From: Escherichia phage CAjan | Direction: 5' to 3' (one strand) | Sequence record: KP064094 | Length of the DNA: 59,670 bases | Shown: positions 1 through 59,670 of the stretch, one piece after another | Layout of the letters: the number at the start of each line of letters is the position of its first letter | Position numbering within the stretch: the stretch's first letter is position 1 | Translations under genes and position numbers: made by a program | Notes under the pieces: generated by a model | Seen by the model: only the letters and a program-made list of their open reading frames with translations | Told to the model about the DNA's origin: nothing | Databases searched by the model: none

Positions 1-558
1 ATGAACGGGGCAAGTCAAGAGCAATATGATCGTGACTGGACGAATTACATCCAGTATGCAAATAGCTTGTCCGCTGAAGAGATGGCAATACGTGACAAAG
101 TTGTTGCTGAGTACATGTTCGACTACAATTGGACTAACGCTTGCATGAGATGCGGGTTCAATGCTATGTTTGCACAGGAGCTTGGCCAACGCTTTGCCAC
201 GGACTGTTATGTTCGATGGAAGCTCAAGGAGATTGAAAGATCCCGTGTTCAACGTACTTCTGAGCAAGCTAACATTGAAGCAGACCTTGAGCGTCAGCAT
301 ATCATTGAAGCATTAAAACGTGAAGCTCATTATACAGGACCGGGATCTTCTCAAGCTGCTAGAGTCGCCGCATTGGGCAAGCTTGCACAAATTTATGATT
401 TGGATGCTCCCAAGAAGGCTAAGATTGATGTTACTAACAGAGGCGGCGTAATGATAGTCCCTGCTGTAGCAAATATTGACGAATGGGAAAAAACTGCATC
501 CGAGTCTCAACAACGACTAGTTAAAGAGACTGAAGATGGAGCTAAACCGACAACCTGA
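1..558 (+). CDS. putative terminase small subunit
   Basis: 185-aa ORF beginning with ATG at window position 1, immediately upstream of and overlapping the large terminase gene; assigned by synteny only. Confidence 0.45.
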   Translation: MNGASQEQYDRDWTNYIQYANSLSAEEMAIRDKVVAEYMFDYNWTNACMRCGFNAMFAQELGQRFATDCYVRWKLKEIERSRVQRTSEQANIEADLERQHIIEALKREAHYTGPGSSQAARVAALGKLAQIYDLDAPKKAKIDVTNRGGVMIVPAVANIDEWEKTASESQQRLVKETEDGAKPTT

Positions 559-2095
559 TAACATGCCGCGAGTAGTCTGGAAACCACATCCAGGTTCACA
601 GACACTCGCTCTATCCTGCCCCGCTGATATTATCCTATACCACGGAACTCGCGGTCCTGGAAAAACGGACTGCCAGCTTATGCGTTTCCGTAAGAACGTT
701 GGCGTAGGGTACGGTAAATTTTGGAAGGGTATTATATTCGACCGTGAATATAAAAACCTTGATGACCTTGTAACTAAATCCCAGCGTTGGTTTCCTGAAT
801 TTAAAGACGGGGCTAAATTCCTTAGCTCTAAGTCTGATTATAAATGGGTTTGGCCTACAGGTGAAGAGCTACTGTTCCGCGTTGCTTGTAAAGAAAAGGA
901 TTACTGGTCTTATCACGGTCACGAATACCCATTTATCGGATGGAACGAATTAACAAAATATCCGGACGGGCGTTTGTTTGAAGCTATGATGTCCTGTAAC
1001 CGTTCATCTTTCTTACCAGAAGATAACCCAATTATTAATCCAGATGGTACGGTCACATATTTACCGGATATCCCTCTTGAAGTGTTTGCTACCAGTAACC
1101 CGTTTGGTGCGGGGCATAACTGGGTTAAGAAACGCTTCATTGACGCTGCACCGATGGGTAAAATACTCAGGAAGACTACGAGAGTGTTTAACCCGAGGAC
1201 GCAGAAAGACGAAGATGTGGTTACGACGCAATGCCATATCTTTGGTTCGTACCGTGAAAACAAAAACCTAAGTCCAAAATATATTGCAGAACTTATGTCT
1301 ATCACAGACCCGAACAAGCGTGCTGCATGGTTGGGCGGGAGCTGGGATATTACATCCGGTGGTATGTTCGATGACCTGTGGCGTAGCACTGTTCACAAAG
1401 TACGACCATTCCCGATTCCAGCGAGTTGGAAGATTACACGTTCTTTCGACTGGGGTTCTTCAAAACCGTTTTCTATCGGTTGGTGGGCTATTAGTGATGG
1501 TTCGGATGTTGTGCGTGAAGATGGCACTACATTCTCCACGGTCCGCGGTGACCTGTTTAGGATTAACGAATGGTATGGGACCAACGGTAAAACAAACGAA
1601 GGTCTACATTTGCTGGACTCAGAAATTGCAAGCGGTATACTGGAGCGGGAATTGGCCTGGGGTATACACGATCGTGTAGTTCCTGGTCCTGCGGATAACT
1701 CCATTTGGGATCTGGAGAACAATAACTCCACCGCTGCAACAATGGCGAAGAAAATTCGTCTTAACGGGAAGTTATACAACGGTATACATTGGAAGCGCAG
1801 TGATAAGTCTGCTGGGTCACGTAAACGAGGCTGGCAGAAAATGCGTGAGTTCCTTAAAGCTGCACTGCGGGAAGATGCGAACGGTAAACCTTTGCCCGGT
1901 CCGCGCGAGAATCCGGCAATGTACATTTTTGATAACTGCAACTATTTCTTTGAGCTGGTTCCAAGTCTACCTCGCGATGAAGTGGACCAGGACGACGTTG
2001 ATACGGAATGTGAAGACCATATGGGTGATGAAGTTCGTTATATGGTTCTGGATCAAGCTGTTTATACAGGTGTTGGCAAAACTATCGGTATTTAA
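536..2095 (+). CDS. terL: terminase large subunit
   Basis: 519 aa; N-terminal P-loop-like segment GTRGPGKTD and acidic C-terminal nuclease-like region; sits before the portal gene. Alternative ATG at 563. Confidence 0.8.
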   Translation: MELNRQPDNMPRVVWKPHPGSQTLALSCPADIILYHGTRGPGKTDCQLMRFRKNVGVGYGKFWKGIIFDREYKNLDDLVTKSQRWFPEFKDGAKFLSSKSDYKWVWPTGEELLFRVACKEKDYWSYHGHEYPFIGWNELTKYPDGRLFEAMMSCNRSSFLPEDNPIINPDGTVTYLPDIPLEVFATSNPFGAGHNWVKKRFIDAAPMGKILRKTTRVFNPRTQKDEDVVTTQCHIFGSYRENKNLSPKYIAELMSITDPNKRAAWLGGSWDITSGGMFDDLWRSTVHKVRPFPIPASWKITRSFDWGSSKPFSIGWWAISDGSDVVREDGTTFSTVRGDLFRINEWYGTNGKTNEGLHLLDSEIASGILERELAWGIHDRVVPGPADNSIWDLENNNSTAATMAKKIRLNGKLYNGIHWKRSDKSAGSRKRGWQKMREFLKAALREDANGKPLPGPRENPAMYIFDNCNYFFELVPSLPRDEVDQDDVDTECEDHMGDEVRYMVLDQAVYTGVGKTIGI

Positions 2096-2106
2096 CTGGA
2101 GGGTAT

Positions 2107-3603
2107 ATGGGTATTGATGCAACTCACCCGCTATATGATAAGTGGAAGGATGCATGGGTCAAGTGCAACGACTGCTATGAGGGTGAAGATAAAATTAAGG
2201 AAGAAGGTGTTAAATATCTACCGCCTTTAGCTTCCATGATTATTGATGGGATGAATAATCCTAATGATTTGGGCTTTCAACGTTGGCTCGCTTATCGTCT
2301 GCGTGCTAACTTCCCTGACGATTATTCAAGTGCGGTTACAAACAATTTAGGTCTGCTACACCAGAAGCCTCCTACAATTCAGCTTCCCCCTGAAATGGAA
2401 TACATGCGGGAGCTGTGTACTGCGGACGGTGAAGATATTATTGCTCTGCTACGTCGCATCAACGAAATGCAGTTAAAAAATGGACGTTTGGGGCTGCTGC
2501 TGGACTTGCCGAAAGGTGAGGATGTAAATAACAGACCTTATATTAGCGTTTATGATGCTTTATCCATTATCAACTGGGATGATGGTAAAGATGAATTGGG
2601 TAATATCAACTTGAACATGGTTGTTCTGGATGAAAGCGGCCCTGTACGTGTCAATCAGTTTGACTGGAAAGAAGAGAAGCGTTATCGCGTTCTACAATTA
2701 GGTCCAATGGACACAGATGAAGTTGCAGGTGGGGCGGTCTACTCCCAACATCTGTTTATTAACAATACCAATTATGATGAAGGGCAAATGATTGCTCCTT
2801 ATTATAAAGGTAATACGCTGGATGAAATACCTTTCCAGTTTGTCAATACAACAGATATTACCCCAGCACCGGAAGCGCCTCCATTGTTGGGTCTTGCTAA
2901 CATTTGTCTAAGCATGTACCGAAGTGACGCGGATTACCGCCAATGCTTGCATATGCAGGGTCAGGATACTTTAGTTGTTGTTGGTGGTTCCATGGAAAAT
3001 GGAGATAAATCCCCTCAACGCATCGGACCTGGCGCTGTCATTAACGTTGCTATTGGTGGTGACGCTAAATATGTAGGTCTTAGCGGTGACGGTTTGTCCG
3101 AGCAACGTCTCGCACTGGCAGCGGATAAGCAAGAAGCCCAAATTAAAGCCGGGCAAATGGTAAACAACACCAAGAGCACGCAGGAATCAGGCGAAGCTAT
3201 GAAAACGCGTATTGCTGCGCGTACAGCTAGTTTGATTCGAATTGCGTATACTGGTGCGGCTGGTTTGGAGAACTTGCTGAAGGTTTGCGCTAAGTGGATG
3301 GGTGCGGATCCCGAGAAGGTTGTGGTTAAGCCTAATCTTGAATTTACCAAGAGCATGTTTAACGGTCAGGACTTTGTTCAAATTATTACTGCACGCAACC
3401 TTAAGGCTCCGATTAGCTTGCAGTCTATTCATGGCTGGCTTGTTGATCAGGGCTTAACCACACTAAGCTTTGAAGAAGAAATGGCAATTCTTGAAGAAGA
3501 GCTTAAGAAGTGGCCACTGCCAGATGATGCTAAAGCTGATTTAAACGCAGAGCAGCAAGTAAGCAAAGATCCTAAGGAAGACAACGCTTCCGATAAAGAA
3601 TAG
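2107..3603 (+). CDS. portal protein
   Basis: 498 aa, strong SD (GGAGGG), directly downstream of terminase; size, acidic C-terminus and position typical of portal. Confidence 0.7.
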   Translation: MGIDATHPLYDKWKDAWVKCNDCYEGEDKIKEEGVKYLPPLASMIIDGMNNPNDLGFQRWLAYRLRANFPDDYSSAVTNNLGLLHQKPPTIQLPPEMEYMRELCTADGEDIIALLRRINEMQLKNGRLGLLLDLPKGEDVNNRPYISVYDALSIINWDDGKDELGNINLNMVVLDESGPVRVNQFDWKEEKRYRVLQLGPMDTDEVAGGAVYSQHLFINNTNYDEGQMIAPYYKGNTLDEIPFQFVNTTDITPAPEAPPLLGLANICLSMYRSDADYRQCLHMQGQDTLVVVGGSMENGDKSPQRIGPGAVINVAIGGDAKYVGLSGDGLSEQRLALAADKQEAQIKAGQMVNNTKSTQESGEAMKTRIAARTASLIRIAYTGAAGLENLLKVCAKWMGADPEKVVVKPNLEFTKSMFNGQDFVQIITARNLKAPISLQSIHGWLVDQGLTTLSFEEEMAILEEELKKWPLPDDAKADLNAEQQVSKDPKEDNASDKE

Positions 3604-3698
3604 TTGCAACTTCCAAGTTGATCGGTTTATATTAACGAACACGGGGCTGGGACGGCTCAGCTCCAAAAACGTCACACGGGTGACAACGGAGATAAGAA

Positions 3699-4571
3699 AT
3701 GAAAAAGAGTTCTGTAGCTATTAGTGTTGGTATGGCTTTAATTAATCCACGCGCTCGCGGTGAAGGTGATGTGGAACTGGAATACGAATATGCATCTGCG
3801 GAAGAGATCCCGGCAGAGTTTGCAACTCTTTACGCAGAGCAGGGCGGTAAATACGTTCTTGCAAAAGTTAAAGGTGTAGCCCCTGCTGATAGCGTTCGTC
3901 GTCTGGAAAGTGCGTTAGCTAAAGAACGTAACGACCATCGTCAGGTGAAGCAACAGATTAGCGCACTTGGGCGTCCGGTTGAAGAAGTCCTTGCGGACCT
4001 TGATCGTATCCCTCAACTGGAAGCTGCCGCTAACGGTAAAGGTACTCCGGAAGACATCGAAAAGATGGTTAAAGCCCGTCTTGCTCCGCTTGAGCGTCAA
4101 TTGCAAACTGTAGCAGCTGAACGCGATTCCGTTAAGCAGGAAATTGAAGGCTACCGCACTCGCGAAACTAAAGCGAAGATTAAAGACGCAGTTATTGCTG
4201 CTGCATCCGGTGCTAAGCTGCGTCCGTCTGCTATCGAAGATGCGGTGACTTATGCACAGTTGCAAATGACAGTCGACGAGAACGGCAATGTGGTTACGAA
4301 AGATGGGGCTGGTGTAACTCCATACCTAACCCCGGCGGATTGGCTTAACGAGATCCTCCCGAAACGTCCTCACTGGGTTGAAGGTTCTGCTGGTGGCGGT
4401 GCATCTGGTCCGGGTGCTGGCGGCCATCACGGTGAAGACCCATACAGTCACGACGGTTGGAACATCTCTAAGCAGATGAATCTCTGGAAAACTAATCAAT
4501 CTTTAGCTAAACGCTTAGCTGAAAAGAATGGCGTAGATCCGCTGAAGCCTGTACGTCCTGCTAAGAAATAA
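3699..4571 (+). CDS. putative scaffolding protein
   Basis: 290 aa, charged and coiled-coil-like (many E/K/R/A/Q) with Gly-rich segment; lies between portal and major capsid genes. Confidence 0.5.
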   Translation: MKKSSVAISVGMALINPRARGEGDVELEYEYASAEEIPAEFATLYAEQGGKYVLAKVKGVAPADSVRRLESALAKERNDHRQVKQQISALGRPVEEVLADLDRIPQLEAAANGKGTPEDIEKMVKARLAPLERQLQTVAAERDSVKQEIEGYRTRETKAKIKDAVIAAASGAKLRPSAIEDAVTYAQLQMTVDENGNVVTKDGAGVTPYLTPADWLNEILPKRPHWVEGSAGGGASGPGAGGHHGEDPYSHDGWNISKQMNLWKTNQSLAKRLAEKNGVDPLKPVRPAKK

Positions 4572-4572
4572 G

Positions 4573-4618
4573 TTGACATCCCGACGTCCCTGATGTTAAG
4601 TTTCAACACATCAGGGAC
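4573..4618 (+). promoter_or_regulatory. consensus -35 box plus perfect 11-bp inverted repeat upstream of major capsid gene
   Basis: TTGACA at 4573-4578; GTCCCTGATGT (4586-4596) and ACATCAGGGAC (4608-4618) form a perfect inverted repeat. Confidence 0.3.
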
Positions 4619-4693
4619 ACGGGTTCCTAAACAGCCTTCCACGGGGAAAGGCTACCAACAGTAAACAAATCAATCCTTTTCCTGGAGACAAGT

Positions 4694-5755
4694 ATGTCTA
4701 AATCTAAAATTATTCTACCATTTGGTCGTGGTGAAACTGACCTGACTCGTTTGAAGGATGTCATTGTCCCTGAGATCTTCACTGGTTATGTGCAGACGCA
4801 GACCGCTGAACTTTCTGCTCTGATTCAATCCGGTGCGGTTGTAATGGACGAGCGTTTATCTGCTAACCTTGCTGGTGCAGGTCTGACTTTTAACGAGCCG
4901 TTCTATAACGACCTGAAAGATGAAGACGAAGATATCGCTGTTGATAAAGGCGATCCGTCCAAACCGTCTAACATCACTACCGGATCTGAAGTTCAGGTTC
5001 GTATGAGTCGTTCAAAATCCTGGGGTTCTGCGGATCTGGTATCAGCTTTGATTGGTAACGACCCAATGACCGCTATCGGTAACCGCGTGTCTGCGTGGTG
5101 GGTCCGCCGTCTGCAAGCTGCATACATCGCAACCTGGAAAGGTGTATTTGCTAATGCGAAGAAATCTCATAACGACGATTTGACTTTCGACATCTCTGGT
5201 TCTTCTTTTGTAAATAACCAGACCAACTTTACCGCGTCTAACTTCATCAACGCAACTGCAACGATGGGTGATGCTGCCCGCGGTCTGACTATGATTATGG
5301 TACACTCTACCGTTCGTAACCGTATGCGTCAGTTGAACCTGATCGACTTCATTCCAGATGCTCGCGGTGAAACTCAGTTTGAGTATTATCAGGGTCTGCG
5401 TATTATTGAAGACGACTCCATGCCACACGATCCGTCTACTGGTGTGTTTGAAAGCTGGCTGTTCGGCCCGGGCGCAACTGCAATGGGTGCTGGATCACCG
5501 AAAGTTCCGACCGCTGTGGTGCGTGACGAAGCCGCTAACCAAGGCGCTGGTGAAGAAGTTCTTCACAACCGTGTTGAATGGATTCTGCATCCGGTTGGCC
5601 ATGCTTGGGCTGCTGCTCAAACTGCTAAAGGTGGTCCGTCTAACGCTGCTACCACTAACAACCTGGCCCATGAAGATTCCTGGCGTCGTGCGTTCCCTGA
5701 GCGCAAGCAGCTTAAAGTTGCACGCCTGATCACTCGTGAGTATCAGGGTTCCTAA
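4694..5755 (+). CDS. major capsid protein
   Basis: 353 aa, strong SD, preceded by promoter-like element and followed by an intrinsic terminator; canonical position after scaffold. Confidence 0.75.
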   Translation: MSKSKIILPFGRGETDLTRLKDVIVPEIFTGYVQTQTAELSALIQSGAVVMDERLSANLAGAGLTFNEPFYNDLKDEDEDIAVDKGDPSKPSNITTGSEVQVRMSRSKSWGSADLVSALIGNDPMTAIGNRVSAWWVRRLQAAYIATWKGVFANAKKSHNDDLTFDISGSSFVNNQTNFTASNFINATATMGDAARGLTMIMVHSTVRNRMRQLNLIDFIPDARGETQFEYYQGLRIIEDDSMPHDPSTGVFESWLFGPGATAMGAGSPKVPTAVVRDEAANQGAGEEVLHNRVEWILHPVGHAWAAAQTAKGGPSNAATTNNLAHEDSWRRAFPERKQLKVARLITREYQGS

Positions 5756-5786
5756 GGCTTCACTCAACGCCGCGCTGTAGTATTTT

Positions 5787-5813
5787 GGGGACATCTTATG
5801 TCCCCTCTTTTTT
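5787..5813 (+). terminator. intrinsic terminator after major capsid gene
   Basis: GGGGACA-TCTTA-TGTCCCC hairpin followed by TCTTTTTT. Confidence 0.6.
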
Positions 5814-5825
5814 AGGAGAACAACC

Positions 5826-6149
5826 ATGCGTTATCAACGTTATGAGCGACATGACTTGATGGAAAAATCGTTGCAGGTGGAGCCAATTTCGATTACTCTC
5901 GATCCTGCTAAGATTGACACCACAACTTCAGAAGTAAAAACGGTTACTGTTAAAATAAACTTTGTCCCAGGCGGAACTACAAACAAAGCGTATAGCGCGT
6001 CAGTTGACGGTTCCTCTGCTACAATTAAAGACAACGGGGACGGTACAATTACCGTGACCACAACCGCAAGCAGTGGTACTTCAAACTTGACAGTAACGTC
6101 CAAGGCAAAGGATAGTGTTACTGGTACATGTGTTATTAATGTGACCTAA
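5826..6149 (+). CDS. Ig-like (Big_2-type) domain protein, probable head decoration
   Basis: 107 aa rich in T/S/V/G beta-strand pattern (TVTVKINF...TITVTTTASSGTSNLTVTSKAKDSVTGTCVINVT) typical of bacterial Ig-like domains; directly after capsid gene. Confidence 0.5.
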   Translation: MRYQRYERHDLMEKSLQVEPISITLDPAKIDTTTSEVKTVTVKINFVPGGTTNKAYSASVDGSSATIKDNGDGTITVTTTASSGTSNLTVTSKAKDSVTGTCVINVT

Positions 6150-6165
6150 AAATAAGGATTAAACA

Positions 6166-6819
6166 ATGAAGACATTAATTGAAGCATTGTTAGAACTTGA
6201 TCCGGATAACCCGAATCATTGGACTAGCGACGGTCTACCTAAAGTGGATGCTTTGCGTTTCGCTACCGCTAACCCGTCTTTAACCCGCGACGATATTACA
6301 ACTGCTGCCCCTCTATTCACCCGCGACAACCGCGTGCTGGAAGAGCCTGAGCCTGTGGAACCCGTTAAATCTGCTGATCCAGTTTTACATGAAGCAGTTA
6401 AACAGGAGAAAGCTCATGAAGAACAAAAGAAAGTCGCGGTTGCAACGATGCAAATCGAAGTTAAGATTAGCGAAGCACTGCGTGCTATTCTGGAGCCGGA
6501 AAAAATCGGTGACGCTTCCAGCTTAACCGATGAAGAACTGAAAGCGAAGCGCGAAAAGCTTAGCAATGTGGTTAAAGAGATTGCCCACACTAAGCACGCG
6601 TTGGAGCTCGCTATCGCAGACGTTCAAGCGGATCTGGATAAGATTATCGTTGAGCAGGAGCGTCGTCGTCCTAAGTCCGGTCTTACTGCAACTCAGATGT
6701 ACCTTGAAGCGCAGAAAAAACGTAAACCTGAAGACATGCTTTCTGACCATCGCTTCCAGAACCCTATTGACGATCCGGTCGCCCGTATGGTTGCACGTAA
6801 TATGATGCGTCGAGGTTAA
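6166..6819 (+). CDS. hypothetical head-associated protein
   Basis: 217 aa acidic, helical protein in head module; no recognised motif. Confidence 0.4.
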   Translation: MKTLIEALLELDPDNPNHWTSDGLPKVDALRFATANPSLTRDDITTAAPLFTRDNRVLEEPEPVEPVKSADPVLHEAVKQEKAHEEQKKVAVATMQIEVKISEALRAILEPEKIGDASSLTDEELKAKREKLSNVVKEIAHTKHALELAIADVQADLDKIIVEQERRRPKSGLTATQMYLEAQKKRKPEDMLSDHRFQNPIDDPVARMVARNMMRRG

Positions 6820-6873
6820 CCATGGAAATGAGCCATAGACAATATGTGTTGTGGCTCCTCCGACGTAATAGAA

Positions 6874-6903
6874 AACGGCGTCAAGAAGACGCCGTTTCTG
6901 TTC
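6874..6903 (+). terminator. intrinsic terminator-like hairpin
   Basis: AACGGCGTC-AAGAA-GACGCCGTT perfect 9-bp stem followed by T-rich TCTGTTCC. Confidence 0.45.
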
Positions 6904-6957
6904 CTGAAGAAGAGCTCCCACCGCTTATCCCTACAACCATCGCAATGAGGAAGAAAG

Positions 6958-7464
6958 ATGGAGATTCCACTGATAGTTGAAGATGGTACTGGTGTACCGG
7001 ACGCCAACAGTTATGTCACCATTGAACAAGTCCGCATGTATGCAGCAATGCGAGGTATTGTACTTCCAAGTGAAGACGAAGATCTAAAGACAAAGATCTT
7101 TGACGCTATGGATTTTGTGGAAGGGTACAGCCAACGCTTTAAAGGTTATAAAATTAACCCACAGCAACCGCTAAATTGGCCACGCTACGGGGTGTTTGTG
7201 GACGGGTTCGAGCTACCCCAAAGCCCCTTACCAAAGGCGCTTATAAACGCTGTTTGCCAGCTTACAGCGGACTCAGCTACTGGCGGTCCTCTTAATGGGA
7301 AAACTACTGCATATGCAGTCAAAAGAACTAAAGTAGAAGGTCTTGAGATTGAATATGCAACTGGTAGCACAGCACAGTCAGGTCCAGCAAAAACATATGA
7401 TAAAGCTATGACGTTTTTATCACCTTTGCTGGGTTATCAAATGGGTAATAGATTGATACGGTGA
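6958..7464 (+). CDS. putative head-tail connector/adaptor
   Basis: 168 aa; position after head genes and N-terminal segment resembling gp6-like connector proteins. Confidence 0.45.
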   Translation: MEIPLIVEDGTGVPDANSYVTIEQVRMYAAMRGIVLPSEDEDLKTKIFDAMDFVEGYSQRFKGYKINPQQPLNWPRYGVFVDGFELPQSPLPKALINAVCQLTADSATGGPLNGKTTAYAVKRTKVEGLEIEYATGSTAQSGPAKTYDKAMTFLSPLLGYQMGNRLIR

Positions 7465-7467
7465 TTT

Positions 7468-7848
7468 ATGAGCTTTCCTTACGAGCAGCTAGTTGAAGCT
7501 GCAAAGCAAATGATCAACGATGCTGGTGTTAACTGTACCCTTGTTGTTATGGAGCAAGGGGAAGGTCAAGATGAATGGGACGATCCGAGCGTTGAAAAAC
7601 GATACCCATTCATTGGAGCTTTCCTTTCACCGAAGGAAAAGATGATTGGCGGCAGTCTTGTTTCTGCTGGTGAACTGAAAGTGTTGACTTACCCAATGAC
7701 ACCTCCATTGACTCGCGATAAAGCAATGACTGCACGCATTGAGCGTGTGTCACCGGATGGGGAACTGGAAGTGTGGACAATAAATGAGTTTGTTGATACA
7801 CGACCAGCTAACGTTTCTGTTCTTTACACTTTTAAGGTGACGCGATAA
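7468..7848 (+). CDS. hypothetical head-tail joining protein
   Basis: 126 aa, ends in a TAATG stop/start overlap with the next gene within the late operon. Confidence 0.4.
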   Translation: MSFPYEQLVEAAKQMINDAGVNCTLVVMEQGEGQDEWDDPSVEKRYPFIGAFLSPKEKMIGGSLVSAGELKVLTYPMTPPLTRDKAMTARIERVSPDGELEVWTINEFVDTRPANVSVLYTFKVTR

Positions 7849-8255
7849 TGGGATTCGGGGCGGATATTCGACGTGCAAGTCAGAAGGTACTTGTTCAGAC
7901 AAGCGAACAGGCCAAAAAAGTCGTTGTCAAGTTCACAGAGAACGTGATACAGGATACTCCTGTTAAGACCGGACGCACAAAAGGTGGCTGGCGGTCATCC
8001 ATTGGTGCGCCGTATGCAACGGAAACTATCCGCCTCGATCCTACTGGAGAGATGGCTAAAGCTGAAGCCCGAGTTGTTGCACGCCAACTACCTAATGATA
8101 AAGACTGGACTTTCTATTTTAGCAACCTGACACCATATGCTGGCAAACTGGAGTTCTTAGGTTGGTCACAGCAAGCCCCGAACGGTATGGTTCGTATTAA
8201 CGTAGCGAAGCTTCCAATGTTGATACGTCAAGCTATAGCAGAAGGAAAACTATAA
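7848..8255 (+). CDS. HK97 gp10-like neck/tail component
   Basis: 135 aa containing DTPVKTGRTKGGW, resembling the DTPxDTG signature of the HK97 gp10 family. Confidence 0.5.
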   Translation: MGFGADIRRASQKVLVQTSEQAKKVVVKFTENVIQDTPVKTGRTKGGWRSSIGAPYATETIRLDPTGEMAKAEARVVARQLPNDKDWTFYFSNLTPYAGKLEFLGWSQQAPNGMVRINVAKLPMLIRQAIAEGKL

Positions 8256-8704
8256 TGCTTGGATACGATTTCATTAATGATGCATTTAATAAGATGCTAC
8301 GCGAAGCAGTTGGACCGGATATTGGTATAGCGTGGAAGAATAAGAAGTTCACACCTAAAGCCAACCAGATGTGGTTAAAGGCAATCAATGCTCCCGCTTC
8401 CACTTACGCTGCAACGCTAGGTGATAACGGTCTGAATGAAATTCCAGGCTTCTACCAAATCACAGTATATAGCCCTTTAAACACTGGAACGTCTAAGCAG
8501 AATCAAATCTTGGATTCTATTCGGAAAAAGTTTAAACTGGGCTTGCGTATCCCGTGCCCGGATGACCACACGTTACGGATTGTCAGTTTAGACTTTTCGC
8601 AAGGTGGACAAACTTCGCTGAACGATTTTACCAAAGGCGGGGTTGAAGATAACTGGGACGTTAACTTTATCACAATCTATTGGTCGGCTCGTGAGCCGAG
8701 GTAA
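8255..8704 (+). CDS. putative tail terminator/completion protein
   Basis: 149 aa, immediately upstream of the major tail protein gene; synteny only. Confidence 0.4.
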   Translation: MLGYDFINDAFNKMLREAVGPDIGIAWKNKKFTPKANQMWLKAINAPASTYAATLGDNGLNEIPGFYQITVYSPLNTGTSKQNQILDSIRKKFKLGLRIPCPDDHTLRIVSLDFSQGGQTSLNDFTKGGVEDNWDVNFITIYWSAREPR

Positions 8705-8718
8705 GAGAGGATCTAAAT

Positions 8719-9642
8719 ATGGCTACAGGTTCACGTTATTCGTGTTACTACGTCAAAGAAGATGTAAGCAACACTACGCCAGCGAGTGCGAAGTTTACTC
8801 CGTTCCGTGTGACCAGCTCCGGTCTGGACATTAATATTGCAACGCTGGAATCTGAAGAACTGCGCGATGACGCTGAAACTGCGGACTTCCGCCTCGGTGC
8901 TCGCAGTGTTGAAGGTACAGTAACGGGCGAAATGTCCTTCGGCACCTTCGATGATCTTATTGCTGCTGCACTTCGTGGGGAGTGGCAAGACAACGTCCTT
9001 AAAGGCGGTATTATCCGTCAGTCATTTACTTTCGTAGACTATAACGCAGATCTACCGTCAGGTAAATATACAATTTATCGCGGTTGCGAAGTTAATAGCA
9101 TGACTTTCTCATTGTCTGCGGAAAACATGACCACAGTGGAATTCGGTATTGTTGGTCGCTCAATGGAAATTGCGGAATCGCTCCCATCTGGTGCAACTAT
9201 CAAAGAGCGTACGACTACTTCACCGATGGATGGTTTCTCCGGTCGCTTGCTGGAAAACGACGAAGAAATCAGCGTTATTACTGAAATCGGTCTTACCGTT
9301 GAAAACGATATTGCACCGCGCTTTGTTGTTGGTTCTAAGTTCTCCATTGAACCGTCCGCTGGTCGTCGTGCGGTAACTGGTACAGCTAACGTGTACTTCC
9401 TGGATAACAAGCTGCGTATGAAGTATCTGGATGAAGTGGAAACTTCAATCAAGTTTGATCTGATTGACCCAAGCAATCCGGAACAAAAATACACTGTGGA
9501 AATTCCTCGCGTGAAATTCACTGAAGCTCCACGTCCTATTGACGGCGAAGGGGATATCATGCTTAATATGGGCTACCGCGGATTGCTGGACCCAACAACC
9601 GCAAGTTCCATCAAAATTACCCGCGTTCTAGCGGCAGCCTAA
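8719..9642 (+). CDS. major tail (tube) protein
   Basis: 307 aa, strong SD (AGAGAGGA), position before chaperone and tape measure genes. Confidence 0.6.
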   Translation: MATGSRYSCYYVKEDVSNTTPASAKFTPFRVTSSGLDINIATLESEELRDDAETADFRLGARSVEGTVTGEMSFGTFDDLIAAALRGEWQDNVLKGGIIRQSFTFVDYNADLPSGKYTIYRGCEVNSMTFSLSAENMTTVEFGIVGRSMEIAESLPSGATIKERTTTSPMDGFSGRLLENDEEISVITEIGLTVENDIAPRFVVGSKFSIEPSAGRRAVTGTANVYFLDNKLRMKYLDEVETSIKFDLIDPSNPEQKYTVEIPRVKFTEAPRPIDGEGDIMLNMGYRGLLDPTTASSIKITRVLAAA

Positions 9643-9651
9643 GGATAAGAA

Positions 9652-10059
9652 ATGACCGACACCAAAAAAGCCAAAGTTGCAGTAGCTAAAAGCTTCCGTG
9701 ATTTTAAAACTGTGAGCCGGGCCAACGACCCGGCAAACACTAAGCCTATGAATGTGGTTATTCCTGGTGTAGGCGACACTGGCGAAAAACTCTACATTCG
9801 TAGCCGCTACTGCACAGAGTACCGTGATGCTGAACTGAAAGCACAGCGTCAACTGTTGGCGCTTATGCAGGGTAAAGACGGTGAAGTAACGGATGCTATG
9901 AAGGAAGATATCCTTACCCGTTCACTGTGTAACCTTGTAGCAGGTTGGACTTTTGACGAGCCACCGACTGTTGACAACGTGTTTGAGTTCTTAACGGAGA
10001 ACCCAACTGTCCGAGAAGATCTTAACGTATTTGCCGCTAAAGATAGTAATTTTTTCTAA
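9652..10059 (+). CDS. tail assembly chaperone (G-like)
   Basis: 135 aa acidic protein directly upstream of tape measure; ends at a T_TTT_TTC slippery heptamer. Confidence 0.55.
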   Translation: MTDTKKAKVAVAKSFRDFKTVSRANDPANTKPMNVVIPGVGDTGEKLYIRSRYCTEYRDAELKAQRQLLALMQGKDGEVTDAMKEDILTRSLCNLVAGWTFDEPPTVDNVFEFLTENPTVREDLNVFAAKDSNFF

Positions 10060-10456
10060 AAGCGCGCAGACAGTTAATTGATAAGAAGATCCTCCAATGG
10101 GAACTAAATAGCAAAGTCCCCGGCGGGGGATCTTCTTTATTATCGCAACTGCAAAAGGTTGAGGAACAGTCTGGTAAGACGCCACCTAAGCTTAAAGAAT
10201 ATCGGGAAAAGGAAATACCGGTTTGCTTTGAATACCTGTCTACTTTATTTGATGACATTTACACTGGAGGGGATTTTAGTTATACAGAATTGCACAGCTA
10301 TCAGGTAACAATGGGCTTACATCTTCAACCGTACGAATGCGAAATACTGCGACAGCTATGGCTTGAAAAGCGCGTGTCTGAAGCTGAACAAAATGCTAAA
10401 CTCATGGAAAGTCAAATGCAAAATCAAAATAAAGGTAGAAGAAAAAGGAGAAGATA
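9652..10456 (+). CDS. tail assembly chaperone frameshift fusion (GT-like), predicted -1 frameshift
   Basis: The -1 frame is open from the slippery heptamer T_TTT_TTC (10050-10056) to TAA at 10455-10457, which overlaps the tape-measure ATG; matches the conserved G/GT arrangement. Confidence 0.45.
10050..10056 (+). other. candidate -1 ribosomal slippery heptamer TTTTTTC
   Basis: X_XXY_YYZ heptamer in the zero frame (aaT TTT TTC TAA) at the end of the chaperone ORF. Confidence 0.45.
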
Positions 10457-13400
10457 ATGGCCGAAACCGCTTCGCTAGTAATCAGAGTTGACGCGAGAGG
10501 GATTAGTACCGCGGACTCTATGTTGCGGAACTTAGCGCGTACAGGTGACACAGCGGAGCGGTCTGCTCAACGTGTCACATCCAGCTATAAAACATTGTCT
10601 AACACATCTAACGAACTTGCAACTGTCACAAGTCGTTTAGATGCTGCAATTGTAGGAATGATCAGCGTTGACACCATTAACCGTGTTATTTCGCTATCGG
10701 ACTCCTGGACTATCCTCACCAACAAACTTGAACTGGCTCGTACGGGTAATGAAACCGTTGCGGATGCACAGCAACGCGTGTTTGATATTGCCCAGCGGTC
10801 ACGTACAAGCTTGGAAGCAACTGCAACTCTATATTCCCGTCTCCAGCGTGCAATGAAGAATACTGGTATGACGGGTATGGAGCTTGGACGTATCACTGAA
10901 ACAATTAACAAAGCGATGATTGTTTCCGGTGCAACGTCACATGAAGCAAGCGCTGCTCTTATTCAGTTTTCGCAAGCAATGGCATCCGGTGTTTTGCGCG
11001 GGGATGAATTCCGTTCTGTTGCAGAACAAGCCCCGCGCTTAACTCAAATCATGTCCGATGCGTTAGGTGTTACCATTGGACAATTGCGTGAAATGGCTTA
11101 CAGCGGCAAGTTGAGCGCCGATGTGGTTATCAAATCGTTGTCTGGTGCTGCGGATACAATTGATAAAGAATTTAGCCGCACTATGCCAACGTTTAACCAG
11201 CAATGGACGGTTGCAACAAACAACTTGACTAAGTTCATGGGCGAATCCCAAAAGACTCAAGGTGCGGTTGCTGCATTGGGACAGACGTTTGTTGCGTTAT
11301 CCGAAAACTTAGGAACGGTTGTAACAGTTGGTTCAGCTTTAGCCACAGTAATTACCGCCCGTATCATTACGGCAATGCTTGCTAAGACTAAAGCGTCTAT
11401 AGCTGCTGCAAAAGCATCGCAGATGGAAGCTGCACAAACGGCGGCAACTACTGCGGTGATGCAAAGCTCTATTGGCGTTACCGCGCAGAAAGCGGCTGCG
11501 GATCGTGCTGCTTCTCTTGCAGCGTTACAGGTTGCTCGCGGGTCATTAGCGGTTGCTAAAGGTACGGCAGCGGAAGCAGGCGCACGTCTTGCGCTTATTA
11601 ACGCTACCCGTGCGCATTCTGCGGCAATTATGGCGGACGTACAAGCGCGGCAAGCGCTCAATGCTGCACTTAATGCAACTGTACCAGCCGCAAGCCGGGC
11701 AGCTACAGCAATGAGCGTGCTGCGCGGTGCTATGGGGTTAATTGGCGGTCCTGTTGGTGTAGCAATGCTGGCAGCGGGTGCAATTTACTCTTATAAAGCA
11801 TCGCTGGAAGCTGGTCGTGCGGAAAACAATCAGTTTGCGGATAGTGTTGATTCTGTACGCGAGAAACTGATGCAGATGACAGAAGCTCAGTTGGCAGCTA
11901 ACGCAGTTAAAGCTCGCGCAATCCTCCCTGAACTTGAAGAGCAAATGAAGCGGGAGCAAACTGCTCTTAAATCTGCAACGGAAACGCAGAAGTTCTATGA
12001 AGCACAATTAAAACGTCGTGCTGCGTCCGGTCGTGATACGGCCAGTGCTGAAAAGAATTTACAAATTGCAACGGATAACGTCAAGCTTGCTGCGGAACGT
12101 GCTGAAGAAGCTCAACGTCGTTACAACAATGTGCTTGAAATGACAAGTCCCGCTATAGAGAAAATAATCCCTCTAGCGCGTCAGCTTGCTGCGGATATGA
12201 AGGCTGTCCTTAACATTAAATCCGGTCCGTTGATTGACGAAAAAGTATTGGACCGCTTTAAAGGTCAACTAGGGGACGTTAACCGTGAGATTGATGTTAA
12301 CACGGTTAAGGGTGCTGGCAATGCTCGCCAAGCTGCAATCCTTAGTGGACTGTATCAGACGCTGGGCAAGGATGCTGATACATACGGAAGTCTTATTCGC
12401 AAAGTAGCTATGGGTCAGGACGTTAGCTCAGAGGCAACAAGCGAGTCCGCTAAAGAGCTTGTTAAATATGCTCAAGATTTAGCCCAAGCTCTTGGCAAAA
12501 ACTACGATCTTGAAGAAGCAGAGAGAAACCGGACTAAAGCTACAAAAGACGCTATTAAGGCGGATCAACAAAACGCTAAGGTTATTGACGATCTACGAAA
12601 CAAGCTTAACGAAGTAACCACAGGGGTTAAGGAAAACGCCAAAGCGAAAGCTCAAGCTGTGGCTTTAAACAAGCTCAATACGTCTGCAACTGCCGCGGAA
12701 AAAGCAGAAGTTGTTAGTCTTGCTGCTGCAATTTACGATGCAGAAGAAGCTCAAAAGAAACTGGACGAGCGTAAGAAGAATCGTAAGTTTGCTCAGGGTC
12801 TGTTAGATGAAGGTATGACAGACTATGAAAAAATCGCGTACGAGCAAAATACAAAGATTGCAGAGCTTAATGCAAAACAGCGAGCCGATGATTTAGCTTA
12901 CTATCAGCTTTACGAAGATGCTAAAACCCAAGTGCTGAAAAAAGCAAGCATGGAAAGGGAAAACCTGGATAAAGTTCTTATGAACCGAATGATATCCTTT
13001 TCTCAGGAATCCTTAGGCATTATAATGGATGGGCTGTCACAGGCTGTAAGCCAGCAGAACTTCTTTTATAAAGCTATGTTTGCAGCACAGAAAGCAATGC
13101 AAATCCCATCAATCCTTGCCAACACGGAAACGGCAGCATCTGCGGCGCTTGCATGGGGTACACAGCAAGGCGGTGCCACGATGGGTGCAACAATGGCGGC
13201 TATAGTGAAAACTATGGGTTACGCCTCGGCTGCTACTGTGGGTGGCTTAGCGATTGCTGGTATGGCTCACGACGGTATTGATAACGTTCCGCGTGAAGGT
13301 ACATGGTTGCTGGATAAGGGTGAACGTGTACTTAATGCTCCGTCTAATGACAAGTTAAATCGCTTCCTGGATAGCCAAGCTTCACAACAAGGTGGCGTGA

Positions 13401-13573
13401 ATATGTCCGGTGGTGTTAGCATTGTTCAGTATATCACGGTGCAAGGAAATGGCGATGCAGCACTCACACAAGCCATGCAAAAAGCGGCCCGTGATGGCGC
13501 TGAGCAGGGATATAATAAAGTTCTTAATGACTTTGCATCCCGAGGAACAATTCGTAGAACTGCAATGGGGTAA
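10457..13573 (+). CDS. tail tape measure protein
   Basis: 1038 aa, Ala/Gln-rich helical protein with hydrophobic Gly/Ala stretch near C-terminus; canonical position. Confidence 0.8.
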   Translation: MAETASLVIRVDARGISTADSMLRNLARTGDTAERSAQRVTSSYKTLSNTSNELATVTSRLDAAIVGMISVDTINRVISLSDSWTILTNKLELARTGNETVADAQQRVFDIAQRSRTSLEATATLYSRLQRAMKNTGMTGMELGRITETINKAMIVSGATSHEASAALIQFSQAMASGVLRGDEFRSVAEQAPRLTQIMSDALGVTIGQLREMAYSGKLSADVVIKSLSGAADTIDKEFSRTMPTFNQQWTVATNNLTKFMGESQKTQGAVAALGQTFVALSENLGTVVTVGSALATVITARIITAMLAKTKASIAAAKASQMEAAQTAATTAVMQSSIGVTAQKAAADRAASLAALQVARGSLAVAKGTAAEAGARLALINATRAHSAAIMADVQARQALNAALNATVPAASRAATAMSVLRGAMGLIGGPVGVAMLAAGAIYSYKASLEAGRAENNQFADSVDSVREKLMQMTEAQLAANAVKARAILPELEEQMKREQTALKSATETQKFYEAQLKRRAASGRDTASAEKNLQIATDNVKLAAERAEEAQRRYNNVLEMTSPAIEKIIPLARQLAADMKAVLNIKSGPLIDEKVLDRFKGQLGDVNREIDVNTVKGAGNARQAAILSGLYQTLGKDADTYGSLIRKVAMGQDVSSEATSESAKELVKYAQDLAQALGKNYDLEEAERNRTKATKDAIKADQQNAKVIDDLRNKLNEVTTGVKENAKAKAQAVALNKLNTSATAAEKAEVVSLAAAIYDAEEAQKKLDERKKNRKFAQGLLDEGMTDYEKIAYEQNTKIAELNAKQRADDLAYYQLYEDAKTQVLKKASMERENLDKVLMNRMISFSQESLGIIMDGLSQAVSQQNFFYKAMFAAQKAMQIPSILANTETAASAALAWGTQQGGATMGATMAAIVKTMGYASAATVGGLAIAGMAHDGIDNVPREGTWLLDKGERVLNAPSNDKLNRFLDSQASQQGGVNMSGGVSIVQYITVQGNGDAALTQAMQKAARDGAEQGYNKVLNDFASRGTIRRTAMG

Positions 13574-13576
13574 TAT

Positions 13577-14161
13577 ATGCTCACTTGGCCCGAAGAAATT
13601 AGACCGTCTGAGATGGAATGGTATCTAGTTTCAAACTCTGTAGAATTTACAAGCCCCTTCAATGGGGCTTCCCAAACTGTGTCCTATCCTGGATCACGAT
13701 GGGAAGCAACGTTGACATTTAGTAATTTAAATGACTGGAAATCCAGAAAGCTCGAATCAACATTAGCTAAGCTTGATGGTAAAGCTGGTCGAATTATGCT
13801 TCAAGATTTTGGTCGTTGGGGACGCGCACCGATTGGATCACCTGTGGTTAACGGTGCAAACAATACAGGGACAACTTTATCAACTAAAGGTTGGACACCT
13901 AATAGAAAAGTTTTATGGGAAGGGGATTACATCGCAGTAAACAATGAATTAAAATTAATAACCGAGGATGCTTGGAGTGATTCTTCTGGCAACGTGATAT
14001 TAAATATCGCCCCGATGCTAAGGACTATTCCACCGAATGGGGCTAAAATCGAAACTCAAAAGCCACAAGGGGCTTTCCGGTTAGCGGAAAATACTAACGG
14101 GGTTAAGCGTCAGCCAGCTTTTAATAATTCATTCACTCTAAAATTCTCGGAGGCGTTCTAA
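13577..14161 (+). CDS. minor tail protein
   Basis: 194 aa, directly after tape measure; synteny with lambda M/L region. Confidence 0.5.
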   Translation: MLTWPEEIRPSEMEWYLVSNSVEFTSPFNGASQTVSYPGSRWEATLTFSNLNDWKSRKLESTLAKLDGKAGRIMLQDFGRWGRAPIGSPVVNGANNTGTTLSTKGWTPNRKVLWEGDYIAVNNELKLITEDAWSDSSGNVILNIAPMLRTIPPNGAKIETQKPQGAFRLAENTNGVKRQPAFNNSFTLKFSEAF

Positions 14162-14745
14162 TGCTATTCAGTCCTTTCAGCGATACGCTTCTCAACGCAA
14201 TGGAGCAGCCGAACGTTAGTCTAGTGCTTGCTGCGGAGATTGACTTTCCTTCTGGTGTAACGCGTGTGCATACTGGGACAGGGGTTGTTGTTATTAATGG
14301 TCAGACTTTCCTGGGTGTTGGTACTCTTGGGGACGTTGGGTCCGTGACTGAGGAAAACAGCACTAGCTCCAGCACAATGTCCATGGCGCTTAGCGGTCTG
14401 GACATGAGTCTTGTTGGGGAGACATTAAACGAAGAAGTTATCGGACGTAATGTTGTTTGCTATATTGCAGTAATGAACGAGCAAGGAAATGTCATTGCTG
14501 CTAATATTTTATTTGAAGGTTTTATTACAGACACCGCATTACAAGCAGGTCAACAGAATGCCTTGAGTTATGTTATTTCCAACGTGTTTGAGCGTTGGTC
14601 ACAAGGTTTACCGGATCGCTATACAGATGAAAGTCAACAGCGTTTATATCCGGGCGACCGTTTCTTTAGATACATTGCACAAATGGCTGAACGTTCAATC
14701 TTTTGGGGGAGTAAGAAAGATGCGCCAGGGTTCTCCTATGAGTAA
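14161..14745 (+). CDS. minor tail protein (lambda gpL-like position)
   Basis: 194 aa; TAATG-coupled start; N-terminal pattern VSLVLAAEIDFPSG resembles lambda L-type proteins. Confidence 0.5.
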   Translation: MLFSPFSDTLLNAMEQPNVSLVLAAEIDFPSGVTRVHTGTGVVVINGQTFLGVGTLGDVGSVTEENSTSSSTMSMALSGLDMSLVGETLNEEVIGRNVVCYIAVMNEQGNVIAANILFEGFITDTALQAGQQNALSYVISNVFERWSQGLPDRYTDESQQRLYPGDRFFRYIAQMAERSIFWGSKKDAPGFSYE

Positions 14746-15154
14746 GTTACCGGGCTGGCAGACACGTTTATTAACCACAGTAAAGGAGTTGTCATCGACT
14801 CCTTTTTCTTGGGGTGAAAATGATTGCTGCACCTTCGCGGCTAAATGTGTTGATGCGCAATACGGCACAAATATCTACGAACAAGTTGCTGGAAAATATA
14901 GTACCGAGCTTGGAAGTAAAAAGTTCACTATTGAAAGAGTTGGAACCGCTTACCTTCCATTGTTATTGGATACTTACCTCAGCGAACGAGTTGACAAGAA
15001 CTATGCGCAAAGAGGCGATGTGGTTACATTTGAGGGAGCATTGGGCTTAACTGCTGGCATATTATGGACTGGATATGTATGGGCTATGGGTCCGAACGGT
15101 GTGGAAACATTCCCGCTTAATAAGATCAAAATTACGGATATTTGGAGGGTCTAA
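14720..15154 (+). CDS. tail tip assembly protein (hypothetical)
   Basis: about 144 aa from ATG 14720 (track ORF begins earlier); contains DCCTFAAKC Cys pair; lies in the lambda K/I position. Confidence 0.4.
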   Translation: MRQGSPMSKLPGWQTRLLTTVKELSSTPFSWGENDCCTFAAKCVDAQYGTNIYEQVAGKYSTELGSKKFTIERVGTAYLPLLLDTYLSERVDKNYAQRGDVVTFEGALGLTAGILWTGYVWAMGPNGVETFPLNKIKITDIWRV

Positions 15155-18100
15155 TGCCACCAGCAATAATTGGAGCAGCGATAGCTTTAGGTGCGTCGGC
15201 TGCTGCTGCGGCTAGTATTATTTCGGCTACTACCGCTCTCGTTATCGGTATTGCTGCAACCGCGGCAGGTGCTCTTTTGACTAAGACACCAAATATGAAC
15301 TTTGATGCTTACAAGGGGCAGCAAGAGCGTAAACAGGTTCTGCGTGCAGCTACAGCGTCACGTTCTGTTGTATATGGCACGACTGTAGCGTCCGGACTAT
15401 TAGCATTTGCGGAGGAAGAAGCTGGAGATCAAGATGAAGGTGAATGGATGCATCTTGTTGTCGTTCTTGCTAGTCATAAATTGGAAGGTATTGAAACGAT
15501 TTGGTTGGGTGATGACGGAATTGATTGGTTTGGTGAAAACGCTACTTGGGAGTTTCATAACGACCGTCAGACTGTTGACCCATTCATGTTAAAACATTGT
15601 CCTTCCTGGAAGGAGGATATGATTGGTAAGGGTATTGCGTGGCTACGTTTAAGCTTAAAGTTTGATGCTGAAAAATTCCCATCCGGTTTGCCAAACGTCA
15701 AGGTGTTGAAAAAGGGACGTAGAGTTTATGACCCACGTTCCGGTCAAACTGTCTTTAGCGATAACGCTGCTCTTGTTATTCTTGATTATTTCCGCACGTA
15801 TTTAAAGCGCAAGGACGAGAATATTAACTGGGACCAATTCAAGGAAGCTGCTAACATCTGCGACGAGTTTGTAACTAATGCGGATAACACTACGGAAAGA
15901 CGCTACCGCATTAACGGTGAGTTTGAAGTGGACGAAGCACCTGCTAAGATCCTTGATGCTATGCTTGAAGCTTGCGGCGGGGAACTAACCTATATTGGCG
16001 GTAAGCATGGTCTGTTAGTTGGTGCGTATTACGGTCCAGCCACCATGACTTTGGATGAAAGCTGCATTGCTGGGGATATCAAAATAATCCCTGAGACGTC
16101 TTATAAAGAGCGTACCAATACCATTACAGGTACATTCGTCGACCCGAAGCAAACATACGCTGAAGCAGATTTCCCTCCAGTTGTGGTTAAGGAATGGGTG
16201 GAAAAAGATGGCGGTGAAATAACGCAAGACATGGATTTCCGCTTTGTTACAAGTGAATATCAAGCTCAACGTCTTGCTAATATTATTTTACGTCGTAAGC
16301 GTGTTGGTCGAACAATTGAAGTGCCGTGTAACATGAAGGGGTATAAATTCCGCCCCGGCATGTATGTCAACGTAACCATTACAAATATCGGAATGAAAAA
16401 CGTTGAGATGCGCGTTACTAAATGGTCATTCGATCCTAAAGGTGGGATTAATCTTGTTCTTCGTCAAGACTTCCTGGAAATGTGGGACGACGCTATTGGT
16501 AAACCAATGGAGCGCCCGGATCTGGTAGACCTTCCGTCTGGTGCTATTGCTCAACCGCAAAACCTTCAGTATCAGGTATTGCAGATTAGCGATGTTGTGC
16601 AGGGTGTTTTAACGTGGAGCAATATTGGACAGGTGGCATATAACCGCGTAGCCGTGCGACAGGGAGGTACAACGGTTTGGACCGCACAAGTCCCTGGCCA
16701 AAACGTTCGCGTTACTGGGCTGCTGCGTGGCGCGTATACAGCGCATGTTCAAGCGGTAGCTTATAGCGGGGCAATATCGCCGGAAGCATATCTTCAATTT
16801 AATATTCAGGCTCCGCCACCACCAACATCTGTTGAAGTGCAACAGGGTTACTTTGCTATAAGTTTGATCCCAAAATCTGCGGATATTGCGAACGTTAGCA
16901 CACAATATGATTTCTGGACGTCCGGTGAAACAAGGTTGTCTTCCGTGTCTACAGACGTTGTTGAGCGTGAAGCAACTCGTAAAGGTATGGGCACAACCTG
17001 GACTTCGGAAGGTTTGAAGAATGACCACACTTATTACTGGTATGTGCGCACTATTAACGCTTTCGGATCTTCCGCATTTGTAGAAGTAGCTGCATTGTGC
17101 TTTACGACAGCTACAGATTTGATGCCACAAATTGATTCTGAGTTTAAGAAGACGGAGACTTACAAAGAGCTTACTACTGAAATCACAGGCGTTAAAGATG
17201 GAGTTACTCAGCTTAGCCAAACTGTGGTAGAAACTGAACAGCGTTTAAGTCAAAGCGTTAGCAATGTTCAACAAAGCGTTATCACTTTGGATGGTGTTGT
17301 TCAGGATCAGGGCGTTACCATTAACGAACAAGGACAGCTCATTGATGCACAGGGTAAGTTGATTGACACTCAAGGTAAGACTATTGAAACGGTTAGCGCG
17401 ACCGTGCAGGAGACAAGTAAAGCAGTTGTAGATCTGGAAGGTAATGTTAACGCTCAATGGGGTGCTAAAGTACAGGTAGATAGTAAAGGGCAAAAATACG
17501 TTGCTGGTATGCAGTTAGGTATGGAAGGGTCCGGTGGAGCTGTTCAGTCTTACTTCATGGTAAGCGCTAACAACTTTGCTATCTATAACCCGACAAATAG
17601 CGTAGCAGAACTAGCATTTGCTGTTAAGAACGGTCAAGTGTTCATGAAGGCTGCGTTTATTGAAAATGGTACTATTGACAGCGCTAAAATTTCAAATCAA
17701 ATTCAGTCAACAAACTACGCAAGCAATAGCGCGGGTTGGATGATTAACAAGAATGGTAGCGCTCAGTTTAACAACGTAACGATAAGAGGTACTGTATACG
17801 CTAGCAACGGATCTTTCACAGGCACAGTGAACGCAACAAGCGGTAAATTCAAGGGTACTGTGGAAGCCACCAGTTTTGTGGGTGATGTTGCGAATATGTG
17901 TGTCATTGCTGAGTCTGCAATACCAAACACACAAACTACAAGTTCAAGAACCTGGACAAAAACTTTCAAAGACTCATCTGGTTCAACATTATCTAAAGAC
18001 TTTGTGTTGCTATTAAGTTATAGTTTAACCGCATATACATCAAATCAGGCGAGTCGTATAATTGTGACTGCTAACATAGGGGGGACATCAATTACAAGGA

Positions 18101-18276
18101 GGATTGAGCGAGCTGCCAATGGACCTGCGATGGATGTAACCATACCTTTAGCAGTGAAAGGAAAGACAGCGTCGAGCGTAACAATAAGCGTTAAGGAGGA
18201 GTATACGAACGTCTATGGGAGCTACTTGCGCCCGTCTGTAATATTAATGACTCGCGGAACTGGTAGTTGGTCGTAA
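15154..18276 (+). CDS. host specificity protein, lambda J-like central tail fiber
   Basis: about 1040 aa from ATG 15154 (track start 15142 is TTG); central region resembles the lambda J fibronectin-like segment (YYWYVRTINAFGSSAFVEV, KYVAGMQLGMEGSGG...FMVSANNFAIYNP). Confidence 0.75.
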   Translation: MPPAIIGAAIALGASAAAAASIISATTALVIGIAATAAGALLTKTPNMNFDAYKGQQERKQVLRAATASRSVVYGTTVASGLLAFAEEEAGDQDEGEWMHLVVVLASHKLEGIETIWLGDDGIDWFGENATWEFHNDRQTVDPFMLKHCPSWKEDMIGKGIAWLRLSLKFDAEKFPSGLPNVKVLKKGRRVYDPRSGQTVFSDNAALVILDYFRTYLKRKDENINWDQFKEAANICDEFVTNADNTTERRYRINGEFEVDEAPAKILDAMLEACGGELTYIGGKHGLLVGAYYGPATMTLDESCIAGDIKIIPETSYKERTNTITGTFVDPKQTYAEADFPPVVVKEWVEKDGGEITQDMDFRFVTSEYQAQRLANIILRRKRVGRTIEVPCNMKGYKFRPGMYVNVTITNIGMKNVEMRVTKWSFDPKGGINLVLRQDFLEMWDDAIGKPMERPDLVDLPSGAIAQPQNLQYQVLQISDVVQGVLTWSNIGQVAYNRVAVRQGGTTVWTAQVPGQNVRVTGLLRGAYTAHVQAVAYSGAISPEAYLQFNIQAPPPPTSVEVQQGYFAISLIPKSADIANVSTQYDFWTSGETRLSSVSTDVVEREATRKGMGTTWTSEGLKNDHTYYWYVRTINAFGSSAFVEVAALCFTTATDLMPQIDSEFKKTETYKELTTEITGVKDGVTQLSQTVVETEQRLSQSVSNVQQSVITLDGVVQDQGVTINEQGQLIDAQGKLIDTQGKTIETVSATVQETSKAVVDLEGNVNAQWGAKVQVDSKGQKYVAGMQLGMEGSGGAVQSYFMVSANNFAIYNPTNSVAELAFAVKNGQVFMKAAFIENGTIDSAKISNQIQSTNYASNSAGWMINKNGSAQFNNVTIRGTVYASNGSFTGTVNATSGKFKGTVEATSFVGDVANMCVIAESAIPNTQTTSSRTWTKTFKDSSGSTLSKDFVLLLSYSLTAYTSNQASRIIVTANIGGTSITRRIERAANGPAMDVTIPLAVKGKTASSVTISVKEEYTNVYGSYLRPSVILMTRGTGSWS

Positions 18277-18283
18277 TAAATAA

Positions 18284-18311
18284 TTAACCCCTCGTTTGAG
18301 GGGTTAATTTT
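18284..18311. terminator. bidirectional intrinsic terminator between J-like gene and lipoprotein gene
   Basis: TTAACCCCTC-GTTT-GAGGGGTTAA perfect 10-bp stem, T-run downstream and A-run upstream. Confidence 0.65.
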
Positions 18312-18544
18312 CAATAATCAATCACACAGTTTGAAGGTGAGCCAATTCGTCGGTATTCGTGATCAATTTCATGGCACCATTGCCCAGTCATTGGAAGCTT
18401 TTCGGTATCATAAATTAAAGAACCGTTACCATCGCGATCCAAAGGTTTTGGAATGACGCCGGAATTAGGTTTACCAGTATTTAAACCATTACCACATGCA
18501 GTAAGGGATAAACATAATGCCAGCATAATTAGAGCGTATTTCAT
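18311..18544 (-). CDS. small lipoprotein, candidate superinfection-exclusion (receptor-blocking) protein
   Basis: 77 aa with signal peptide and lipobox (LSLTACGNG); opposite strand to flanking tail genes, with own SD (AAGGAG), promoter-like element and terminator. Confidence 0.55.
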   Translation of the reverse strand: MKYALIMLALCLSLTACGNGLNTGKPNSGVIPKPLDRDGNGSLIYDTEKLPMTGQWCHEIDHEYRRIGSPSNCVIDY

Positions 18545-18580
18545 CGGGACTCCTTTGTGTTGTTGTCAAGGTTCAATTTT

Positions 18581-18608
18581 AATATACTTGTTGTGTTGAG
18601 TAAGTCAA
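18581..18608 (-). promoter_or_regulatory. promoter candidate for lipoprotein gene
   Basis: On the minus strand TTGACT - 16 bp - TATATT, about 30 bp upstream of the lipoprotein start. Confidence 0.35.
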
Positions 18609-18626
18609 ATAAATGTGGGAGATATT

Positions 18627-21600
18627 ATGGCAACTCGTTTATATGGTACTTTGCGTGATGGACTGGGCAAACCAATTATCAACGCTACAGTCGCTCTTTT
18701 GGCAAAAGGGAATACCATTACCGTATTGACAGGCAGTGAAGCTATCTTTAAAACAGATTCGCAAGGTGCTTATAACATTACTGTTCAAACAGGCTATTAT
18801 AAGGTTATCATAGGTCCACAAGGCATTGAACCTTATAAAGCTGGGGAGATTGCTATTTATGCGGACAGTAAGGAAGGATCGCTTAATTCTTATCTAACTA
18901 GCTGGGCTCCGGAAGAATTAACTCCAGAAGTTATTGCACAAGTCAAAGAGCTTGTTGCTAACTCTGAGCAGTTTGCGCTTCAAGCAGGTAGAGCTGCGGC
19001 GGCTGCTCAATCTGATGCTACAGATGCTCGCAATAGCAAAGCTTCCGCTGCTCAATCTGCTTCGGAAGCCCTTGTGTATAAGAATGATTCTAAAACCAAT
19101 GCTGACGCTGCTAAACAAGCGCAAGCCGGGGCTTCAGGGTCTGCTAACACTGCCAGTGCAGCTTTAACCACAATTCAAGGCATTCAAAAGGATGTTACTT
19201 CATCCAAGGACCGCGCTGTAACGGCAGAAACCAATGCTAAGTCCAGCGAGACTGTGGCTACGCAAGCTAAAACCGATGCTGTTACCGCTAAAGAGCAAGC
19301 TGTAGCTGCTAAGGATAAAGCTCAACAGATTGCAGATTCTATAGACCCACAATCAATTAAAAACTCTATAGGTCTTGGTGTTGAAAGACGTTACCTTTCG
19401 GATCTAACAAAGCCTTTCTCAGATGTTGGTTTTTTCATGATCAACTCTAGTACGATTGGGTATCCTTCCGTAGCTGACCAATCCGCTATGTCCGGTTATG
19501 TAGCAAGACAGGATGGTTCACCTTCCTATACGGGTTTGTTTGTAGATCCCGGTCATGGGCACGCTTACACCATGACGCAATTCAATAATGTTGCAACATT
19601 CCGCCAATTAACGTTCTCAGCAGATGTTGATAGGATTAAACAACTATCATCAGGTACTCGCGTTTACGGTGGCCCTCAAGATGAACGTTATTTTGAAGTT
19701 CATACTGGTGCATGGGGTGTTTATAACGTAACAGAAAAGAAATGGTTGCCATTAGCTATTCAACAAGGTGGAACCGGAGCCGTTACTGCTGACGATGCAT
19801 TGAAGAACATTGGCGGGTTCAAAATGCAGAGGAGCACGATAGGTACAGCTAATCTTAATGACTTTACCGGATCCAAATGCGGTGTCTATTTTCAAAACAG
19901 TATTGCTAACGCAACAAAAGATAGGAATTATCCTATCAACTCCGCTGGTGTGTTGCTTGTTTATATGACCTTTGCCAACGGGGTGGAAAGTTGTGTACAA
20001 GAATATATCGAGTACCGATATGGGACAAAATTCATACGAACTTATGATGTTGGTAACAATACTTGGACTGAATGGAAACAGTTTGTAGTAGCTGGTCAAA
20101 ATATAACATTTGCAGGAGTAACCACACGTGGTCAGGATACCACATCCAGTTCATTTGTAAGCCAGGTTACAAATTCTTCCGGAGCTACTATCGGACAGTT
20201 TGAAGCAAGAGCCGACACGACTGGAAACGCTTCTCTTATAGTTCGGGATCTTAGCGGTTCCAACTCTAGATTTTACACATTAAATCTAAACGGGAGTTTT
20301 GACGCGCCTGAAGGTTATGCGCTAAAAACAACCTCTGACTGGAATGCATTATTGAATGTGAACGCAGCATCCTTCAAAATGGTTTCCGGTCCAACAAACT
20401 CACCAGTGGAAACCGTCAACTATGGTGGGTTCCACCTAAGCTTTAGCGGTAATTACGGCGTCCAGTTTGCTGGCAGAAATAATGATTATATGCTTCGTGG
20501 TATTGAAGCTGGTGAGTATTCCGACTGGAACAGAATTATAGTTGGCACTAAAGCAAAATATATACCTCTTGATTCCCGAGATGGTTTTATTAGCGACAAT
20601 GACGGTAACACCACATGGGCTCCTAGCAATGGTGGCGGTTTCCAAGCCAGTTATGCGGAAAACCGCATTATGCAAGGATGGGTTGATGGAGCGGGTCGTC
20701 TTTATGGCCGCTTCTTAACGTCAGATCAGGCAACAACTCCAAAAACCGATGTAGCTTGGAAGAGTTCCGCAATGTTGGAGATGGATAACAGATTCACAGG
20801 AACCAATACATTTATCGGGGATGTTGTGTGTAGTGCAGCTAACCCGTTACGATTAAGATCGGGGAACCCGACAATATCATTTGTTGAGTCCGACACAAGT
20901 GAATCTACTTATTTATTTGTGGCAGATGGCGGGAACTTTAGACTTAACAGAGATACTACTGCTGGAGCAGAATTGTTCAGCTATAGCCGCTCCCAAAACA
21001 ATTTAAAGCTGGGAGTTAGTTCATATTTCACGTTAAACACAAGATTTGATCAAGGTTGGACGTCTAAAGGTGCCGTGGATGTAACTACTACAGGTTATAG
21101 CACAGTGTCGGTTATTACGACAACTTCCACAGATGCTGTTGGTGCACGAAACCAATTTGAAGTTAACCCAAGTACCAATGAGTTTTATTTAGCTCGACGC
21201 AATAGAAGTAACCTTACTGGTCAATGGCTTATAAAATTCCCTTCCGCTGGAGGCACATTAGCCTTAAGTGGAACATCGGATATTAATTACAAAACTAACA
21301 TAGAGGATTATGATGGTCTTCACTCTGTGGAAAATATTAAAGCTATGGAGCTTGTCACTTTTGTATTCAAGGATGATGAAAAGAAACGTGTTCGTAGGGG
21401 TGTTATTGCACAGCAAATAGAGCAAATAGACCCAACTTATGTTAAGAGAACTTATGAACCTTGTGGTGAAGCAATCGTTGACGAGGATGGAGTTGTCCAA
21501 GGATATTCAGAGGAAAAAGAAAGAGTTGTATTGGACAACAATGTAATATTGTTGGATTGTTTATGTGCTATCCAAGTTTTAATAAAACAGGATGAGGAAA

Positions 21601-21710
21601 AAACACAGGAATTAGATAAACTCAAACAAGAAGTGTTAGAATTAAAAAACACTGTTAAGGAGCTTGTCAATACTATTAATAAAACAACAGACCCTTCCCA
21701 ATTACCTTAA
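18627..21710 (+). CDS. tail fiber protein with C-terminal intramolecular chaperone (S74-like) domain
   Basis: about 1027 aa from ATG 18627; Ala-rich coiled region; C-terminus has SDINYKTNIED...ELVTFVFKDDEKKRVRRGVIAQQIEQ and a terminal coiled coil, as in autoproteolytic tail-fiber chaperone domains. Confidence 0.7.
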   Translation: MATRLYGTLRDGLGKPIINATVALLAKGNTITVLTGSEAIFKTDSQGAYNITVQTGYYKVIIGPQGIEPYKAGEIAIYADSKEGSLNSYLTSWAPEELTPEVIAQVKELVANSEQFALQAGRAAAAAQSDATDARNSKASAAQSASEALVYKNDSKTNADAAKQAQAGASGSANTASAALTTIQGIQKDVTSSKDRAVTAETNAKSSETVATQAKTDAVTAKEQAVAAKDKAQQIADSIDPQSIKNSIGLGVERRYLSDLTKPFSDVGFFMINSSTIGYPSVADQSAMSGYVARQDGSPSYTGLFVDPGHGHAYTMTQFNNVATFRQLTFSADVDRIKQLSSGTRVYGGPQDERYFEVHTGAWGVYNVTEKKWLPLAIQQGGTGAVTADDALKNIGGFKMQRSTIGTANLNDFTGSKCGVYFQNSIANATKDRNYPINSAGVLLVYMTFANGVESCVQEYIEYRYGTKFIRTYDVGNNTWTEWKQFVVAGQNITFAGVTTRGQDTTSSSFVSQVTNSSGATIGQFEARADTTGNASLIVRDLSGSNSRFYTLNLNGSFDAPEGYALKTTSDWNALLNVNAASFKMVSGPTNSPVETVNYGGFHLSFSGNYGVQFAGRNNDYMLRGIEAGEYSDWNRIIVGTKAKYIPLDSRDGFISDNDGNTTWAPSNGGGFQASYAENRIMQGWVDGAGRLYGRFLTSDQATTPKTDVAWKSSAMLEMDNRFTGTNTFIGDVVCSAANPLRLRSGNPTISFVESDTSESTYLFVADGGNFRLNRDTTAGAELFSYSRSQNNLKLGVSSYFTLNTRFDQGWTSKGAVDVTTTGYSTVSVITTTSTDAVGARNQFEVNPSTNEFYLARRNRSNLTGQWLIKFPSAGGTLALSGTSDINYKTNIEDYDGLHSVENIKAMELVTFVFKDDEKKRVRRGVIAQQIEQIDPTYVKRTYEPCGEAIVDEDGVVQGYSEEKERVVLDNNVILLDCLCAIQVLIKQDEEKTQELDKLKQEVLELKNTVKELVNTINKTTDPSQLP

Positions 21711-21726
21711 CCACATCTAACTTCCA

Positions 21727-21753
21727 CAGCGCGTCTTCGGGCGCGCTTTTTAT
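21727..21753 (+). terminator. intrinsic terminator after tail fiber gene
   Basis: GCGCGTC-TTCG-GGCGCGC hairpin followed by TTTTTATT. Confidence 0.55.
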
Positions 21754-21881
21754 TGACTGTCAATCCTAATTTACAAAATCTTTACATTTGGATCATTGTA
21801 AAAAGCATGTTAAGGGGTATGCTTTACTTCGTAACCAGTTGGTTACATCCGCTTAACAAATCCATATATGGAGATTTTCCT

Positions 21882-22589
21882 ATGTCTGACATGACTCTTT
21901 TACCTACTAATCTCGGTGGCGACGGTTTCGGTGGTGAAGCTGGTGCGGCTGGTATCGGTGGCGCGATCGGTGGCTTAATTGGTTCCTGGATCGGTAATGG
22001 TTGGGGCGGCAATGGTGGTTGGGGTGGTCGCGGTAACTTCGCTGGCCCGGTGGAAGTGCAAGCTTCTGTTGACACCAACGCAATTCTGCAAGCTATCAAC
22101 AACGGTACTCTTCAGACCATTCAGGGGCAGAACGGTACTAACCTGACTGTTGAGCGCTCCGCTGCTTCTACCTATAACGGTATTACTCAGCAGAACACTC
22201 AGAACCTACTGGCTTCCGTTCAGGGCTTTGCTGGTCTGAACACGCAAATCCAGGGCGGCACCAGCCAAGTGCTCGCGGCTCTGTGTAACAACGAAGCAGC
22301 TAACATTACCCGCTCCTTCCAGGCTCAGTTAGAAGCTCAGAAGTGTTGCTGCGAAACCAACCTGAACATCGAGCGTCAAGCAGAAGCTACTCGTGCTCTC
22401 CTGCGCGATCAGCACGCACAGGCGCAAGCAGTTCTGATCTGTGACCTGAAATCTCAGTTGCAGGAAGCTCGCTTTGCAAACTCTCAGTTGGCACAAACGG
22501 CTGGTCTTACTTGTAAGATCAATCAGGTTGAGCAGTTAGTTAACTTTAAACTGCCAACTCCTCCGACTCCTCCGACTGGCTGCTGCTAA
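21882..22589 (+). CDS. Gly-rich / Gln-Asn-rich cysteine-containing protein of unknown function
   Basis: 235 aa from ATG 21882 with SD GGAG; N-terminal glycine-zipper-like stretch (GGDGFGGEAGAAGIGGAIGGLIGSWIGNGWGGNGGWGG), CCC and C-terminal PTPPTPPTGCC. Confidence 0.45.
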   Translation: MSDMTLLPTNLGGDGFGGEAGAAGIGGAIGGLIGSWIGNGWGGNGGWGGRGNFAGPVEVQASVDTNAILQAINNGTLQTIQGQNGTNLTVERSAASTYNGITQQNTQNLLASVQGFAGLNTQIQGGTSQVLAALCNNEAANITRSFQAQLEAQKCCCETNLNIERQAEATRALLRDQHAQAQAVLICDLKSQLQEARFANSQLAQTAGLTCKINQVEQLVNFKLPTPPTPPTGCC

Positions 22590-22660
22590 TCGTTGTAGTG
22601 TGGTTAAACTAAAGCGCCTTTCGCTCCTCCGCTTGGGGCGCTTTTAACAGAGGTAATATC

Positions 22661-23029
22661 ATGAGCCACATTAAAATTGCAACGATGGGAATGCCACGGG
22701 TCAAATTGCCTAAGGTTGCTTTACCTCGCATTAGCGTAGGCGAGCACCACCATGAACATGAGAAAGAGGAATATAAACATGCTCACTCTTATGCTCGAGA
22801 TCATGAACATATGGCAGCTATGTCAAATGTTCTTGACCGGATGGAAGAACCTCCGCATACGTGGGCGGCGTACCACGACAAGCCCGGCGGTATGATGTCC
22901 ATTGTTGAAATGGAATACCGCGAATTAATGGAGTGTAAGAAAGAAGGCGACCGCGCAGGGATCATGAAAGAGTTGACTGATCTTGCCGCAGCTTGTACTT
23001 GTGCTCTTCAAAAAATGAAAGATATGTAA
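22661..23029 (+). CDS. His-rich protein with MazG-like segment
   Basis: 122 aa; His-rich N-terminal half (EHHHEHEKEEYKHAHSYARDHEH); C-terminal EMEYRELMECKK...KELTDL resembles the ExxE...ExxD pattern of MazG-type NTP pyrophosphohydrolases. Confidence 0.35.
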   Translation: MSHIKIATMGMPRVKLPKVALPRISVGEHHHEHEKEEYKHAHSYARDHEHMAAMSNVLDRMEEPPHTWAAYHDKPGGMMSIVEMEYRELMECKKEGDRAGIMKELTDLAAACTCALQKMKDM

Positions 23030-23044
23030 GAATAGGAAGCCGAC

Positions 23045-23575
23045 ATGCAAAACGTAAACGCAGGAATGGGCGTAACCCAGTTCAACGGGATGAAACCGAA
23101 AAACTCCATCAACATGGGCGGTGTTGATTGGACGTTACGTCGGGACGCTACCGATTCAACTACCATGTTCCCACACCAGAAGGTGAGCTGGCTTAATGCA
23201 GGCTGTGAACCTATGGGTGATGGAAGGGTTCATTACTGTTGGATTATGGGAGTGATACCGCCTACGCCGGGCACTATCGAACGACCCGTGAATGTGATGT
23301 ATGTCGGCTTCCACCAGTTCAAGATTACAATTGCTCCAAACTCCATTAGTCAATCAGATCTTGATCGTATGCATGTTTACGTCAGCGATGGTACAGACTT
23401 CGCAGGGGATTTTATTAGTAAGTTTCTTGGTATGCAACCGGAGCAGCCTGTAGAAGCACGCGAGCATATTAGCCCGTGGCCACCCATGATTGATCAGGAA
23501 GTGCTGCAACCAAAGACCGCTCAAACGGTCCCTCAGAAACCGGAGCAGAAGGTGAAACCAAATGACGAAGAATGA
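23045..23575 (+). CDS. hypothetical protein
   Basis: 176-aa ORF with SD, coding-like composition. Confidence 0.45.
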   Translation: MQNVNAGMGVTQFNGMKPKNSINMGGVDWTLRRDATDSTTMFPHQKVSWLNAGCEPMGDGRVHYCWIMGVIPPTPGTIERPVNVMYVGFHQFKITIAPNSISQSDLDRMHVYVSDGTDFAGDFISKFLGMQPEQPVEAREHISPWPPMIDQEVLQPKTAQTVPQKPEQKVKPNDEE

Positions 23576-23846
23576 AGGTATTGATAAAGTCGTTGAAGGA
23601 CTTTCTATTCGTGCTCATGTTATAGCAGACGAAGGTCATGATCAACTTACAATTATGAAATCTGCATTCAGCGATTTTAAGTCTCTTGGAAACTTAAGCG
23701 GGTTAATGACTGTGGTTTCGACCGGAAAATTAACCCAGCAGCAAATCAGTCTAGCTCAGCGTATTGCTGTTAAAGTTATTGCGGTACTTGGGATGATTGA
23801 AGCTGAAAAACCCAGTTCCAAGCAGGATAACGAAAGCGACCTTTAA
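23562..23846 (+). CDS. hypothetical protein
   Basis: 94-aa ORF with good SD (GAAGGTGA). Confidence 0.4.
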   Translation: MTKNEGIDKVVEGLSIRAHVIADEGHDQLTIMKSAFSDFKSLGNLSGLMTVVSTGKLTQQQISLAQRIAVKVIAVLGMIEAEKPSSKQDNESDL

Positions 23847-23857
23847 GGAGGTCTACT

Positions 23858-24061
23858 ATGTGTGGTAATACTAACCGTTGCTGTCTAGGCAGTCCTGCAA
23901 CACAAGCAGGTATACTTCAGGGGCAATTGGCTCAAGCAGCGTGTAATTGCAAAACTTTTCAACCAGTAGCTCCAACTCCTGTGTTTGTGAATGCTTTTGC
24001 ACCGCCTGTTTTCAATACTTTTGGCGTATACCCATACGGTGCTTTCTTTCGTATATTCTAA
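23858..24061 (+). CDS. small Cys-rich protein
   Basis: 67 aa with strong SD (AAGGAGG), 5 Cys; followed by a bidirectional terminator. Confidence 0.35.
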   Translation: MCGNTNRCCLGSPATQAGILQGQLAQAACNCKTFQPVAPTPVFVNAFAPPVFNTFGVYPYGAFFRIF

Positions 24062-24067
24062 GAAGAG

Positions 24068-24094
24068 AAAAGGGGCAAACGCCCCTTTCTTTAA
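24068..24094. terminator. bidirectional terminator between convergent gene blocks
   Basis: AAAGGGGC-AAAC-GCCCCTTTCTTT at the junction of plus-strand late genes and minus-strand genes. Confidence 0.6.
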
Positions 24095-24372
24095 CGCTTA
24101 TGAAAAGCTGACAGGATTGCAAGTGTTACAGCACCCAATCCGACGACGGTAGCATAAGTGAGTTGGTGTTGAACTTTAACAAAGCCATAATAGGTGCTAG
24201 GGGTGTCTACAATCCCAAACGCCATAGCAAAGCTGGTCCCAAGCAGTGCTACAGCAAGGGCGCGTAATAACGCCCTGCTCATTGCTGTAAAGCCCTTCTC
24301 ATTACTATCTCCGGTCATTATAACAACAATGATTAGAAATAGCGAAACGACAACTAATAGATATTCCATCAT
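24091..24372 (-). CDS. small membrane protein
   Basis: 93 aa with about three hydrophobic helices. Confidence 0.45.
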   Translation of the reverse strand: MMEYLLVVVSLFLIIVVIMTGDSNEKGFTAMSRALLRALAVALLGTSFAMAFGIVDTPSTYYGFVKVQHQLTYATVVGLGAVTLAILSAFHKR

Positions 24373-24575
24373 TTGCGTCTCCTGTACATGTATTGATCAT
24401 ACGCAGTCGCAATAATAGTGACTGGCCAGCAAGCGAGTATACATAGAAGACTTACAATCTTCTCCCAACGTTTCTTATGGGCTAGCGCATAATCATAGTT
24501 ATTCCAACAAAAGAAATAAGTCATTGCTGCAATGATTGCGCCAATTACAAAATACATAACCACATACTCACTCAT
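24369..24575 (-). CDS. small membrane protein
   Basis: 68 aa from ATG 24575 (track start is TTG), SD GGGAG; two hydrophobic segments. Confidence 0.4.
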   Translation of the reverse strand: MSEYVVMYFVIGAIIAAMTYFFCWNNYDYALAHKKRWEKIVSLLCILACWPVTIIATAYDQYMYRRRK

Positions 24576-24759
24576 TAACAAACTCCCATGTTAAATGATT
24601 ACGATATACACCATTGTCTACATACCGTCCGGGACGTGGATCAAAGCTAGGTACAGTAAATGCTAACGTTCCCGCAGTGTAAAGTTGCACCTTTTGTCCG
24701 TCCCACGGTCCGCCTATCAATTTAAAAGTCTGCCGATAACCTTTTGCAGCTTTAGCCAT
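24568..24759 (-). CDS. hypothetical protein
   Basis: 63 aa from ATG 24759 with SD AAGGAG. Confidence 0.4.
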   Translation of the reverse strand: MAKAAKGYRQTFKLIGGPWDGQKVQLYTAGTLAFTVPSFDPRPGRYVDNGVYRNHLTWEFVNE

Positions 24760-24801
24760 GCTCACTCCTTAAATACCCGCGCGAACGCGGGTATTATTTT
24801 A

Positions 24802-25008
24802 TTACGCTTCCGGTGTTTCCGGTGATGGTTCATCAGGAACAACAATAACGTCAGTTAAAACTTTTAACGCTTCTTGTTGCTCCGCGGTCATATTATTCCA
24901 GTAATAGACGTGAATGTAAACTACTGGTTTGTCACCATGTTGCCACGGTTCGCGACTTGCTACATCCACACCTAAATCGCTTGCTACGCTCTTTTCTTTA
25001 CCAGCCAT
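24802..25008 (-). CDS. hypothetical protein
   Basis: 68-aa acidic ORF. Confidence 0.4.
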   Translation of the reverse strand: MAGKEKSVASDLGVDVASREPWQHGDKPVVYIHVYYWNNMTAEQQEALKVLTDVIVVPDEPSPETPEA

Positions 25009-25040
25009 GCTAATGTACCCCTTTAAGGTTTTACACGCGG

Positions 25041-25334
25041 CTAGCCCCCAAAAGTACCCCTATGATCAAGGGTTCTAATGCGCTGCTCCAGCCAACGTGC
25101 GTTCTTTTCAAAATGTTTATTGGTACGCGCTGCTTTGCACGCATCAATAATACCTAACTCACATCCAAGCTGCGTTTGGCCCATCACGTAAGAATGGGTT
25201 AACATGCTGGATACAAGCTCTTCACATTGTAACTTAATAGGATGGTCTTGGCATAGTTTCTTTGCTGCGTCTTTCAAATCCACAGCTTGGACACCATGCG
25301 CTATCAGCAAAGTTACGAGTAATAAACGTTTCAT
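25041..25334 (-). CDS. secreted/periplasmic protein (signal peptide)
   Basis: 97 aa; N-terminal MKRLLLVTLLIAHGVQA signal-peptide-like segment, several Cys. Confidence 0.45.
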   Translation of the reverse strand: MKRLLLVTLLIAHGVQAVDLKDAAKKLCQDHPIKLQCEELVSSMLTHSYVMGQTQLGCELGIIDACKAARTNKHFEKNARWLEQRIRTLDHRGTFGG

Positions 25335-25618
25335 TATGCTTTCCCTTTACGACATAAGGCTTGAAGTTCCAGAAGCGCATCAATGTCTTCCTGTGGAGTT
25401 ACACCAACGTGAATTGGATATTTAGCGCGACATTTGTCGCCGACTTCAACAGTGTGGTTAATGTAGCCGTAAACACATCCACCAATAAGAGTGAAGATAA
25501 GCGCAACAATCATTGTAAGGTACTTACCTTGTTTGCGTTCTTCATTTTGTTTATTAAGCTGACGGTTAAGTTCCACAGCGTCAATTTTACCTTTATTGTA
25601 ATCGTCTACTAAGCTCAT
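25334..25618 (-). CDS. membrane-anchored hypothetical protein
   Basis: 94 aa from ATG 25618 with SD GAGGAG; one hydrophobic helix. Confidence 0.4.
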   Translation of the reverse strand: MSLVDDYNKGKIDAVELNRQLNKQNEERKQGKYLTMIVALIFTLIGGCVYGYINHTVEVGDKCRAKYPIHVGVTPQEDIDALLELQALCRKGKA

Positions 25619-25682
25619 TTTGTATCTCCTCTTGTTGTATGCATATATTAAAACAGACCCGCGAAGGGTCTGCAAGTAGAAT

Positions 25683-27668
25683 TTAGGCGTATCCCATGTC
25701 TTCGAGATACTTCTCTGCTTTAGCTATATAAGCATCATAATCTATGTCGTCCGGTATTTTATCCGGTAGCGTCATGATCGGGACACCTCCCGCACTACCA
25801 GCTACACGGTTGCCCGAGTTGGCATAGATTATTTCAGGTGTTTCTTCATTAGTGCTTAAGTACCAGCGTACAACCTTACCCAAAAATTCGCCATTCCATA
25901 CCGCGCCACCTTTTACCGCACGTAGGATAATGAATTTTCTAATATCGTTGCAATTGCGTATAGTACGAGAAACAGGCGTACCGTGGGCCAAACATTCACA
26001 TACAGCTTCCATAATAATTTCACCAGTACAGTTCTTTTGAAGACCTGTCTTTGCGAACCAGCCTTTACGCTTGATTTCAACATTTCCTTCCTCGTCAGGT
26101 TCTTTTACTGCAACATAGTTATTGACGTTAGCACTGTACAGCTTGTCATAGTAGTTGGATTCCATTTCAAAACCTGTTACGGATTCCCACCACTTGATCA
26201 TATTATCAACGAAGTCCTGCATGTGGTCTGGATACTTAACCACAATGCCGTCCGTGTTAGCCGAAATTACTTTAACACCATTCAACTCAAATGCTTCAAT
26301 AAGCATCAACAGTGATAGCTGCCCTGTTAATGTAACTTGTATCAATAATTGCGGCGCGTAAAGGACAGACCACATAGACCCCAGCTTACCAAACGATCCG
26401 TTAATAACGATCTTCAGCGTGTTGGCTGTGTTCTTGTCTCCGCTGTGCTTAGCTGCAATACGGCGGTCTACAATACTTTTATAAACACGAAGGAACGCTG
26501 GTCCCAACTGTTCTGGATATAAGCCCTGATTAAGAATGATTGAAGGATAATAAGACGTTACGTCAATGTCCCGCTTTTTGATACCAGGCTCTTTACCGTG
26601 GCCAGCACACTCTTCGGAGCTATGTAAACCACCAATACCCATACGGTAGACACCGTCTGCAATCTTGATCTCAAGACCTGTTAATGCTGGAGGTAAGCTG
26701 ACACCACCGTTATCGCTAACAATAAAGCGACAGTCCCGAACAATATCCAGAACACTATTCATCAAAGGTGTTTGAAAACGAATAAAGTCCGGTATGTTGT
26801 ATGCATACTTTGTTCCAGGATAAACTTGCGGACGCTGTGGGCGCACGCCCGTTAACGCTTGGATTTCGTGCTTAATTACGTCTTCTGCAATCTGTGCATC
26901 GGAGCGTGAACGTAGATCCACACCGTATTCTTGCGACATAATTTCACGCAAGTGAATAGGCTCTTGCAATGCAATAAAACATTCTTCTGTTTGTACAAGG
27001 TCGTTAATACAGTACCAGCGTACAATTAACATCTGGTCCTGCGTTAACATGGTATTGGGTTTGAACGGTAAATCCTGCATACGTCGAGTATGTACACGTC
27101 CGCCGTATTGTTTCAAACCGCCGGACCCAGGCAGCACTTCCATGATATCAATGTGGTTAACGTTCTGCATACGCTTGAGACGGTAACTTTTCAATACATC
27201 CGAAGGACGCCAGTCTTCAACGATTATCTTATCGGTCGCGTCTTTAAGCTGCGCATTAGAACAGCCGTTAAGCGCAAGCGTAGCAATGGGCATATCGTAC
27301 CCGTTACCGTTAAAGCTCACGATAAGGAAGTTTGTCATCACCCAGTTAAGTAATAAGCAATTCAAACTACAACCGTGATACATCTCGAAGTAGACAACTT
27401 TCTTAGTCCTTACTCCGCGGAATGCAATCAAGAAGTAGTTTGGATAACATTCAATATCATATACAAGCGGTTCGCGGTTAATCCATGCTTGAATAAGTTC
27501 GTCCTGTGTGTACAGGTTGTATTGGAAGTTCCGCGCTTCCTCAAGATTAGGCAAATAATCCGGGCGCTCCCAAGTGCGCTCAGGCGGTAAACGTTTAACC
27601 TTTTCTTTCTTTGCTTTTGGCTCAGGCGGTAAGTCCTGCCAAAAGAAACCAATAGCATCTGTCCGCAT
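25683..27668 (-). CDS. DNA polymerase, family B
   Basis: about 662 aa from ATG 27668; family B motifs DVTSYYPSII (motif A), KIVINGSFGKLG (motif B), ANTDGIVV (motif C) and N-terminal YDIE exonuclease-like motif. Confidence 0.8.
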   Translation of the reverse strand: MRTDAIGFFWQDLPPEPKAKKEKVKRLPPERTWERPDYLPNLEEARNFQYNLYTQDELIQAWINREPLVYDIECYPNYFLIAFRGVRTKKVVYFEMYHGCSLNCLLLNWVMTNFLIVSFNGNGYDMPIATLALNGCSNAQLKDATDKIIVEDWRPSDVLKSYRLKRMQNVNHIDIMEVLPGSGGLKQYGGRVHTRRMQDLPFKPNTMLTQDQMLIVRWYCINDLVQTEECFIALQEPIHLREIMSQEYGVDLRSRSDAQIAEDVIKHEIQALTGVRPQRPQVYPGTKYAYNIPDFIRFQTPLMNSVLDIVRDCRFIVSDNGGVSLPPALTGLEIKIADGVYRMGIGGLHSSEECAGHGKEPGIKKRDIDVTSYYPSIILNQGLYPEQLGPAFLRVYKSIVDRRIAAKHSGDKNTANTLKIVINGSFGKLGSMWSVLYAPQLLIQVTLTGQLSLLMLIEAFELNGVKVISANTDGIVVKYPDHMQDFVDNMIKWWESVTGFEMESNYYDKLYSANVNNYVAVKEPDEEGNVEIKRKGWFAKTGLQKNCTGEIIMEAVCECLAHGTPVSRTIRNCNDIRKFIILRAVKGGAVWNGEFLGKVVRWYLSTNEETPEIIYANSGNRVAGSAGGVPIMTLPDKIPDDIDYDAYIAKAEKYLEDMGYA

Positions 27669-28621
27669 TAGACACGTTCTCCAATTAACACACCGCGAAG
27701 ATTTTCCCCAAAGAATGCGCAAGGTTGCGGATATAAACTAAAGTCCGCAGTCTTAACCACATTTTCGAGTAATAACAGGATGTCGATATTGTAAACTCCC
27801 GTTATTGATCTGTCCTGCAATACGAAGCTTGCACCTTCTGCATCATCGTAATGAGTACGCGCTAGACCGTTTTCAATATATACGCGAGGACGATCTTCCG
27901 CAAAAGGTTTAATTTTATGCAAGCCCTCAAAAAGACCTGGATCAACAGGATGTGCATTGCATTGAACATTTAAAATACGACGAATATCGGGCCACTCCGC
28001 ATCAATAAGCTGTGTTCGCAACCAGCGACCTTCCGGATAATGAAACGTCACATTGTTCTTGCTAACCTGAATATGTGTCGGGTTAGCTTTAATGCGCAGT
28101 ATTTCTTTAATAGCAACAGACGGTATTATGCAGTCAATAGGGAATTGATTACCAAACCAATATTCCGCAATGGTGACGTTATTTGTAGCAAACAGGCTAC
28201 CGTTATTAATTAGAATACCGCAAGCCCACGGGCGGGATGCATCTGAGCCTACAAACGGAGCAACGGACTTCACACCATGAACGAAGCGAGCCCCATCTAT
28301 TTCGTATAAATCACCTTCAGGGAATACGTGAGGTGTTTCCTTGTCAATGCAGCGTATAGCAACACGAAACGGTCCGGACTTGATATTAAGTTTACCGTTA
28401 GCCATCATTGTTAACTGTACGGTTTCGTCACAGTTTGAAATAGCTTTAATCATAGGTCCAGCTTCGGGCTTGCAATCAATATCCAGCTCAATAGGACTAC
28501 CCAGTGCAATAACACCGTTGAAGCCCTGTACCTGTCCATCACGGATAAGAAAGCTGGTAAGCCCTTCTACCAGTTCCTTCTTCGCTACGGAGCCTTGAAC
28601 AAATTTAAGAGCGTCTAACAT
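27668..28621 (-). CDS. DNA polymerase sliding clamp (beta-clamp/DnaN-like)
   Basis: 317 aa; resemblance to bacterial DnaN segments (IKSGPFRVAIRCIDKETPHVFP and QLIDAEWPDIRRIL, cf. DnaN LVDGRFPDYRRVL); immediately upstream of the polymerase. Confidence 0.6.
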   Translation of the reverse strand: MLDALKFVQGSVAKKELVEGLTSFLIRDGQVQGFNGVIALGSPIELDIDCKPEAGPMIKAISNCDETVQLTMMANGKLNIKSGPFRVAIRCIDKETPHVFPEGDLYEIDGARFVHGVKSVAPFVGSDASRPWACGILINNGSLFATNNVTIAEYWFGNQFPIDCIIPSVAIKEILRIKANPTHIQVSKNNVTFHYPEGRWLRTQLIDAEWPDIRRILNVQCNAHPVDPGLFEGLHKIKPFAEDRPRVYIENGLARTHYDDAEGASFVLQDRSITGVYNIDILLLLENVVKTADFSLYPQPCAFFGENLRGVLIGERV

Positions 28622-28848
28622 TAGCGATCCTCGATTGCTCTAATTGTGGTTAAATCTAATTCACAGGTTGGAGGGTATCCATAAAGTCCCATTTGTTTTC
28701 CTTGTGCATTAAACCATGTACCTGACGGATCCTGCCACTGCTTAGGTGTCTTGTGGAGAAATACTACTCTGTTTTCACCGTAATAATTAATTCTTACGCC
28801 TGTGTGAGTATATTTACGTTTACCTTTTGGTCTTCTTAAGTTAGCCAT
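28621..28848 (-). CDS. hypothetical protein
   Basis: 75-aa basic ORF, translationally coupled (TAATG). Confidence 0.4.
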   Translation of the reverse strand: MANLRRPKGKRKYTHTGVRINYYGENRVVFLHKTPKQWQDPSGTWFNAQGKQMGLYGYPPTCELDLTTIRAIEDR

Positions 28849-29768
28849 CAGAACAACTCCATTACACGATCACGGAATGTGCCGTCATGGGTAGCGTTAA
28901 TGTTTGCAGCAATTACACCATAAGCCCATAAATTGAAGGCAGCACGTGATTCATAGATTGTTGATAAACGTTCGTAAGTGAAACCGTTTTGCTCAAGGTA
29001 TTTAAGGACAGCGTCTTGTTCAATTTCAGTTAATGTTGAAACATGCTTACCAAAATGATGGCGGTCCGGTGACTTATCTGATACGCGCATTGGTCCCCAC
29101 GGAGGGGTAACCACACTTCCAAACGCTGCTGCTTGAATCCAGGAGGATGAGTCGCAGCTATACCACGGATAACGTTCCATGATGGTTGTTGACGTAATAC
29201 CAAACGCATGAAGTTTAATCTTAGCACGTCCGCTACCGTCGCAAATATATTTGTCCCACATGCGGTCAAGCCAAGTCTTAAGCGTGTCCGTGGAACGTCC
29301 TACCATACCCCCGATAGTGATATATTCGTAGTTCTTCATGTAGTATTCAAGATAGCGGAAGTCCTCCCCAAAGTGAAAGCAAGGTAACGGTTTAGCACCG
29401 CGTGCTTCCATTTCAAGTTGGTTACGGTAGGTTTGCAACGGATCACCGATACCATCGAGCACCGACGCCATTACTGCGCCATCTTCTACGCGAAGGATGT
29501 CTTTGTTGCGCTTGATGTATTCGCAGTATTCAACAATATCAATGTGAGCACCTAACGAGTGCGCGGAGAATGCACCGGAGTCGAGAAACACTTTAGCTCC
29601 ATCCGCACGCATCTGATCAACATACTTTTGACGTCCAACGTAGTGGTATGATTCCAAAATATGGGGCAGATTGCGCGTGATATTTTTCTCATGCTCAGAC
29701 AGCTTTTCATAACGCTGCTGTCCAGGCATATATCCGTTCGTGTAAACTGCTGCCATAAAAACGTTCAT
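28848..29768 (-). CDS. dpdA: DpdA-like DNA 7-deazaguanine transglycosylase (TGT superfamily)
   Basis: 306 aa with FLDSGAFS, analogous to the DSGGFQ motif of tRNA-guanine transglycosylases; adjacent to FolE/QueD/QueC/QueE genes. Confidence 0.65.
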   Translation of the reverse strand: MNVFMAAVYTNGYMPGQQRYEKLSEHEKNITRNLPHILESYHYVGRQKYVDQMRADGAKVFLDSGAFSAHSLGAHIDIVEYCEYIKRNKDILRVEDGAVMASVLDGIGDPLQTYRNQLEMEARGAKPLPCFHFGEDFRYLEYYMKNYEYITIGGMVGRSTDTLKTWLDRMWDKYICDGSGRAKIKLHAFGITSTTIMERYPWYSCDSSSWIQAAAFGSVVTPPWGPMRVSDKSPDRHHFGKHVSTLTEIEQDAVLKYLEQNGFTYERLSTIYESRAAFNLWAYGVIAANINATHDGTFRDRVMELF

Positions 29769-29971
29769 TTTTGGAACGGTCCTCCAAACTGATCAATTAG
29801 TTCTAAAGTACGCCACACTTCATTAAATGCTTCGTCCGCTTGATGTTTAGCGTCAATAAGCTGCTGCTTTAAGACATTTGTAGGAGCATCATTCTGTATC
29901 GCAGAGCAAGCATCCGCAGTACCTGCTTTAAGCTTGTAGAATGCAGCTTCTAAAATTAATTGTCTTGACAT
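29765..29971 (-). CDS. hypothetical protein
   Basis: 68 aa from ATG 29971; start uncertain (track gives 29998). Confidence 0.35.
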   Translation of the reverse strand: MSRQLILEAAFYKLKAGTADACSAIQNDAPTNVLKQQLIDAKHQADEAFNEVWRTLELIDQFGGPFQK

Positions 29972-30042
29972 ATTTCCCCCAATGACTAAAAAGCCCATAC
30001 CAGTATTATGACCGATATGGGCTTGATCTGTAAAGCTATCTA

Positions 30043-30633
30043 TTATTTACAAGCTTCAAGGAACTCCCGGCGCCATTCTTTACCAATATCGCTACCATGC
30101 TCCAGTTCTGTAGCGCCCCGGAACGCTTTGGTAATAGTAGAGCTTCCGCATACCTGCTTGACGCCACGACTTTCCATGCACATATGCTTGGCGTCAATAT
30201 AAACACATACAGCTTTCGGGTTTAAATGCTCCTGAATAGCGTCTGCAATCTGGTTAGTAAGACGTTCCTGAACTTGCAGTCGACGACTAAAAGCATCCAC
30301 AACGCGAGACAGCTTACTAAGCCCAACGATCTTCCCATTGGGGACATAACCCACAACAGCACGCCCGATAATAGGAGCCATGTGATGCTCACAATGACTG
30401 TATACAGGAATATCACGGACAATGACCATTTCATCCGCACCTTCCGCACCATCTTCAAAGGTTTTAAACAATCCAGCGATATCTACATCGTAACCGCTGA
30501 ACCACGTTGCATAAGCTTTCGCTACACGCTCCGGAGTTTCCATCAACCCATCACGCAGACCTTCTTCTGCTTTTACGCCTTCAATCTGACGCAGGATAGA
30601 AATAATATTCGCTTCGAGTATTGTTTTATTCAT
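30043..30633 (-). CDS. folE: GTP cyclohydrolase I
   Basis: 196 aa with HCEHHMAPI zinc-binding active-site motif of GTP cyclohydrolase I. Confidence 0.85.
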   Translation of the reverse strand: MNKTILEANIISILRQIEGVKAEEGLRDGLMETPERVAKAYATWFSGYDVDIAGLFKTFEDGAEGADEMVIVRDIPVYSHCEHHMAPIIGRAVVGYVPNGKIVGLSKLSRVVDAFSRRLQVQERLTNQIADAIQEHLNPKAVCVYIDAKHMCMESRGVKQVCGSSTITKAFRGATELEHGSDIGKEWRREFLEACK

Positions 30634-30669
30634 GGTTTGCAGTTTCCTTGTTTGTTAATGTGGTCATAC

Positions 30670-31191
30670 TTACAGGCTATAATTTACGTGACATTTCAAA
30701 GTTTCTTCGATGGTGCATTCTACAAGTTGAACACCATGCTCGTCAAGCAGTTGCGGCCCAATTACTTCAACCATGTATGCAGCTAAGTTTTCCGCAGTTG
30801 GGTTGAACGGTAGAGCTACCAGTGAATCAACGAAATGTGAGTGCTCTTCTTCTGTAATATAACCTTCACTTTCATCCGCTAAAACATCACGAAGACCGAT
30901 AAGTAAGTGATCTTTTTCCCAATGCAGGAACTTATGATCCCAGTTATCTTCCAGCCACTGGCAAAGCGTAGTTTTAACCACACTGAAGTCGATAACACGA
31001 CCAACACTGTCCAGGCCTCCTTCTAGCGTCAGTTTACCGCACGTAATCTTTTTAACATCCGTGCGACCTTTCGGGGCAACCTTAAAGTGAAACTTATAGT
31101 TATGTCCGTGAAGATGTCGACATTTGCTTTCATGTCCTACAACACGGTGCCCAGCGCAAATTTCATGTGAACGGATCACTGTATAGCTCAT
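30670..31191 (-). CDS. queD: 6-carboxy-5,6,7,8-tetrahydropterin synthase
   Basis: 173 aa with CxxHGH-type motif (CRHLHGHNY) and second His/Glu region typical of QueD/PTPS family. Confidence 0.85.
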   Translation of the reverse strand: MSYTVIRSHEICAGHRVVGHESKCRHLHGHNYKFHFKVAPKGRTDVKKITCGKLTLEGGLDSVGRVIDFSVVKTTLCQWLEDNWDHKFLHWEKDHLLIGLRDVLADESEGYITEEEHSHFVDSLVALPFNPTAENLAAYMVEVIGPQLLDEHGVQLVECTIEETLKCHVNYSL

Positions 31192-31192
31192 T

Positions 31193-31516
31193 TTATTCTC
31201 CTAACTCTGCTTTAACCGCTGCTTCGATATCTTCAAGGGCTTTAAGTTCATGAGTATAGTAACTCATATCATCTGGTTCAGTCGACTCTTCGTGCATGGT
31301 TTCTAATGCTTGACGCCATATAGCTATGTGACCTTTAATCATACATGCAAGCGAACTATGACCTTTGTAAACTGCTTTGTCCACTTGCATCTGTGGGTTG
31401 AATTGCACAATAGCATCTTCAACAAGATCAATCAGATCATATGCTTGTTGAGGGACTGGGTTTCCAAATGCTTTATGAGCTATACCCATTCTTGCTAAAT
31501 TACTTATCCTATTCAT
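31193..31516 (-). CDS. hypothetical protein embedded in the deazaguanine cluster
   Basis: 107 aa, SD AAGGAG; no recognised motif. Confidence 0.45.
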   Translation of the reverse strand: MNRISNLARMGIAHKAFGNPVPQQAYDLIDLVEDAIVQFNPQMQVDKAVYKGHSSLACMIKGHIAIWRQALETMHEESTEPDDMSYYTHELKALEDIEAAVKAELGE

Positions 31517-32082
31517 TTCGATACTCCTTTCGATTGTTCAATTTCTAACGCACGCTGTGCGGACGCAATAATGTCTTTTAAGTCTTCTACCAGACTTTTA
31601 TGCCCGCGCTCACCGGGTTGCAATGCTTTTTTGATAAGGTGTTGCAGAGCTGGGTTCGTTGTTTCCCAGGCGGTAAGAACATCATACACATCTACAACAA
31701 TTGAAGCAACATGCCCGTCAATATCTTTACCGCGGATAAGGCGCTGGTATTTGGTCAGACGGTTATCTTCAGGATAGCTCTGGTAACGCGCTTCTGGAAC
31801 CGTCATTGCAATTTCCATCACTTCTTTAAACTTGTGCTCGGTTATTGGGTCTTTGCTGGTCATTTGTTGATTAATTGGCTCTTCAATGATGTAACGCCAA
31901 GCAGTCACATCAAATTGTGTGGTCATTGGGATTGGCGAATATGACCATATCCAACCAGCTCCGCGATGGTTTCTTAAAACGTTACCATTTCTTAGTTTCA
32001 CTTCAAAATGGTCATTCTGAAGATAGACGGGCATCCCTTTGCCGTCGTGTTTGTGCCAAATTTTATCCAGATTATCTTTCAT
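31513..32082 (-). CDS. hypothetical protein embedded in the deazaguanine cluster
   Basis: about 189 aa from ATG 32082 (track start 32121 is TTG); no recognised motif. Confidence 0.45.
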   Translation of the reverse strand: MKDNLDKIWHKHDGKGMPVYLQNDHFEVKLRNGNVLRNHRGAGWIWSYSPIPMTTQFDVTAWRYIIEEPINQQMTSKDPITEHKFKEVMEIAMTVPEARYQSYPEDNRLTKYQRLIRGKDIDGHVASIVVDVYDVLTAWETTNPALQHLIKKALQPGERGHKSLVEDLKDIIASAQRALEIEQSKGVSK

Positions 32083-32083
32083 T

Positions 32084-32563
32084 TTATGCTCTCGCTGTAC
32101 GTGAATGAACTTCGTAAACAACCCAAAGGATAGCTGATGCTGTGAACTTACTTAAGCTCATTGCTACCATCGATCCCGGATTTACAATACCAATAATACT
32201 TAAGAATACAATGGAGTCAATTGGTACTGCGACCAAAGAGCTGATAAATACTCGTTGATGGAAAGGCTTCTTGGTGACCGTGTATACCACATAGTCAGCA
32301 AACTCGCTAAGTGCAAATGACGCAACGGATGCAACTACAACCGCAGGATCCCCGAACACCCAGCTAAGAATGCAACCGACAATCATTGCAGGGATAACGC
32401 CTTTGCCAGCGTTACGCTGTGCGTAGTCACGCAGGACGAAGATAATACCTACGAAGAAAGCCATCATGGGTACTACGCCAAGCGGCGTGTTAAGCATTGG
32501 AAGGTAGGAAAAGCCCAGGTTTACGAACGTAATTGCAGCCAGGTAAGCAACGATAAATTTCAT
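32084..32563 (-). CDS. integral membrane protein, possible 7-deazaguanine precursor transporter
   Basis: 159 aa, 4-5 hydrophobic helices, SD GGAGA; location inside a queuosine-precursor cluster suggests a YhhQ/QueT-like role (inference). Confidence 0.4.
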   Translation of the reverse strand: MKFIVAYLAAITFVNLGFSYLPMLNTPLGVVPMMAFFVGIIFVLRDYAQRNAGKGVIPAMIVGCILSWVFGDPAVVVASVASFALSEFADYVVYTVTKKPFHQRVFISSLVAVPIDSIVFLSIIGIVNPGSMVAMSLSKFTASAILWVVYEVHSRTARA

Positions 32564-32683
32564 ACTTTTGTTCTCCAGTTTTAACAGCGTTATTCGCTGG
32601 TTGTTGGGTTTAAAAGCTTTAGTAGTATAGTTGGGTTACCGCACCCTAAACAATGCGCTAGCGGTGCGGTTTTCGCGGTAAGA

Positions 32684-33406
32684 TCAAACGTGTTTGCTGT
32701 AAGCGTTATCCATAAATTCAGTGTAACCCTTAGCACGGAGTTTACACGCTGGGCATTCCCCGCAACCGTATCCCCAGTCATGCAAAGTTCGACGAATGCC
32801 GTTATAGCAGGTGTGCGACTGTTCAATAACTGTGGTTAAGAAACCAACCTTGTCCGCCAGCTCAAACGTTTCAGCTTTGTTTAAACGCATAAGTGGGGTA
32901 ACAAAATGAATATCTGTTTCATATCCAACGTTTAAGGTAGCTTCAAGCAAATCAACAAACTGCTGACGGCAATCCGGATAACCGCTATAGTCCGTTTCAC
33001 ATACGCCTGTAACCACATATCGGGCTCCGACCTTCTGCGCGTAAGCGTGCGCGGTTGTCAGAAAAAGCGCATTACGATTTGGCACAAAACTTGCCGGAAG
33101 GTTATTGTGCTGTTCGTGATGCTCGTTGACATCACCTTCGTTCCCGATCAAAGCGCTATTACCAATCTGTTTCAAAGCTGGTAATTCGAAGACAACAAAC
33201 GGGACATTGTGCTCTTTACAAATTTGATTAGCACAAGCCAGCTCAATGTTATGACGTTGACCGTATGCAAAACCAATAGCGTAAACTTTATCATAGTTAT
33301 TAAGCGCAAGACCTAGACAAGTCACGCTGTCCTGACCGCCAGACAGGACCACAACGGCGGAGTTATGATTTTTTACAGGGAACACCAGTTTATCTAATTT
33401 ATTCAT
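32684..33406 (-). CDS. queC: 7-cyano-7-deazaguanine (preQ0) synthase
   Basis: 240 aa with PP-loop SGGQDS and C-terminal zinc-binding cysteines (CYNG...CGECPACKLR); no fused amidotransferase domain. Confidence 0.85.
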   Translation of the reverse strand: MNKLDKLVFPVKNHNSAVVVLSGGQDSVTCLGLALNNYDKVYAIGFAYGQRHNIELACANQICKEHNVPFVVFELPALKQIGNSALIGNEGDVNEHHEQHNNLPASFVPNRNALFLTTAHAYAQKVGARYVVTGVCETDYSGYPDCRQQFVDLLEATLNVGYETDIHFVTPLMRLNKAETFELADKVGFLTTVIEQSHTCYNGIRRTLHDWGYGCGECPACKLRAKGYTEFMDNAYSKHV

Positions 33407-33407
33407 T

Positions 33408-33596
33408 TTAGAAACCTTTAAGGCTAATATTAAGGTTAACGACTACTTGTTCAACTACATCTTCACAGGTCACCTGACGCTTGTGAATTTCAAGTTCCGA
33501 ATATATTTTCTTTGAAGCTGCGCGACATAGGGCGTCATTCAATTCGTCTTGTAGACGTTGAATCTTGTGCATAAGCACTACAGTTTCTTCATTCAT
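33408..33596 (-). CDS. hypothetical small protein
   Basis: 62 aa from ATG 33596 with SD AAGGTG. Confidence 0.35.
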   Translation of the reverse strand: MNEETVVLMHKIQRLQDELNDALCRAASKKIYSELEIHKRQVTCEDVVEQVVVNLNISLKGF

Positions 33597-33801
33597 TTTC
33601 CACACCTTTAATATAACAAGGGTTGATTGTTACATTTGACATTACAATTGGATGATTACGTGCTCCAATTGTACTAACGTGATTAATATCTAATTCTACA
33701 TGCACACCCTGCATAGTAGCATGGGCAATTGCAGAATTAAGTTTTTCTACCAGCTCAGTAATCATTTCCTGATGCTGTTTTGCTTCTTCTAAAGTGATCA
33801 T
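33589..33801 (-). CDS. hypothetical small protein
   Basis: 70 aa; TAATG-coupled to queE. Confidence 0.4.
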   Translation of the reverse strand: MITLEEAKQHQEMITELVEKLNSAIAHATMQGVHVELDINHVSTIGARNHPIVMSNVTINPCYIKGVENE

Positions 33802-34508
33802 TATTCTACCCCAATATATTTGTGAACCTGAAGCTGCAACGTGTAACCGTGTTTCATACAGCTTTGGACAACGGCTTGGATGTTACTGTGGTTAAGATCT
33901 TCATCCTGCTCGTCCATTGGCTGTAAATATATCTTACCCTTGAAACCCTTCGGAGGTCTAGCGATAAATGGCGTAGCTTGATGATCTAATGCCTGAAGCG
34001 GCAAACCATCTTCCACGTTTACACAGCACGCTTTAAGTACATATTTAAATGCATTAGCGCGGCGCAGCACAGAAGGATGAATCTTTGAGGTCTTGGGACT
34101 ACATACAATTACAGGTAACTGGGAAAAGTTCTTAGGTAAAGGCATAGACCCATTAGTTTCAATTTGCACCAAATACCCGCGCGATAACAGTTGTTCAATA
34201 AACGGGTTAATTTGCTGACGGAACGGTTCGCCCCCAGTGATAACCACAAGTGAGGTGCTATTGCCGGATTCCAGCTTACGGCTTTCGATTAAACGCATAA
34301 TATCGACAATGTGATAAAGACTACGACCAACAGTATAATCTGTATCACAGCCAGGGCATTGCAGATTACACCCAGCAAGACGCACAAATACAGCAGGTTG
34401 GCCGCAGAATGGACCTTCACCCTGAATGGTAGAGAATACCGAATGCACGTCTAAATACATATCGTTTTCTTTAGAACGGGACTCGGGAGCTTGTTGATTA
34501 ATATTCAT
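33801..34508 (-). CDS. queE: 7-carboxy-7-deazaguanine synthase (radical SAM)
   Basis: 235 aa with CNLQCPGC (CxxxCxxC radical SAM cluster motif) and QueE-like length; SD AGAGGA. Confidence 0.85.
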   Translation of the reverse strand: MNINQQAPESRSKENDMYLDVHSVFSTIQGEGPFCGQPAVFVRLAGCNLQCPGCDTDYTVGRSLYHIVDIMRLIESRKLESGNSTSLVVITGGEPFRQQINPFIEQLLSRGYLVQIETNGSMPLPKNFSQLPVIVCSPKTSKIHPSVLRRANAFKYVLKACCVNVEDGLPLQALDHQATPFIARPPKGFKGKIYLQPMDEQDEDLNHSNIQAVVQSCMKHGYTLQLQVHKYIGVE

Positions 34509-34521
34509 CTTAAATCCTCTA

Positions 34522-34553
34522 GTGAAAAAGAAAGCGCCTCATTGGGCGCTTTC
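34522..34553 (-). terminator. intrinsic terminator-like hairpin upstream of queE
   Basis: GAAAGCGCC-TCATTG-GGCGCTTTC with a T-run on the minus strand. Confidence 0.45.
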
Positions 34554-34577
34554 ATTATAACGTGATATGTTTTGATA

Positions 34578-35381
34578 TTACAAGCCGTTCAGGGCTTCCG
34601 GTACTGGCATAGGTACGCGACCAGTCACACCATTAAACTTCTTCCAACGCGCATACTGAGTTTTAACGGTATCTTCGTTCAGACCGTGGCGACCAGCCAG
34701 ATTCAGAACATAAGAGATTGGAGCAGGCTGACCCAGCGTAGCGCTAATCTGATCCATCAGAGCCCAGGCACGACCGCAGGAAGTTTCCGGTTGCGGACGA
34801 CGAACACCATTCTGTTCAGGCATACGGTTCGCTTCTTTCGCTTTTTCACGTTCAGCTTTTTCGCGGGCTTTTTCAGCAGCCTTTTCAGCCTGTTTAGCAG
34901 CGCGGATCTTGTCTTTGAAGCCTTTGATAGACGAATCCAGTTCGTCGACCATGCTCTGAGCAGCAGTTACTGCACCGGACAGATCTTCACCTTTGGATTT
35001 TTTAACAACTGCTTTCAGATCTTTCAGAGCATTCTTTAAATGCTTCAGCTGTTCGGAACCCTTAGATTCTGCTTCCGTAATCTGTTCAACAGTGCTTTCA
35101 TCGGTAATACCGGATAAAGCAAACTTCACGGTTTCAACTGCCTGGGAAAGAGCGGTAAATTTATTTTCAGCTTCAGTACGAATTTCAGCTTGTTTCTTTT
35201 CAGCGGCAGCTTTTTTCTCTGCTTCTTTTTTCTCTTTTGCTACGCGTGCAGCTTCAGCGGCAGCGGCTTTTTTAGCTTCTGCGTCGTTAGCAGTAGCTTC
35301 TTTCTTTGCAGGCTTAGCAGATTTTGCAGCGGCAGCAGCGGCTGCGGCAGCAGCGGCTTTCTTATCTTCAATATTACTCAT
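34578..35381 (-). CDS. Ala/Lys-rich histone H1-like protein with C-terminal HTH-like domain
   Basis: about 267 aa from ATG 35381; AKKA/KAAAE-type low-complexity repeats over about 200 aa, then a globular C-terminal segment (GRAWALMDQISATLGQPAPISYVLNLAGRHGLNEDTVKTQYARW). Confidence 0.5.
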   Translation of the reverse strand: MSNIEDKKAAAAAAAAAAAKSAKPAKKEATANDAEAKKAAAAEAARVAKEKKEAEKKAAAEKKQAEIRTEAENKFTALSQAVETVKFALSGITDESTVEQITEAESKGSEQLKHLKNALKDLKAVVKKSKGEDLSGAVTAAQSMVDELDSSIKGFKDKIRAAKQAEKAAEKAREKAEREKAKEANRMPEQNGVRRPQPETSCGRAWALMDQISATLGQPAPISYVLNLAGRHGLNEDTVKTQYARWKKFNGVTGRVPMPVPEALNGL

Positions 35382-35508
35382 TTTCTTCACTCCGAATTAT
35401 TATGGGTTCGTTTGTTACCAACGGGGTTAAATGTACCAAAGGATTTTGTGACACGCAACCCCTTACATAAACATTTTTAAAAATATTTTTGATCAGGGTT
35501 AGAACTTA

Positions 35509-36003
35509 TTAGCTCTTCGCACCTCTGCCCGGTGTCCATGCTGCTTGCAATGCGGGTTGCTCACAAATGACCCTGGCACCGGAAATAATACCACCCTCCC
35601 GTTCAGCATCGTATTTGACACGGGCAGGTTTCCAAAGTCCTTCATCCATTGACGGTACATATTGCCCAAGTTGAGGCGAGCAAAAGCCCTGGATATCATA
35701 TTCCACACAGAATTCGGCTTGTGCGCTAATTTGGGCGTGATCCAGGAGTGTTTCTGGAAGTTGCGTAAAGTAATCAGACAAAATGCGCTCAACGATTTCC
35801 CGTTCATAAGGTGCAGCTCCTAAATTTTCTGTCAAGTTAATATAAAGCATTTGTAGATCAACATCTTCAAGATCGTGTAAATCGTCTACTGGTGTTACCA
35901 GTGTTGACTCCGGACAACAAATAATTCCAAGTTGGTGTAGTGTCAGCCAATTGGGATGCTTTGCCAAGAGTTCAAATTTATCTGTATCAATTAGGACGTA
36001 CAT
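35509..36003 (-). CDS. hypothetical protein
   Basis: 164-aa acidic ORF with SD AGGGGA. Confidence 0.45.
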   Translation of the reverse strand: MYVLIDTDKFELLAKHPNWLTLHQLGIICCPESTLVTPVDDLHDLEDVDLQMLYINLTENLGAAPYEREIVERILSDYFTQLPETLLDHAQISAQAEFCVEYDIQGFCSPQLGQYVPSMDEGLWKPARVKYDAEREGGIISGARVICEQPALQAAWTPGRGAKS

Positions 36004-36013
36004 TGCAATCCCC

Positions 36014-36046
36014 TATAAATAAGTAATGCCCCAATAGTAGGGGCAT
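36014..36046 (-). terminator. intrinsic terminator after helicase gene
   Basis: AATGCCCC-loop-GGGGCATT perfect 8-bp stem with T-rich tail on the minus strand. Confidence 0.5.
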
Positions 36047-36062
36047 TAGATGTCGAAGTCAA

Positions 36063-38039
36063 TTAGAACGGAACGTAATCCGGATCTTCTACTTGTACAG
36101 GGTTAACCACATTGTTTACCGTTATACCTTGCGTATTCTGCGAAACAATATCGTCCCAGCTTACATCATCGTTATAGCTCGGACCTTCTGTTGTTCCATC
36201 CTGCCCGTATACTTTAACCTGAATAGCTTCGTCGTCCTGTGGAGCTTCAAACTTACCGAAACAAGTACCATCATAATCATAGTTCAATATCTCAGGCCAT
36301 TTCTTATTGGTATGAACTTTGATGTATTTTGGTGTTTTAAGCATTGCAGCAACATCAAGGGCTTCTTCAATAGTTTGTGGTAAAGGTAAATGTGTCCTTT
36401 TCTTCCACCATGCCACCGCTTTACGACCCGCCCAGTCCCCATGAAGCAGAGCTACCCATTCACTGAATATTTTACTACCGCAATAATAAGTCACCTTCAT
36501 TGTTGGAGGTTTAGAGCTGTCATTGCGTTTAGTGTGCTTCGCATAAGTAACATGCGTAACTTTAAAGTCTTCAACTACTGGAATATCCTGCTTGATCAGG
36601 GCTTCCGTACTTGCAGCTTTCTTGAGTTTGGTCTGGAACTTAAACTCATGGCCGCAAAAGCCTTCTTTAACGTAATCCGTCCCGCGTAGCCTAAAACCTT
36701 TCAGATATAATTGTTGAACTTGTTCCTGTGTGACGCTGTCCATTGGGATTGGTGCGAAGCCACCGCAATAGCGAGCGGATGCATGATTATACGACCCACA
36801 TACATCGCATTCTTTAACCGGAGCAGTGCCAGCACCTTTTTCGCCCGGGCGCTTGGGTTTAACAGGGTCGTTAATAGGGCCCAAACGGCGCGTATTACCG
36901 CTGAAATCCAGTACAAGGCAGTTCTGCTTGGGGCTTGCCGCAATAGCTTGTAAGCGTCCCTCCTGCGTGGAAAGATCAAAGCCCTCCGCGTACACCGGAC
37001 GCGTACCGCGACCCAGCATCTGAACCCATAGCACCGCCGACGCAGTGGGACGGAGCATGATAATTAAGTCCAGCATTGGATGATCAAAACCTGTGGTTAA
37101 GACGTTGTTGTTCGTTAATGCTCGAAATTCACCGCGCTTGAATTTTTCAATAATCTCGTCACGTTCTTTTGCATCAAGCTTAGAGTGAATACATCCACAG
37201 CTAATACCCATATCGTTCAGCATATCACACGCGTCTTTAGCGTGTTCAATGCCAGAACAAAATATAAGCCAGCTTTGACGGTCTTCACCACATTCAATCG
37301 CTTCCTCAAGTGCGCGGAGTGTTGCGTCATCGCGGTTTACCGCACTTTGCAGCTCACTCTGGATAAACTCACCGCCGCGTTTACCTACCCCGTTGAGGTC
37401 CAGCTCCATCTTAGTACGCTTTGGCACAACCGGAAGAAGATAACCTTGTTCCAGAAACCAGTTGAAGGCTTCCGGAGTAGTTGCATCAAACGTTACCTTA
37501 TCAAATAACGCATCATCGTCTTCGTTTTCCTTAACAATTGAACCATACCCCAGTCGATAAGGTGTAGCAGTAAGACCGATGATTTTTAAGTAAGGGTTAA
37601 CTTCACGCAACGCTGCAAAGAACTTCTTATACATTGTTGCATCACGCGGACTAATAAGATGCGCTTCGTCCACAAAAATAAGATCAACTTTGCCGAACTT
37701 TTTCGGATGCTTAGCAACGGACGCAATCCCTGCAAAGGTAATAAGATTGTAGACTTCTTTACGCTTCAAACCCGCGCTGTAAATACCTGCTGGCGCTTCG
37801 GGCCAGACTTTCATTAATTTATCATAGTTTTGTGCAATTAACTCTTTGACGTGAGTTAACATCATTACGCGCTGGTTTGGATACCATTTGTAAAGCAGAT
37901 CGAGGAACCCCGCGATAACGAGCGATTTTCCTGTCCCTGTTGGTAACAGGATCAAAGGGTTCCCCGCGTTACCCTTTTCAGCATCAAAATAGCGGAATAC
38001 GCTATAAACTGCTTCCTGTTGATAATCGCGGAGTTGCAT
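36063..38039 (-). CDS. superfamily II DNA helicase (DEAH-box)
   Basis: 658 aa; Walker A LLPTGTGKS, Walker B VDEAH, motif III TATP, motif VI QMLGRGTR; C-terminal extension with Cys cluster. Confidence 0.8.
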   Translation of the reverse strand: MQLRDYQQEAVYSVFRYFDAEKGNAGNPLILLPTGTGKSLVIAGFLDLLYKWYPNQRVMMLTHVKELIAQNYDKLMKVWPEAPAGIYSAGLKRKEVYNLITFAGIASVAKHPKKFGKVDLIFVDEAHLISPRDATMYKKFFAALREVNPYLKIIGLTATPYRLGYGSIVKENEDDDALFDKVTFDATTPEAFNWFLEQGYLLPVVPKRTKMELDLNGVGKRGGEFIQSELQSAVNRDDATLRALEEAIECGEDRQSWLIFCSGIEHAKDACDMLNDMGISCGCIHSKLDAKERDEIIEKFKRGEFRALTNNNVLTTGFDHPMLDLIIMLRPTASAVLWVQMLGRGTRPVYAEGFDLSTQEGRLQAIAASPKQNCLVLDFSGNTRRLGPINDPVKPKRPGEKGAGTAPVKECDVCGSYNHASARYCGGFAPIPMDSVTQEQVQQLYLKGFRLRGTDYVKEGFCGHEFKFQTKLKKAASTEALIKQDIPVVEDFKVTHVTYAKHTKRNDSSKPPTMKVTYYCGSKIFSEWVALLHGDWAGRKAVAWWKKRTHLPLPQTIEEALDVAAMLKTPKYIKVHTNKKWPEILNYDYDGTCFGKFEAPQDDEAIQVKVYGQDGTTEGPSYNDDVSWDDIVSQNTQGITVNNVVNPVQVEDPDYVPF

Positions 38040-38040
38040 A

Positions 38041-38949
38041 TCAATCTTTCCCGTAATAATTAGCTACTTGATAGTTTTGACAACCAACTTTCTGCCCTTG
38101 CGTATCCACTGCGGCGGAATGGAAATTGCAATACCATGTTCCATCTTCTTTTGGTTCAAGGAATTGGCATGTGCGGCAGTTTACTTCCGGCATAGTTTTA
38201 CGCCAGCATAGTGAGGAGTGATCGCACCATTTACATTCGAAGAAAGTGGAATCTTTAAATGCGCGGTCCGGAATATCTGTAGCAATAGCAATCTGCACAC
38301 CACGATCAATATACATGTCCGCGGTAACAGGATCAAACGGAATAATTTCTGCGTAAACTTCATCGTCATTCTTGTTTACTGCAAGATATAACGCTGCGCC
38401 AAGACCTAGTTTTCGCATATACACGTTCATCTGTACATAGTGCTCAGGTTTAGCTTCTTTGACACCTTTAGCTTTCAGCTTTTTAAAAGACTTATCGTTA
38501 TGCGTCTTCATTTCGGTGAGCACGGGCATCCCAGGCTGCACGTCCGGACAACCTATAACCACACCATCACAGGAACCGCCAAAGTGTCCGCCAGCTTCGC
38601 TGATACGGAACTGGTGTCCATTTTCGTCCTGCTGATAGACCTGCATACCTGCCGCAAGAAGCATAGCAATGAAACGCGCTTCTTCCAGATGTCCGCGGTT
38701 AAACAGTCGAAGCTGGCGTCCGTCAAACTCTTTGCGTGTAGCCCAGCGATATCCATAGAAAAGCTTGCGTGCGCATTGCTGCCCAATAAGGGAAGCGCCT
38801 AAGTGACTGCGGTTACCGCTTTCAGGGCGATAAGCGTCTTCAATTGTGGGAATGACTACGCCAAGATACTTACGGTAAGTCCCACCCTGATCTTTTTGCA
38901 CACCGTCATTGATCGCTTGAAGTGTTTTTTCTGCAATATAAATAGCCAT
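38041..38949 (-). CDS. PD-(D/E)xK family exonuclease (RecB/Cas4-like with C-terminal Cys cluster)
   Basis: 302 aa; D...EMK core (CDGVVIG...LTEMKTH), YVQMNVY segment and four C-terminal cysteines (CKWCDHSSLC...CRTC). Confidence 0.55.
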   Translation of the reverse strand: MAIYIAEKTLQAINDGVQKDQGGTYRKYLGVVIPTIEDAYRPESGNRSHLGASLIGQQCARKLFYGYRWATRKEFDGRQLRLFNRGHLEEARFIAMLLAAGMQVYQQDENGHQFRISEAGGHFGGSCDGVVIGCPDVQPGMPVLTEMKTHNDKSFKKLKAKGVKEAKPEHYVQMNVYMRKLGLGAALYLAVNKNDDEVYAEIIPFDPVTADMYIDRGVQIAIATDIPDRAFKDSTFFECKWCDHSSLCWRKTMPEVNCRTCQFLEPKEDGTWYCNFHSAAVDTQGQKVGCQNYQVANYYGKD

Positions 38950-38961
38950 TGGAATACCTTA

Positions 38962-38988
38962 GAAAAATAAGCCGTCTTTCGACGGCTT
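38962..38988 (-). terminator. intrinsic terminator downstream of ssDNA-binding gene
   Basis: AAGCCGTC-GAAA-GACGGCTT followed by ATTTTTCT on the minus strand. Confidence 0.6.
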
Positions 38989-39014
38989 ATGGACACTACA
39001 GAGGGAGGGTTATC

Positions 39015-39902
39015 TTACTGCTGCCACGGCGGGACTGCTGCTTGTGCCGGATGCGGTTCAGCTTGCTGCTGGGGCTGAGCTTGCTGCTGAGGTGCTGCTG
39101 CCTGGCCCGGCTGTGCTACCTGCTGCGCCCACGGCTGCTGAGCTGCTTCCTGTGCTACTGGCTGTTGTACCGGAGCTTGCTGCACTGGCTGCTGTGGTGC
39201 TGCGTTTTGAGCAGGATTATCCCACGGCTGCGGTGCGGCATTCTGCCACGGTTGTGCTGCTGCGCCCTGCTGTGGTGCTGGTTGCTGCTGCACAGGCTGC
39301 TGAACTGGCTGCTGTTGCTGCACCGGAGCTTGCTGCTGTACAGGCGCTTGCTGTTGCTGTGCAAACGGGTTAGCTGCTGGTTGCTGAGGTGCTGCGCCCG
39401 GGAAAGCTGGCTGCTGTGCTGGCGCACCTGCACCGAACGGGTTAGCTACTGCCGCTTGAGCACCCATTGCTGGAGCACCTGCTTCTTTTTCTGCATACTT
39501 AACCGGATCGTTGATGTTAGCATAACCGTTAGGCTCGTTGCTGTCTTCATAACCTTCCTGAGAACGAACTTTCAGACGCAGGTTCAGCGGAATGTTATGC
39601 AGTTGAGCAGGAGTATCCCAGCGAATTACGCCAACCGCATGGGAAAGCGCGCCCAGTTGTTCGTATGCAATACGCACAGTATCTTCGTTGTCGTTGATAA
39701 CGTTGTAACGAGCAAAGATTTTACGACCTTTAGCAAAACCATCAATGATGCTAAACGTTACCTGGATCGCCATACCGCCATTTTTGGTCGGTTTAAATTC
39801 AGATGCTTCAATTACTGCTTTATACCAACCTTTCGGCAATGCGCCGTAAGAAGGTGCTTGATAGCTGCTCGCGTCAAAGTGGAAATTAGTTGGCATAGTC
39901 AT
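39015..39902 (-). CDS. putative ssDNA-binding protein (DUF669-like) with Q/A/P-rich low-complexity tail
   Basis: 295 aa; globular N-terminal about 110 aa, then a long Gln/Ala/Pro-rich tail encoded by CTG/CAG-rich DNA; next to AAA ATPase as in Sak4-type recombination modules. Confidence 0.45.
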   Translation of the reverse strand: MTMPTNFHFDASSYQAPSYGALPKGWYKAVIEASEFKPTKNGGMAIQVTFSIIDGFAKGRKIFARYNVINDNEDTVRIAYEQLGALSHAVGVIRWDTPAQLHNIPLNLRLKVRSQEGYEDSNEPNGYANINDPVKYAEKEAGAPAMGAQAAVANPFGAGAPAQQPAFPGAAPQQPAANPFAQQQQAPVQQQAPVQQQQPVQQPVQQQPAPQQGAAAQPWQNAAPQPWDNPAQNAAPQQPVQQAPVQQPVAQEAAQQPWAQQVAQPGQAAAPQQQAQPQQQAEPHPAQAAVPPWQQ

Positions 39903-40630
39903 TAGTTAATACCTTTCATTTTGTTGATAACAGAACCTAAGTGTGGGACTTCAACCGCATCTAAACGTCCCGAACGATCCTTAGCGATTGTATTAAAGTC
40001 CGGTTGAGTTTGCAAGTAACGATACGAGTTACCTTGCTGATCCTTATTTACATTCAGACGAAATACTTCGTCGAAGAAGTAAGGGAGCATTTGCCCCAAT
40101 TTGGACCCAGGCATAGATGGAGCATACGCGGTAACACCGGAGACTTCATCTTTGTCTTTGCCCATTTTAGCAGACATATAAACATGTTTGCCAGGAATAT
40201 CGCGAAACTTACGGATCAGATCTTGCATCTTTTCAAGCAAAGTACCATAAGCTTGACGAGGATCTTTCGTTCCCTTTTTCGCGTTGTTTAAACATTGTTC
40301 AGCAATTTCGCTCAAGCTGTCAAGTGCAATAGAATCGAAATACTGCTGGTTAGCTGGAGTTACACACCACTGATAAGCCGCTTCAACGTCTTCCAGACAT
40401 TTCACTTCAATTACCGGAATATCGTAGACGATGGGCAAACCCATGTTACCATAAACACGGTTAAGGTTTTCCGCTGCAATAGACAACAGACCGGATTCTG
40501 CGCTGATTAAAATTGGTTTAGGTAGTGTGGCTACAAGGCTGGTTTTACCCATACCTGCTTCACCGTAAACCAGAATTTTAACACCTGTGTCCTGCACAAC
40601 TTGTGAAGACATTTTAATTTCAATGGCCAT
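39902..40630 (-). CDS. AAA ATPase (Sak4/RecA-like recombination ATPase)
   Basis: 242 aa; Walker A GEAGMGKTS near N-terminus and Walker B-like hydrophobic-D segment. Confidence 0.6.
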   Translation of the reverse strand: MAIEIKMSSQVVQDTGVKILVYGEAGMGKTSLVATLPKPILISAESGLLSIAAENLNRVYGNMGLPIVYDIPVIEVKCLEDVEAAYQWCVTPANQQYFDSIALDSLSEIAEQCLNNAKKGTKDPRQAYGTLLEKMQDLIRKFRDIPGKHVYMSAKMGKDKDEVSGVTAYAPSMPGSKLGQMLPYFFDEVFRLNVNKDQQGNSYRYLQTQPDFNTIAKDRSGRLDAVEVPHLGSVINKMKGIN

Positions 40631-40695
40631 TTAACGCCTCTCTTTTAAGTTCGCGCTCATTGTAACGTAATATACTTTGAACCCTCAATTACTTT

Positions 40696-41622
40696 TTAAT
40701 CTAAAGCCTGATCACTTTCATCGCGGAAATGCATAAAGTTTGCAAAACGCGGTTTATCTTTCACGCCATGAGGGAAGTGTTTATATGAAATAGTCCGACC
40801 TTTAATTTTGTCAGGGTTATTCCAATAATAAATCTTATCCTCTTGCGTTAGTTTACCAGGACTAACGTTGATTGTATTGCCCGTCTTAACGTCTTTACAA
40901 ACCAACGTCCCGATCATACCGTTAGGAACTTTATTTTCCTGATGCGAAGATCGTGTAGTCCTGCCCAGCTCGTTAACAGTAGCTTCATTAAGGTTAGTTT
41001 CACCCTCAATAATATCAAGGACAATAGCATCTTCCTGAATAAAGCGTTTAATACGAAGATATCCACCTTCACGAACTGTGCCGCGCCCATGTTTATAAGG
41101 CTTGTCAGGATCACGGATAATAATACCTTCATAACCCATATCAAGCCAGATGTTTTCCCAGTAGAGCAACTCTTCTAAAGACTTAACCACATACATTGGC
41201 ACAACTTGCAGGTCGAGCAATTCACCTTTCGCGTGCTGTGTGGTTATAAAATCTTTCATCATGTTGTAGCGGGCTTCATAGCCCAGCTCTGCAACACTCT
41301 CAGCGCACAGATCAAAGATGTGCCATTTCAGGAACGGTTCACCTTCAATTGTGTTTACCGCACTGGTTGTTTTACGACACAGGTCTGGATCTGTTTCCAC
41401 CCCTGCCGCAAGCTCACCGTCATAGCCCATGTATTGAGAACCGCTGAAAATTGCGCTGGTATGGCGGTTTTTAAACAGCTTTAAGCTTCGCCCTACTATC
41501 TGCCCGTCCGGATTTAAACCGCGTACACCGTCGATTTTAGGCAGTATACAGCACGGAAACTTAATCTTTTCTTCAACCGCGTCAGTCGCTAAATGTGGTT
41601 TAAATGCCATTGTTAACCTCAT
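40696..41622 (-). CDS. ATP-dependent DNA ligase
   Basis: 308 aa with KIDGVRG adenylation motif (KxDG) and downstream ligase-like motifs; alternative ATG at 41610. Confidence 0.8.
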   Translation of the reverse strand: MRLTMAFKPHLATDAVEEKIKFPCCILPKIDGVRGLNPDGQIVGRSLKLFKNRHTSAIFSGSQYMGYDGELAAGVETDPDLCRKTTSAVNTIEGEPFLKWHIFDLCAESVAELGYEARYNMMKDFITTQHAKGELLDLQVVPMYVVKSLEELLYWENIWLDMGYEGIIIRDPDKPYKHGRGTVREGGYLRIKRFIQEDAIVLDIIEGETNLNEATVNELGRTTRSSHQENKVPNGMIGTLVCKDVKTGNTINVSPGKLTQEDKIYYWNNPDKIKGRTISYKHFPHGVKDKPRFANFMHFRDESDQALD

Positions 41623-42242
41623 TCATAATAATCATGTTGATGAGAACTGCCACGTATACCGCAACGTTCTAAAAGTATTGCAGCTTTTTGAGCTTTCTCT
41701 TTCATACGGGTATTACGGCGTAAATGTCCGCTACCCTTTTTAGGTCTATTTTCCTTTTTCTTTGCTTCGGAAATAAGCTCTTTGCATTCCTGCAAACGGA
41801 TCTTGCTTCTTTCCAATCGCATAGCAGAACGCGCACGTTCATCGCAAAATCTTTGGGCTTTACTACGCTGGTCCTGATTAGCTGTATGACCTTTAACGTG
41901 GCGGAACTCAATAGTTAGATTATATTTACGCAATTGATCGTTCAACCATTTGAAAGCTACACCTTCCTGTTCACTTTTCCAGCTTGCTTCTTTATACACT
42001 TTAATAGCTGTTGAACAATCTGTTTGCACAATTAAATGATCGCCTGGATGGATTAATTTAGCCTTCATCCCCTCCCAAATAACATTACAGATTGCCATTG
42101 TTTCAGCTGCATTATTATCAGGAGCTCCACGTAACGGCCCACCGTTAGCGTTATTTCCACGGTTGCACACTACCCAGCCACCGTATCCCGCGGCTTTTGT
42201 ATTTGGACAAAAACTTGCATCAGATATAATTGTTACTCTCAT
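41619..42242 (-). CDS. ribonuclease H
   Basis: 207 aa; RNase H-like catalytic pattern (ISDASF, AAETMA, QTDCS, KGH) with basic C-terminal tail. Confidence 0.75.
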   Translation of the reverse strand: MRVTIISDASFCPNTKAAGYGGWVVCNRGNNANGGPLRGAPDNNAAETMAICNVIWEGMKAKLIHPGDHLIVQTDCSTAIKVYKEASWKSEQEGVAFKWLNDQLRKYNLTIEFRHVKGHTANQDQRSKAQRFCDERARSAMRLERSKIRLQECKELISEAKKKENRPKKGSGHLRRNTRMKEKAQKAAILLERCGIRGSSHQHDYYE

Positions 42243-42255
42243 TATTTATCCTTAA

Positions 42256-42280
42256 TAAAAAGGGGTCTGTTGACCCCTTA
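42256..42280 (-). terminator. intrinsic terminator
   Basis: AGGGGTC-AACA-GACCCCT followed by TTTTTATT on the minus strand. Confidence 0.6.
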
Positions 42281-42283
42281 TAG

Positions 42284-42514
42284 TTATGCAGGAATGGATT
42301 CTTCCGGTGCTTCCGGAATAACAATCTCAATTTCTTCCTCATTCTGGAAGGTTAGTCGAAACCCGTCTCCTGGACGCCCGAAAGCAAAGGTAAGGGCTAT
42401 CGTATTATCCTGCTCGTAATGACAGATGCTTTCTACTTTCATTTCGTTACCGTAAAAGTCACGGTAAATCATTCCAGGAAGTGCATCGGTCGCTTTGATC
42501 TTTCTTACAGCCAT
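42284..42514 (-). CDS. hypothetical protein
   Basis: 76-aa ORF with SD GGGGGA. Confidence 0.4.
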   Translation of the reverse strand: MAVRKIKATDALPGMIYRDFYGNEMKVESICHYEQDNTIALTFAFGRPGDGFRLTFQNEEEIEIVIPEAPEESIPA

Positions 42515-42525
42515 TATTCCCCCGT

Positions 42526-43317
42526 TTACAGTTTGTCTTTGAACTCTTCGATATATTGCTCGATCGGATACTGCTTACGCTTGAAACGATCAAACAAGAT
42601 TTTAGCAGATTCTACGTCTTCGTCGCTCTCTTTACTTGCGCCCGGTGCCATAAAATCACGCCATGTAAAACCGTTCAGATTATGCATCTTAGCGATGTGC
42701 TTGTTGTAACGGCTTTCCCAGTCCACACGCGGATCTTCCATCTTGCGTAAACCGCGCCCAAGCACCTGTACATATAGATCTTTCTGACGTTGTACAGCTT
42801 CGCCATTATAAGGTCCGGTTTTAAACTCAACAACACTACCGTTAAGATCTACACCATCTGCAAAGTTGTGTAGCATAGTTTCAATGACGTCATTCAATGT
42901 TGGAACCGTCACTTTACCCTGAGCAATACCTGCTAAATAACCGACGTTTTCTTCACCGTACAACTCGATCAGTTCTTTCTTGGTTGCTTCTGCTTCTTTG
43001 TTTGCGGACAAAGCCAACATCTGTTGTTCGAACATGTGTTCCTGTTCCAGGAAGTGAGCATAGCGCTCTTCGTCTACTTTGCACACAATCCATTTATATT
43101 CAACATCCTTGCTGAAGTCCGGATACTGATCTACTTCTACTACTTCCGTAGTAAAGAACTTGCCGTTATATTGAATAACAACTGTATCGCCCGGCTGCAA
43201 TTCGTCACTTTCCAGAGCACGGTAGGTATAAAGGCGACCACCTGCTTCAAACTTAACTTTGACAGTCACAACGCCTTTTAACAGAGCATGATAAGCTTTC
43301 TGAAATTCTTTACGCAT
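42526..43317 (-). CDS. hypothetical protein
   Basis: 263-aa ORF with SD GAGGA. Confidence 0.45.
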   Translation of the reverse strand: MRKEFQKAYHALLKGVVTVKVKFEAGGRLYTYRALESDELQPGDTVVIQYNGKFFTTEVVEVDQYPDFSKDVEYKWIVCKVDEERYAHFLEQEHMFEQQMLALSANKEAEATKKELIELYGEENVGYLAGIAQGKVTVPTLNDVIETMLHNFADGVDLNGSVVEFKTGPYNGEAVQRQKDLYVQVLGRGLRKMEDPRVDWESRYNKHIAKMHNLNGFTWRDFMAPGASKESDEDVESAKILFDRFKRKQYPIEQYIEEFKDKL

Positions 43318-43358
43318 TTTAGTTTCCTCTTGGGCGGATTGACCGCCCGTTAATGTGG

Positions 43359-43769
43359 TTAGGCTTTATTCGGCACAATTTCCAGAGACGCGGAACCAAC
43401 TTTCGATTCAACGCACTGGTTAAAGACTGCGGCTTGCTCCGCTGTAAGTTTACGCCAAGCCGCAACTTTCAACACAGGTTTATTTTCCACAAGCTGATCA
43501 ACGTTAACACCAACTTTAATCAGATCGCCCAGGATTCCGTTAAGGCTTGGAAGATCAATCTTGCGATCAATCTTGTGTGTCATTTTCATAACCCCGCCAG
43601 TAATTTCAACTTTATTAGTCCCTTCTGATGGAGCAGGGAAATAGGACTTAATAATCTTTTCGCGTAGTGCTCGCTCGCGAGCTTGAAGCTTTTGTAATTC
43701 TGCTTTGGTTTTATACCACTCAATAACATCTGCTTCGGTTGCTTGTACTGCTTTATCTGCGTCGAACAT
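43359..43769 (-). CDS. hypothetical protein
   Basis: about 136 aa from ATG 43769 with SD AGAGGA (track start 43829 is TTG). Confidence 0.4.
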   Translation of the reverse strand: MFDADKAVQATEADVIEWYKTKAELQKLQARERALREKIIKSYFPAPSEGTNKVEITGGVMKMTHKIDRKIDLPSLNGILGDLIKVGVNVDQLVENKPVLKVAAWRKLTAEQAAVFNQCVESKVGSASLEIVPNKA

Positions 43770-44010
43770 TTTTCTATCCTCTGTTGTGTTTCGATGTATG
43801 TATAATAGCACATCCATGTGACAGGGCAAGACTCAATTCGTATCAATTAATCTTTTTAAACGGATTAGTAATCTAGCAACCTTCCTCCATTCAGCATCCT
43901 CCATTAATGGTGAAGGCTTATACGCTTCAGGTATCGGACAAGGTATATAGGGTTCCATGTCAGATATTACTTGCTTTGATAACTTTTTCTTCCGTTTACC
44001 CATAAATAGC

Positions 44011-44667
44011 CTATTTCAAATAGCGGGAAGTCATAATTGGATGCAGAGACACTTCTTCCTCAGATGTAACCACATTGGTAGCAGGTACAAAGTTGTTTGA
44101 CTGCTCGTCTCCAAGTTTCCACCCTTTGCCGTTACCCTTTTTAAGTTCGCCCGTACCAGTGGACCCAAAGCCATTAACACCGCGCTCAGTGGTCTTAAGC
44201 TCGTCCACTTCTACCAGTTGCACGCTGGGCAGCTTAATAAGCATAGCTTGCGCAATGCGATCACCATGATTGACAGTAAAACTACCATCGTTATCAATAG
44301 TAATCTTAACCTTAAGTTCCCCAGTGTAGTCGCTATCAATGACGCCCACGCAGTTTGCCAGACGCACGTCGTTTTTGAATCCGTGTCCGCTACGGGAATA
44401 CACCATAAGCGCGTGACCTTCAGGAATATCAAACGCCAATCCTGTGCGGAATATGTGCTCGTAAGAGAAAATAATTTGCTCACATCCATCTTCACTCTTA
44501 AGATCCGCGTGCAGGTCAAAGCAAGCTGCCCCCGCACTGGCAAACGATGGAAGAATTGCGCTGTCTGTTAAGCGTTTCACCCCGAGAAGAGTTGGCGCAA
44601 AGGATGCAGCAGTTACGCTAGAATTAGTTATAGAAATAGTGTGCATATTATTTAATACGTCCGTCAT
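44011..44667 (-). CDS. dut: dUTP diphosphatase
   Basis: 218 aa with the five dUTPase motifs (AGAACFDL, RSGHGF, GVIDSDYTGE, GDRIAQ, RGVNGFGSTG). Confidence 0.85.
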   Translation of the reverse strand: MTDVLNNMHTISITNSSVTAASFAPTLLGVKRLTDSAILPSFASAGAACFDLHADLKSEDGCEQIIFSYEHIFRTGLAFDIPEGHALMVYSRSGHGFKNDVRLANCVGVIDSDYTGELKVKITIDNDGSFTVNHGDRIAQAMLIKLPSVQLVEVDELKTTERGVNGFGSTGTGELKKGNGKGWKLGDEQSNNFVPATNVVTSEEEVSLHPIMTSRYLK

Positions 44668-44676
44668 AATTTCACC

Positions 44677-45144
44677 TTATTGGATTGAACCGCGATCAAT
44701 TAACCATTGTTTCGCGTGCGCTTTAAAGATAATGCGGTAGTCATCGAGACTAATTTCCGCGCGGATGGAATCTTTAACTTCATACCACTGCCATTCACCA
44801 TTACTGAAGACAACCGGATTAAGCGGTAGAACGACCTTCCATCCTTTACGTTCTATTTTATACATCAGAACTGGATATCTGCCAAGCTCTTTAGCAGATT
44901 GGACAGTCTGCTTCCACCATGTGTTTACTTGTGGCGTAGCATGGTTTTTTACTTCAACCGCATGGTGGCATGTATTGCTGATATCACAACCACCGACAGC
45001 ACTTTGATTCTGGTTTCGCTGAGCAATAGGTTTTTCCGGTAACTGCATCCCCAGCTCTGCGTAGATTTCGGCATAAATTGCATTAAAGAAATCACATACT
45101 TCCCGCTCACCGCGTTGACCTTTAGCGCGAATATTTACTGCCAT
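44677..45144 (-). CDS. putative Holliday-junction resolvase-like PD-(D/E)xK nuclease
   Basis: about 155 aa from ATG 45144 (SD GGAGA); RGEREV...GGCDIS...AVEVKN pattern resembles Hjc/VRR-NUC type nucleases. Confidence 0.45.
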   Translation of the reverse strand: MAVNIRAKGQRGEREVCDFFNAIYAEIYAELGMQLPEKPIAQRNQNQSAVGGCDISNTCHHAVEVKNHATPQVNTWWKQTVQSAKELGRYPVLMYKIERKGWKVVLPLNPVVFSNGEWQWYEVKDSIRAEISLDDYRIIFKAHAKQWLIDRGSIQ

Positions 45145-45215
45145 GTTTGTCTCCATAACTTTAATGTAAAACACTTCATAAAGAATTTTATATTGAAGTT
45201 ATGTTGATCGCAAGG

Positions 45216-45249
45216 AACAAAAAAGCCCAGGCATAAGGATTCCTGGGCT
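45216..45249 (-). terminator. intrinsic terminator
   Basis: GCCCAGG / CCTGGGC stem followed by TTTTTTGT on the minus strand. Confidence 0.5.
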
Positions 45250-45561
45250 CTCTTGATTGTCGGATAGCTTACTTTGACTGCCGTCTTCGTCTATCCTGGC
45301 CTACTTGTACAGCCTCGCCAAAGGCTGGTGACGGTTTGGTACATCTGGCGCCGTCTCGTTAAACATCGTTTACATCGTTCAGTAAGTTGCGGGTTTATCC
45401 TGTCCGCTCCAGGAAGCCCAGCGAAAGTAGTTGCTGTAAGGAGGTACAGCTACCGCTTTCAAGGGCTTGAGTTAAGCATCGTTCACTAAGTTAATGTTGT
45501 TAAATTGTTAAACCTCGTTAACTGTGGTTATCTTAAAGGATGCAGTCTTGAATGGCAAGCT

Positions 45562-45879
45562 TCAATTTTGCGCGGTTCCCTTTGCCGCTTTTGGTGCTAA
45601 AGTACCGTCGTCTAACATCAACTCAAAACCTGTTACTTGATCGGTTGGAACAATAGGGTAATTCATAATAGCCATGTGGATACGATTCCCTCCGTCACAT
45701 TCATCGATGTATTCATTACCCCAATAGTATAAATGACCATCTCTTCGAATATCCATTGCTGTTGGGAAATCTACAAGAATTCTTTTGATTTCTTTTCGTC
45801 CTTCTTTATGTAGATTAGTTTCAATACGGATAAGCTCCGCATAAATTGCTTCACAGATAGTGTTTACAATACTCATCAT
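45562..45879 (-). CDS. hypothetical protein
   Basis: 105-aa ORF with SD AAGGGG. Confidence 0.4.
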   Translation of the reverse strand: MMSIVNTICEAIYAELIRIETNLHKEGRKEIKRILVDFPTAMDIRRDGHLYYWGNEYIDECDGGNRIHMAIMNYPIVPTDQVTGFELMLDDGTLAPKAAKGTAQN

Positions 45880-46073
45880 TTACCCCTTAAGTTTTGAATC
45901 ATTCTATCACAGGCAGCTTTTACAGAAGAGTTTTGCCAGTCTTCCTCAATTTGTGAAGGTTCTTCAGGTGAATAAGCAGCACTAATCAAGCACTGATTAT
46001 AACCTTCAATATAAGCCTGTTTTGCGGTATCTACTATTGATTGTAAAGCGATATTGAATAATTGTTCAGACAT
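45876..46073 (-). CDS. hypothetical small protein
   Basis: 65 aa from ATG 46073 with SD GAGGTG; track ORF extends further upstream. Confidence 0.35.
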   Translation of the reverse strand: MSEQLFNIALQSIVDTAKQAYIEGYNQCLISAAYSPEEPSQIEEDWQNSSVKAACDRMIQNLRGK

Positions 46074-46314
46074 TTTACACCTCACAAAATATACATAAAC
46101 CAGAAATAACCAGCTACGAAAATAGCACCCGCAAATAATTTTAAAATCTCGAACATTGTTCCCTCCGTTAACTTTATGCTGTAAGTATAGCAGGACTTGC
46201 GATGTATGCAACAACTTTAGACTTGAAATACATCTATGAAATAGCACGATTTGCCTTTACCTCTGATCCGTCTAGCTGTACTATTAACCCATAAACAGAG
46301 CGGAGGATTACAAA

Positions 46315-46539
46315 ATGGTCATGCTGAATAAAGTATATAGCACAATGGGCGCGGATTATAAAGTTGTACGTCACCCGCGTACTGGTAAATTTGAAGCATA
46401 TATCCGTCCGATGGGTGAAGGTTGGATGTATTACGGTACTTATGACGACGCTGAGCAAGCTTATAAAGAAGCGGAAAGTGCCGCGGAAGCATCCGAAATT
46501 ATGGCAAGGTACGACGTTGATGATTACTACCTTAACTAA
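46315..46539 (+). CDS. hypothetical protein (isolated plus-strand gene)
   Basis: 74 aa, SD GGAGGA, own promoter-like element and bidirectional terminator; opposite orientation to all neighbours. Confidence 0.5.
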   Translation: MVMLNKVYSTMGADYKVVRHPRTGKFEAYIRPMGEGWMYYGTYDDAEQAYKEAESAAEASEIMARYDVDDYYLN

Positions 46540-46543
46540 CAAT

Positions 46544-46567
46544 AAAGGGCCAAATGGCCCTTTATTT
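46544..46567. terminator. bidirectional terminator
   Basis: AAAGGGCC-AAAT-GGCCCTTTATTT between convergent genes 46315-46539 (+) and 46566-48908 (-). Confidence 0.6.
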
Positions 46568-48908
46568 ATTCCTCTTCTCCTAAGTTTGCCATAATACCTT
46601 CAACATCTTGCGTAATGCGCCAAGCCGCGCCAGTGAATCCCAGTTTGATAGTCTCCTCCCGTGTTACCGGAACAAGGGCACCCATAGCAACCATCTCTTT
46701 GATTGTAGACTCAATTGCTGCGGACAATCCGTGGTGATAGTTTTTAAACGCGGACTTACTTGCAAGACGAGTAGTAATATCACCCCGCGTGATAATACCT
46801 TCTTTACGCAGATCTACACGTTTAACTTTCACCCAATCTTTAGTTAGATAATTCACACAAACCTGGCACATAGTACGGATACGAGCTTCGTCATTAGTAC
46901 CGATACCCCCACTATGCCATTCCTTCATAATGATATCCTGTCCATGACGCACAAAGTCCAAGGCCCATTGAACATGATAGGTCTGCACAACCGGATTGAT
47001 CCAGTTTTCTCCCACAGCTAACAGGGCGGATAGACGTAACACCTTCAGGTGCGCACGGTTCCACGGCTGGCGGATTGCTTCGTCTTTGGTTGCGTTAATA
47101 TTACGGTCGCATTCGTCGTTAAACTGATCACATAATGCTTCCGCATCCGGGCTAAACTGCACTTCAATACTTTGATGCTTTGCCATTGCGACTAAGGTGT
47201 GGTTAACAAGATGACACACCATATCCCGCAAATGCTGATCCATTGTAGTCTGCTGGTTCTTGTTTAAAGGTGGTCGATCCCCTTCATAGCGGACAACATG
47301 GAAACGGGATAAGAAACCATCCTCCATCATTTCACGCGTCAACGCTTCAAAAAACGTGTCCGGTGTCGTTTCGCCCATGATGCTATAGGCCACACCTTGT
47401 TGAGCTTCCGTATTATTAGCCTTATCAGAATAAGACATACCACCAACAATAGACATCTGACCGGACTTTTGATAAATATCGGTAAGGTCATTCTTGAAGC
47501 TTTGCATTGGTGAACCTGCTGGCGCCGTTGCCATTGCTTTAATAATCTTACCAAACTCACCGTTCAAGTTGATAAAAGATTGTTTGTCCGCAAAAGATTT
47601 ACGCAGTGCGGAGCCGGAAGCGCATCGGTCAAAGGATACAAAGCTATGAATCTGCGGAAACGGTTCCTGAAGCTGGCTAACTATATTAGATAGCCCACTG
47701 TTCAACGTTTCTTTACCAACACCAGAACGAGCAATAAGGACGAAATATCCATTAAGACCCGATTGCGGAATCTGCCAGACCTTCCCGCATACCCCAGCCA
47801 TAAAGCCTAGCGCTGTCACAATAGAAATTTCTTTCACTGGTCGGACGGAGGCTTTATAGATGTATTTCGCAAGCTCCCCAGCAAGCCCCGGCGGCCAGTC
47901 AATAGCGGTTGCATCAATAGATGTACTTTCTGCAACTACTGTCTGCCCCTGTGTTGTTTCAACAGTTACGGGCATTTCCGCTACCTGCTGCATTGCACTG
48001 TGTGCCGCTTGCATACGGGCAGCATAATCCCGCGCCAGCGCCGCTACGTTTTCCTGGGCAATGCGCTCACGCTCCATGCGACCGCGACACATACGCAAGC
48101 AACGGTCAATATGAACATTGTTCTTATTAGCCTTCTCACGTTTGCCCAGCGCACTATAACGGAACAGACGGCGACATTGCTCATTACTTTCCGTGTAGAA
48201 TGCATACATAGAGATAAGGGCAAGGTCTGCTTCAGACTGGGAAGGGAATCCCATTTCAACCCATTCACCGTTAAATAACCGTGCATACTTATCGCCGTTA
48301 TCCGCTTCAAGTGCACGCTGATGAATAGTTGCATCATCTTCTACCGGATCTTTTTCTACCAGTTCAATTTCATATGTCTTGCGCTGAAGATCAATTTCAT
48401 TCACAAGCATAGTAAGGTAATGATCACGTTCTGCAACTGGTTTGTTGTAGACGGGATTGCCCGTGCAGATAATAAAACGCTCCTGACTATAAACCTCGAC
48501 ACCATCACGTCGACGACCTTTACCGATGTTACCTCTTAACCACAGGTGGACACCCAGGCCTGAGCGACTTACTTCGGTGTAAGTATCGAACGCAGTCATG
48601 ATCTGTTCGAAGCGGCGCAACTGCTCTGGCGTCGTGTGCTTCTTGGGATCAGGTTCATTGGTTGCGTTCTTCACATCCAGGTCGATGCAGGTGAACGGGT
48701 CTTGTGCAGTAAGCACGAATCCAATATAAGGTTTATTAAAATGAGCGGCGCAACCTTTGGCAGCTTCAAACGTCATAAGCATATCCGGATCGGTAACGTC
48801 CGCCGCCATCAAACGTCCAATATCGCTATCCCATACCAACGGCTTTTTATCCGCATCGGCCACCGCCCATTGTGGGAAAGCTTTAATTTCAGCGGGAAAC
48901 AGTTCCAT
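46566..48908 (-). CDS. primase-helicase (archaeo-eukaryotic primase-type domain fused to P-loop NTPase-like domain)
   Basis: 780 aa; N-terminal AEP-like motifs (CIDLDV, SGLGVHLW) and central P-loop-like SGVGKETLNSG. Confidence 0.6.
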   Translation of the reverse strand: MELFPAEIKAFPQWAVADADKKPLVWDSDIGRLMAADVTDPDMLMTFEAAKGCAAHFNKPYIGFVLTAQDPFTCIDLDVKNATNEPDPKKHTTPEQLRRFEQIMTAFDTYTEVSRSGLGVHLWLRGNIGKGRRRDGVEVYSQERFIICTGNPVYNKPVAERDHYLTMLVNEIDLQRKTYEIELVEKDPVEDDATIHQRALEADNGDKYARLFNGEWVEMGFPSQSEADLALISMYAFYTESNEQCRRLFRYSALGKREKANKNNVHIDRCLRMCRGRMERERIAQENVAALARDYAARMQAAHSAMQQVAEMPVTVETTQGQTVVAESTSIDATAIDWPPGLAGELAKYIYKASVRPVKEISIVTALGFMAGVCGKVWQIPQSGLNGYFVLIARSGVGKETLNSGLSNIVSQLQEPFPQIHSFVSFDRCASGSALRKSFADKQSFINLNGEFGKIIKAMATAPAGSPMQSFKNDLTDIYQKSGQMSIVGGMSYSDKANNTEAQQGVAYSIMGETTPDTFFEALTREMMEDGFLSRFHVVRYEGDRPPLNKNQQTTMDQHLRDMVCHLVNHTLVAMAKHQSIEVQFSPDAEALCDQFNDECDRNINATKDEAIRQPWNRAHLKVLRLSALLAVGENWINPVVQTYHVQWALDFVRHGQDIIMKEWHSGGIGTNDEARIRTMCQVCVNYLTKDWVKVKRVDLRKEGIITRGDITTRLASKSAFKNYHHGLSAAIESTIKEMVAMGALVPVTREETIKLGFTGAAWRITQDVEGIMANLGEEE

Positions 48909-48914
48909 ATTAAA

Positions 48915-49118
48915 TTAAGACCTCCGACGCTTATCGCCTTGCATTGCTATAAGTGCTGGCTCAGCAATTTCACGCACGTATACAAATACGTTAGCGATAC
49001 GAACAGCTCCAGGAAGTATATCTCGATTGCGGCACAACTTATAACGACTAACCCCGAAACGGGCTTCAATCTCTGATGTGGTTATATACTTAGCATCAAA
49101 CTCGTCTTGTGCAGTCAT
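48915..49118 (-). CDS. helix-turn-helix DNA-binding protein
   Basis: 67 aa, HTH-like ITTSEIEARFGVSRYKLCRNRD; strong SD AGGAGG. Confidence 0.5.
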   Translation of the reverse strand: MTAQDEFDAKYITTSEIEARFGVSRYKLCRNRDILPGAVRIANVFVYVREIAEPALIAMQGDKRRRS

Positions 49119-49179
49119 AGCTCCTCCTTTGTCCGCACACTATACACAGATAAGAGGAGCCATTGCAACCAAATTTGCA

Positions 49180-49962
49180 TTATTGCGCAGCAAAGTTCGC
49201 ATATCCCATAACGCATTCATATACCTCTTCAGGAGTGCGACCTTCCCGTAGATTTATCATCCATTCGTCCAATTGTCCAAGGCGTTGCTGAGCCTTCGCA
49301 ATGTCATGAAATGCTTGCCATGGAAAAAAGTTTCCCCCAGCTAGTGCAACCTCTATGCCCGTAGCGGCGTTGCCATATGCCTTGAGCTTGCAAACAGGCC
49401 AACGTCCACGATTATCCCAAATTGCTGGTTCCACATTTTTATCCGGTCGCGAATACCATCTATTTTTAAGCGATGTGATTTCTTTTTCCGTTAACTGCTC
49501 ACCCTTCGCACGCTCATTCTTGGCAAGCCAAACTTTAAACGCGGACTCATTATTTTTATCCTTTGTTTGGCAAACCTTAAAAGCATTCTCATATGGTGCC
49601 TGCGGTCCAAACCGTTTGTAGTAGTCAAACTTGCCGCGGAACTTTGCAACTTCTTTAGTTGTAAGTTCACGGTTTTCTTTTTCCTTTATTTGTTCGCGCA
49701 CCCATGTCATAAACTTATCACGCTCAGGGTTTTCTTTTTTTGCAGCAGCTTTTCCGTGTTTAACTTTAGACTTCACATCTTGTGCGCTATCAAAATAATC
49801 CTCAACCATCTTAAGAGCCTGCTCTTTAGTTACCTTTCCGCGAATACGGGAACACGCTTGCACGACCCAAGCAGCGAAGCACAAATCCTTAACCACATTT
49901 GGGTGAGTGCTGGTCGGCTGTTCCTCCGCCACCGCGTTATTGTTAGTCAGCTCTGTATTCAT
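49180..49962 (-). CDS. hypothetical protein
   Basis: about 261 aa from ATG 49962 with SD GGAGG; Lys-rich; first gene downstream of the CCCTAT repeat region. Confidence 0.45.
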   Translation of the reverse strand: MNTELTNNNAVAEEQPTSTHPNVVKDLCFAAWVVQACSRIRGKVTKEQALKMVEDYFDSAQDVKSKVKHGKAAAKKENPERDKFMTWVREQIKEKENRELTTKEVAKFRGKFDYYKRFGPQAPYENAFKVCQTKDKNNESAFKVWLAKNERAKGEQLTEKEITSLKNRWYSRPDKNVEPAIWDNRGRWPVCKLKAYGNAATGIEVALAGGNFFPWQAFHDIAKAQQRLGQLDEWMINLREGRTPEEVYECVMGYANFAAQ

Positions 49963-49967
49963 ATAGC

Positions 49968-50260
49968 CTCCGATAGGGTATTGCCTTAACCCTATGGTAA
50001 GACCCTCCCTATTAAATTGCAAGAGTTATTGTAAAACAATAGGTATAGGGTGCAATACAGGGTTCATATAGGGTAACCCTATAAACACCCTATAAAATAC
50101 CCTCCCTATGCAGCTTTCTAAATTTATAGTTTTAGTTTACCCCTTGCGCCCCCGCAGAAAAACTAAAGATAGGGGTACTAGGGTAAACATTGGCAAATAC
50201 CCTATACCCTACTCCCTATACTATGATTCTAAAAAATTTGGTGTATACCCCTATAAACTT
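49968..50260. repeat. array of CCCTAT/ATAGGG repeats (iteron-like) followed by AT-rich tract to about 50420
   Basis: At least 12 copies of the CCCTAT(A) core in both orientations within about 300 bp, including palindrome ATAGGGTAACCCTAT and runs such as ACCCTATACCCTACTCCCTATAC. Confidence 0.6.
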
Positions 50261-50592
50261 ATAAACTTTCAGTCAACTAACTAAAATAAAACTAATTAAA
50301 CTAATATTAATAATAACTATAAATATATATAAAATAAGGATTTATTATTATTGTATATAGTACCTATTGGTATTATGTGATGAGTTTATAGTCACTAAAT
50401 AAACTCTATAAATTTTAATAAACCTGAACGGATGCAGATCAAAAATGAGAAGTCAAGTGCTTTTGAGGGAAATTTATTGAACTATTGTGATCGGAAGGTA
50501 TATCAAGCTATAATGCGCTTAATCGCGGGATATTGGAGGAGGACTTTATTGCGCGGTTAACCGGACCAGTAGGAGGGCTGGCCCGGAGTAGT

Positions 50593-50919
50593 TTAGAGCT
50601 GTACAGGTATAAAGTGGGCTAATGTGTCGTCGGACATAATACCCGACAATTTTTCGCTTACCCATTCGGACCAAATGCTATCCGGTTCCTGGCGATGCAC
50701 AAACCAGATTTCGGAAGTGCCTTCTTTGCGCATTGGTTGCACTTCTACGAGGAACTTGTCCTGCATAAGGCGGGTGAAGCAGACGCTGGTCATTGGAACC
50801 GGCTTTTCGTGTTTATTGTAATAAGGAGTCAGTAATTTATTTCCGAAGTTAGCAACTTCATAAACTGTTCCTTTGCGAAGACCTCTGATGTCTGTGTAAG
50901 AGCGGATAAATGTTTTCAT
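50593..50919 (-). CDS. hypothetical protein
   Basis: about 108 aa from ATG 50919 with SD AGGAG. Confidence 0.4.
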   Translation of the reverse strand: MKTFIRSYTDIRGLRKGTVYEVANFGNKLLTPYYNKHEKPVPMTSVCFTRLMQDKFLVEVQPMRKEGTSEIWFVHRQEPDSIWSEWVSEKLSGIMSDDTLAHFIPVQL

Positions 50920-50969
50920 GCTCACTCCTAGGGCTCCCGCAGAAGCCCGTTGGTTGATGTGGTTATAGA

Positions 50970-51452
50970 TTATGCGTCCAGACCGTGGTTGGCGTGAAAT
51001 TTGTAATGCTCTTCCGCTTGTTTACGGGCCTGTTTTGCGTCCTCTATAGTATCATATAAACCTAGATACTTTTTCAATCCGTTTATTTGAATGTAAGCCT
51101 GAAATTTACATGCCTTTTTATTAAAGTAAACTCCTGTTACTCCGGTAGAGTTATTTATTGCCCTGCTAAGATTTTTACTATTATCGCTTGGCAACACTAA
51201 GCGCAAATTCTCTATGCGGTCGTCCCATGTACAATGGTTAATATGGTCTATTTGATGTCCTTCCGGTATCGGGCCTTTATGCAACTCCCATACTAACCTT
51301 GAACGACGATATAGTTTTCCCTTGTATCCTATCAGGATGTATCCGCGCTTATTTGGTACACCAGCTTTACTACCGATAGAAATCTGTTTAGCTGGTTTTA
51401 TTTTCCAAAATAATTCTCCGTTTTGATAGCTGAAGATATTATTTAAGTCCAT
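50970..51452 (-). CDS. HNH homing endonuclease with AP2 DNA-binding domain
   Basis: 160 aa; HNH motif (HQIDHINHCTWDDRIENLRLV) and AP2-like segment (TGVTGVYFNKKACKFQAYIQINGLKKYLGLYDTIEDAKQARKQAEEHY). Confidence 0.7.
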   Translation of the reverse strand: MDLNNIFSYQNGELFWKIKPAKQISIGSKAGVPNKRGYILIGYKGKLYRRSRLVWELHKGPIPEGHQIDHINHCTWDDRIENLRLVLPSDNSKNLSRAINNSTGVTGVYFNKKACKFQAYIQINGLKKYLGLYDTIEDAKQARKQAEEHYKFHANHGLDA

Positions 51453-52050
51453 GATAAGTTCTCCAAGCGTAGAACTGAATGGCGACCGTTGTCCCGTTGT
51501 AAGAAGGCATTGCAGCTTTCATTTCTTTCAGCTCCGGCGTGCGGCCCAGTTCGGCTAAAAGTTTGTCGCCCATTGCCCACACTTCGGCGGTTTTTCCTTT
51601 CAGCGGCTTGCGAGCACCATTTTTGAAATCACAGCGAGCAGCTTTTGCATCCTGTTTTGGCGCGGCAGCTTTTGGCTCTTCAATTTTGATTTCAGAAACC
51701 TGCGTGGCAGCTTTTGCATGTTTCATATCTTTCTCTTCCTCCTGCTCCAGAGCTTCGAGGCAGCTTTTGACGATTTCCGGATTTACCATCGGGCGCAGTA
51801 CCGAGACGCTGGCAGCTGGCGCGGCGGTCGGTGCCGGTACTTTCTGCTCCGGCTGTTGCGCTTTTTTATGGTCGCGCAGTACCTGAAGCACTTCCTTCTC
51901 CACGATGTAAAAACCAATCTCATCCTGATGGATTAACTGCTCGTGTGCATCGCGTGCAACCTGGCCCCAACGGGTCTTCAGGGCGCGGCGTGCATTCGTT
52001 TTCATGGTGTAACGCATTTTGTCCTGTTCGCGGTGAGTTACTTTAGACAT
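51439..52050 (-). CDS. hypothetical protein
   Basis: about 203 aa from ATG 52050 with SD AAGGAG (track start 52095 is GTG). Confidence 0.4.
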   Translation of the reverse strand: MSKVTHREQDKMRYTMKTNARRALKTRWGQVARDAHEQLIHQDEIGFYIVEKEVLQVLRDHKKAQQPEQKVPAPTAAPAASVSVLRPMVNPEIVKSCLEALEQEEEKDMKHAKAATQVSEIKIEEPKAAAPKQDAKAARCDFKNGARKPLKGKTAEVWAMGDKLLAELGRTPELKEMKAAMPSYNGTTVAIQFYAWRTYHGLK

Positions 52051-52123
52051 GGTATAGCTCCTTTCGTTAATATTAGTTTGCTTATTACTGCCCACCGTAA
52101 TGATGAGCAGTGTATAAGAAAAC

Positions 52124-52372
52124 TTATTGCACGATTGCTACGAAATCGGCGGTTGCGATATCCATGCTTGCGAAAGCAACGATGCTATAGTCGGTGTCGT
52201 TCTCGGCGTTAAACGCTTTGAGGAACTGTTGCACCGCTGCTTTATGGTTAAGCGTTACGTCGATAGCATAGTCCCAGCTATAGACTTTGCGCTTGCCAAA
52301 ACCTTTAACTGCAATGCGTGAGCCTTTAGTGTTGGTTGGTGCCAAAAATTTGGTGACGATAGAAGTAGCCAT
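52124..52372 (-). CDS. hypothetical protein
   Basis: 82-aa ORF with SD GAGGA. Confidence 0.4.
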   Translation of the reverse strand: MATSIVTKFLAPTNTKGSRIAVKGFGKRKVYSWDYAIDVTLNHKAAVQQFLKAFNAENDTDYSIVAFASMDIATADFVAIVQ

Positions 52373-52440
52373 GATGTAATCCTCGTTTTGTTTAAGTTGA
52401 CTTATTATTGCCCGGTCCGATCAACTGGGCAAGATATAAA

Positions 52441-52653
52441 TCACTTAATTTGGACTAAATCGTATTCCTTGTAAATGTCGCTAATGTACATATCGAACTG
52501 ACCCATTAAGAAGATTTCGGCCTCCTCCCAACTTGGAGCAGATACATAACCAGCTATTTTACCGGACGCGAGTTCCACTAATTTGAATTCCATGATGCAA
52601 CCCTTAATGTGGTTAAGCAGTATTGCTTTGTTGAAGTAATAATAGCCTTGCAT
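52441..52653 (-). CDS. hypothetical protein
   Basis: 70-aa ORF, first minus-strand gene next to the divergent promoter region; weak SD. Confidence 0.3.
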   Translation of the reverse strand: MQGYYYFNKAILLNHIKGCIMEFKLVELASGKIAGYVSAPSWEEAEIFLMGQFDMYISDIYKEYDLVQIK

Positions 52654-52798
52654 CGTGATATTGAATAGGCCAAAAGTGCTATTTTAGAATTGTTTTGCAT
52701 CTAGTGAAAATTATGCTTGCCTTGCACGTTTAGCACTAATGGCCTAACTAACATCACATTATCTGGAGTATTCGCGCGGGCGCACACATACATATAAG

Positions 52799-52925
52799 GT
52801 GTGCCGGATCGACCAGGTGGGAGCGATGCGCCGAATTGACCAGGGGCACCGGATGCCCCTGCGTGTGCGGAGCCTACCAGGTGGGAGCAGCTCCCGCGTG
52901 TGCCGGAAATACCAGGGGCGCGCGA
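52799..52925. repeat. GC-rich degenerate direct repeats in divergent intergenic region
   Basis: Units GTGTGCCGGATCGACCAGGTGGGAGC, GTGTGCGGAGCCTACCAGGTGGGAGC, GTGTGCCGGAAATACCAGGGGCGC plus palindromes GGGGCACCGGATGCCCC and GGGAGCAGCTCCC. Confidence 0.55.
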
Positions 52926-52960
52926 GCCCATGCACTTTACAAAATATTTTTATAAAAAGT

Positions 52961-52989
52961 GCAAAAAGGTGTAGACACATGATCGGTCT
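52961..52989 (+). promoter_or_regulatory. sigma70-like promoter candidate for rightward small-gene block
   Basis: TAGACA - 17 bp - TACTAT about 60 bp upstream of the ATG at 53052; next to a TTTTTATAAAAA palindrome. Confidence 0.3.
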
Positions 52990-53051
52990 AGCACTACTAT
53001 ATACACATACCGCAAGGGTACTACAAATCAACTAATTTACGGGGGTACAAA

Positions 53052-53315
53052 ATGGTCCGCATCCTGGAACGTTATAAAAACGAAGCTACTGGCGCTATTG
53101 CATTCAAACGTATGTTAGTAAAACAAATCGACGGTTTATTCCGTGTTGTTAAAGAAGTCGATTACGGCAACGGCGCAGGAGTAACTACAACTATTGTCCC
53201 GGGCATTAAAGCGTATAAAACTTTAAAAGGTGCCGAGAAGGCCCTGGCAGCCTGGAAACCTGAACGCTATCAAATGACCCGTGTTGAATGGCTCATGCAG
53301 GAAGGTAAGATCTAA
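53052..53315 (+). CDS. hypothetical protein
   Basis: 87-aa ORF with SD GGGGG; first plus-strand gene after the divergent region. Confidence 0.45.
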   Translation: MVRILERYKNEATGAIAFKRMLVKQIDGLFRVVKEVDYGNGAGVTTTIVPGIKAYKTLKGAEKALAAWKPERYQMTRVEWLMQEGKI

Positions 53316-53383
53316 GTTTGTTTATACAATGGGCATTAATACAGTGCCCATTAATAAGCTAACTAATCATATCGAGGTATATT

Positions 53384-53668
53384 ATGTCCATCGTTACTAT
53401 GTCGTTCTTCGACCATTGCAATAACGAAAAACAAATTATCGTTAACCTGCAAAAAGGGTCTGTTGTTGCACGCAATGCTAAACGCCAATGCATCGCGCTA
53501 ACCGATTTTGCTTTCCGCCTTAACGTGGACAATACCACCGCCAAAAATATCGTTCACGATACAGCGTTGGAAGCTGCTCACGCAGCGAAGGATGAAGGTA
53601 TTCGCGCCGCACGTAAAATCATGCACAAAGCGCTCGGCATCACGTTCTTCGTTGGGATTAAGGGGTAA
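53384..53668 (+). CDS. hypothetical protein
   Basis: 94-aa ORF with SD GAGGT. Confidence 0.45.
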   Translation: MSIVTMSFFDHCNNEKQIIVNLQKGSVVARNAKRQCIALTDFAFRLNVDNTTAKNIVHDTALEAAHAAKDEGIRAARKIMHKALGITFFVGIKG

Positions 53669-53825
53669 CTACTATGTCACGCAAATACACGCTTACACGC
53701 GCACAGCACGCGTTATTAATTGCAGCAATGCGCGCAGAATATGCAGTTCATGGCTGGCATAGTGCTATGATGCGCGGTAAAAGCATATATGCGGACATGC
53801 GCTCGCAAGGATAACGCACACAGCG

Positions 53826-53920
53826 CCACTCTAGCGAGCTAATGTACATAGGTAATGGTAATGCATTAGCTCGGGCGAAACAGGCGCACAGCGTCGCGCA
53901 CAGCTCGCACAGCGCACACA
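53826..53920. repeat. inverted repeat and CGCACAG direct repeats in non-coding region
   Basis: GAGCTAATG...CATTAGCTC 9-bp inverted repeat flanking GGTAATG x2, followed by CGCACAG x4 and GACCC repeats. Confidence 0.5.
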
Positions 53921-54242
53921 GACCCACGCAGACCCAGCCGCGCGACCCGACCCATCCTTTTCCAGGTACTTGGATCGCTGGGGCGTGCCCTGTCCATCCT
54001 GATAGTAAGTCCTTGTCTAAATCTCACCTGTCACATTCCTATCCACCTACATCCATGACCACACCTACCTTCTTTTTGAATATATTGCGCTCATCCTTTC
54101 TAAATATATGGATTTGGTAGTAAATTCTGAGTCGTCAACGTATAATTCGTCTTGTAGCTGCTCCATAGCTACCATCTTTAAGCGGATGCAACCAATTTCT
54201 ATCAATTCACACCTGTTTTAGAGCATCAAGGAGGAGGTATTT

Positions 54243-54494
54243 ATGTGCGACATCAGTGCAAGCGCTGCACCCAGCACCTCCAGCAATGTGGTTACAGAGG
54301 TAAATGCAATGCGATTAGGCCCATATCGCGGGTATTATGGTCGGGCAGCATGGAATGACGCTACTCAACGTTTTGAAGGCTGGATTATCTGTCCGGAACG
54401 TGTTAAATTTCATTCCGTAAAAGAGAAAAATATCGTTCTTAATTTTCAAAAATGTGTCACTAAATATGTAGAGGAGCAAGAAGAATGCGTGTAG
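54243..54494 (+). CDS. hypothetical protein
   Basis: 83 aa, very strong SD AAGGAGGAGG. Confidence 0.45.
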   Translation: MCDISASAAPSTSSNVVTEVNAMRLGPYRGYYGRAAWNDATQRFEGWIICPERVKFHSVKEKNIVLNFQKCVTKYVEEQEECV

Positions 54495-54763
54495 AAGAGA
54501 TTGTTGAAGGTAAAGAGTATCGTTTACTGACCGATATTGGTGGTGTCGGATATACTCCGGGCGATGGTGTTGAGTTCCGGGAACTGAAAGCTGGTTCTAT
54601 TGTTACTGTTAATAAGGTGGTGTTTGATCTGCATAGCCTTTTCGGACAGTGGAACCATACTGTAATTGTTAGCCAGGGTGGCGATGAATACGATGAAGAA
54701 GAGGATGCTTACGAAATCAGTTATACTGGTCTTGTAGGCGCCAATTTCCTGGAGAAAGTATAA
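54485..54763 (+). CDS. hypothetical protein
   Basis: 92-aa ORF with SD GAGGAG, overlaps preceding gene. Confidence 0.45.
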   Translation: MRVEEIVEGKEYRLLTDIGGVGYTPGDGVEFRELKAGSIVTVNKVVFDLHSLFGQWNHTVIVSQGGDEYDEEEDAYEISYTGLVGANFLEKV

Positions 54764-54814
54764 TTATCAATCTATAATGGGCTCTAAGGAGCCCTTAATT
54801 ATCTGGAGGTTGTT

Positions 54815-55117
54815 ATGCTGTATTTAGGAATGGACGAAACTGGTCACGAAATTCCTTCTGTTAACAAAGAAACGCAAGTATTTACAGACTATTACGGGTC
54901 TGCTGTCCCTGTTGAGCCCTGGGCAAACTTTATCGCTGTAGACGAAGACGGTAAAGTTCATTGTTATGACGCCAAACCTTCTTGGTATGAATCTGGTAAG
55001 CAATGGATGATTGGCGTATACGGATTACATGTGCGCTACTGCGGTGAAGTTGACCTTGAAGGCGCGGACTGGCGCGATACGCTAAGGGAAATTAAAGAAT
55101 ATCGGCTTAACCCATGA
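54815..55117 (+). CDS. hypothetical protein
   Basis: 100-aa ORF with SD GGAGG. Confidence 0.45.
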   Translation: MLYLGMDETGHEIPSVNKETQVFTDYYGSAVPVEPWANFIAVDEDGKVHCYDAKPSWYESGKQWMIGVYGLHVRYCGEVDLEGADWRDTLREIKEYRLNP

Positions 55118-55338
55118 AAATATTCATGATATTAGGTGCTATAATTGCCGCTTTTGTTGTATTTGCAATTGCAGACTCCAAAGAAATGGAGCGGCAAAAC
55201 TGCCAACGTACTGGTAACAGCCGGGATGATATCATTTGGCAATATATCTACGATGCAAAAGGTAATGTTATGTCAATGTATCCTCAGGTTATTACTGAGT
55301 ATGAATATAAATGCAATGACCGTAACAGGTGGAGATAA
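55114..55338 (+). CDS. small membrane protein
   Basis: 74 aa with N-terminal hydrophobic helix; ATGA overlap with upstream gene. Confidence 0.4.
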   Translation: MKIFMILGAIIAAFVVFAIADSKEMERQNCQRTGNSRDDIIWQYIYDAKGNVMSMYPQVITEYEYKCNDRNRWR

Positions 55339-55340
55339 TA

Positions 55341-55532
55341 ATGCATCGACTGACAGATGAGCGTGTTGCTAAGCTTGCGGAATATGACTGTGCAAGCAAT
55401 GACGAAGTTATGTCGTTGGCACAAGAAGTAAAGGAACTTCGTGCTGTAGCAAAGGACTTCCTGCGTCGTAATAAATATGGTCCTTTGTTCTATCGTGATT
55501 TGTATAACCGTTTTAAGGAGATTGTGGAATGA
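55341..55532 (+). CDS. hypothetical protein
   Basis: 63 aa from ATG 55341 (track start 55329 is GTG), SD GGAG. Confidence 0.4.
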   Translation: MHRLTDERVAKLAEYDCASNDEVMSLAQEVKELRAVAKDFLRRNKYGPLFYRDLYNRFKEIVE

Positions 55533-55798
55533 TTACTGCTCAAGAAGCTCGTGAATTAAGCGATAAGCTGGATATTAGCGAAGATATTGAATTTATCAGT
55601 GACAGCATTCGCGTAGCTGCTACAAAGGGATACAATAAAGTATCACTGGTAACCAAATACGGAGCTGTTGGCAATCCTGACACTCAAGACCCGACCACTA
55701 TGAAGATTGCTAAATGGTTATCCGATTCTGGTTTTACGGTGCTATATTATCCTTCCATGGACCAACGTGATAACGAGCGTACTGAGGTAGCATGGTGA
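55529..55798 (+). CDS. hypothetical protein
   Basis: 89-aa ORF with SD AAGGAG. Confidence 0.45.
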   Translation: MITAQEARELSDKLDISEDIEFISDSIRVAATKGYNKVSLVTKYGAVGNPDTQDPTTMKIAKWLSDSGFTVLYYPSMDQRDNERTEVAW

Positions 55799-55865
55799 TT
55801 GAAGAAAATATCAAATATTGGAAAGGCTTTATTGACGAAATGTTGAAACCATTGGAGAAGAAATA

Positions 55866-56258
55866 ATGCTATTAGTCGTCACCGGAGGTCGAGATTTTAA
55901 GCATGTGGAGTATATTTATGCTCAATTGGATAAGCTGCATATGCAAAGAAGGATAACCACACTTCGCCACGGTGACGCTGACGGTGTTGACCGCATTTGC
56001 GCACAGTGGGCAGAGCGCAACGGTATTAAGACAGAAGCGTTCCCTGCCCCGTGGGACAATCTTTCCTTACCAAATACCAAGATACGGTATAACGCCAAGG
56101 GTGCTTATAATGCACAAGCTGGCGCTTACCGCAATCAATTAATGCTGGATACTGATCCTAAACCAGATCACGCTATTGTGTTTCCTGGCGGAGCTGGTAC
56201 TATGGATATGTACAGACGGATTAAAGCATCCGGTATCCCTTACACATTAGCGGAGTAA
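55866..56258 (+). CDS. SLOG/DUF2493-like Rossmann-fold protein (predicted nucleotide-binding)
   Basis: 130 aa with LLVVTGGRDF, GDADGVD and VFPGGAGTMD, resembling LOG/SLOG-family PGGxGTxxE signatures. Confidence 0.45.
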   Translation: MLLVVTGGRDFKHVEYIYAQLDKLHMQRRITTLRHGDADGVDRICAQWAERNGIKTEAFPAPWDNLSLPNTKIRYNAKGAYNAQAGAYRNQLMLDTDPKPDHAIVFPGGAGTMDMYRRIKASGIPYTLAE

Positions 56259-56261
56259 ATA

Positions 56262-56732
56262 ATGGCTGACGTTAAAACTATTGTTGATGCAATGGACGAA
56301 TCCAAAGACTGTCAACTGAAGAAGTCGTTTGAAGTAAAACAGGTTACAGAGACTCAGTTGGTCTGTAATTTTGCGCGTTATTGTGGACTGGGGCGCGGGA
56401 AAGACTGGAACGGGCTTATTGTTATGCCCACATCACAAATCCTCGTTTACGTCCGCAACGTTGTAGAAGATGTTCTGCGTCTTCAGGTTGAAATCGGTGA
56501 CGTAGAAATTAACATGACCGCGAGCTCTACCATTGTGGTTAAATGGCAGTCGGGCGAGACACTGCGTTTGGAAGCGTGCCATTGTGCTAAGAGCCTACAC
56601 CACCTGCGCGGTTGTCATTACCAGTTCGTTGGGTTTGTACATCCGCAAGGGTTAAGCGAGCGTACGGCGCTGGTAGCGCGTTTGCTGCTGCGTCCTTATA
56701 ATAACGAGCCGGAAGTTATATACGAGGCATAA
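56262..56732 (+). CDS. hypothetical protein with Cys/His cluster
   Basis: 156 aa with EACHCAKSLHHLRGCHY, a possible metal-binding site. Confidence 0.45.
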   Translation: MADVKTIVDAMDESKDCQLKKSFEVKQVTETQLVCNFARYCGLGRGKDWNGLIVMPTSQILVYVRNVVEDVLRLQVEIGDVEINMTASSTIVVKWQSGETLRLEACHCAKSLHHLRGCHYQFVGFVHPQGLSERTALVARLLLRPYNNEPEVIYEA

Positions 56733-56733
56733 A

Positions 56734-57159
56734 ATGTCAGTAAATTTTGTCAAACAGCCAACTTTAAATACATGCGTTTCTGCGTGTTTGGCAATGATCC
56801 TTAATAAACCTGTTGAGAAGGTTATTGAGGAATTTCATAGTCGTTATTATAACAACTGGGAAATCACTATCAGCGAATATTTGACTAAAAACGGCGTCCA
56901 GCATCATTGTTCAGAAGGTGGTGGGCGTGAAACTTTGCATATGGGAGGTTTGTTCCTGTGCACGGTGCCAAGTCTTAATATTCCTGGCGCATTGCACCAG
57001 ATTGTGATTGATATGACGGATCACAAGTTTATTGTGCATGATCCAATTAAAGGATGGGAAGGTAAAAAGTTCTATGTTGGTCCGGATCAAGATCCTGAAG
57101 AGCCTGGAGCTTTTATCATTCATACTTGGGTCAAAGACGTTGAAATCCTGCCTTATTAA
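56734..57159 (+). CDS. papain-like cysteine peptidase domain protein (C39-like)
   Basis: 141 aa; N-terminal QPTLNTCVSACLAMIL matches the Q...C...ACLxMI pattern of C39-type peptidases, with downstream His (HQIVIDMTDHKFIVHD). Confidence 0.4.
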   Translation: MSVNFVKQPTLNTCVSACLAMILNKPVEKVIEEFHSRYYNNWEITISEYLTKNGVQHHCSEGGGRETLHMGGLFLCTVPSLNIPGALHQIVIDMTDHKFIVHDPIKGWEGKKFYVGPDQDPEEPGAFIIHTWVKDVEILPY

Positions 57160-57221
57160 TTTTCTTGCTATCACATAACCCTTCATTGTATTGTGTACCC
57201 ATCGAATAAGAGGGGTACACA

Positions 57222-57407
57222 ATGACCAAACTATACGCCGGATTGTTTTTATTTGCGACGTTGATGTTCGCTGGGCTTTATACCTATACAGTAGTCGAAC
57301 AACCTTCCACGGTTATCCGAATCTTTGCAAGTACAGGGCTTTGCATCTGTCTTATTCTATTTGTTTTATGCATTGTTATTATCCAAGACCAAAGGAAAGT
57401 TAAATGA
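57222..57407 (+). CDS. small membrane protein
   Basis: 61 aa with two hydrophobic helices; SD AGAGGGG lies within an inverted repeat. Confidence 0.4.
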   Translation: MTKLYAGLFLFATLMFAGLYTYTVVEQPSTVIRIFASTGLCICLILFVLCIVIIQDQRKVK

Positions 57408-57868
57408 CCACAATTGCGTTTGATGGAAAAGTATTAGCTGCGGACCGTGGAGTTATGCGCGGGGAAGCTGTGACTGCTTATAAGAAAGTTCATAGCGTGA
57501 ATGGACATCGTGGACGGTTTTTACTGGGCTTGTGCGGCCTTACAGCATTTACCGATCAGGTGTTGCGTTATTTTAATAGCGCGGAACCTGTTAAGTTCCC
57601 TGATATTAAACTTTACAGCAAAGATGATGATTACGGGCAAACTTGCGGTCTTGCTGTCACTCCGGAAGGTACTTGCCATTTTATTTATAATGATGGTACT
57701 TTGAGCGAGCCCATGCTGGATGGATGGGGATCTGAGGGTAGCGGTTGTGTGTTTGCTGCTGGGGCGTTAGCTGCTGGTGCAAGTGCGAGCGAAGCTATTG
57801 AGTTGGCAATTAAACACACCACATGCGCATTCCTGGGAGTTGATACAATATCATTTGAGGGTTTTTAA
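57404..57868 (+). CDS. HslV/proteasome beta-subunit-like Ntn hydrolase
   Basis: 154 aa starting MTTIAFDGK (Thr directly after Met, as in HslV MTTIVSV); GSEGSGCVFAAGALAAGASASEAIELA parallels HslV GSGGPYAQAAARALLEN. Confidence 0.5.
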   Translation: MTTIAFDGKVLAADRGVMRGEAVTAYKKVHSVNGHRGRFLLGLCGLTAFTDQVLRYFNSAEPVKFPDIKLYSKDDDYGQTCGLAVTPEGTCHFIYNDGTLSEPMLDGWGSEGSGCVFAAGALAAGASASEAIELAIKHTTCAFLGVDTISFEGF

Positions 57869-58129
57869 ATGACTACATTCAGTCACCTGATCCCACCTGC
57901 TTATCATAGTAAGGTAGTTGACCACGGGACGCATGTTGTAATTGGTGGCGAAATCTTTATCACAGATAACGAGGAAATCGCCATTGCAATTATTGACAGC
58001 ACTCAGCATGACTTTATGGTTATCCTGCAACACGAACCAGATAACTTCACTTTTTACTCCAGCTACGGGGTCGATAAAGGTGGAAAAAGTCTTGTTGCTT
58101 TCTACATTAACGACTGGTTTGACGGGTAA
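57869..58129 (+). CDS. hypothetical protein
   Basis: 86-aa ORF with SD GAGGG. Confidence 0.4.
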   Translation: MTTFSHLIPPAYHSKVVDHGTHVVIGGEIFITDNEEIAIAIIDSTQHDFMVILQHEPDNFTFYSSYGVDKGGKSLVAFYINDWFDG

Positions 58130-58211
58130 TCTCCTTAGATCAATTCTCCTTGCGCCGTATCAAGTTTCTCTGTTACCCTTGAGTGGTTCATGTCAAGCGG
58201 AGGAACTCGAT

Positions 58212-58649
58212 ATGGCACTTCAACCTCGTGGTATTCGTAATAACAATCCAGGCAATATTCGCTGGGGTGATAATTGGCAGGGCTTAGTTCCTGTTGATAA
58301 GCGAACCGATAAATCTTTTGCGCAATTCACGCAACCGATTTACGGCATTCGTGCACTAGCGAAAATCCTGACAAACTACACCAAACGTGAAGGCTTACCC
58401 AATGTGGGTAAGAAAAACATCGACACTGTACGTGAAATCATCGCTCGCTGGGCACCGCCTAACGAAAACGATACGGAAGCGTATATTCGCTCTGTTGCCA
58501 AAGCAATTGGTGTTCAACCTAACGATCCGATTAATGTCTTCGACAAGGCAATTATGTCAGGATTGGTGAAAGCAATCATTCGTCATGAAAATGGCATGAT
58601 GCCCTATACCGATGACGTAATTAACCGCGCTATTGCAATGGTACTTTAA
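58212..58649 (+). CDS. hypothetical protein, candidate endolysin by position
   Basis: 146 aa from ATG 58212 (SD GGAGGA); immediately upstream of holin and spanin genes; no catalytic motif recognised, function inferred from synteny only. Confidence 0.35.
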   Translation: MALQPRGIRNNNPGNIRWGDNWQGLVPVDKRTDKSFAQFTQPIYGIRALAKILTNYTKREGLPNVGKKNIDTVREIIARWAPPNENDTEAYIRSVAKAIGVQPNDPINVFDKAIMSGLVKAIIRHENGMMPYTDDVINRAIAMVL

Positions 58650-58654
58650 CTGAC

Positions 58655-58676
58655 GGGGCGTTAGCCCCTTTTATTT
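58655..58676 (+). terminator. intrinsic terminator-like hairpin between endolysin candidate and holin
   Basis: GGGGC-GTTA-GCCCC followed by TTTTATTT. Confidence 0.45.
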
Positions 58677-58685
58677 GGAGGGAAC

Positions 58686-59030
58686 ATGTTCAATTCACCC
58701 AACGAACATTGGGCAGTTCTAGCGGGGTTTGCGTTTATTTCCCTCATTGGGGGAGCTCTCGGTTATGTCATGCGTACAATAGACGCTGGTAAGAAAGTAC
58801 GGGCAAGCATTGCATTTCTTGAAGGCTTATCCGCCGCTTTCTTTGGCGTTATAATGTATGCGATCTACAGGGAGTTTAACATCAGCCTTTGGTTCGCTTT
58901 TGGCCTTGCTGGCCTATTTGCTTGGGCAGGTTCACGTGCTACGCTAAAAGCCCTAACGACGCTTATAGCTTCACGGACAGGGATCAAACTCGATTCAGGG
59001 GACTGCAAACATGAAAACGATTCTAAATAA
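58686..59030 (+). CDS. holin (class I-like, three transmembrane segments)
   Basis: 114 aa with three hydrophobic helices and charged C-terminus; directly upstream of spanin genes. Confidence 0.55.
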   Translation: MFNSPNEHWAVLAGFAFISLIGGALGYVMRTIDAGKKVRASIAFLEGLSAAFFGVIMYAIYREFNISLWFAFGLAGLFAWAGSRATLKALTTLIASRTGIKLDSGDCKHENDSK

Positions 59031-59487
59031 CTTCTTCGGTTTTATAAAAACTAAACCGCGTCTGTTTATCGAGTATTTGATGATCGGCGCGGTTGTGTTT
59101 TTATGCGGGGTGGCTGCATACTTGTGGTCACAGAACGAGCTCAGCAAAACTAATTTAAATCATGCTGAGCAAAGACTAACCGTTGTAGAACGGGACAATG
59201 CAAAGCTGGGCGAAGCTGTTGTATTTCTTGCATCCCAACGGGAGAAGGATACTGAATCCTATCGAAAATTGGCTTCAGCGATTGAAAGTGAGCAACATAA
59301 CCACAGGTTGCTTCAGGACAAATTAAAAGCACTGGAGAAAAGCAATGCCGACGTCAAAGCTTATCTTAATGAGCGTGTTCCTGATGATTTGCGCAGGCTG
59401 CTCGACGGAGATACAACCTCCACCACAGCCACAGATAGTCAAGATAAAACTTCCGGCTCATCTGTTGGTAGAATGTCGGGAAGTTGA
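59011..59487 (+). CDS. i-spanin (Rz-like)
   Basis: 158 aa; N-terminal transmembrane helix then charged coiled-coil periplasmic domain; contains an embedded out-of-frame lipoprotein gene. Confidence 0.55.
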   Translation: MKTILNNFFGFIKTKPRLFIEYLMIGAVVFLCGVAAYLWSQNELSKTNLNHAEQRLTVVERDNAKLGEAVVFLASQREKDTESYRKLASAIESEQHNHRLLQDKLKALEKSNADVKAYLNERVPDDLRRLLDGDTTSTTATDSQDKTSGSSVGRMSGS

Positions 59488-59650
59488 TAAATATCCTTTG
59501 GTTTATACAAGGGACATTATCCAACGTTTGCAGGATACAGAAACAGCTCTGACTGAATGTAAACTGAGGGTTAAGGAAATCATACGCTATGAAGCTGAAA
59601 ATGTTTCGCTTGATTTTGTAGGATCAAGCAATTATATTCAGCCTAAATAG
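59345..59650 (+). CDS. o-spanin (Rz1-like outer-membrane lipoprotein)
   Basis: 101 aa; signal peptide with lipobox-like ICAGC and Pro-rich segment (QPPPQPQ); starts inside the i-spanin gene in another frame. Confidence 0.55.
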   Translation: MPTSKLILMSVFLMICAGCSTEIQPPPQPQIVKIKLPAHLLVECREVDKYPLVYTRDIIQRLQDTETALTECKLRVKEIIRYEAENVSLDFVGSSNYIQPK

Positions 59651-59670
59651 CAATAAGAAAGGGGGCTTCC

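Follow-up and report, generated by a model that had tools for sequence, protein, structure and literature searches.

A dPreQ0 modification module in the CAjan genome

The block of 11 open reading frames (ORFs) at positions 28848-34508 on the minus strand of the Escherichia phage CAjan genome is almost certainly the module through which this phage, a Seuratvirus (subfamily Queuovirinae), hypermodifies its DNA with 2'-deoxy-preQ0 (dPreQ0). The window that we analyzed is the whole 59,670-bp sequence (GC content, 44.7%). The cluster has already been published for the CAjan genome (Hutinet et al. 2019, PMC6884629; Kot et al. 2020, PMC7544227), and we take from the CAjan literature the chemical product, its genetic dependence, the modified motifs and the protection from restriction. 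The gene identities, the tRNA-guanine transglycosylase (TGT) fold and conserved aspartate pair of DpdA, and the absence of tailoring enzymes come from the present analysis. A comparison with the published CAjan cluster (NC_028776) detected no difference in spacer sequence and position, deletion coordinates or DpdA residue numbering: the CRISPR spacer published against dpdA matches exactly at 29261-29290, within the published deletion (29212-29521), the published folE (30,221) and queC (32,786) deletion positions fall inside the respective ORFs, and nine DpdA residues sit at the numbers published for CAjan (PMC7544227).

The block runs from the dpdA stop codon to the queE start codon. An initial annotation made from the sequence alone had named five enzymes here as a complete gene set. 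All five motifs that it quoted are present, in minus-strand ORFs at the coordinates that it gave, and the five enzymes stand; a YhhQ-like gene and five small hypothetical ORFs in the same block had gone unmentioned. Six genes of the cluster are thus assignable. The features are as follows.

28848-29768, minus strand: dpdA (306 amino acids [aa]), DNA guanine transglycosylase of the phage DpdA1 type
29765-29998, minus strand: orf77, hypothetical, its stop end sharing 4 nucleotides (nt) with the dpdA start; PHROG_20065, unknown function
30043-30633, minus strand: folE (196 aa), GTP cyclohydrolase I, GTP to H2NTP
30670-31191, minus strand: queD (173 aa), 6-carboxytetrahydropterin synthase
31193-31516, minus strand: orf107, hypothetical; PHROG_24659, unknown function, no Pfam match
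31513-32082, minus strand: orf189, hypothetical; PHROG_23361 (2e-103), unknown function, no Pfam match
32084-32563, minus strand: yhhQ-like, VUT-family membrane protein, putative preQ0 salvage transporter
32684-33406, minus strand: queC (240 aa), stand-alone 7-cyano-7-deazaguanine (preQ0) synthase without a Gat domain
33408-33605, minus strand: orf65, hypothetical
33589-33801, minus strand: orf70, hypothetical
33801-34508, minus strand: queE (235 aa), radical-SAM 7-carboxy-7-deazaguanine synthase
34530-34553, minus strand: terminator-like hairpin (9-bp stem with 6 G-C pairs, T-run) between queE and its upstream gene

Terminator-like sites in the region are no more numerous than in shuffled controls. 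Among the loci compared, orf77, orf65 and orf70 are confined to Seuratvirus, and orf107 has a weak match in BcepGomr alone. The start of orf189 is placed at ATG 32082 following the annotation of phage Skure, the longest ORF opening at TTG 32121; the C-terminal 79 aa of its product are 48% identical to JenP1 gp37.

In the mechanism that we propose, four phage enzymes take GTP through to preQ0 as a free base. Dihydroneopterin triphosphate is formed by FolE and 6-carboxytetrahydropterin by QueD; QueE, a radical-SAM enzyme, then makes 7-carboxy-7-deazaguanine, and QueC, which depends on ATP, makes 7-cyano-7-deazaguanine. DpdA, a predicted TIM barrel, then exchanges guanine for preQ0 in phage double-stranded DNA (dsDNA) after replication, mainly in GA and GGC, replacing about 23-32% of G. 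Without QueF, an amidotransferase or a later tailoring enzyme, the product remains dPreQ0. The modified DNA withstands numerous restriction enzymes of types I and II.

Enzymes of preQ0 synthesis

FolE, QueD, QueC and QueE are predicted, from profile matches far beyond chance, to be the four preQ0-pathway enzymes, and profiles and motifs agree with the identities first given to them. FolE (HCEHHMAPI at aa 80) matches Pfam PF01227 at 1e-62 and TIGR00063 at 195.9 bits (cut-off, 181.6), and QueC (SGGQDS at aa 22, plus Cys200, Cys215, Cys218 and Cys221) matches Pfam QueC at 8e-75 and TIGR00364 at 243 bits (cut-off, 150). Both exceed their NCBIfam equivalog cut-offs; for QueD and QueE, the assignment draws on Pfam or PHROG matches, catalytic motifs and best-hit families. 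QueD carries CRHLHGHNY at aa 24, in which the QueD signature CxxxHGH reads C24RHLH28GH30, and matches Pfam PTPS at 5e-20 and TIGR03367 at 59 bits, below the cut-off of 89. We considered whether this protein could be DpdL and rejected this, as it has CxxxHGH and not the DpdL variant LxxxHRHxF. QueE has CNLQCPGC at aa 47 (CxxxCxxC, formed by C47, C51 and C54) and matches PHROG_2076 at 6e-69; its top five NCBIfam matches are all QueE equivalogs (6e-28 to 2e-20), each below its curated cut-off.

The YhhQ-like protein scores just under the cut-off for Pfam Vut_1 (PF02592; 25.3 versus 27.2 bits) and well under that for TIGR00697 (22.2 versus 50.95 bits). PF02592 is found in more than half of its 108 homologs, and several of them go by the name YhhQ or queuosine precursor transporter. 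The gene is a member of the cluster, and its product is a putative and dispensable preQ0 importer: deletion of yhhQ from CAjan left the modification unchanged (PMC7544227).

dPreQ0 as the final base

A Pfam search of 63 further ORFs found no QueF, amidotransferase (Gat), ArcS, methyltransferase or formyltransferase in the window. Six-frame tblastn of the window returned only noise for QueF and Gat (best E values, 6.2 with Escherichia coli QueF and 1.4 with the JenP1 Gat domain), upholding the original observation that QueF and a QueC-fused amidotransferase are missing. QueF-L, DpdL, DpdM and DpdN were likewise not found in the window, DpdM having been sought by Pfam alone. In the absence of these tailoring enzymes from the window, dPreQ0 is therefore the predicted end product.

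Published chemistry bears out this prediction, which the initial annotation had made against dPreQ1 and dG+ (archaeosine). Liquid chromatography-tandem mass spectrometry (LC-MS/MS) of CAjan DNA gave 70,628 dPreQ0 per 10^6 nt (close to 32% of G), the sole 7-deazaguanine found, with dADG, dG+, dPreQ1 and dQ each below 6 per 10^6 nt (PMC6884629). Deletion of queC lowered dPreQ0 12-fold by LC-MS/MS, and replacement is partial and motif specific, at GA and GGC (PMC7544227). By our count, G within GA or GGC makes up 28.1% of all G in the sequence, or 62.9 per 10^3 nt, which falls between the published dPreQ0 values of 44, 52 and 70.6 per 10^3 nt. The expected role in evading restriction also held: in the dpdA deletion mutant, dPreQ0 fell below 6 per 10^6 nt and the DNA was cut by all restriction enzymes tested (PMC6884629). 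In vivo, Queuovirinae resist type I and type II restriction-modification (PMC8594841).

Could an unrecognized enzyme among the hypothetical ORFs convert dPreQ0 to dADG, dG+, dPreQ1, mdPreQ1, fdPreQ1 or dDG? The five small ORFs within the cluster offer candidates, and FolE has weak matches to QueF models (Pfam, 24.7 bits; TIGR03139, 29.5 bits). FolE and QueF have the T-fold in common, which would account for these matches. They are, however, sub-threshold, whereas FolE scores above the cut-off of its own equivalog; QueD retains CxxxHGH and hence is not DpdL. Together with the lack of recognizable tailoring enzymes in the window and the LC-MS/MS values above, this makes a further derivative very unlikely, and dPreQ0 stands as the final base.

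DpdA is a DNA-acting member of the TGT superfamily

Sequence profiles recovered DpdA poorly. Neither DpdA nor any of 62 family members has a Pfam match, to TGT (PF01702) or otherwise, phmmer found no match to DpdA in the PDB, hhalign gave a probability of 3.4% against E. coli Tgt, and the DpdA family profile reached only an E value of 0.14 against bacterial DpdA (7ui4). The NCBIfam equivalog for bacterial DpdA, NF041059, scored 16.9 bits (cut-off, 200), over residues 147-212 only. Thus, the profile check that had been proposed for all five proteins succeeded for the four synthesis enzymes and failed for DpdA with TGT profiles, the phage family PHROG_887 being matched at 8e-96.

Structure comparison gave a different result. 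The AlphaFold (AF2) model of DpdA is of high confidence (pLDDT, 96.8; pTM, 0.92) and has 114 Foldseek matches in the PDB at E values of ≤1e-3. The best 50 of these 114 all belong to the TGT superfamily (TGT, ArcTGT or DpdA; E values, 2e-7 to 1e-4), among them ArcTGT 1j2b (2e-7) and the DNA preQ0 insertase DpdA 7ui4 (6e-5; TMq, 0.56), a fold comparison that cannot tell DNA-acting from tRNA-acting enzymes of the superfamily. An earlier model built from a shallow alignment (pLDDT, 63) reached a best E value of only 0.013. The TGT membership of DpdA, seen in the predicted structure, lies beyond the reach of Pfam and NCBIfam profiles and requires structure comparison. These results support the initial annotation as correct in its reading, with three amendments: replacement is partial and motif specific, the cluster includes the YhhQ-like gene, and placing DpdA among the TGTs takes a structural comparison.

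In an alignment of 62 diverse homologs, D206 does not vary and at least 90% of the sequences keep D63; both are the aspartate positions named by Kot et al. (PMC7544227). By analogy with TGT, D63 and D206 are the predicted catalytic aspartates, nucleophile and general base, of a putative two-aspartate covalent base exchange. DpdA and Tgt/ArcTGT have in common the TIM barrel, a D-S-G-(A/G)-F motif containing the first aspartate (FLDSGAFS at aa 61 in CAjan DpdA, LTDSGGFQ in E. coli Tgt) and a second aspartate at the barrel center. CAjan DpdA differs from the tRNA-guanine transglycosylases in its substrate, dsDNA and not tRNA, in falling below every sequence-profile threshold, and in lacking the zinc-cysteine motif: its only cysteines are at positions 82, 130, 176 and 205, and CxCxxC...H is absent.

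These differences bear on the proposal that the cluster boosts queuosine or archaeosine precursors and that the TGT-like enzyme has host tRNA, not DNA, as its substrate and so tunes translation. The solved structures nearest by fold are indeed tRNA enzymes (ArcTGT 1j2b and 1iq8), and many database records name the dpdA gene queuine tRNA-ribosyltransferase. Against this, the zinc motif of TGT is missing, and in length DpdA falls short of both E. coli Tgt (375 aa) and the 576-residue ArcTGT chain, therefore leaving no room for the C-terminal domains of ArcTGT. The window encodes no tRNA. DpdA of phage 9g, a Nonagvirus according to the paper, by itself inserts dPreQ0 into plasmid DNA and gave no complementation of E. 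coli tgt, and deletion of dpdA from CAjan abolishes all DNA dPreQ0 (PMC6884629). The link from CAjan to the active 9g DpdA1 runs through the DpdA of Nonagvirus JenP1 (68% identity) and the description of 9g in the papers as closely related. A function in tRNA modification is highly improbable and, for practical purposes, already refuted; the evidence supports a phage enzyme of the DpdA1 type that acts on DNA.

Comparison with related systems

CAjan fits group 2 of Hutinet et al. 2019 (DpdA with FolE, QueD, QueE and QueC, without an amidotransferase) in its DpdA family, its synthesis genes and its lack of tailoring enzymes, and phage Skure, the nearest record available for comparison, is 99.0% identical over the block. 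The order queE-queC-queD-folE-dpdA-clamp-polymerase is found in five phage genera. Although FolE and a PTPS-family protein alone would also fit the tetrahydrobiopterin and folate pathways by their Pfam names, the idea that they are auxiliary pterin genes clustered here incidentally can be set aside as the least probable of all, since folE and queD lie with queE, queC and dpdA in one transcriptional direction in this recurrent order, the PTPS-family protein carries the catalytic Cys motif of the QueD type, and deletion of folE from CAjan abolishes the nanopore modification signal above the cut-off and renders the DNA restriction sensitive (PMC7544227).

The dG+ (2'-deoxyarchaeosine) cluster of Nonagvirus (9g and JenP1) has the same order beside clamp and DNA polymerase genes, and JenP1 is 78% identical in FolE, 74% in QueD and 64% in QueE. 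The difference lies in QueC. A 471-aa Gat-QueC fusion is present in Nonagvirus, with dG+ as the product in 9g, whereas CAjan QueC is stand-alone and can be aligned only with residues 241-456 of JenP1 Gat-QueC, at 29% identity to the QueC half. The JenP1 locus has no match to the CAjan YhhQ-like gene.

In bacteria, DpdA is paired with the DpdB ATPase and with DpdC, which makes dADG; no DpdB- or DpdC-like partner was recognized in the window, nor any Pfam family suggestive of other bacterial Dpd components. The chemistry of the bacterial Dpd restriction-modification system (DpdA/B/C plus DpdD-K; PMC10164549) is the same, with a TGT-fold DpdA placing preQ0 in DNA. CAjan DpdA acts like this enzyme, yet it is smaller (306 versus 413-436 aa) and falls outside the bacterial equivalog. 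Pseudomonas phage Iggy (PMC10484667) has DpdA together with FolE, QueD, QueE and QueC and produces dPreQ0. Iggy DpdA is 72% identical to that of CAjan and modifies GA only, about 16.5% of G, compared with GA and GGC in CAjan.

Organization of the cluster and its biosynthetic enzymes

The DNA-modification genes at 28848-34508 form part of a long minus-strand block in the window (59,670 bp; GC, 44.7%), flanked by a helicase gene on one side and by the clamp and polymerase genes on the other. The initial annotation had placed the ends of the cluster exactly: one is the stop codon of dpdA, the other the start codon of queE. It named a set of five genes; all five enzymes are there, together with six further open reading frames (ORFs) that it did not list, one YhhQ-like and five small.

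ORFs of the cluster (the coordinates of the five named genes are from the ORF listing)
28848-29768, minus, dpdA-like gene, 306 aa
29765-29998, minus, small ORF orf77, 77 aa
30043-30633, minus, folE, 196 aa
30670-31191, minus, queD, 173 aa
31193-31516, minus, small ORF orf107, 107 aa
31513-32082, minus, small ORF orf189, 189 aa
32084-32563, minus, membrane protein, YhhQ-like, 159 aa
32684-33406, minus, queC, 240 aa
33408-33605, minus, small ORF orf65, 65 aa
33589-33801, minus, small ORF orf70, 70 aa
33801-34508, minus, queE, 235 aa

Neighboring genes mostly abut or overlap by 1 to 17 nt, and the only larger gaps measure 36, 44, and 120 nt. All five motifs quoted in the initial annotation were found (FolE, aa 80; QueD, aa 24; QueE, aa 47; QueC, aa 22; DpdA, aa 61), as were the claimed zinc cysteines of QueC (C200/C215/C218/C221).

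Profile searches upheld the five assignments to different degrees. FolE (Pfam GTP_cyclohydroI, 1e-62; TIGR00063, 195.9 bits against a cut-off of 181.6) and QueC (Pfam QueC, 8e-75; TIGR00364, 243 bits against a cut-off of 150) exceeded the curated cut-offs. QueD matched Pfam PTPS (5e-20) and carries the CxxxHGH signature (CRHLHGH) and not the LxxxHRHxF of the DpdL variant (PMC10516641). QueE contains the radical-SAM cluster CxxxCxxC and matched a QueE-like PHROG family (6e-69); its best five NCBIfam matches were five QueE models (to 6e-28), each under its curated cut-off. DpdA had no Pfam TGT (tRNA-guanine transglycosylase) match. The 159-aa membrane protein fell slightly under the cut-offs of both Pfam Vut_1 and TIGR00697; PF02592 is present in more than half of its 108 homologs, several of which are annotated as YhhQ or as a queuosine precursor transporter.

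The 173-aa QueD, of a type common to CAjan and the Nonagvirus JenP1, aligns over residues 5-171 with a Pfam model of 121 positions, which implies an insertion of about 50 residues. This type gave no tblastn match at an E value of ≤1e-3 to the QueD genes of phages Iggy, BcepGomr, R7M, and RHEph06, to whose pathway enzymes the other CAjan enzymes are 34 to 63% identical.

In the pathway that these enzymes form, FolE converts GTP to H2NTP, QueD converts H2NTP to CPH4, QueE converts CPH4 to CDG, and QueC converts CDG to preQ0. Once the DNA has been replicated, DpdA replaces G with preQ0 in the duplex; we infer by analogy with TGT that it uses a covalent two-aspartate mechanism.

DpdA belongs to the TGT superfamily by its predicted fold

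At the sequence level, the TGT-like protein is the weakest link in the set. Attempts to prove it a TGT by sequence profiles failed across Pfam, PDB sequence searches, and hhalign. It had no Pfam match, and none of 62 members of its family matched Pfam TGT; the bacterial DpdA equivalog model gave 16.9 bits against a cut-off of 200. Searches of the PDB with phmmer and with hmmsearch using a shallow profile returned nothing relevant, and a deeper family profile reached bacterial DpdA (7ui4) at an E value of 0.14 only. An hhalign comparison with E. coli Tgt gave a probability of 3.4%, although FLDSGAFS was nonetheless aligned with LTDSGGFQ. The sole profile that recognized the protein was PHROG_887 ("queuine tRNA-ribosyltransferase," 8e-96).

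Because sequence profiles were weak for DpdA, we tested its fold instead. A first AlphaFold2 model, built from 38 close homologs, was poor (pLDDT, 63), with a marginal best match to ArcTGT (E = 0.013) among generic TIM barrels; it was dropped for a model from a deep alignment. An exhaustive HMMER search yielded 5,614 representative relatives, 62 of which (29 to 65% identity) made up the family alignment. The model from this alignment had a pLDDT of 96.8 and a pTM of 0.92, and Foldseek returned 114 PDB matches to it at an E value of ≤1e-3. The best 50 of these 114 were all TGT-superfamily enzymes. The matches include ArcTGT (1j2b, 2e-7; 1iq8), human, mouse, and Zymomonas TGT, and the bacterial "DNA preQ0 insertase DpdA" (7ui4; 6e-5; TMq, 0.56).

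By its modeled fold, then, DpdA is a member of the TGT superfamily that stands outside both Pfam TGT and the equivalog of bacterial DpdA. Its sequence places it among the phage DpdA proteins, at 72% identity to that of Pseudomonas phage Iggy and 68% identity to that of JenP1. Across the family alignment, D206 does not vary, and D63 is kept in at least 90% of sequences; these residues have been put forward as the nucleophile and general base, and nine DpdA residues named in that study stand at the same numbers in the window ORF (PMC7544227). The only cysteines are at positions 82, 130, 176, and 205, so the TGT zinc motif is lacking. With 306 aa, the protein falls well short of the length of E. 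coli Tgt (375 aa) and of the 576-residue ArcTGT chain.

dPreQ0 is the predicted end product

The initial annotation predicted dPreQ0 from the absence of QueF and of an amidotransferase fused to QueC. Pfam scans of 63 further ORFs (essentially every ORF of ≥90 aa that lies outside the cluster, plus orf65 and orf70) identified replication, recombination, lysis, and structural families and no QueF, glutamine amidotransferase, ArcS, methyltransferase, or formyltransferase. In six-frame tblastn searches of the window, E. coli QueF gave a best E value of 6.2. The Gat-QueC fusion of JenP1 matched only the window QueC, through residues 241-456 (its QueC half), and its Gat half gave E values of ≥1.4. 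FolE itself matched QueF models weakly and below threshold, which the T-fold shared by the FolE and QueF families would explain. Since neither QueF nor an amidotransferase nor a tailoring enzyme was found, dPreQ0 is the end product predicted from the sequence.

Both the pathway and the product had been read correctly from raw sequence, and the product has been published for CAjan: LC-MS/MS gave 70,628 dPreQ0 per 10^6 nt, equal to about 32% of G, with dADG, dG+, dPreQ1, and dQ each below 6 per 10^6 nt (Hutinet et al. 2019, PMC6884629). Deletion of dpdA abolished the modification, and all tested enzymes then cut the DNA (PMC6884629). Deletion of queC lowered dPreQ0 12-fold by LC-MS/MS, and the folE and queC deletions both fell under the nanopore modification cut-off (Kot et al. 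2020, PMC7544227). On its own, the DpdA of phage 9g puts dPreQ0 into plasmid DNA; it cannot substitute for tgt in an E. coli complementation test (PMC6884629). Queuovirinae are resistant in vivo to restriction-modification systems of types I and II but sensitive to type III (PMC8594841).

The window agrees with CAjan on every marker tested, among them the length and GC content given in PMC7544227. A CRISPR spacer made to target CAjan dpdA (PMC6884629) has a single exact match, 29261-29290, inside the published deletion 29212-29521, and the deletion positions of folE (30,221), queC (32,786), and dpdA (29,212) fall within the respective ORFs. Modified sites are GA and GGC (PMC7544227). In the window, 28.1% of G lies in either context, or 62.9 per 10^3 nt, which falls between the published values of 44, 52, and 70.6 per 10^3 nt. 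N6-methyl-dA has also been reported in CAjan DNA (PMC7544227) and is presumably made by the host, since Pfam scans of the window contained no DNA methyltransferase family.

Product, genetic dependence, and restriction protection are published experimental facts (PMC6884629, PMC7544227). With the chemistry, genetics, target motifs, and restriction phenotype of this genome already in print, the initial annotation adds no new biology to what is a real and interesting anti-restriction strategy.

Relation to other 7-deazaguanine systems

Megablast of the cluster returned Seuratvirus (Queuovirinae), with phage Skure as the best record (99.0% over 100% of the cluster), followed by many records at about 90 to 93%. 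The order queE-queC-queD-folE-dpdA-clamp-polymerase is also found in Nonagvirus, Iggyvirus, Amoyvirus, BcepGomr, and a Rhizobium phage. Among phage 7-deazaguanine systems, the CAjan cluster stands as the type example for the dPreQ0 class. Its QueC stands alone, whereas Nonagvirus (dG+) has Gat-QueC; unlike Iggy, it has two target motifs; and, compared with the bacterial Dpd system, its DpdA is short and it has no recognizable counterpart of the other Dpd components.

FolE (78%), QueD (74%), DpdA, and QueE (64%) are similar to those of JenP1, whereas QueC (32684-33406) shares just 29% identity with the QueC half of JenP1 Gat-QueC (3364-4779 of locus L004). The nearest QueC among the sampled loci is in Burkholderia phage BcepGomr (53%). 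Given this disparity, sequence comparison makes the dPreQ0/dG+ split of the two sister genera look like a mid-cluster replacement and not the gain or loss of a Gat domain.

Small ORFs of the cluster

Kot et al. count 12 genes in the cluster, six of them assignable (PMC7544227). An accessory factor of the modification system could keep host QueF or Tgt away from the preQ0 pool, time DpdA, or add the GGC motif, a target that the 72% identical Iggy DpdA does not have (PMC10484667). We consider it very improbable that even one of orf77, orf107, orf189, orf65, and orf70 is such a factor. The evidence speaks against a core role. Of these ORFs, four are unmatched in the other four genera compared, apart from a weak match of orf107 in BcepGomr only, and the published "yhhQ" deletion, which left modification unchanged (PMC7544227), seems to take part of orf189. 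Among the loci compared, orf75, orf77, orf65, orf70, and the YhhQ-like gene are found only in Seuratvirus. Pfam searches at an E value of ≤10 gave nothing usable for the small ORFs and no match to orf189. The N-terminal half of orf189 is Seuratvirus specific, and its C-terminal ~80 aa are common to JenP1 gp37 (48% identity) and to four PHROG families of unknown function (phrog_2452, 35158, 13223, and 18443).

Table 1 of Kot et al. 2020 (PMC7544227) lists the "yhhQ" deletion at position 31,850 and its genome at 59,120 bp, implying a loss of 550 bp. Mapped to 31850-32399, the deletion would take out the 5' end of orf189 (codons 1 to 77) together with the 3' two-thirds of yhhQ (its last ~105 codons), and so is not contained within yhhQ (32084-32563). 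The methods of that study describe deletions of 150 to 350 bp inside each gene (PMC7544227). Either the mutant is a double knockout, in which case orf189 too is dispensable for modification, or the table entry is imprecise.

Noncoding sites and the gene upstream of queE

Neither tRNA genes nor Rfam matches at gathering thresholds were found in the window. A preQ1 riboswitch upstream of yhhQ was rejected on the same Rfam search, which gave only a chance-level match to sraL (E = 0.32). The queC-yhhQ gap (32564-32683, minus; 120 nt) is the largest in the cluster. Its folding is not compelling (z = -2.2), and within it lies a G+C-rich hairpin, ACCGCACC...GGGUGCGGU, that no T-run follows.

Two sites at 34530-34583 (minus) lie in the 69-nt gap before queE: a promoter-like TTGTAA-18-TATAAT (10 of 12 matches) and, immediately after it, a terminator-like hairpin, GAAAGCGCC...GGCGCTTTC, with a T-run. 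Counts of promoter-like and terminator-like sites in the region showed no excess over shuffled controls.

Just upstream of queE, 34578-35390 (minus) encodes a 270-aa protein whose N-terminal two-thirds are of low complexity, rich in alanine, lysine, and glutamate, and which has no significant Pfam match. Conservation of the product extends to JenP1 (41%), Iggy (65% over 69 aa), R7M of Alteromonas (40%), and RHEph06 (40%). A "transcriptional activator" is annotated just upstream of queE in Iggy and R7M, and the match most likely falls in that gene.

Follow-up and report, generated by a model that had tools for sequence, protein, structure and literature searches.

Among the closest described parallels to the genes considered here are Gat-QueC, QueF, DpdL, DpdM and DpdN, which are embedded among folE, queD, queE, queC and dpdA; DpdL, DpdM and DpdN came from unknown genes of such clusters (PMC10516641). 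In Escherichia phage CAjan, a Seuratvirus, the deazaguanine cluster has been published at 28,621–34,560, with the positions of four deletions given in NC_028776, and LC-MS/MS assays for dADG, dQ, dPreQ0, dPreQ1 and dG+ detected only dPreQ0 in the phage DNA (PMC7544227). FolE, QueD, QueE, QueC and DpdA already account for this product and, because dPreQ0 stands alone among the five nucleosides assayed, no further step is needed. Three other systems resemble parts of the locus: E. coli YhhQ, a 221-residue polytopic inner-membrane protein linked to tRNA modification; the separately transcribed "moron" or nin-type islets of small, variable genes in siphoviruses; and DUF3310, a small domain of ∼65 residues that is widespread in phages, alone or fused, and that occupies residues 122–184 of T7 gp1.7.

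A preliminary description of CAjan DNA, made from the sequence alone, had proposed the three genes between queD and queC as prime candidates for an undescribed step of the pathway, as tailoring enzymes or precursor transporters. We analyzed the whole 59,670-nt stretch of CAjan DNA (KP064094), referred to below as the window, whose coordinates agree with the published cluster and deletion positions, and find the three-gene segment to be ordinary and largely already known. It is reasonably likely, in our view, that the segment combines one pathway-linked gene, encoding a transporter, with two accessory genes, ORF-A and ORF-B, that are not deazaguanine enzymes. The latter two share their setting with Gat-QueC, QueF, DpdL, DpdM and DpdN, but they are dissimilar to all of these proteins, their distribution does not follow dpdA, and there is no extra CAjan product for them to explain. 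A false lead is thereby removed: the dPreQ0 pathway of CAjan needs no extra enzyme, and ORF-A and ORF-B are poor candidates for one.

Organization of the queC–queD interval

The three ORFs are placed between queD and queC where the preliminary description had put them, on the minus strand and with both flanking assignments confirmed by Pfam (Table 1). All three are real genes under purifying selection: dN/dS is 0.017 for yhhQ, and comparisons of ORF-A with Nonagvirus PD328 and of ORF-B with VogelGryff give 0.135 and 0.127, respectively. Each matches a PHROG family (E 1e-37 to 1e-103), ORF-A and the CAjan protein A0A0D4DAL0 have 100% identity, and all homologues of ORF-B begin with MKDNL. The genes are tightly packed: the ORF-B stop and ORF-A start overlap as ATGA, a single base (TAA-A-ATG) lies between yhhQ and ORF-B and again between ORF-A and queD, and a Shine–Dalgarno-like motif is present separately at each start. 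Close packing is thus a direct observation; from it we infer the translational coupling that had been claimed for ORF-A and ORF-B.

Table 1. Features of the queC–queD interval of CAjan, in window coordinates
Feature	Position	Strand	Description
queD (flank)	30670–31191	−	Pfam PTPS, E 5e-20; CxxxHGH signature in translation
ORF-A (CAjan gp39)	31193–31516	−	107 aa; all-helical small protein
ORF-A C-terminal module	31199–31381	−	aa 46–106; helical hairpin, phrog_24659
ORF-A N-terminal module	31382–31516	−	aa 1–45; found with other C-termini in small proteins
ORF-B (CAjan gp40)	31513–32082	−	189 aa from ATG; two-domain
ORF-B C-terminal module	31528–31761	−	aa 108–185; about 75 aa
Interval missing in ΔyhhQ mutant	31851–32400	.	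550 bp; 6-nt boundary uncertainty from junction microhomology
ORF-B N-terminal β-rich domain	31888–32082	−	∼aa 1–65, approximate boundary; predicted strands aa 26–30, 35–38, 59–64
yhhQ-like gene (CAjan gp41)	32084–32563	−	159 aa; membrane protein of the short VUT/COG1738 form; putative importer of preQ0 or a similar 7-deazaguanine base
Hairpin in 120-nt queC–yhhQ spacer	32638–32670	−	Computed fold
queC (flank)	32684–33406	−	Pfam QueC, E 8e-75

The spacer between queC and yhhQ contains a hairpin whose stability does not significantly exceed that of shuffled sequence (the whole 131-nt stretch has z = −1.47, not significant), and in one relative a rho-independent terminator is annotated in the corresponding spacer. 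A preQ1 riboswitch reportedly lies upstream of yhhQ in E. coli. Unlike that gene, CAjan yhhQ shows no preQ1 riboswitch upstream: Rfam models gave no match in 32400–32800 even with the threshold relaxed to E 10, and none at the gathering score window-wide.

The YhhQ-like membrane gene and its association with DpdA

Judged by sequence, the membrane gene is one of the VUT/COG1738 (YhhQ) queuosine-precursor transporters, among which it falls into a phage subfamily of short proteins, about 160 aa long; this assignment is already known. A crude hydropathy scan of the 159-aa product gives 5–6 hydrophobic segments; the preliminary description had called the product polytopic, and the family expectation is about six helices and a full length of about 190–220 aa. 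Pfam Vut_1 (PF02592) matches the protein below its cutoff of 27.2 (25.3 bits, E 2e-5), as does NCBIfam TIGR00697 (22.2 bits, cutoff 50.95), and BLASTP against E. coli YhhQ gives no significant match. Most of the 108 subfamily homologues carry PF02592, however, and the homologue search reaches 190-aa proteins named queuosine precursor transporter (E 1e-9 to 1e-13). An hhalign comparison with E. coli YhhQ aligns CAjan residues 33–134 with YhhQ residues 44–172 (102 columns, 24% identity, E 2.9e-4, probability 40%), and the motifs RD, AS..SE..D and SS..D of the subfamily profile align with those of the E. coli protein. The CAjan protein shares with YhhQ a probable polytopic inner-membrane type, these motifs and a genomic tie to 7-deazaguanine metabolism, but it is about 60 aa shorter, without the helix 3–4 loop and the C-terminal ∼45 residues, and its gene is phage-borne and linked to DNA modification through DpdA rather than to tRNA modification. 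In CAjan and relatives the gene is already annotated as the YhhQ preQ0 transporter, and putative preQ0 transporter is the published annotation (PMC7544227; PMC10484667). For this gene, the precursor-transporter idea of the preliminary description is probably right, but it is not new.

Among 50,697 phage records, the yhhQ-type gene is found in 74 and DpdA in 235. The YhhQ carriers that were sampled, namely Seuratviruses, Rhizobium phages (14 records in each search), Klebsiella phage K4PH164 and Vibrio phage VpKK5, are likewise among the DpdA matches. In CAjan, yhhQ adjoins queC; in Vibrio phage BUCT006 a DpdA-like gene directly adjoins the yhhQ-type gene, and Arthrobacter phage Aoka carries DpdA two genes away from its yhhQ-type gene. 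In the latter two phages, preQ0 synthesis genes were not found within 5 kb of the transporter gene. In several phage lineages, then, the presence of short YhhQ-like genes goes strongly together with that of DpdA, and the co-occurrence with dpdA that had been suggested as a check is positive for this gene in several host groups.

The product could instead carry another VUT substrate, or act at the membrane as an exclusion or lysis-timing factor, rather than import preQ0. The sub-threshold Vut_1 and TIGR00697 scores, the shortened architecture and the low identity to E. coli YhhQ are compatible with such a role, as are the lack of a deletion phenotype (below) and the position of the gene in Rhizobium phage RHph_Y55 and Vibrio phage VpKK5, where it sits in the replication module and deazaguanine genes were not found in its 5-kb flanks. 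Nevertheless, we regard a role other than preQ0 import as unlikely, given the occurrence of the gene together with DpdA in genomes from several host groups, the adjacent or near-adjacent genes in BUCT006 and Aoka, and queuosine-precursor uptake, which is said to be the only characterized VUT-family function that suits this context.

A ΔyhhQ mutant of CAjan grows to high titre and resists restriction digestion, with 36.0% modified G compared with 34.9% in the wild type, and in rich medium the phage shows no defect in modification (PMC7544227). We mapped the deletion from public read assemblies, in which contigs L198–L201 match the window at 100% identity to the left and right of the deletion, and the result agrees with Table 1 of PMC7544227. 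The deletion also takes the ORF-B start codon and codons 1–78, and with them nearly all of the N-terminal domain. The contigs encode a 166-aa in-frame fusion of YhhQ residues 1–54 to the C-terminal part of ORF-B, so that the published ΔyhhQ phage is a yhhQ::gp40 in-frame fusion and not a clean single-gene knock-out. A deletion without effect on DNA modification, which the preliminary description had named as evidence against a pathway role, is thus available for ORF-B codons 1–78; because the C-terminal module is retained in the fusion, the mutant is uninformative on that module.

Modules of ORF-B and ORF-A in phages with and without deazaguanine genes

ORF-B matches phrog_23361 (E 2e-103) and is 52–56% identical to other Seuratvirus alleles, between flanking genes that are at least 97% identical; its AlphaFold2 model has a mean pLDDT of 66.6. 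The N-terminal domain is largely restricted to Seuratvirus-type proteins. The C-terminal module has 25 invariant columns in an alignment of diverse phages, with the consensus NKYxREI..VDVYDVLxAWxVTNPALQHLIKKALQPGERGHK..DLxDIxxSAxRAxEL, and gave no match in Pfam or, in a sequence profile search of ORF-B, in the PDB. It occurs in 702 phage records, 368 of which are from Salmonella phages, a host group with DpdA in only 3 records. Among the 80 best loci of its 246 IMG/VR relatives, deazaguanine genes lie within 10 kb in three. In the complete Jersey genome the module is present and deazaguanine genes were not found, and across 77 loci no constant neighbor emerged, with lysis genes, a NinB-like gene and DnaB varying from place to place. 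The module therefore does not follow dpdA, and the proposal that ORF-B is a pathway step or tailoring enzyme is unsupported, since its conserved part is found mostly in phages without deazaguanine genes, an outcome that the preliminary description itself had named as refuting.

An alternative view of the C-terminal module is that it is a divergent DUF3310, the domain at the C-terminus of the nucleotide kinase T7 gp1.7; ORF-B would then be an enzyme of nucleotide metabolism. The helix order and charged-residue spacing look alike by eye, the module is helical in the ORF-B model, and Foldseek gives weak matches (E 0.03–0.04) to proteins named "nucleotide kinase". Profile–profile tests do not support homology, however: hhalign gives a probability of 3% against T7 gp1.7 and 0.09% against an alignment of 72 T7-like DUF3310 sequences, the module and T7 gp1.7 have zero PHROG families in common, and Pfam DUF3310 does not match ORF-B even at E 10. 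We rejected this relation on the hhalign and PHROG results and consider it highly improbable. As a separate observation, the C-terminal module is a highly conserved domain present in ∼1.4% of sequenced phages that does not belong to a Pfam family.

Among 5.8 billion proteins ORF-A has just 4 close homologues, and its AlphaFold2 model (mean pLDDT 87.9) is predicted to be helical. A 72% identical copy occupies the equivalent position upstream of queD in Nonagvirus PD328, and in other small proteins, such as BRET_32, which is encoded in the equivalent slot, the N-terminal module is joined to a different C-terminus. The C-terminal module (pLDDT 93–98) has nine invariant alignment columns, including G52, H53, M59, H63, H89 and E90. 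A search of 1.84 billion representatives gives 84 relatives of this module, some of them stand-alone proteins and others attached to unrelated domains. Three states of the position occur in Seuratviruses with DpdA at 99–100% identity: ORF-A, an 89-aa ORF unrelated to it, and an empty slot. ORF-A is absent or replaced in most Seuratviruses, which speaks against the earlier suggestion that it performs an undescribed step of the pathway. Matches of ORF-A residues 11–57 to eight giant repeat proteins were judged to be due to chance and inflated by the repeats, given the helical prediction for ORF-A; in a Pfam scan of four of the eight, three are DUF7507/DUF11-type β-sandwich surface proteins and the fourth has a marginal flagellar-hook domain match.

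Several observations would suit a different reading, in which ORF-A, ORF-B or both are accessory factors of deazaguanine modification that determine the second motif of DpdA (GGC), channel preQ0, block QueF or Tgt, or carry out a tailoring step so far undetected. Both genes are packed tightly within the operon, and there is the precedent of DpdL, DpdM and DpdN. Of 11 IMG/VR loci that carry the ORF-A C-terminal module, 6 have deazaguanine genes alongside, among them that of BcepGomr, a distant phage. The module borders queD or dpdA in Seuratvirus, Nonagvirus, Klebsiella Queuovirinae and BcepGomr; in the Nonagvirus cluster an ORF-B-module protein sits between queE and gat-queC. These six loci are not independent lineages, however, and most of the deazaguanine-linked occurrences fall within a single related lineage whose replication module is syntenic, so that they do not count as independent events. 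Both ORF-A modules are also found in small-gene islets of 9NA-like phages. Deazaguanine genes were not found in the 8–10 kb fetched around the ORF-A modules of these phages or in SP069 (a 41-kb record, probably partial), and it is from these flanks and this record, together with the DpdA count in Salmonella phages, that their absence from 9NA-like phages is taken. CAjan DNA contains dPreQ0 only, the ORF-B module resides overwhelmingly in phages without DpdA, ORF-A is lost or replaced in close Seuratviruses, and loss of the ORF-B N-terminal domain left modification unchanged. No similarity of ORF-A or ORF-B to any enzyme family was found, and PADLOC gave no meaningful match. Taken with this evidence, we give accessory roles of this kind little chance of being correct.

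A proposed division of roles

We favor instead a scheme in which ORF-B and ORF-A would be mosaic accessory genes in a recombination-prone slot between queC/yhhQ and queD. ORF-B would combine a lineage-restricted N-terminal domain with a module common to many siphoviruses that have no DNA deazaguanine system, and ORF-A would join two small helical modules, each of which is found separately elsewhere. The slot resembles the "moron" or nin-region type in its presence, absence and replacement between near-identical flanks, in the shuffled modules of its proteins, and in that homologues of these modules lie within islets of small genes in 9NA-like, Jersey-like and lambdoid-type phages. It differs from these islets in lying inside a biosynthetic operon, with stop and start codons that overlap or abut. 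The putative role of both proteins is most likely of a binding or host-takeover type, independent of deazaguanine, and the charged, highly conserved ORF-B C-terminal module may have as its partner a nucleic acid or else some conserved factor of the host.

In a narrower version of the accessory-factor reading, the ORF-A hairpin, with its invariant His53, His63, His89 and Glu90, and perhaps the ORF-B C-terminal module would be accessory factors of phage 7-deazaguanine DNA modification. The hairpin could then bind metal and serve as a small adaptor, either tuning QueD or DpdA (the second CAjan motif, GGC, included) or shielding the preQ0 pool from host enzymes. This fits the recurrence of the hairpin beside queD or dpdA in the four groups named above, and we rate its chances as slimmer still.

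In the scheme that we favor, the phage YhhQ would most likely take up free preQ0, or a closely related 7-deazaguanine base, from the medium during infection, and DpdA would then insert the imported base into phage DNA. Import would supplement synthesis by FolE, QueD, QueE and QueC, and the transporter would be dispensable while de novo synthesis works. The homology to YhhQ and the co-occurrence with DpdA are direct observations; the substrate and the direction of transport are predicted from them. The pairing of a DpdA-like gene with a transporter gene in BUCT006 and Aoka, with preQ0 synthesis genes not nearby, supports the idea of DNA modification from a salvaged base in some phages.

Gene arrangement and a deletion spanning yhhQ and ORF-B

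The three open reading frames between queD and queC lie on the minus strand at exactly the coordinates of the preliminary description (see table), in the deazaguanine cluster published at 28,621–34,560 (PMC7544227). The sequence is that of phage CAjan (NC_028776): its length (59,670 bp) and the four published deletion positions (PMC7544227) agree, and ORF-A matches CAjan protein A0A0D4DAL0 at 100% identity. The stop codon of ORF-B overlaps the start codon of ORF-A (ATGA). A single base lies between yhhQ and ORF-B, and likewise between ORF-A and queD; every start has a Shine–Dalgarno-like motif of its own. The dN/dS values of 0.135 (ORF-A), 0.127 (ORF-B) and 0.017 (yhhQ) indicate purifying selection on all three genes.

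Features of the CAjan modification locus
Feature	Coordinates	Strand	Description
dpdA	28848–29768		central enzyme of the system
folE–queD–ORF-A–ORF-B stretch	30043–32082		mosaic hot spot
queD	30670–31191
ORF-A	31193–31516	−	gp39, 107 aa
ORF-B	31513–32082	−	gp40, 189 aa
ΔyhhQ gap	31,851–32,400 (±6 nt)		550 bp
yhhQ	32084–32563	−	gp41, 159 aa
spacer hairpin	32638–32670	−	GC-rich
queC	32684–33406
small ORF	33589–33801		70 aa, between queE and queC
terminator-like hairpin	34530–34553		strong
270-aa ORF	34530–35390		ORF upstream of queE; interval includes the hairpin and promoter-like site
promoter-like site	34554–34583

Kot et al. constructed CAjan deletions of folE, queC, dpdA and "yhhQ" (PMC7544227). 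The ΔyhhQ genome, at 59,120 bp, is 550 bp shorter than that of the wild type, with the deletion placed at position 31,850 (PMC7544227); a deletion of this size at this position cannot fit inside the 480-bp yhhQ gene. Both of our protein searches returned a 166-aa protein matching YhhQ and ORF-B together, which is encoded on contigs of four public sequencing runs (SRR14312197–200). These contigs are 100% identical to CAjan on either side of a single 550-bp gap that removes YhhQ residues 55–159 along with the start and codons 1–78 of ORF-B, creating an in-frame fusion of YhhQ(1–54) to ORF-B(79–189). The published "ΔyhhQ" is thus a 550-bp deletion spanning two genes. Because this mutant kept wild-type modification (36.0% of G positions versus 34.9% in the wild type, with resistance to restriction digestion retained; PMC7544227), intact YhhQ and the ORF-B N-terminal domain are not required for dPreQ0 modification in rich medium. 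The result covers these two elements only, as the ORF-B C-terminal module is kept in the fusion and ORF-A lies outside the deletion.

The membrane protein and its distribution among phages

The 159-aa YhhQ protein scores 25.3 bits against Pfam Vut_1, just under the curated threshold of 27.2, and 22.2 bits against TIGR00697, well under the threshold of 50.95; BLASTP against E. coli YhhQ gave no significant match. It belongs to a coherent subfamily of 152–165-aa proteins, most with PF02592, that merges gradually with 190-aa proteins carrying the name queuosine precursor transporter. The subfamily profile aligns with E. coli YhhQ residues 44–172 (E = 2.9e-4), and the conserved motifs line up; hydropathy indicates 5–6 membrane segments. 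These results place the protein in the VUT/COG1738 family, as a distant member of reduced length. The suggestion that the locus encodes a precursor transporter fits this gene, but the putative transporter was already known: it is annotated as a preQ0 transporter in CAjan, Skure, VogelGryff and SA126VB and described as one in two papers (PMC7544227, PMC10484667). Its putative identity is not new; what is new here is its distribution across phages.

The short yhhQ gene occurs in 74 of 50,697 phage records and DpdA in 235. The YhhQ carriers that could be checked (Seuratviruses, Rhizobium phages, Klebsiella K4PH164 and Vibrio Queuovirinae) are also among the DpdA matches, with 14 Rhizobium records in each search. 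A distant DpdA homologue abuts a short YhhQ-like gene in Vibrio phage BUCT006 (4195–5465 of the locus), and an annotated DpdA lies two genes from one in Arthrobacter phage Aoka (4962–6446 of the locus); no preQ0 synthesis genes were found within 5 kb of either pair. Both pairs fit import of a base for insertion by DpdA. The two phages are candidates for modifying their DNA purely from a salvaged base. CAjan DpdA itself has no Pfam match at E values up to 0.1 and is recognisable only through its phage homologues.

ORF-A and ORF-B as probable exchangeable accessory genes

The preliminary description also proposed ORF-A and ORF-B as candidates for an undescribed step of the pathway. This logic has precedent, since such clusters yielded DpdL, DpdM and DpdN from among their unknown genes (PMC10516641). 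LC-MS/MS of CAjan DNA detected dPreQ0 only, out of five deazaguanine nucleosides assayed (PMC7544227), and the same five genes produce this base in phage iggy, whose inserted hypothetical genes are different (PMC10484667). CAjan QueD keeps the CxxxHGH signature and so is not the DpdL decarboxylase paralogue (PMC10516641). The pathway is complete in CAjan. The most plausible reading of both ORFs is as exchangeable accessory genes rather than tailoring enzymes; most likely they would serve a binding or host-takeover function independent of deazaguanine.

Over the 6-kb region around the three ORFs, Escherichia phage Skure is 99% identical to CAjan and ∼30 other Seuratvirus genomes are 90–93% identical. 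We compared seven Seuratvirus loci whose DpdA proteins are 99–100% identical. ORF-A is present at its position in CAjan, Skure and an IMG/VR contig; VogelGryff and a second contig carry an unrelated 89-aa ORF there, and the position is empty in SA126VB and a further contig. Identity across these loci is 97% or higher for YhhQ, QueC and QueE but only 52–56% for ORF-B, 74–84% for QueD and 85–92% for FolE. Together with the three states of the ORF-A position, this contrast with the conserved genes on both flanks marks the folE–queD–ORF-A–ORF-B stretch as a mosaic hot spot. The slot upstream of queD in Queuovirinae holds one to three differing small genes. A Nonagvirus PD328 copy is 72% identical to CAjan ORF-A, which suggests exchange between genera.

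ORF-B comprises a beta-rich N-terminal domain (about residues 1–65), an indel-rich, poorly predicted linker and a C-terminal module (residues 108–185), in which 25 columns are invariant among widely differing phages. Full-length relatives number only 32 records, all Seuratvirus-type; the C-module alone occurs in 702 phage records, among them Jersey-like, Kagunavirus-like, Vibrio, Klebsiella, Aeromonas and Pseudomonas phages, either as a 76-aa protein by itself or in fusions with a wide range of partners. Salmonella phages account for 368 of the 702, but DpdA is encoded in just 3 Salmonella phage records. The complete genome of Jersey carries the C-module but no deazaguanine gene, and 77 of the best 80 IMG/VR loci lack a deazaguanine gene within 10 kb. 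The module has no constant neighbour in the IMG/VR loci, where lysis, NinB-like and DnaB genes vary around it. In Salmonella phage Jersey (2865–4222 of the locus), the stand-alone gene overlaps the end of a calcineurin-like (Mre11-type) phosphoesterase gene; in Aeromonas phage LAh_7 (2432–3892 of the locus), the module makes up the N-terminus of a protein that also contains BRCT, and genes for polynucleotide kinase and exoribonuclease lie nearby. These contexts hint at a link to nucleic-acid repair.

ORF-A is predicted to be all-helical (pLDDT 87.9) and consists of two modules (residues 1–45 and 46–106), each found separately elsewhere; the whole protein has only four close homologues among 5.8 billion proteins. 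Its C-module is predicted with confidence as a helical hairpin, and nine of its columns are invariant, G52, H53, M59, H63, H89 and E90 among them. A search of 1.84 billion representative proteins yielded 84 relatives, which occur alone, as tandem duplicates or fused to unrelated domains (for example MazG, P-loop kinase or Tad2-like). In 6 of 11 IMG/VR loci the C-module adjoins a deazaguanine cluster. These are not independent events, because five are Queuovirinae-type with the full cluster and the sixth, BcepGomr, has a replication module in the same gene order. In 9NA-like phages, both modules occur in small-gene islets between head genes, and no deazaguanine gene was found in the 41-kb record of one of these, SP069. 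None of the seven Salmonella records with the module is among the three Salmonella DpdA matches, and any residual link to deazaguanine genes is weak. Matches by phmmer of ORF-A residues 11–57 to giant proteins (repeat-inflated, up to 12 stretches) were judged to be chance given the predicted helical fold; three of four scanned with Pfam are DUF7507/DUF11 beta-sandwich surface proteins.

Other features of the operon

The 120-nt spacer upstream of yhhQ contains no preQ1 riboswitch. Its GC-rich hairpin has no Rfam match and no significant fold energy. In a relative, the spacer has an annotated rho-independent terminator, but the CAjan hairpin lacks a T-tract. PHROGs and the CAjan annotation call the small ORF a "radical SAM domain-containing protein", probably a mistaken carry-over because the ORF has no Pfam match and is far too short for such a domain. 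The Ala/Lys/Glu-rich 270-aa ORF is named FtrA-domain protein in relatives. The terminator-like hairpin and promoter-like site that follow it may mark the 5′ limit of this modification operon.

Follow-up and report, generated by a model that had tools for sequence, protein, structure and literature searches.

A conserved intergenic element of Seuratvirus phages as a candidate gene for a structured ~305-nt non-coding RNA

Genomic setting of the element

Escherichia phage CAjan, whose record of 59,670 nucleotides (KP064094) is the window analyzed here, is assigned to the genus Seuratvirus (Queuovirinae). Seuratviruses are found in widely used E. coli phage collections, and both their 7-deazaguanine DNA modification and their interplay with defence systems are subjects of study. 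Between two minus-strand open reading frames (ORFs; 44677-45144 and 45562-45879) lies a gap of 417 bp (45145-45561) that a first-pass annotation had singled out as unusually long and non-coding. It is indeed so: when ORFs are called permissively (from ATG, 40 aa or longer) positions 45157-45561 are the longest ORF-free stretch in the window, the runner-up measuring 241 bp, and in the curated record of phage Seurat the same gap is among the two largest unannotated gaps, the other being the 631-bp equivalent of about 49963-50590. In GenBank the locus is either blank or filled with spurious “hypothetical proteins”. The gene upstream of the element encodes 105 aa and is without a terminator of its own, and an NrS-1-like prim-pol/helicase gene lies about 1 kb upstream. 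The gene downstream encodes, in the window, a PD-(D/E)XK nuclease matching PDDEXK_15 and phrog_244 (RusA-like), whereas in Salmonella phage STP-SP5 its place is taken by a gene for an unknown 100-aa protein and in OddieOddie by a gene for an HNH endonuclease; the element is retained in all three lineages despite these differences. PADLOC models searched against the neighboring genes gave a single match, that of a homing-endonuclease model to the HNH gene. The GC content of the element is 47%, compared with 44.7% for the genome.

Transcription signals bracket the element on the minus strand (Table 1). The predicted sigma-70-type promoter P1 starts 3 nt past the stop codon of the upstream gene and matches the consensus at 9 of 12 positions in a consensus scan, and its STP-SP5 counterpart, TTGACA-17-TAATAT, is kept amid surrounding substitutions. 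The support for P1 lies in this position and conservation, because the scan of the 2-kb region as a whole, with 6 promoters found and 5.1 expected in shuffles, was not enriched. At the other end is a hairpin (stem 45224-45231 / 45242-45249) that had been called a terminator without a strand being given; the call was right, and since the A-run precedes the stem on the plus strand, the hairpin is an intrinsic terminator for minus-strand transcripts only. The consensus scan overlooked it because its loop is longer than 8 nt. Both P1 and the terminator are kept in STP-SP5. In OddieOddie, Dru_SM1, SA126VB and ERZ1034925 an unrelated hairpin, GCGCAGCGU/ACGUUGCGC followed by UUUUUUAUU, occupies the position of the terminator, and two non-homologous terminators at one position point to selection for a terminator and hence for an RNA product.

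The next start codon lies about 70 nt downstream of the terminator. A second predicted promoter, P2, has its -35 box starting 2 nt beyond the terminator U-run and so falls outside the predicted RNA, whose boundary it marks; it is conserved in STP-SP5, and the SA126VB record carries a promoter at the corresponding position, annotated independently by its depositors. P2 and the 5' UTR that follows coincide with a flank (45145-45215) of 28% GC that contains a palindrome. An Hfq-dependent sRNA would end in a terminator hairpin with a U-tail of 6 nt or more and would bind Hfq; the 3' hairpin with UUUUUUGUU is seen here, as are AAN-rich stretches in the 5' segment, and binding to Hfq is conceivable.

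Table 1. Predicted features of the element, in the order of transcription
Feature	Coordinates	Strand	Details
Predicted sigma-70-type promoter P1	45558-45530	minus	-35 TTGCCA 45558-45553, 17-nt spacer, -10 TAAGAT 45535-45530
Predicted non-coding RNA, ~305 nt	45216-45525	minus	Inferred start ~45523-45525; 3' end within U-run 45216-45223
5' segment, mostly unpaired	45468-45525	minus	Five UUAAC repeats and first AACUUAGUGAACGAUG copy (45492-45477)
Long bulged hairpin, 20 pairs	45415-45467	minus	Apical loop with invariant nonamer ACCUCCUUA (45445-45437)
Compact hairpin / candidate H-type pseudoknot	45389-45414	minus	Loop 3 = A-rich UAAAC
Unpaired linker	45356-45388	minus	Second AACUUACUGAACGAUG copy and tandem nonamers UGAACGAUG-UAAACGAUG-UUUAACGAG
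Hairpin GACGG/CCGUC	45330-45355	minus	16-nt loop CGCCAGAUGUACCAAA, invariant in 19/19 sequences
Hairpin CAGCCU/AGGCUG	45310-45327	minus	Three pairs vary, one side only, each to G-U
Hairpin GGAUAG/CUAUCC	45262-45296	minus	Inner 3-bp stem GAC/GUC, 45285-45283 with 45278-45276
Rho-independent terminator	45249-45216	minus	AGCCCAGG 45249-45242, 10-nt loop, CCUGGGCU 45231-45224, then UUUUUUGUU
Predicted promoter P2	45185-45213	minus	TTGCGA-17-TAAAAT; would serve downstream PD-(D/E)XK nuclease gene

Distribution and homology

The element is restricted to the genus Seuratvirus and universal within it, being found in 33 of 33 Seuratvirus records, which are all the phage records that contain the neighboring gene. 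It is better conserved than that gene’s product: in STP-SP5 the neighboring protein has 43% identity and the element 81%, and in slur01 the values are 58% and 98%. Searches beyond the genus returned nothing above chance. With blastn against phages (E up to 10) the matches were confined to Seuratvirus; E. coli genomes contained no similarity of 20 nt or longer to the element; IMG/VR, searched by protein and by DNA patterns, and a metagenome scan gave near-identical Seuratvirus contigs plus chance matches only; and an 18-mer scan of genome contigs gave chance matches in unrelated bacteria only. In Nipunavirus JG012 and Nonagvirus JenK1 the primase gene is not followed by a comparable gap, and nhmmer searches of both gave no match. 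A pattern scan with the nonamer returned 21 unrelated viral loci, mostly 9-nt tandem repeats in coding or other contexts.

The RNA matches no described RNA family. Rfam 15, which covers among others the preQ1-I/II/III riboswitches, 6S, tmRNA, HEARO, ribozymes, CsrB and known phage sRNAs, gave zero matches at gathering score over the whole window, and at E values up to 10 over 45100-45620 it gave only chance-level matches, the best being Thr_leader on the terminator (16.6 bits compared with a gathering score of 55). ARAGORN predicted 0 tRNA or tmRNA genes in the window. A literature search on non-coding RNA, replication origins and RNA-seq in Seuratvirus and Queuovirinae found nothing relevant, nor did it find a Seuratvirus transcriptome study describing the region of the element.

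Conserved structure and coding potential

The single-sequence fold of the window’s copy has a free energy of -94.6 kcal/mol (z = -3.8); the corresponding z-scores are -3.3 for OddieOddie and -2.2 for STP-SP5. Our structure model comprises five hairpins, one of which is drawn as a small pseudoknot, with 49 pairs in total, and across 19 distinct sequences 99.4% of the cells of this model are paired. Compensatory double changes occur at 12 of the 49 modelled pairs, compared with 3.5 +/- 1.3 in shuffles (none of 500 reached 12), and sliding the model along the alignment gave 1-2 compensatory pairs and 27-45% paired cells. RNAalifold, run on the alignment, proposed 72 pairs, 11 of them compensatory. 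The model was built from the same sequences on which it was scored, sequence diversity is low, and the covariation is carried by essentially four lineages: STP-SP5, the OddieOddie-type 3' module, PLYYY01 and UViG_3300029643.

The direction of the structure can be read from its 60 G-U cells. In the minus sense 99.4% of the cells pair, versus 93.2% if the plus sense is read, and this asymmetry shows that the minus strand is the functional strand. As DNA hairpins also accept G-T pairs, a single-stranded-DNA structure of the same sense is formally compatible with the data as well.

The individual helices contribute unequally. In the anti-Shine-Dalgarno (anti-SD) hairpin, the long bulged hairpin of Table 1, the window and STP-SP5 are 62% identical with pairing kept, six pairs being altered on both sides and three on one side via G-U. 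In the hairpin GGAUAG/CUAUCC, compensatory changes are found at five pairs, PLYYY01 flipping an A-U to a U-A, and the OddieOddie-type 3' module, at 50% sequence identity, yet keeps both stems. The G-U variants of the hairpin CAGCCU/AGGCUG pair in the minus sense only, and the helix GACGG/CCGUC adds no covariation evidence because all 5 of its pairs are invariant. The region 45389-45414 may, in the model, fold as an H-type pseudoknot, with UCCUG (45414-45410) pairing with CAGGA (45402-45398) in stem 1 and GCGG (45407-45404) with CCGC (45392-45389) in stem 2; stem 1 has U-A in 9 and U-G in 10 sequences, and stem 2 changes a C-G to a U-A in STP-SP5. Two further proposals were set aside. The 5' hairpin of RNAalifold fails on conservation, 8 nt of it being absent from STP-SP5, and a long-range helix between CCUGG (45413-45409) and CCAGG (45299-45295) is broken in the OddieOddie type and clashes with a covarying helix.

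No conserved ORF was found in the window, STP-SP5 or OddieOddie, whose sets of short ORFs differ, and the variants are separated by indels of 1, 2, 3 and 8 nt that break the frame. Small proteins, one or several, are annotated within the gap in a number of GenBank records (in some, hypothetical proteins on the plus strand, 30 and 71 aa in length; the ORFs present span 27-71 aa), but this reading is most unlikely, as is that of a non-functional remnant. OddieOddie has the 71-aa plus-strand ORF shortened to 53 aa, STP-SP5 leaves its frame after about 10 residues, and the frames of the minus-strand mini-ORFs change too; the compensatory changes and a conservation above that of the neighboring protein argue against a remnant.

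Repeats and internal duplication

The repeated motifs reported in the first-pass annotation are real and non-random. CATCGTT is present three times as claimed, at 45364, 45373 and 45477 (three of the six plus-strand copies of the whole window), and (C/G)TAAGTT twice, at 45382 and 45486; TCGTTAA(A)C, claimed three times, has two exact copies (TCGTTAAAC at 45356 and TCGTTAAC at 45515), the third being the inexact TTGTTAAAC at 45505. The two clusters into which these had been grouped correspond to the linker, 45356-45388 (the first), and to the 5' segment (the second), in which UUAAC starts, in plus-strand coordinates, at 45517, 45507, 45499, 45490 and 45471. The exact nonamer TGAACGATG has two copies in the whole window, either strand considered, and both are inside the element, while minus-strand TTAAC is found 6 times within 165 nt, versus 121 times in 59.7 kb.

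These motifs stem for the most part from an old tandem duplication inside the element, about 100 nt in length (45492-45393 and 45388-45289), which, like the anti-SD loop described below, was absent from the first-pass annotation. Its local alignment score is 40, compared with 17.3 +/- 3.0 in shuffles (none of 1000 reached 40); the two units align but have diverged strongly and fold differently. The repeats have three sources, the duplication, the two to three tandem (U/A)RAACGAUG nonamers and the UUAAC repeats, all of them in unpaired segments. Besides its tandem copies the nonamer has one copy 104 nt off, and Dru_SM1 carries one additional 9-nt unit. The repeats are 5-9 nt long and irregularly spaced (10, 8, 10 and 18 nt). 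The threefold AACGAUG is conserved in STP-SP5, and several TTAAC copies are lost there.

An anti-Shine-Dalgarno sequence in an invariant loop

The loop nonamer ACCUCCUUA is identical to the 3'-terminal anti-SD sequence of 16S rRNA, the plus strand reading TAAGGAGGT, and it is invariant in the apical loop of all 19 distinct sequences while the stem beneath it covaries. A wider likeness to 16S rRNA, extending past the nonamer over the final 20 nt, was considered and rejected: it amounts to 15/20 in the window and is lost in STP-SP5. Read as a ribosome-binding site on the plus strand, TAAGGAGGT has no start codon at a usable distance downstream. The nonamer occurs once more within the window; this other perfect TAAGGAGGT sits ahead of a 67-aa ORF at 23858, and pairing there stops at 9 bp. 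As to other partners, RNAduplex on both window strands returned long imperfect duplexes with no clear outlier, and a search of the phage genome for complements of the motifs returned only matches with 3 mismatches on the wrong strand or in the wrong context.

We also considered a CsrA sponge of the CsrB/RsmZ type and rejected it: there are only three CAGGA sites, and 10 of the 19 sequences have CAGGG at the site in the loop, a variant that fits pairing (U-A or U-G) and not a GGA requirement.

Interpretation of the locus

We hold, with moderate confidence, that the gap holds a stand-alone gene whose product is a structured non-coding RNA, about 305 nt long; the gene would be transcribed from the minus strand, co-directional with the flanking genes. 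A small RNA gene was one of the options raised in the first-pass annotation, and it is now well supported by a predicted promoter and terminator on the same strand, covariation in support of five helices, the G-U asymmetry and the lack of a conserved ORF, which are the generic marks of an sRNA gene. We infer that a discrete RNA would accumulate and that it would act in trans, probably as a regulator or decoy.

Three other interpretations weigh the same features differently. The first, which we regard as unlikely, places the function in the DNA, as an origin or priming site in which TGAACGATG and TTAAC would be iterons that the primase-helicase, or some other protein of the phage, binds; such an origin might be activated by transcription from P1, its hairpins might form in single-stranded DNA, and the locus would then be the replication start of the genus. 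Consistent with this are the non-random repeats with their variable copy number, the prim-pol/helicase gene nearby and the GC-poor flank with its palindrome that adjoins the element. A further lead comes from unrelated viral contigs, the L047 family, in which three copies of GTGAACGAT and two inverted copies of CCGTTCAC lie, in a rep-ori-like arrangement, just downstream of an ORF whose DUF5906 domain we take to be helicase-like; the lead is a weak one, carrying selection bias because the motif itself was the query that brought up these loci. In the plus sense the invariant 16-nt loop reads TTTGGTAC, which has a weak 6/8 match to the NrS-1 primase recognition site, TTTGGTTA (PMC8718748). Against an origin stand the base composition of the element, which is not AT-rich, the cumulative GC skew, which makes no turn near 45 kb, and the recurrence of a terminator at the same place in two non-homologous forms. 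An iteron array would be regularly spaced, uniform in length and conserved; the repeats of the element, located in unpaired RNA, are short, irregularly spaced and partly lost in STP-SP5. A textbook-like candidate exists elsewhere: positions 49963-50480 contain more than 12 CCCTAT(A)/ATAGGG(T) repeats and a tract of 17% GC, a far better iteron and AT-rich region that makes an iteron origin at the element less likely. As the main explanation, the iteron-like reading of the first-pass annotation therefore lacks support; the nonamers in particular may have a role at the DNA level.

The second, ranking just below and likewise unlikely, has the RNA act in cis, either as the 3' UTR of the 105-aa gene or as a 5' leader of the downstream genes (an attenuator or riboswitch, or a put/EAR-like element of processive antitermination). 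Read-through from the upstream gene, which is not followed by a terminator, has to pass through the element, and the RNA could be a long 3' UTR or be processed from one; the short distance from the terminator to the next start codon and the retention of the element alongside differing downstream genes also fit a cis-acting RNA. A gene-specific leader is unlikely, however, because the downstream gene varies, and the conserved P2 lies directly past the terminator. Nor was a conserved antiterminator pairing, as expected of an attenuator or riboswitch leader, found: the sole candidate, CUGGGCU (45415-45421) with the 5' arm of the terminator, is altered in STP-SP5 on one side and in the OddieOddie type on the other. 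No riboswitch or leader family matched at E up to 10, and a preQ1 riboswitch, an idea suggested by the 7-deazaguanine biology of these phages, was rejected on the same covariance-model searches.

The third, a module akin to type III toxin-antitoxin systems or a pseudo-antitoxin decoy of the phage, with repeats that would be processed to pseudoknotted units neutralizing an endoribonuclease, is very improbable: the promoter, two ~100-nt direct repeats, terminator, nuclease gene and candidate pseudoknot are superficially like ToxIN loci, but the ToxIN/CptIN/TenpIN systems have near-identical repeats and a ToxN/AbiQ-like gene, whereas here the repeats are diverged from each other and differ in fold, the gene downstream codes for a lineage-variable PD-(D/E)XK/RusA-like DNA nuclease and has a separate predicted promoter, and no neighbor matched a ToxN/AbiQ-type family or, the homing-endonuclease model apart, a PADLOC family.

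Proposed mode of action and significance

Returning to the stand-alone RNA gene, the mechanism that we prefer is a regulatory or decoy RNA working through its invariant exposed segments, and it is put forward tentatively, as a proposal that could readily prove wrong. Host RNA polymerase would start at P1, just past the upstream stop codon, and the transcript would begin with the unpaired 5' segment and its UUAAC repeats, continue into the long hairpin whose loop would display the anti-SD sequence, and proceed through the small hairpin or pseudoknot, the linker with its tandem nonamers and three further hairpins to the strong intrinsic terminator, after which transcription would start afresh at P2 to serve the genes downstream. 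Both halves of the RNA derive from the tandem duplication. The anti-SD loop could pair with strong Shine-Dalgarno sites and block their translation, or could mimic the 3' end of 16S rRNA for a binding factor, and the repeated nonamers could be a second seed or a protein-binding platform. A bolder version, which we consider improbable, makes the RNA a takeover or counter-defence device: a mimic of the 16S rRNA 3' end whose ACCUCCUUA loop would sequester strong Shine-Dalgarno sites on chosen mRNAs of host or phage, or decoy a host factor or defence nuclease that reads the anti-SD tail of the ribosome, with the duplicated UGAACGAUG segments as a second platform. Were it true, this RNA-only mechanism would be without a described precedent among virulent coliphages.

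If the RNA is confirmed as independently transcribed, it would constitute a new non-coding RNA family for Rfam and allow the annotations of the locus to be corrected. Five of the matching phage records list an E. coli K-12 host, and these we recognize as members of the BASEL collection; confirmation would open a K-12-tractable route into how a virulent siphovirus uses RNA, not protein, to regulate infection. The anti-SD loop provides a concrete and directly testable hypothesis.

Comparison with known systems

Stand-alone sRNAs with their own promoter and terminator are known from phages and prophages, among them DicF, IpeX, T4 RNA C and D and the Pseudomonas phage sRNAs. Like these, the element is a short, structured non-coding unit among early or DNA-metabolism genes, with a promoter and a U-run hairpin, confined to one lineage; unlike them, it is without similarity to Rfam families, is at ~305 nt longer than most base-pairing sRNAs and is internally duplicated, and its expression is a prediction. 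For the anti-SD loop, the nearest parallels are the hairpins of Staphylococcus aureus RNAIII and the RsaE/RoxS RNAs, which direct C-rich, anti-SD-like loops against Shine-Dalgarno sites. The element shares with them a pyrimidine-rich apical loop complementary to ribosome-binding sites, in its case a full 9-nt copy of the anti-SD sequence, whereas RNAIII and RsaE/RoxS are regulators encoded on Gram-positive chromosomes, have motifs of the UCCC type and act on validated targets.

Two further classes of system resemble the element in layout. The P4 ori/crr sites carry octamer iterons in two ~120-bp direct repeats, and the rep-ori regions of SaPIs are likewise near primase-helicase genes. The element has, similarly, short repeats, two direct repeats of ~100 bp and a primase-helicase gene nearby, and its nonamer core, TGAAC, is similar to the P4 octamer (GGTGAACA) when the latter is reverse-complemented; unlike these origins, it is not AT-rich, its repeats are few and irregular, and it shows RNA-type covariation, G-U asymmetry and bracketing by a promoter and a terminator. 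The layout of promoter, direct RNA repeats, terminator and then a downstream gene is shared by ToxI and CptI with the element, down to units that are possibly pseudoknotted. The element differs from both in its diverged repeats, in a downstream gene that varies between lineages and in having no ToxN/CptN-like toxin.

Gene Anatomy and Coding Potential

The first-pass annotation had described a 417-bp gap with a terminator hairpin and repeated motifs, all of which we recover at the same positions, and had read it as an iteron-like element, a regulatory element or a small RNA gene; the small-RNA option is the one that we uphold, and the iteron option is unlikely. When ORFs are called permissively, no other ORF-free stretch of the window is as long as this gap, which is also among the two largest unannotated gaps in the curated record of phage Seurat. 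The genes between ~24 and 50 kb, both flanking ones among them, are carried on the minus strand. At 97-99.5% identity, the gap and its flanks match Seuratvirus (Queuovirinae) phages of E. coli, among them Seurat, slur01, Greed, KS_A3 and several K-12-host phages that are presumably members of the BASEL collection; identity to Salmonella phage STP-SP5 is 79-81%. Between the predicted promoter P1 and the terminator lie ~305 nt without a conserved ORF, the anatomy of a minus-strand RNA gene (see table).

Features of the probable RNA gene and its surroundings in phage CAjan
Feature	Coordinates	Strand	Details
PD-(D/E)XK nuclease gene	44677-45144	minus	downstream of the gap; annotated elsewhere as RusA-like
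P2, promoter-like	45213-45185	minus	TTGCGA-17-TAAAAT; 2 nt past the terminator, ahead of the nuclease gene
Terminator	45249-45216	minus	AGCCCAGG, 10-nt loop, CCUGGGCU, then UUUUUUGUU
P1, predicted promoter	45558-45530	minus	TTGCCA-17-TAAGAT; 3 nt past the stop codon of the upstream gene
Gene for 105-aa protein	45562-45879	minus	upstream of the gap; function unassigned
NrS-1-like primase-polymerase/helicase gene	46566-48908	minus	

On the plus strand the hairpin has an A-run before it and no T-run after it, so the terminator serves minus-strand transcription only. STP-SP5 retains or improves the promoter hexamers (TTGACA-17-TAATAT) amid changed surrounding bases, and the terminator and P2 persist despite an extra, unrelated gene next downstream. 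A variant lineage (OddieOddie, Dru_SM1, SA126VB, VogelGryff, SA80RD and one metagenome contig) has the last ~90 nt of the element swapped for a version that is ~50% identical and retains the same two nested stems, with a non-homologous terminator (GCGCAGCGU/ACGUUGCGC and UUUUUUAUU) again followed by a promoter. That two unrelated terminator forms have been selected at one position is the strongest single argument for an RNA product.

The variant lineage also carries an HNH homing-endonuclease gene directly downstream of the element (L003 1889-2374, L004 1861-2373 and L038 1-173, the OddieOddie, Dru_SM1 and SA126VB loci); KS_A3 has an HNH gene at another place, between those for the nuclease and the dUTPase. 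The insertion pattern fits intron-less homing targeting the conserved RNA gene, and the diverged adjacent sequence fits a co-conversion or self-immunity tract in which the RNA fold was kept.

The element lacks coding potential. A 71-aa plus-strand ORF, annotated in some records, is cut short in OddieOddie and loses its frame after ~10 residues in STP-SP5, the mini-ORFs of the minus strand likewise shift frame between lineages, and the lineages differ by indels of 1, 2, 3 and 8 nt. Among the GenBank records matching 45145-45561 (e.g., KS_A3, SD04, SLUR76, RCIP0359), several place hypothetical proteins of 30 and 71 aa on the plus strand of the gap and others stretch the nuclease CDS to 558 nt, across P2 and the terminator. 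Such CDS calls, not conserved from one lineage to the next, are probably annotation artefacts.

Two neighboring features deserve mention. An AT-rich palindrome at 45154-45203, with 23-nt arms that are 83% complementary, overlaps predicted P2 and the 5′ UTR of the nuclease gene and, on our reading of the alignment, is recognizable in STP-SP5 too, despite the different downstream gene of that phage. A dimeric regulator may use it as an operator; alternatively, in read-through RNA it may fold into a hairpin and mask the ribosome-binding site. In the 46074-46565 region, the second ORF-free stretch (46074-46314, 241 bp) lies upstream of a 74-aa gene, the only plus-strand gene listed in 45.5-49 kb, whose product matches an AP2 domain weakly (E = 0.003, short of the Pfam cut-off); the phage Seurat record annotates a bidirectional terminator between this gene and the convergent primase gene.

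Conserved Fold and Functional Strand

Covariation was assessed on 19 distinct versions of the element, a sample of ~4 independent lineages and small diversity from which the structure itself was derived, and RNAalifold predicted 72 pairs, 11 with compensatory changes. Pruning gave a model of 49 pairs in five hairpins, one of them drawn as a pseudoknot; it is 99.4% paired and shows two-sided changes at 12 of these pairs, as against 3.5 ± 1.3 in column shuffles (0/500 reach 12) and 1-2, with pairing of 27-45%, when the 3′ partners are slid by 1-3 columns. The clearest case is the long hairpin at 45415-45467, which at only 62% identity between the window and STP-SP5 has six double changes, three single (G-U) changes and one break. 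Even PLYYY01, 97% identical overall, has one A-U pair flipped to U-A in a 3-bp inner stem. The functional strand is the minus strand: 99.4% of cells pair when the minus sense is read, versus 93.2% for the plus sense, the 60 G-U cells would become A-C mismatches in the opposite sense, and the one-sided changes of the CAGCCU/AGGCUG hairpin are all to G-U.

The repeated motifs in the gap are not chance occurrences. Three of the six plus-strand copies of CATCGTT in the window fall in the gap, the exact nonamer TGAACGATG is found within the 59.7 kb only there, and TTAAC occurs six times in 165 nt of the minus strand versus 121 times genome-wide; of the three TCGTTAA(A)C copies reported earlier, two are exact and the third is only a near copy. 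The RNA is an old tandem duplication, to which these repeats largely trace back: 45492-45393 and 45388-45289 align with a score of 40 (17.3 ± 3.0 in shuffles). Both units contain AACUUA(G/C)UGAACGAUG, the loop segment AG(C/A)UGUACC and CAGGAUA(A/G)AC; superimposed on them are two to three tandem nonamers (U/A)RAACGAUG, with an extra unit in Dru_SM1, and the 5′ segment holds five copies of UUAAC. The shared segments, nonamers and UUAAC copies all lie in segments unpaired in the conserved structure, the expected place for seeds or protein-binding sites of regulatory RNAs. No second copy of the element was found elsewhere in the genome.

Proposed Mechanism and Alternatives

In the covarying long hairpin, the apical loop displays ACCUCCUUA, the 3′-terminal anti-Shine-Dalgarno nonamer of 16S rRNA, which is invariant in 19/19 sequences; by our own estimate a specific nonamer would arise by chance in ~600 strand-positions with a probability of ~0.002. 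On the plus strand of the element no usable start codon follows the complement, TAAGGAGGT, which is therefore not a ribosome-binding site there. The only further copy in the window, in the 23844-24061 region, is the ribosome-binding site of a 67-aa Cys-rich ORF at 23858 (MCGNTNRCC...) and the one perfect 9-bp complement to the loop; the ORF is the last on the plus strand with at least 40 aa to be listed before the minus-strand genes start near 24.1 kb.

We infer that host RNA polymerase would make a discrete ~305-nt RNA early in infection, which would act in trans via its invariant exposed segments, namely the anti-Shine-Dalgarno loop, a 16-nt loop (CGCCAGAUGUACCAAA) and the duplicated nonamer segments. 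As a tentative hypothesis, we prefer translational interference or decoy action via the anti-Shine-Dalgarno mimic. Target searches within the phage genome were uninformative and identified no target.

An iteron or origin DNA element, which would be compatible with an RNA product as well, is improbable. The motifs are clustered and variable in copy number and a primase-helicase gene is near, but the repeats are irregular and short, with some copies lost, the GC content of the element is 47%, and there is no GC-skew turn near 45 kb. Also in favor of an origin, TTTGGTAC, in the plus strand of the invariant 16-nt loop, weakly resembles the NrS-1 primase site TTTGGTTA (PMC8718748), and unrelated viral contigs, a biased set found by motif search, carry GTGAACGAT three times plus inverted copies right behind a DUF5906-domain ORF. 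In L047 (IMGVR_UViG_3300042330_000289), the intergenic array (7604-7878; three GTGAACGAT, then two inverted CCGTTCAC) directly follows a 554-aa ORF with this domain, taken to be helicase-like, and similar arrays occur in L052, L063 and L064; the L047 layout is rep-ori-like, with a nonamer nearly the same as in the Seuratvirus element. Against an origin in the gap, 49963-50480 resembles an origin far more closely: CCCTAT(A)/ATAGGG(T) is present there in more than 12 copies, with both orientations represented, and the tract that follows them, 50270-50420, is very AT-rich (17% GC). This region of ~500-630 bp, probably non-coding out to ~50590, lies close to where the cumulative GC skew is lowest and matches an unannotated gap of 631 bp in phage Seurat; it has the look of an origin with iterons and an unwinding element, or else of a major region of early control.

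Other identities were rejected: a CsrA sponge (GGA is GGG in half of the sequences, consistent with pairing instead), an attenuator (the sole antiterminator-like complementarity is not conserved) and a type III toxin-antitoxin locus (diverged units, no ToxN-like gene, a varying downstream gene).

Relation to Known RNAs

Rfam and tRNA/tmRNA searches gave no match for the element. It occurs genus-wide and is genus-restricted: no similarity was found in E. coli genomes or non-Seuratvirus phages, and the stretches flanking the primase genes of Nipunavirus and Nonagvirus relatives hold no counterpart. The RNA gene, at present unannotated or mis-annotated in GenBank, represents a new family within a known class of RNA genes, that of stand-alone phage-encoded sRNAs.

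Follow-up and report, generated by a model that had tools for sequence, protein, structure and literature searches.

Morons, as described in the Hendrix-lab work on lambdoid phages, are reportedly autonomous promoter-gene-terminator units inserted between phage genes. A second group of comparators is formed by the AP2/ERF domains (PF00847), represented by AtERF1, WRI1, and TEM1, which are strongly basic. In phages, AP2-type modules are found in the HNH-AP2 homing endonucleases (PHROG 99), which carry a nuclease and are patchily distributed, and in CasPRs, anti-CRISPR repressors with CapR and AP2 domains that act as sequence-specific transcriptional silencers (bioRxiv 10.64898/2026.02.23.707548). 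CasPRs need their cysteine-rich CapR zinc-finger domain and come from Bacillota prophages (bioRxiv 10.64898/2026.02.23.707548). The 74-aa protein considered here is, like the CasPRs, phage-encoded with a predicted AP2-family domain, but it lacks cysteine and any second domain and belongs to a virulent coliphage. It appears to have the AP2-type module in common with the homing endonucleases, whereas it is without HNH, fixed, and syntenic. Unlike the AP2/ERF domains, its family is acidic (pI 4.1–5.1), has most of the base-contacting Arg/Trp positions replaced, and consists of stand-alone proteins of 65–74 aa with an extra conserved strand at the N terminus (MVMLNKVYS) and an acidic tail at the C terminus.

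The window, that is, the whole 59.7-kb stretch of DNA that was analyzed, is a nearly complete genome of a Seuratvirus (Queuovirinae), a genus of coliphages with 7-deazaguanine DNA modification. The 2 kb around the gene share 96.8% identity with Escherichia phage Seurat and with the BASEL phage SeppeHuegi. According to a simple map of ORFs and to the annotation of SeppeHuegi, a minus-strand block extends from ~24 to 52–53 kb, with genes for DNA polymerase, the queuosine pathway, helicase, ligase, dUTPase, and primase. The DNA polymerase beta-subunit ORF of this block (317 aa, 27668..28621) is intact. The original prediction singled out one oppositely oriented gene flanked by minus-strand genes, a description that is essentially right: the 74-aa gene is the sole convincing plus-strand gene within the 24–52-kb minus block, in which the SeppeHuegi annotation has one further plus-strand call, a doubtful 53-aa ORF. 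The primase/helicase gene converges on it with its 3′ end, and on the other side lie a hydrophobic 24-aa peptide gene and a gp58-like gene, all on the minus strand (Table 1). The flanking intergenic stretches measure 157 and 26 bp. The predicted layout runs from the primase operon through a bidirectional terminator, the small plus-strand gene, and divergent promoters to the next minus-strand operon. No origin-like composition signal was found near 46.2 kb, GC skew tracking the direction of transcription, and neither known RNA families nor tRNAs were found in the intergenic regions.

The plus-strand gene is real and under purifying selection. Among seven close relatives, variable columns in the plus frame number 6, 1, and 13 at codon positions 1, 2, and 3, respectively, and the pooled values (pS 0.123 and pN 0.013) give a pN/pS of 0.10. 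An antisense ORF of 102 aa (46234..46542) was considered as the true gene and rejected, its codon-position pattern of 13/1/6 being that of non-coding sequence. The acidic protein and the strong Shine-Dalgarno sequence (GGAGGA) that had been proposed are both present; the product has a net charge of −5 and a pI of 4.64, and the GGAGG is invariant among relatives. The G+C content of the ORF is 0.436 vs 0.447 for the genome; lower values (0.31–0.38) are found for the HNH gene and the small genes nearby, which are AT-rich. The gene is labeled "hypothetical protein" in all Seuratvirus records, including Seurat gp59 (AIW03922.1), and its product belongs to PHROG 22269, a family of unknown function. 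What is new here is the predicted AP2-fold assignment of a protein from this catalogued family.

Table 1. Positions of the 74-aa gene, its signals, its neighbors, and the related endonuclease gene in the window
Feature	Position	Strand	Remarks
74-aa acidic protein, predicted divergent stand-alone AP2/ERF-type fold	46315..46539	+	Seurat gp59 homolog, PHROG 22269
Shine-Dalgarno GGAGGA	46302..46307	+	Read from sequence; 7 nt upstream of ATG
Promoter-like P(+) TTTACC-17-TACTAT	46256..46284	+	−35 at 46256–46261, −10 at 46279–46284; read from sequence
Conserved upstream blocks TTTAGACTTGAAATACATCTA (46216–46236) and ATAGCACGATTTGCC (46241–46255)	46216..46255	.	Between the two −35 elements
Divergent promoter-like P(−) TTGCAT-16-TATACT	46184..46211	−	Read from sequence; putative function
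Bidirectional intrinsic terminator, predicted	46541..46566	.	Between the convergent AP2-like and primase genes
Primase/helicase	46566..48908	−	Pfam NrS-1 polymerase HBD match; primase in relatives' annotation
Hydrophobic 24-aa peptide gene MFEILKLFAGAIFVAGYFWFMYIL	46082..46156	−	Translation; unannotated; GGAGGG RBS upstream
gp58-like gene	45876..46073	−	
Seurat gp57 homolog	45562–45879		
Free-standing HNH_3 endonuclease, C-terminal AP2-like module	50970..51452	−	Pfam HNH_3 E 5.9e-16

For the distribution of the gene, the genus set was defined as the 34 phage records with a primase at least 60% identical. By tblastn, 33 of these carry the AP2-like gene, in the same position throughout, and the lone record without it is that of Hafnia phage yong3. 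The gene is 94.6–100% identical in 32 of the 33 carriers; in Salmonella phage STP-SP5 the homolog is a syntenic 65-aa gene, 48.9% identical over residues 1–45 by tblastn and 40% in a full-length alignment. Metagenomic homologs with 54–58% identity occupy the same place on the plus strand, convergent on the 3′ end of the primase gene, and on the side away from the primase the number and content of genes differ among relatives. The AP2-like gene is a core Seuratvirus gene, fixed in the genus, and not a recently acquired moron. The proposal that it is moron-like holds in part. The gene has its own promoter-like site, RBS, and terminator and is opposed to its neighbors, and its slot varies between genera, being absent in Nipunavirus and holding other cargo elsewhere. 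Within the genus, however, the gene is present throughout except in yong3, its composition is native, and the phage is virulent and hence without prophage expression. Variable presence among close relatives, which had been put forward as a check, is not what the records display; they have the gene conserved in one position, the first half of the outcome (a conserved position with a housekeeping function) that the original prediction had named as speaking against itself.

Within the genome, the nearest relative of the 74-aa protein is the C-terminal module of the HNH_3 endonuclease, with 47% identity over 36 aa (E 2e-5) and a match to the family profile at E 0.0036. That endonuclease gene occurs in 3 of 32 relatives and is distributed like a mobile gene; the AP2-only gene is not. 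The 74-aa protein itself has no match to an HNH domain, and the predicted AP2-like fold fills all 74 residues. Such similarity, together with the match to PHROG 99 and the fact that phage AP2 modules typically belong to HNH endonucleases, is what one would expect of a decaying, functionless remnant of a free-standing HNH-AP2 homing endonuclease that has lost its nuclease domain. We disfavor this origin as highly improbable, as the protein is conserved through synonymous changes at the low pN/pS given above, its length is stable, and it persists in nearly every genome of the set and in diverged relatives, whereas the true HNH gene is confined to a few; in addition, the short flanking stretches leave no space for remnants of a nuclease.

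The 74-aa product is predicted to be a divergent stand-alone AP2/ERF-fold domain, a small β-sheet on a long helix, related to the DNA-binding modules of the phage HNH-AP2 homing endonucleases and without a nuclease domain. We draw this from profile matches, the link to PHROG 99, an AlphaFold model, and the identity with the endonuclease module. The Pfam AP2 match of the protein (18.1 bits, E 0.0033) lies below the gathering cut-off of 33.3 bits, and three divergent homologs (P0005, P0007, and P0017) have no Pfam match whatever. Against solved AP2 structures, the family profile matches WRI1 at E 4.4e-6, ERF096 at 0.028, and AtERF1 at 0.04–0.07. A search of 1.84 billion representatives with the same profile returned a handful of family members followed by multi-AP2 proteins, and Pfam AP2 was confirmed in those checked (E 1e-13 to 1e-56). 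Among the PHROGs, the protein falls in its own family, 22269, with a weak match to the HNH endonuclease family 99 (E 0.0022). The AlphaFold model (pLDDT 77.6) has strands at residues 7–9, 13–19, 26–32, and 38–43 and a helix at 46–72, and it agrees with the AP2 topology, in which a helix packs on the three-stranded antiparallel sheet that precedes it; its C-terminal tail is the least confident part (pLDDT 45–56). Foldseek comparison of the model with the PDB gave nothing significant. In the BFVD, many uncharacterized phage proteins of 55–75 aa have a similar shape.

The residues that AP2 domains use to contact DNA are poorly retained in this family. In AtERF1 we take these, from its structure, to include R152, W154, and R162. 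Aligned by HMM with ERF096, which shares the conserved contact residues of AtERF1, the family has R31 (the equivalent of R162) as the sole invariant contact position; equivalents of W154 and R152 are absent, and R19 is kept in five of eight members. Residues invariant in the family are M1, M3, L4, N5, Y8, S9, D14, R31, W37, A49, and E61. The N-terminal MVMLNKVYS is kept at the protein level through synonymous changes. The sheet carries conserved aromatics, Y/W29 and W37, with Y, F, or L at position 39, and the acidic tail is conserved with an aromatic at position 66. By strand alternation, the face of the sheet that corresponds to the DNA-binding face would bear R19/L, K/R25, Y29, R31, W37, and Y39. 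Because this face is neutral to basic and aromatic, nucleic-acid binding by the 74-aa protein is still plausible.

The charge of the family points in a different direction. All eight members are acidic, with a pI of 4.05–5.05 and a net charge of −2 to −12. The sheet core has a charge of +2 to −4 vs +6 in the AtERF1 AP2 domain, two clades being net negative; across the family, a further −4 to −9 comes from the C-terminal helix and tail. The protein could be an acidic protein-binding inhibitor, a DNA mimic or a counter-defense or host-takeover factor, in which the AP2 fold no longer binds DNA and the negative helix and tail would fill the site at which a host or defense protein binds nucleic acid or a partner. 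The uniform acidity, the net negative sheet cores of two clades, the largely unconserved DNA-contact residues, and the independent transcription unit all agree with such a role, which we regard as possible and nearly as likely as that of a regulator. The original prediction held that units of this kind often encode host-interaction or anti-defense factors, and we find no link of the gene to either: its sole homology is to AP2 domains, and neither the protein, nor its homologs, nor the proteins that fill the slot of other genera have a match in PADLOC-DB, which is weak evidence since PADLOC covers defense systems and not counter-defense. The lack of similarity to known anti-defense or defense families in PADLOC and Pfam counts against an inhibitor, as does the fixed, syntenic, and compositionally native state of the gene, since typical counter-defense loci vary between close relatives. 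A role as inhibitor or mimic nevertheless keeps some probability because the whole family is acidic.

Upstream of the gene, the promoter TTTACC-17-TACTAT had been proposed. The site is there and its −10 is conserved, but it shares only 8 of 12 bases with the sigma-70 consensus, too few to pass the threshold of the scan. As promoter-like sites are not commoner in the region than in shuffles (the scan found fewer), the match alone is not above chance. Six lineages all have the −10 TACTA unchanged, although the rest of their intergenic DNA is only ~66–73% identical; the −35 varies among relatives (TTTACC, TAGACA, and TAGAGC). Upstream of the gene there is no other plus-strand gene that could supply a transcript. 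We regard P(+) as a weak yet conserved promoter-like site, backed by conservation. On the other strand, P(−) faces the 24-aa peptide gene and the genes past it; its −10 is conserved and reads TATAAT in STP-SP5. The 24-aa peptide gene leads the divergent minus-strand unit and is conserved as a protein in STP-SP5, L017, yong3, and SWJM-02. Because P(−) faces this conserved gene, the 157-bp intergenic region is predicted to be a divergent promoter region.

Two conserved blocks lie between the −35 elements, and either could be a candidate regulator site or an UP element. TTTAGACTTGAAATACATCTA, which is unique in the genome and includes a short TAGA...TCTA inverted repeat, matches at 18–19 of 21 positions in all five gene-carrying lineages and at ~11 of 21 in yong3, which is without the AP2-like gene (both counted from the alignment). 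The argument from co-occurrence of this block with the gene is weak, as yong3 is the only gene-lacking comparator. ATAGCACGATTTGCC is invariant in eight phages. Together with a near-repeat at 46187, it was considered as the operator of the protein and rejected: the genome shows no enrichment of the 15-mer, two lineages that carry the gene (L017 and L016) have the block deleted or altered, and its core ATAGCAC persists in yong3, which does not carry the gene. The heptamer ATAGCAC is enriched in the genome (15 occurrences vs 7.6 expected), in contexts that appear heterogeneous.

On the other side of the gene, the proposed bidirectional terminator is well borne out. The hairpin has an 11-bp stem and T-rich tails on both strands, with folding energies of −16.5 kcal/mol on the plus strand and −17.0 kcal/mol on the minus strand (z = −4.65 and −3.51, respectively; no shuffle equals them), and its final base overlaps the primase stop codon. 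In Salmonella phage STP-SP5, the stem has a compensatory change from GGGCC/GGCCC to GGGTC/GACCC, and the loop is variable among relatives. The GenBank records of Seurat and SA80RD annotate a terminator on both strands. As predicted from these signals, the 74-aa gene would form its own small transcription unit, insulated from the primase operon by the terminator.

The primase has two alleles, ~77% identical, beside near-identical copies of the AP2-like gene, and identity falls from ~95% to ~72% at 46570. We considered whether the gene and its promoter are a mobile module sweeping the population and rejected this reading, as the block of high identity reaches leftwards through the gp57 homolog and the sharp drop at 46570 reflects the two primase alleles. 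There is evidence of recombination in the promoter region: in the Felix-O1-like Salmonella phages SWJM-02 and SPJ41, an insert of ~0.8 kb lies beside an HNH endonuclease gene. At ~94% identity it carries the 24-aa peptide gene of Seuratviruses together with their divergent promoter region (46077–46235). Next comes a 127-aa ORF behind a related promoter-like sequence (ATAGCACAATTTGC-TAGACA-17-CATAGT), and finally the −10, the RBS, and the AP2-like gene up to its sixth codon (46277–46334). The 127-aa ORF belongs to PHROG 4301, a widely scattered accessory family also found in T4-like and other phages. Because the alignments found by BLAST extend at their ends ~10–12 nt into the Felix-native flanks, the data suggest that the junctions of the insert lie at microhomologies. 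A Seuratvirus donor with the AP2-like gene in tandem with the 127-aa ORF was sought and not found: viral contigs gave no match, and 12 metagenome matches were due to chance.

Beyond the gene-carrying Seuratvirus phages, the position behind the primase is filled by other small genes. Phage yong3 has an unrelated 102-aa protein in the slot but retains the 24-aa peptide gene, a terminator, and the divergent promoter region, TACTA included. A small convergent gene directly follows the primase gene in Nonagvirus JenP1 (76 aa), in the Nonagvirus-like Klebsiella phage Kpn2-P2 (95 aa), and in Craquatrovirus PSTCR4 (59 aa). In Pseudomonas Nipunavirus JG054, the slot is absent and dUTPase directly follows the primase. 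Homology of the AP2-like family with the slot proteins of JenP1, PSTCR4, and yong3 was not found by hhalign, BLASTP, or Pfam, and the AF2 model of the JenP1-type protein is too poor for use (pLDDT 50.8). Since convergent small genes without detectable relation to the AP2-like family lie behind the primase in other genera, the slot is ancient in the enterobacterial lineages, its content having been exchanged or having diverged past recognition.

The slot proteins of yong3, JenP1, Kpn2-P2, and PSTCR4 are all acidic, with net charges of about −6 to −10 as counted from their translations. That unrelated small acidic proteins fill the same slot suggests an analogous function and speaks for an inhibitor. 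A broader and rather speculative extension, to which we give a low probability, is that the enterobacterial Queuovirinae and Craquatrovirus maintain a dedicated convergent primase slot that always holds a small, strongly acidic protein of varying ancestry. Its occupants would be functional analogs with proteins, not DNA, as their targets; by imitating nucleic acid or an SSB tip, for instance, they could modulate the primase/helicase or keep host sensors from detecting phage replication. The Seuratvirus occupant would be an AP2 fold turned acidic.

Linkage to the primase could also be taken to indicate a replisome accessory, with the aromatic sheet binding ssDNA and the acidic, aromatic C terminus docking on the primase/helicase or on SSB-binding host proteins in the manner of an SSB tip. 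All family members are strictly linked to the 3′ end of the primase gene, and the sheet aromatics at positions 29 and 37 (with Y, F, or L at 39) and the acidic tail with its aromatic are conserved. The tails of the family include RYDVDDYYLN, QFDEPDYDFCY, SDFY, and CEF. Contacts of this type are made by the SSB tip of E. coli, FDDDIPF (summarized in bioRxiv 10.64898/2026.04.29.721553). The likeness to the SSB tip is, however, compositional only; the 74-aa protein ends in LN, which is non-aromatic, and the tail is the part of the model with the lowest confidence. That two primase alleles stand beside a near-identical gene argues against tight co-evolution. We consider an accessory role of this kind improbable.

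Our preferred, still tentative explanation is that this core gene forms its own transcription unit and that its AP2-fold product is a regulator that acts by binding nucleic acid. Binding would occur through the sheet face, where R31, W37, K/R16, and an aromatic residue 29 are retained, and the conserved acidic C-terminal helix and tail would contact a protein partner. In this way the protein may regulate the adjacent divergent promoters or the replication module that always accompanies the gene. We rank a regulator first because of the AP2 ancestry, the face with R31, W37, and aromatics, the conserved block in the control region, and the precedent of the CasPRs; TTTAGACTTGAAATACATCTA, a possible binding site, is conserved in every gene-carrying lineage compared and degenerate in yong3. 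Against a regulator stand the acidity of the family, the fact that few contact residues remain, and the lack of conservation of ATAGCACGATTTGCC in two gene-carrying lineages, and no repeated genome motif able to serve as a regulon was found. Literature leads on Ksap1, retron Eco11, DRT10, and daunorubicin were checked and are unrelated to the gene.

Overall, these findings leave current understanding standing. The predicted AP2-type fold gives the gene a first testable handle, nucleic-acid binding versus protein mimicry. It also adds one more case in which the DNA-binding module of a homing endonuclease has apparently been kept as a fixed stand-alone gene, and small stand-alone proteins of similar fold seem to be common and uncharacterized in phages, as judged from the BFVD. 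The acidic-gene slot behind the primase is a simple comparative pattern from which knock-outs could be designed in two BASEL phages, Bas22 (KurtStettler) and Bas24 (SeppeHuegi).

The 3′ end of the primase gene, at window position 46570, marks an abrupt mosaic boundary in sequence identity to relatives. Among these, SA80RD, Dru_SM1, and RCIP0359 share ~95% identity with the window up to the bidirectional terminator that separates the primase gene from the AP2-like gene, and only ~72–78% within the primase gene. The primase itself occurs as two alleles with ~77% protein identity to each other.

Plasticity is also seen where the gp57-like gene meets the gp58-like gene. In relatives L004–L008, small genes have been added or replaced between the gp57 and gp58 homologs, and the small ORFs found there encode 108, 112, 135, and 193 aa (sizes from annotated coordinates). 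SA80RD and Dru_SM1 carry an HNH endonuclease farther to the left of this site. A predicted 45-aa protein, P0004, from an ENA contig of 1218 nt consists of a gp58-like N terminus (MDQQLFNIALQAIVDTAKQAY) fused to the C terminus of the AP2-like protein (EEAESAAEASEIMARYDVDDYYLN). Because the two parent genes lie on opposite strands in the window, P0004 derives either from a phage that has undergone rearrangement or from a chimeric assembly.

Coordinates of features in the window and in a Felix-O1-like phage
Feature	Coordinates	Strand	Remarks
Open frame of 318 aa	38949–39905	+	Antisense to a minus-strand gene annotated in SeppeHuegi
387-bp stretch without a convincing gene	45175–45561		A minus-strand gene on each side
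Hyperplastic site, gp57-like/gp58-like gene junction	45876–45880		Comparison with relatives L004–L008
Hydrophobic 24-aa peptide gene	46082–46156	−	MFEILKLFAGAIFVAGYFWFMYIL; GGAGGG ribosome-binding site
Free-standing HNH_3 endonuclease gene	50970–51452	−	AP2-like module at C terminus
Insert in Salmonella phage SWJM-02 (L002)	about 2900–3683 of OQ594353.1

Annotation of the 24-aa peptide gene is absent from all GenBank records examined. Protein-level conservation of the peptide extends to STP-SP5, L017 (a lineage with the AP2-like gene), yong3 (a Hafnia phage lacking it), and the Felixounavirus insert described below. The sole ORF in the 387-bp stretch is a doubtful one on the plus strand (45274–45489), at the position of which SeppeHuegi and KurtStettler annotate a 53-aa ORF. 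Two terminator-like hairpins lie near the ends of the stretch (45111–45129 and 45572–45588), and no Rfam match was found within it. The 318-aa open frame, which has no Pfam match, sits in the sole 1-kb window within the minus block that combines positive GC skew with a G+C exceeding 0.52 (0.531); this long antisense ORF is probably spurious.

The whole window contains 15 copies of the heptamer ATAGCAC (7.6 expected), a count reached by none of 100 shuffles. Three copies fall within 46122–46343, and some copies lie directly 3′ of a −10-like hexamer, as in TATAAT-AGCAC at 43805 and TAAAAT-AGCAC at 52676.

Seuratvirus DNA is also present in two Felix-O1-like phages, SWJM-02 and SPJ41 (ON868915.1), as an ~0.8-kb insert adjoining an HNH endonuclease gene. 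The Seuratvirus part, at ~94% identity, comprises the peptide gene, the divergent promoters, and codons 1–6 of the AP2-like gene, and it flanks a 127-aa ORF (PHROG 4301) in the middle of the insert. Because the ends of the BLAST alignments of the insert overlap the Felix-native flanks by ~10–12 nt, the alignments suggest that the junctions lie at microhomologies. Of 32 related genomes, only WildeMaa, KS_A3, and KS_S4 carry the HNH_3 endonuclease gene of the window, which is AT-rich (G+C 0.383); such a distribution and composition typify mobile homing endonuclease genes.
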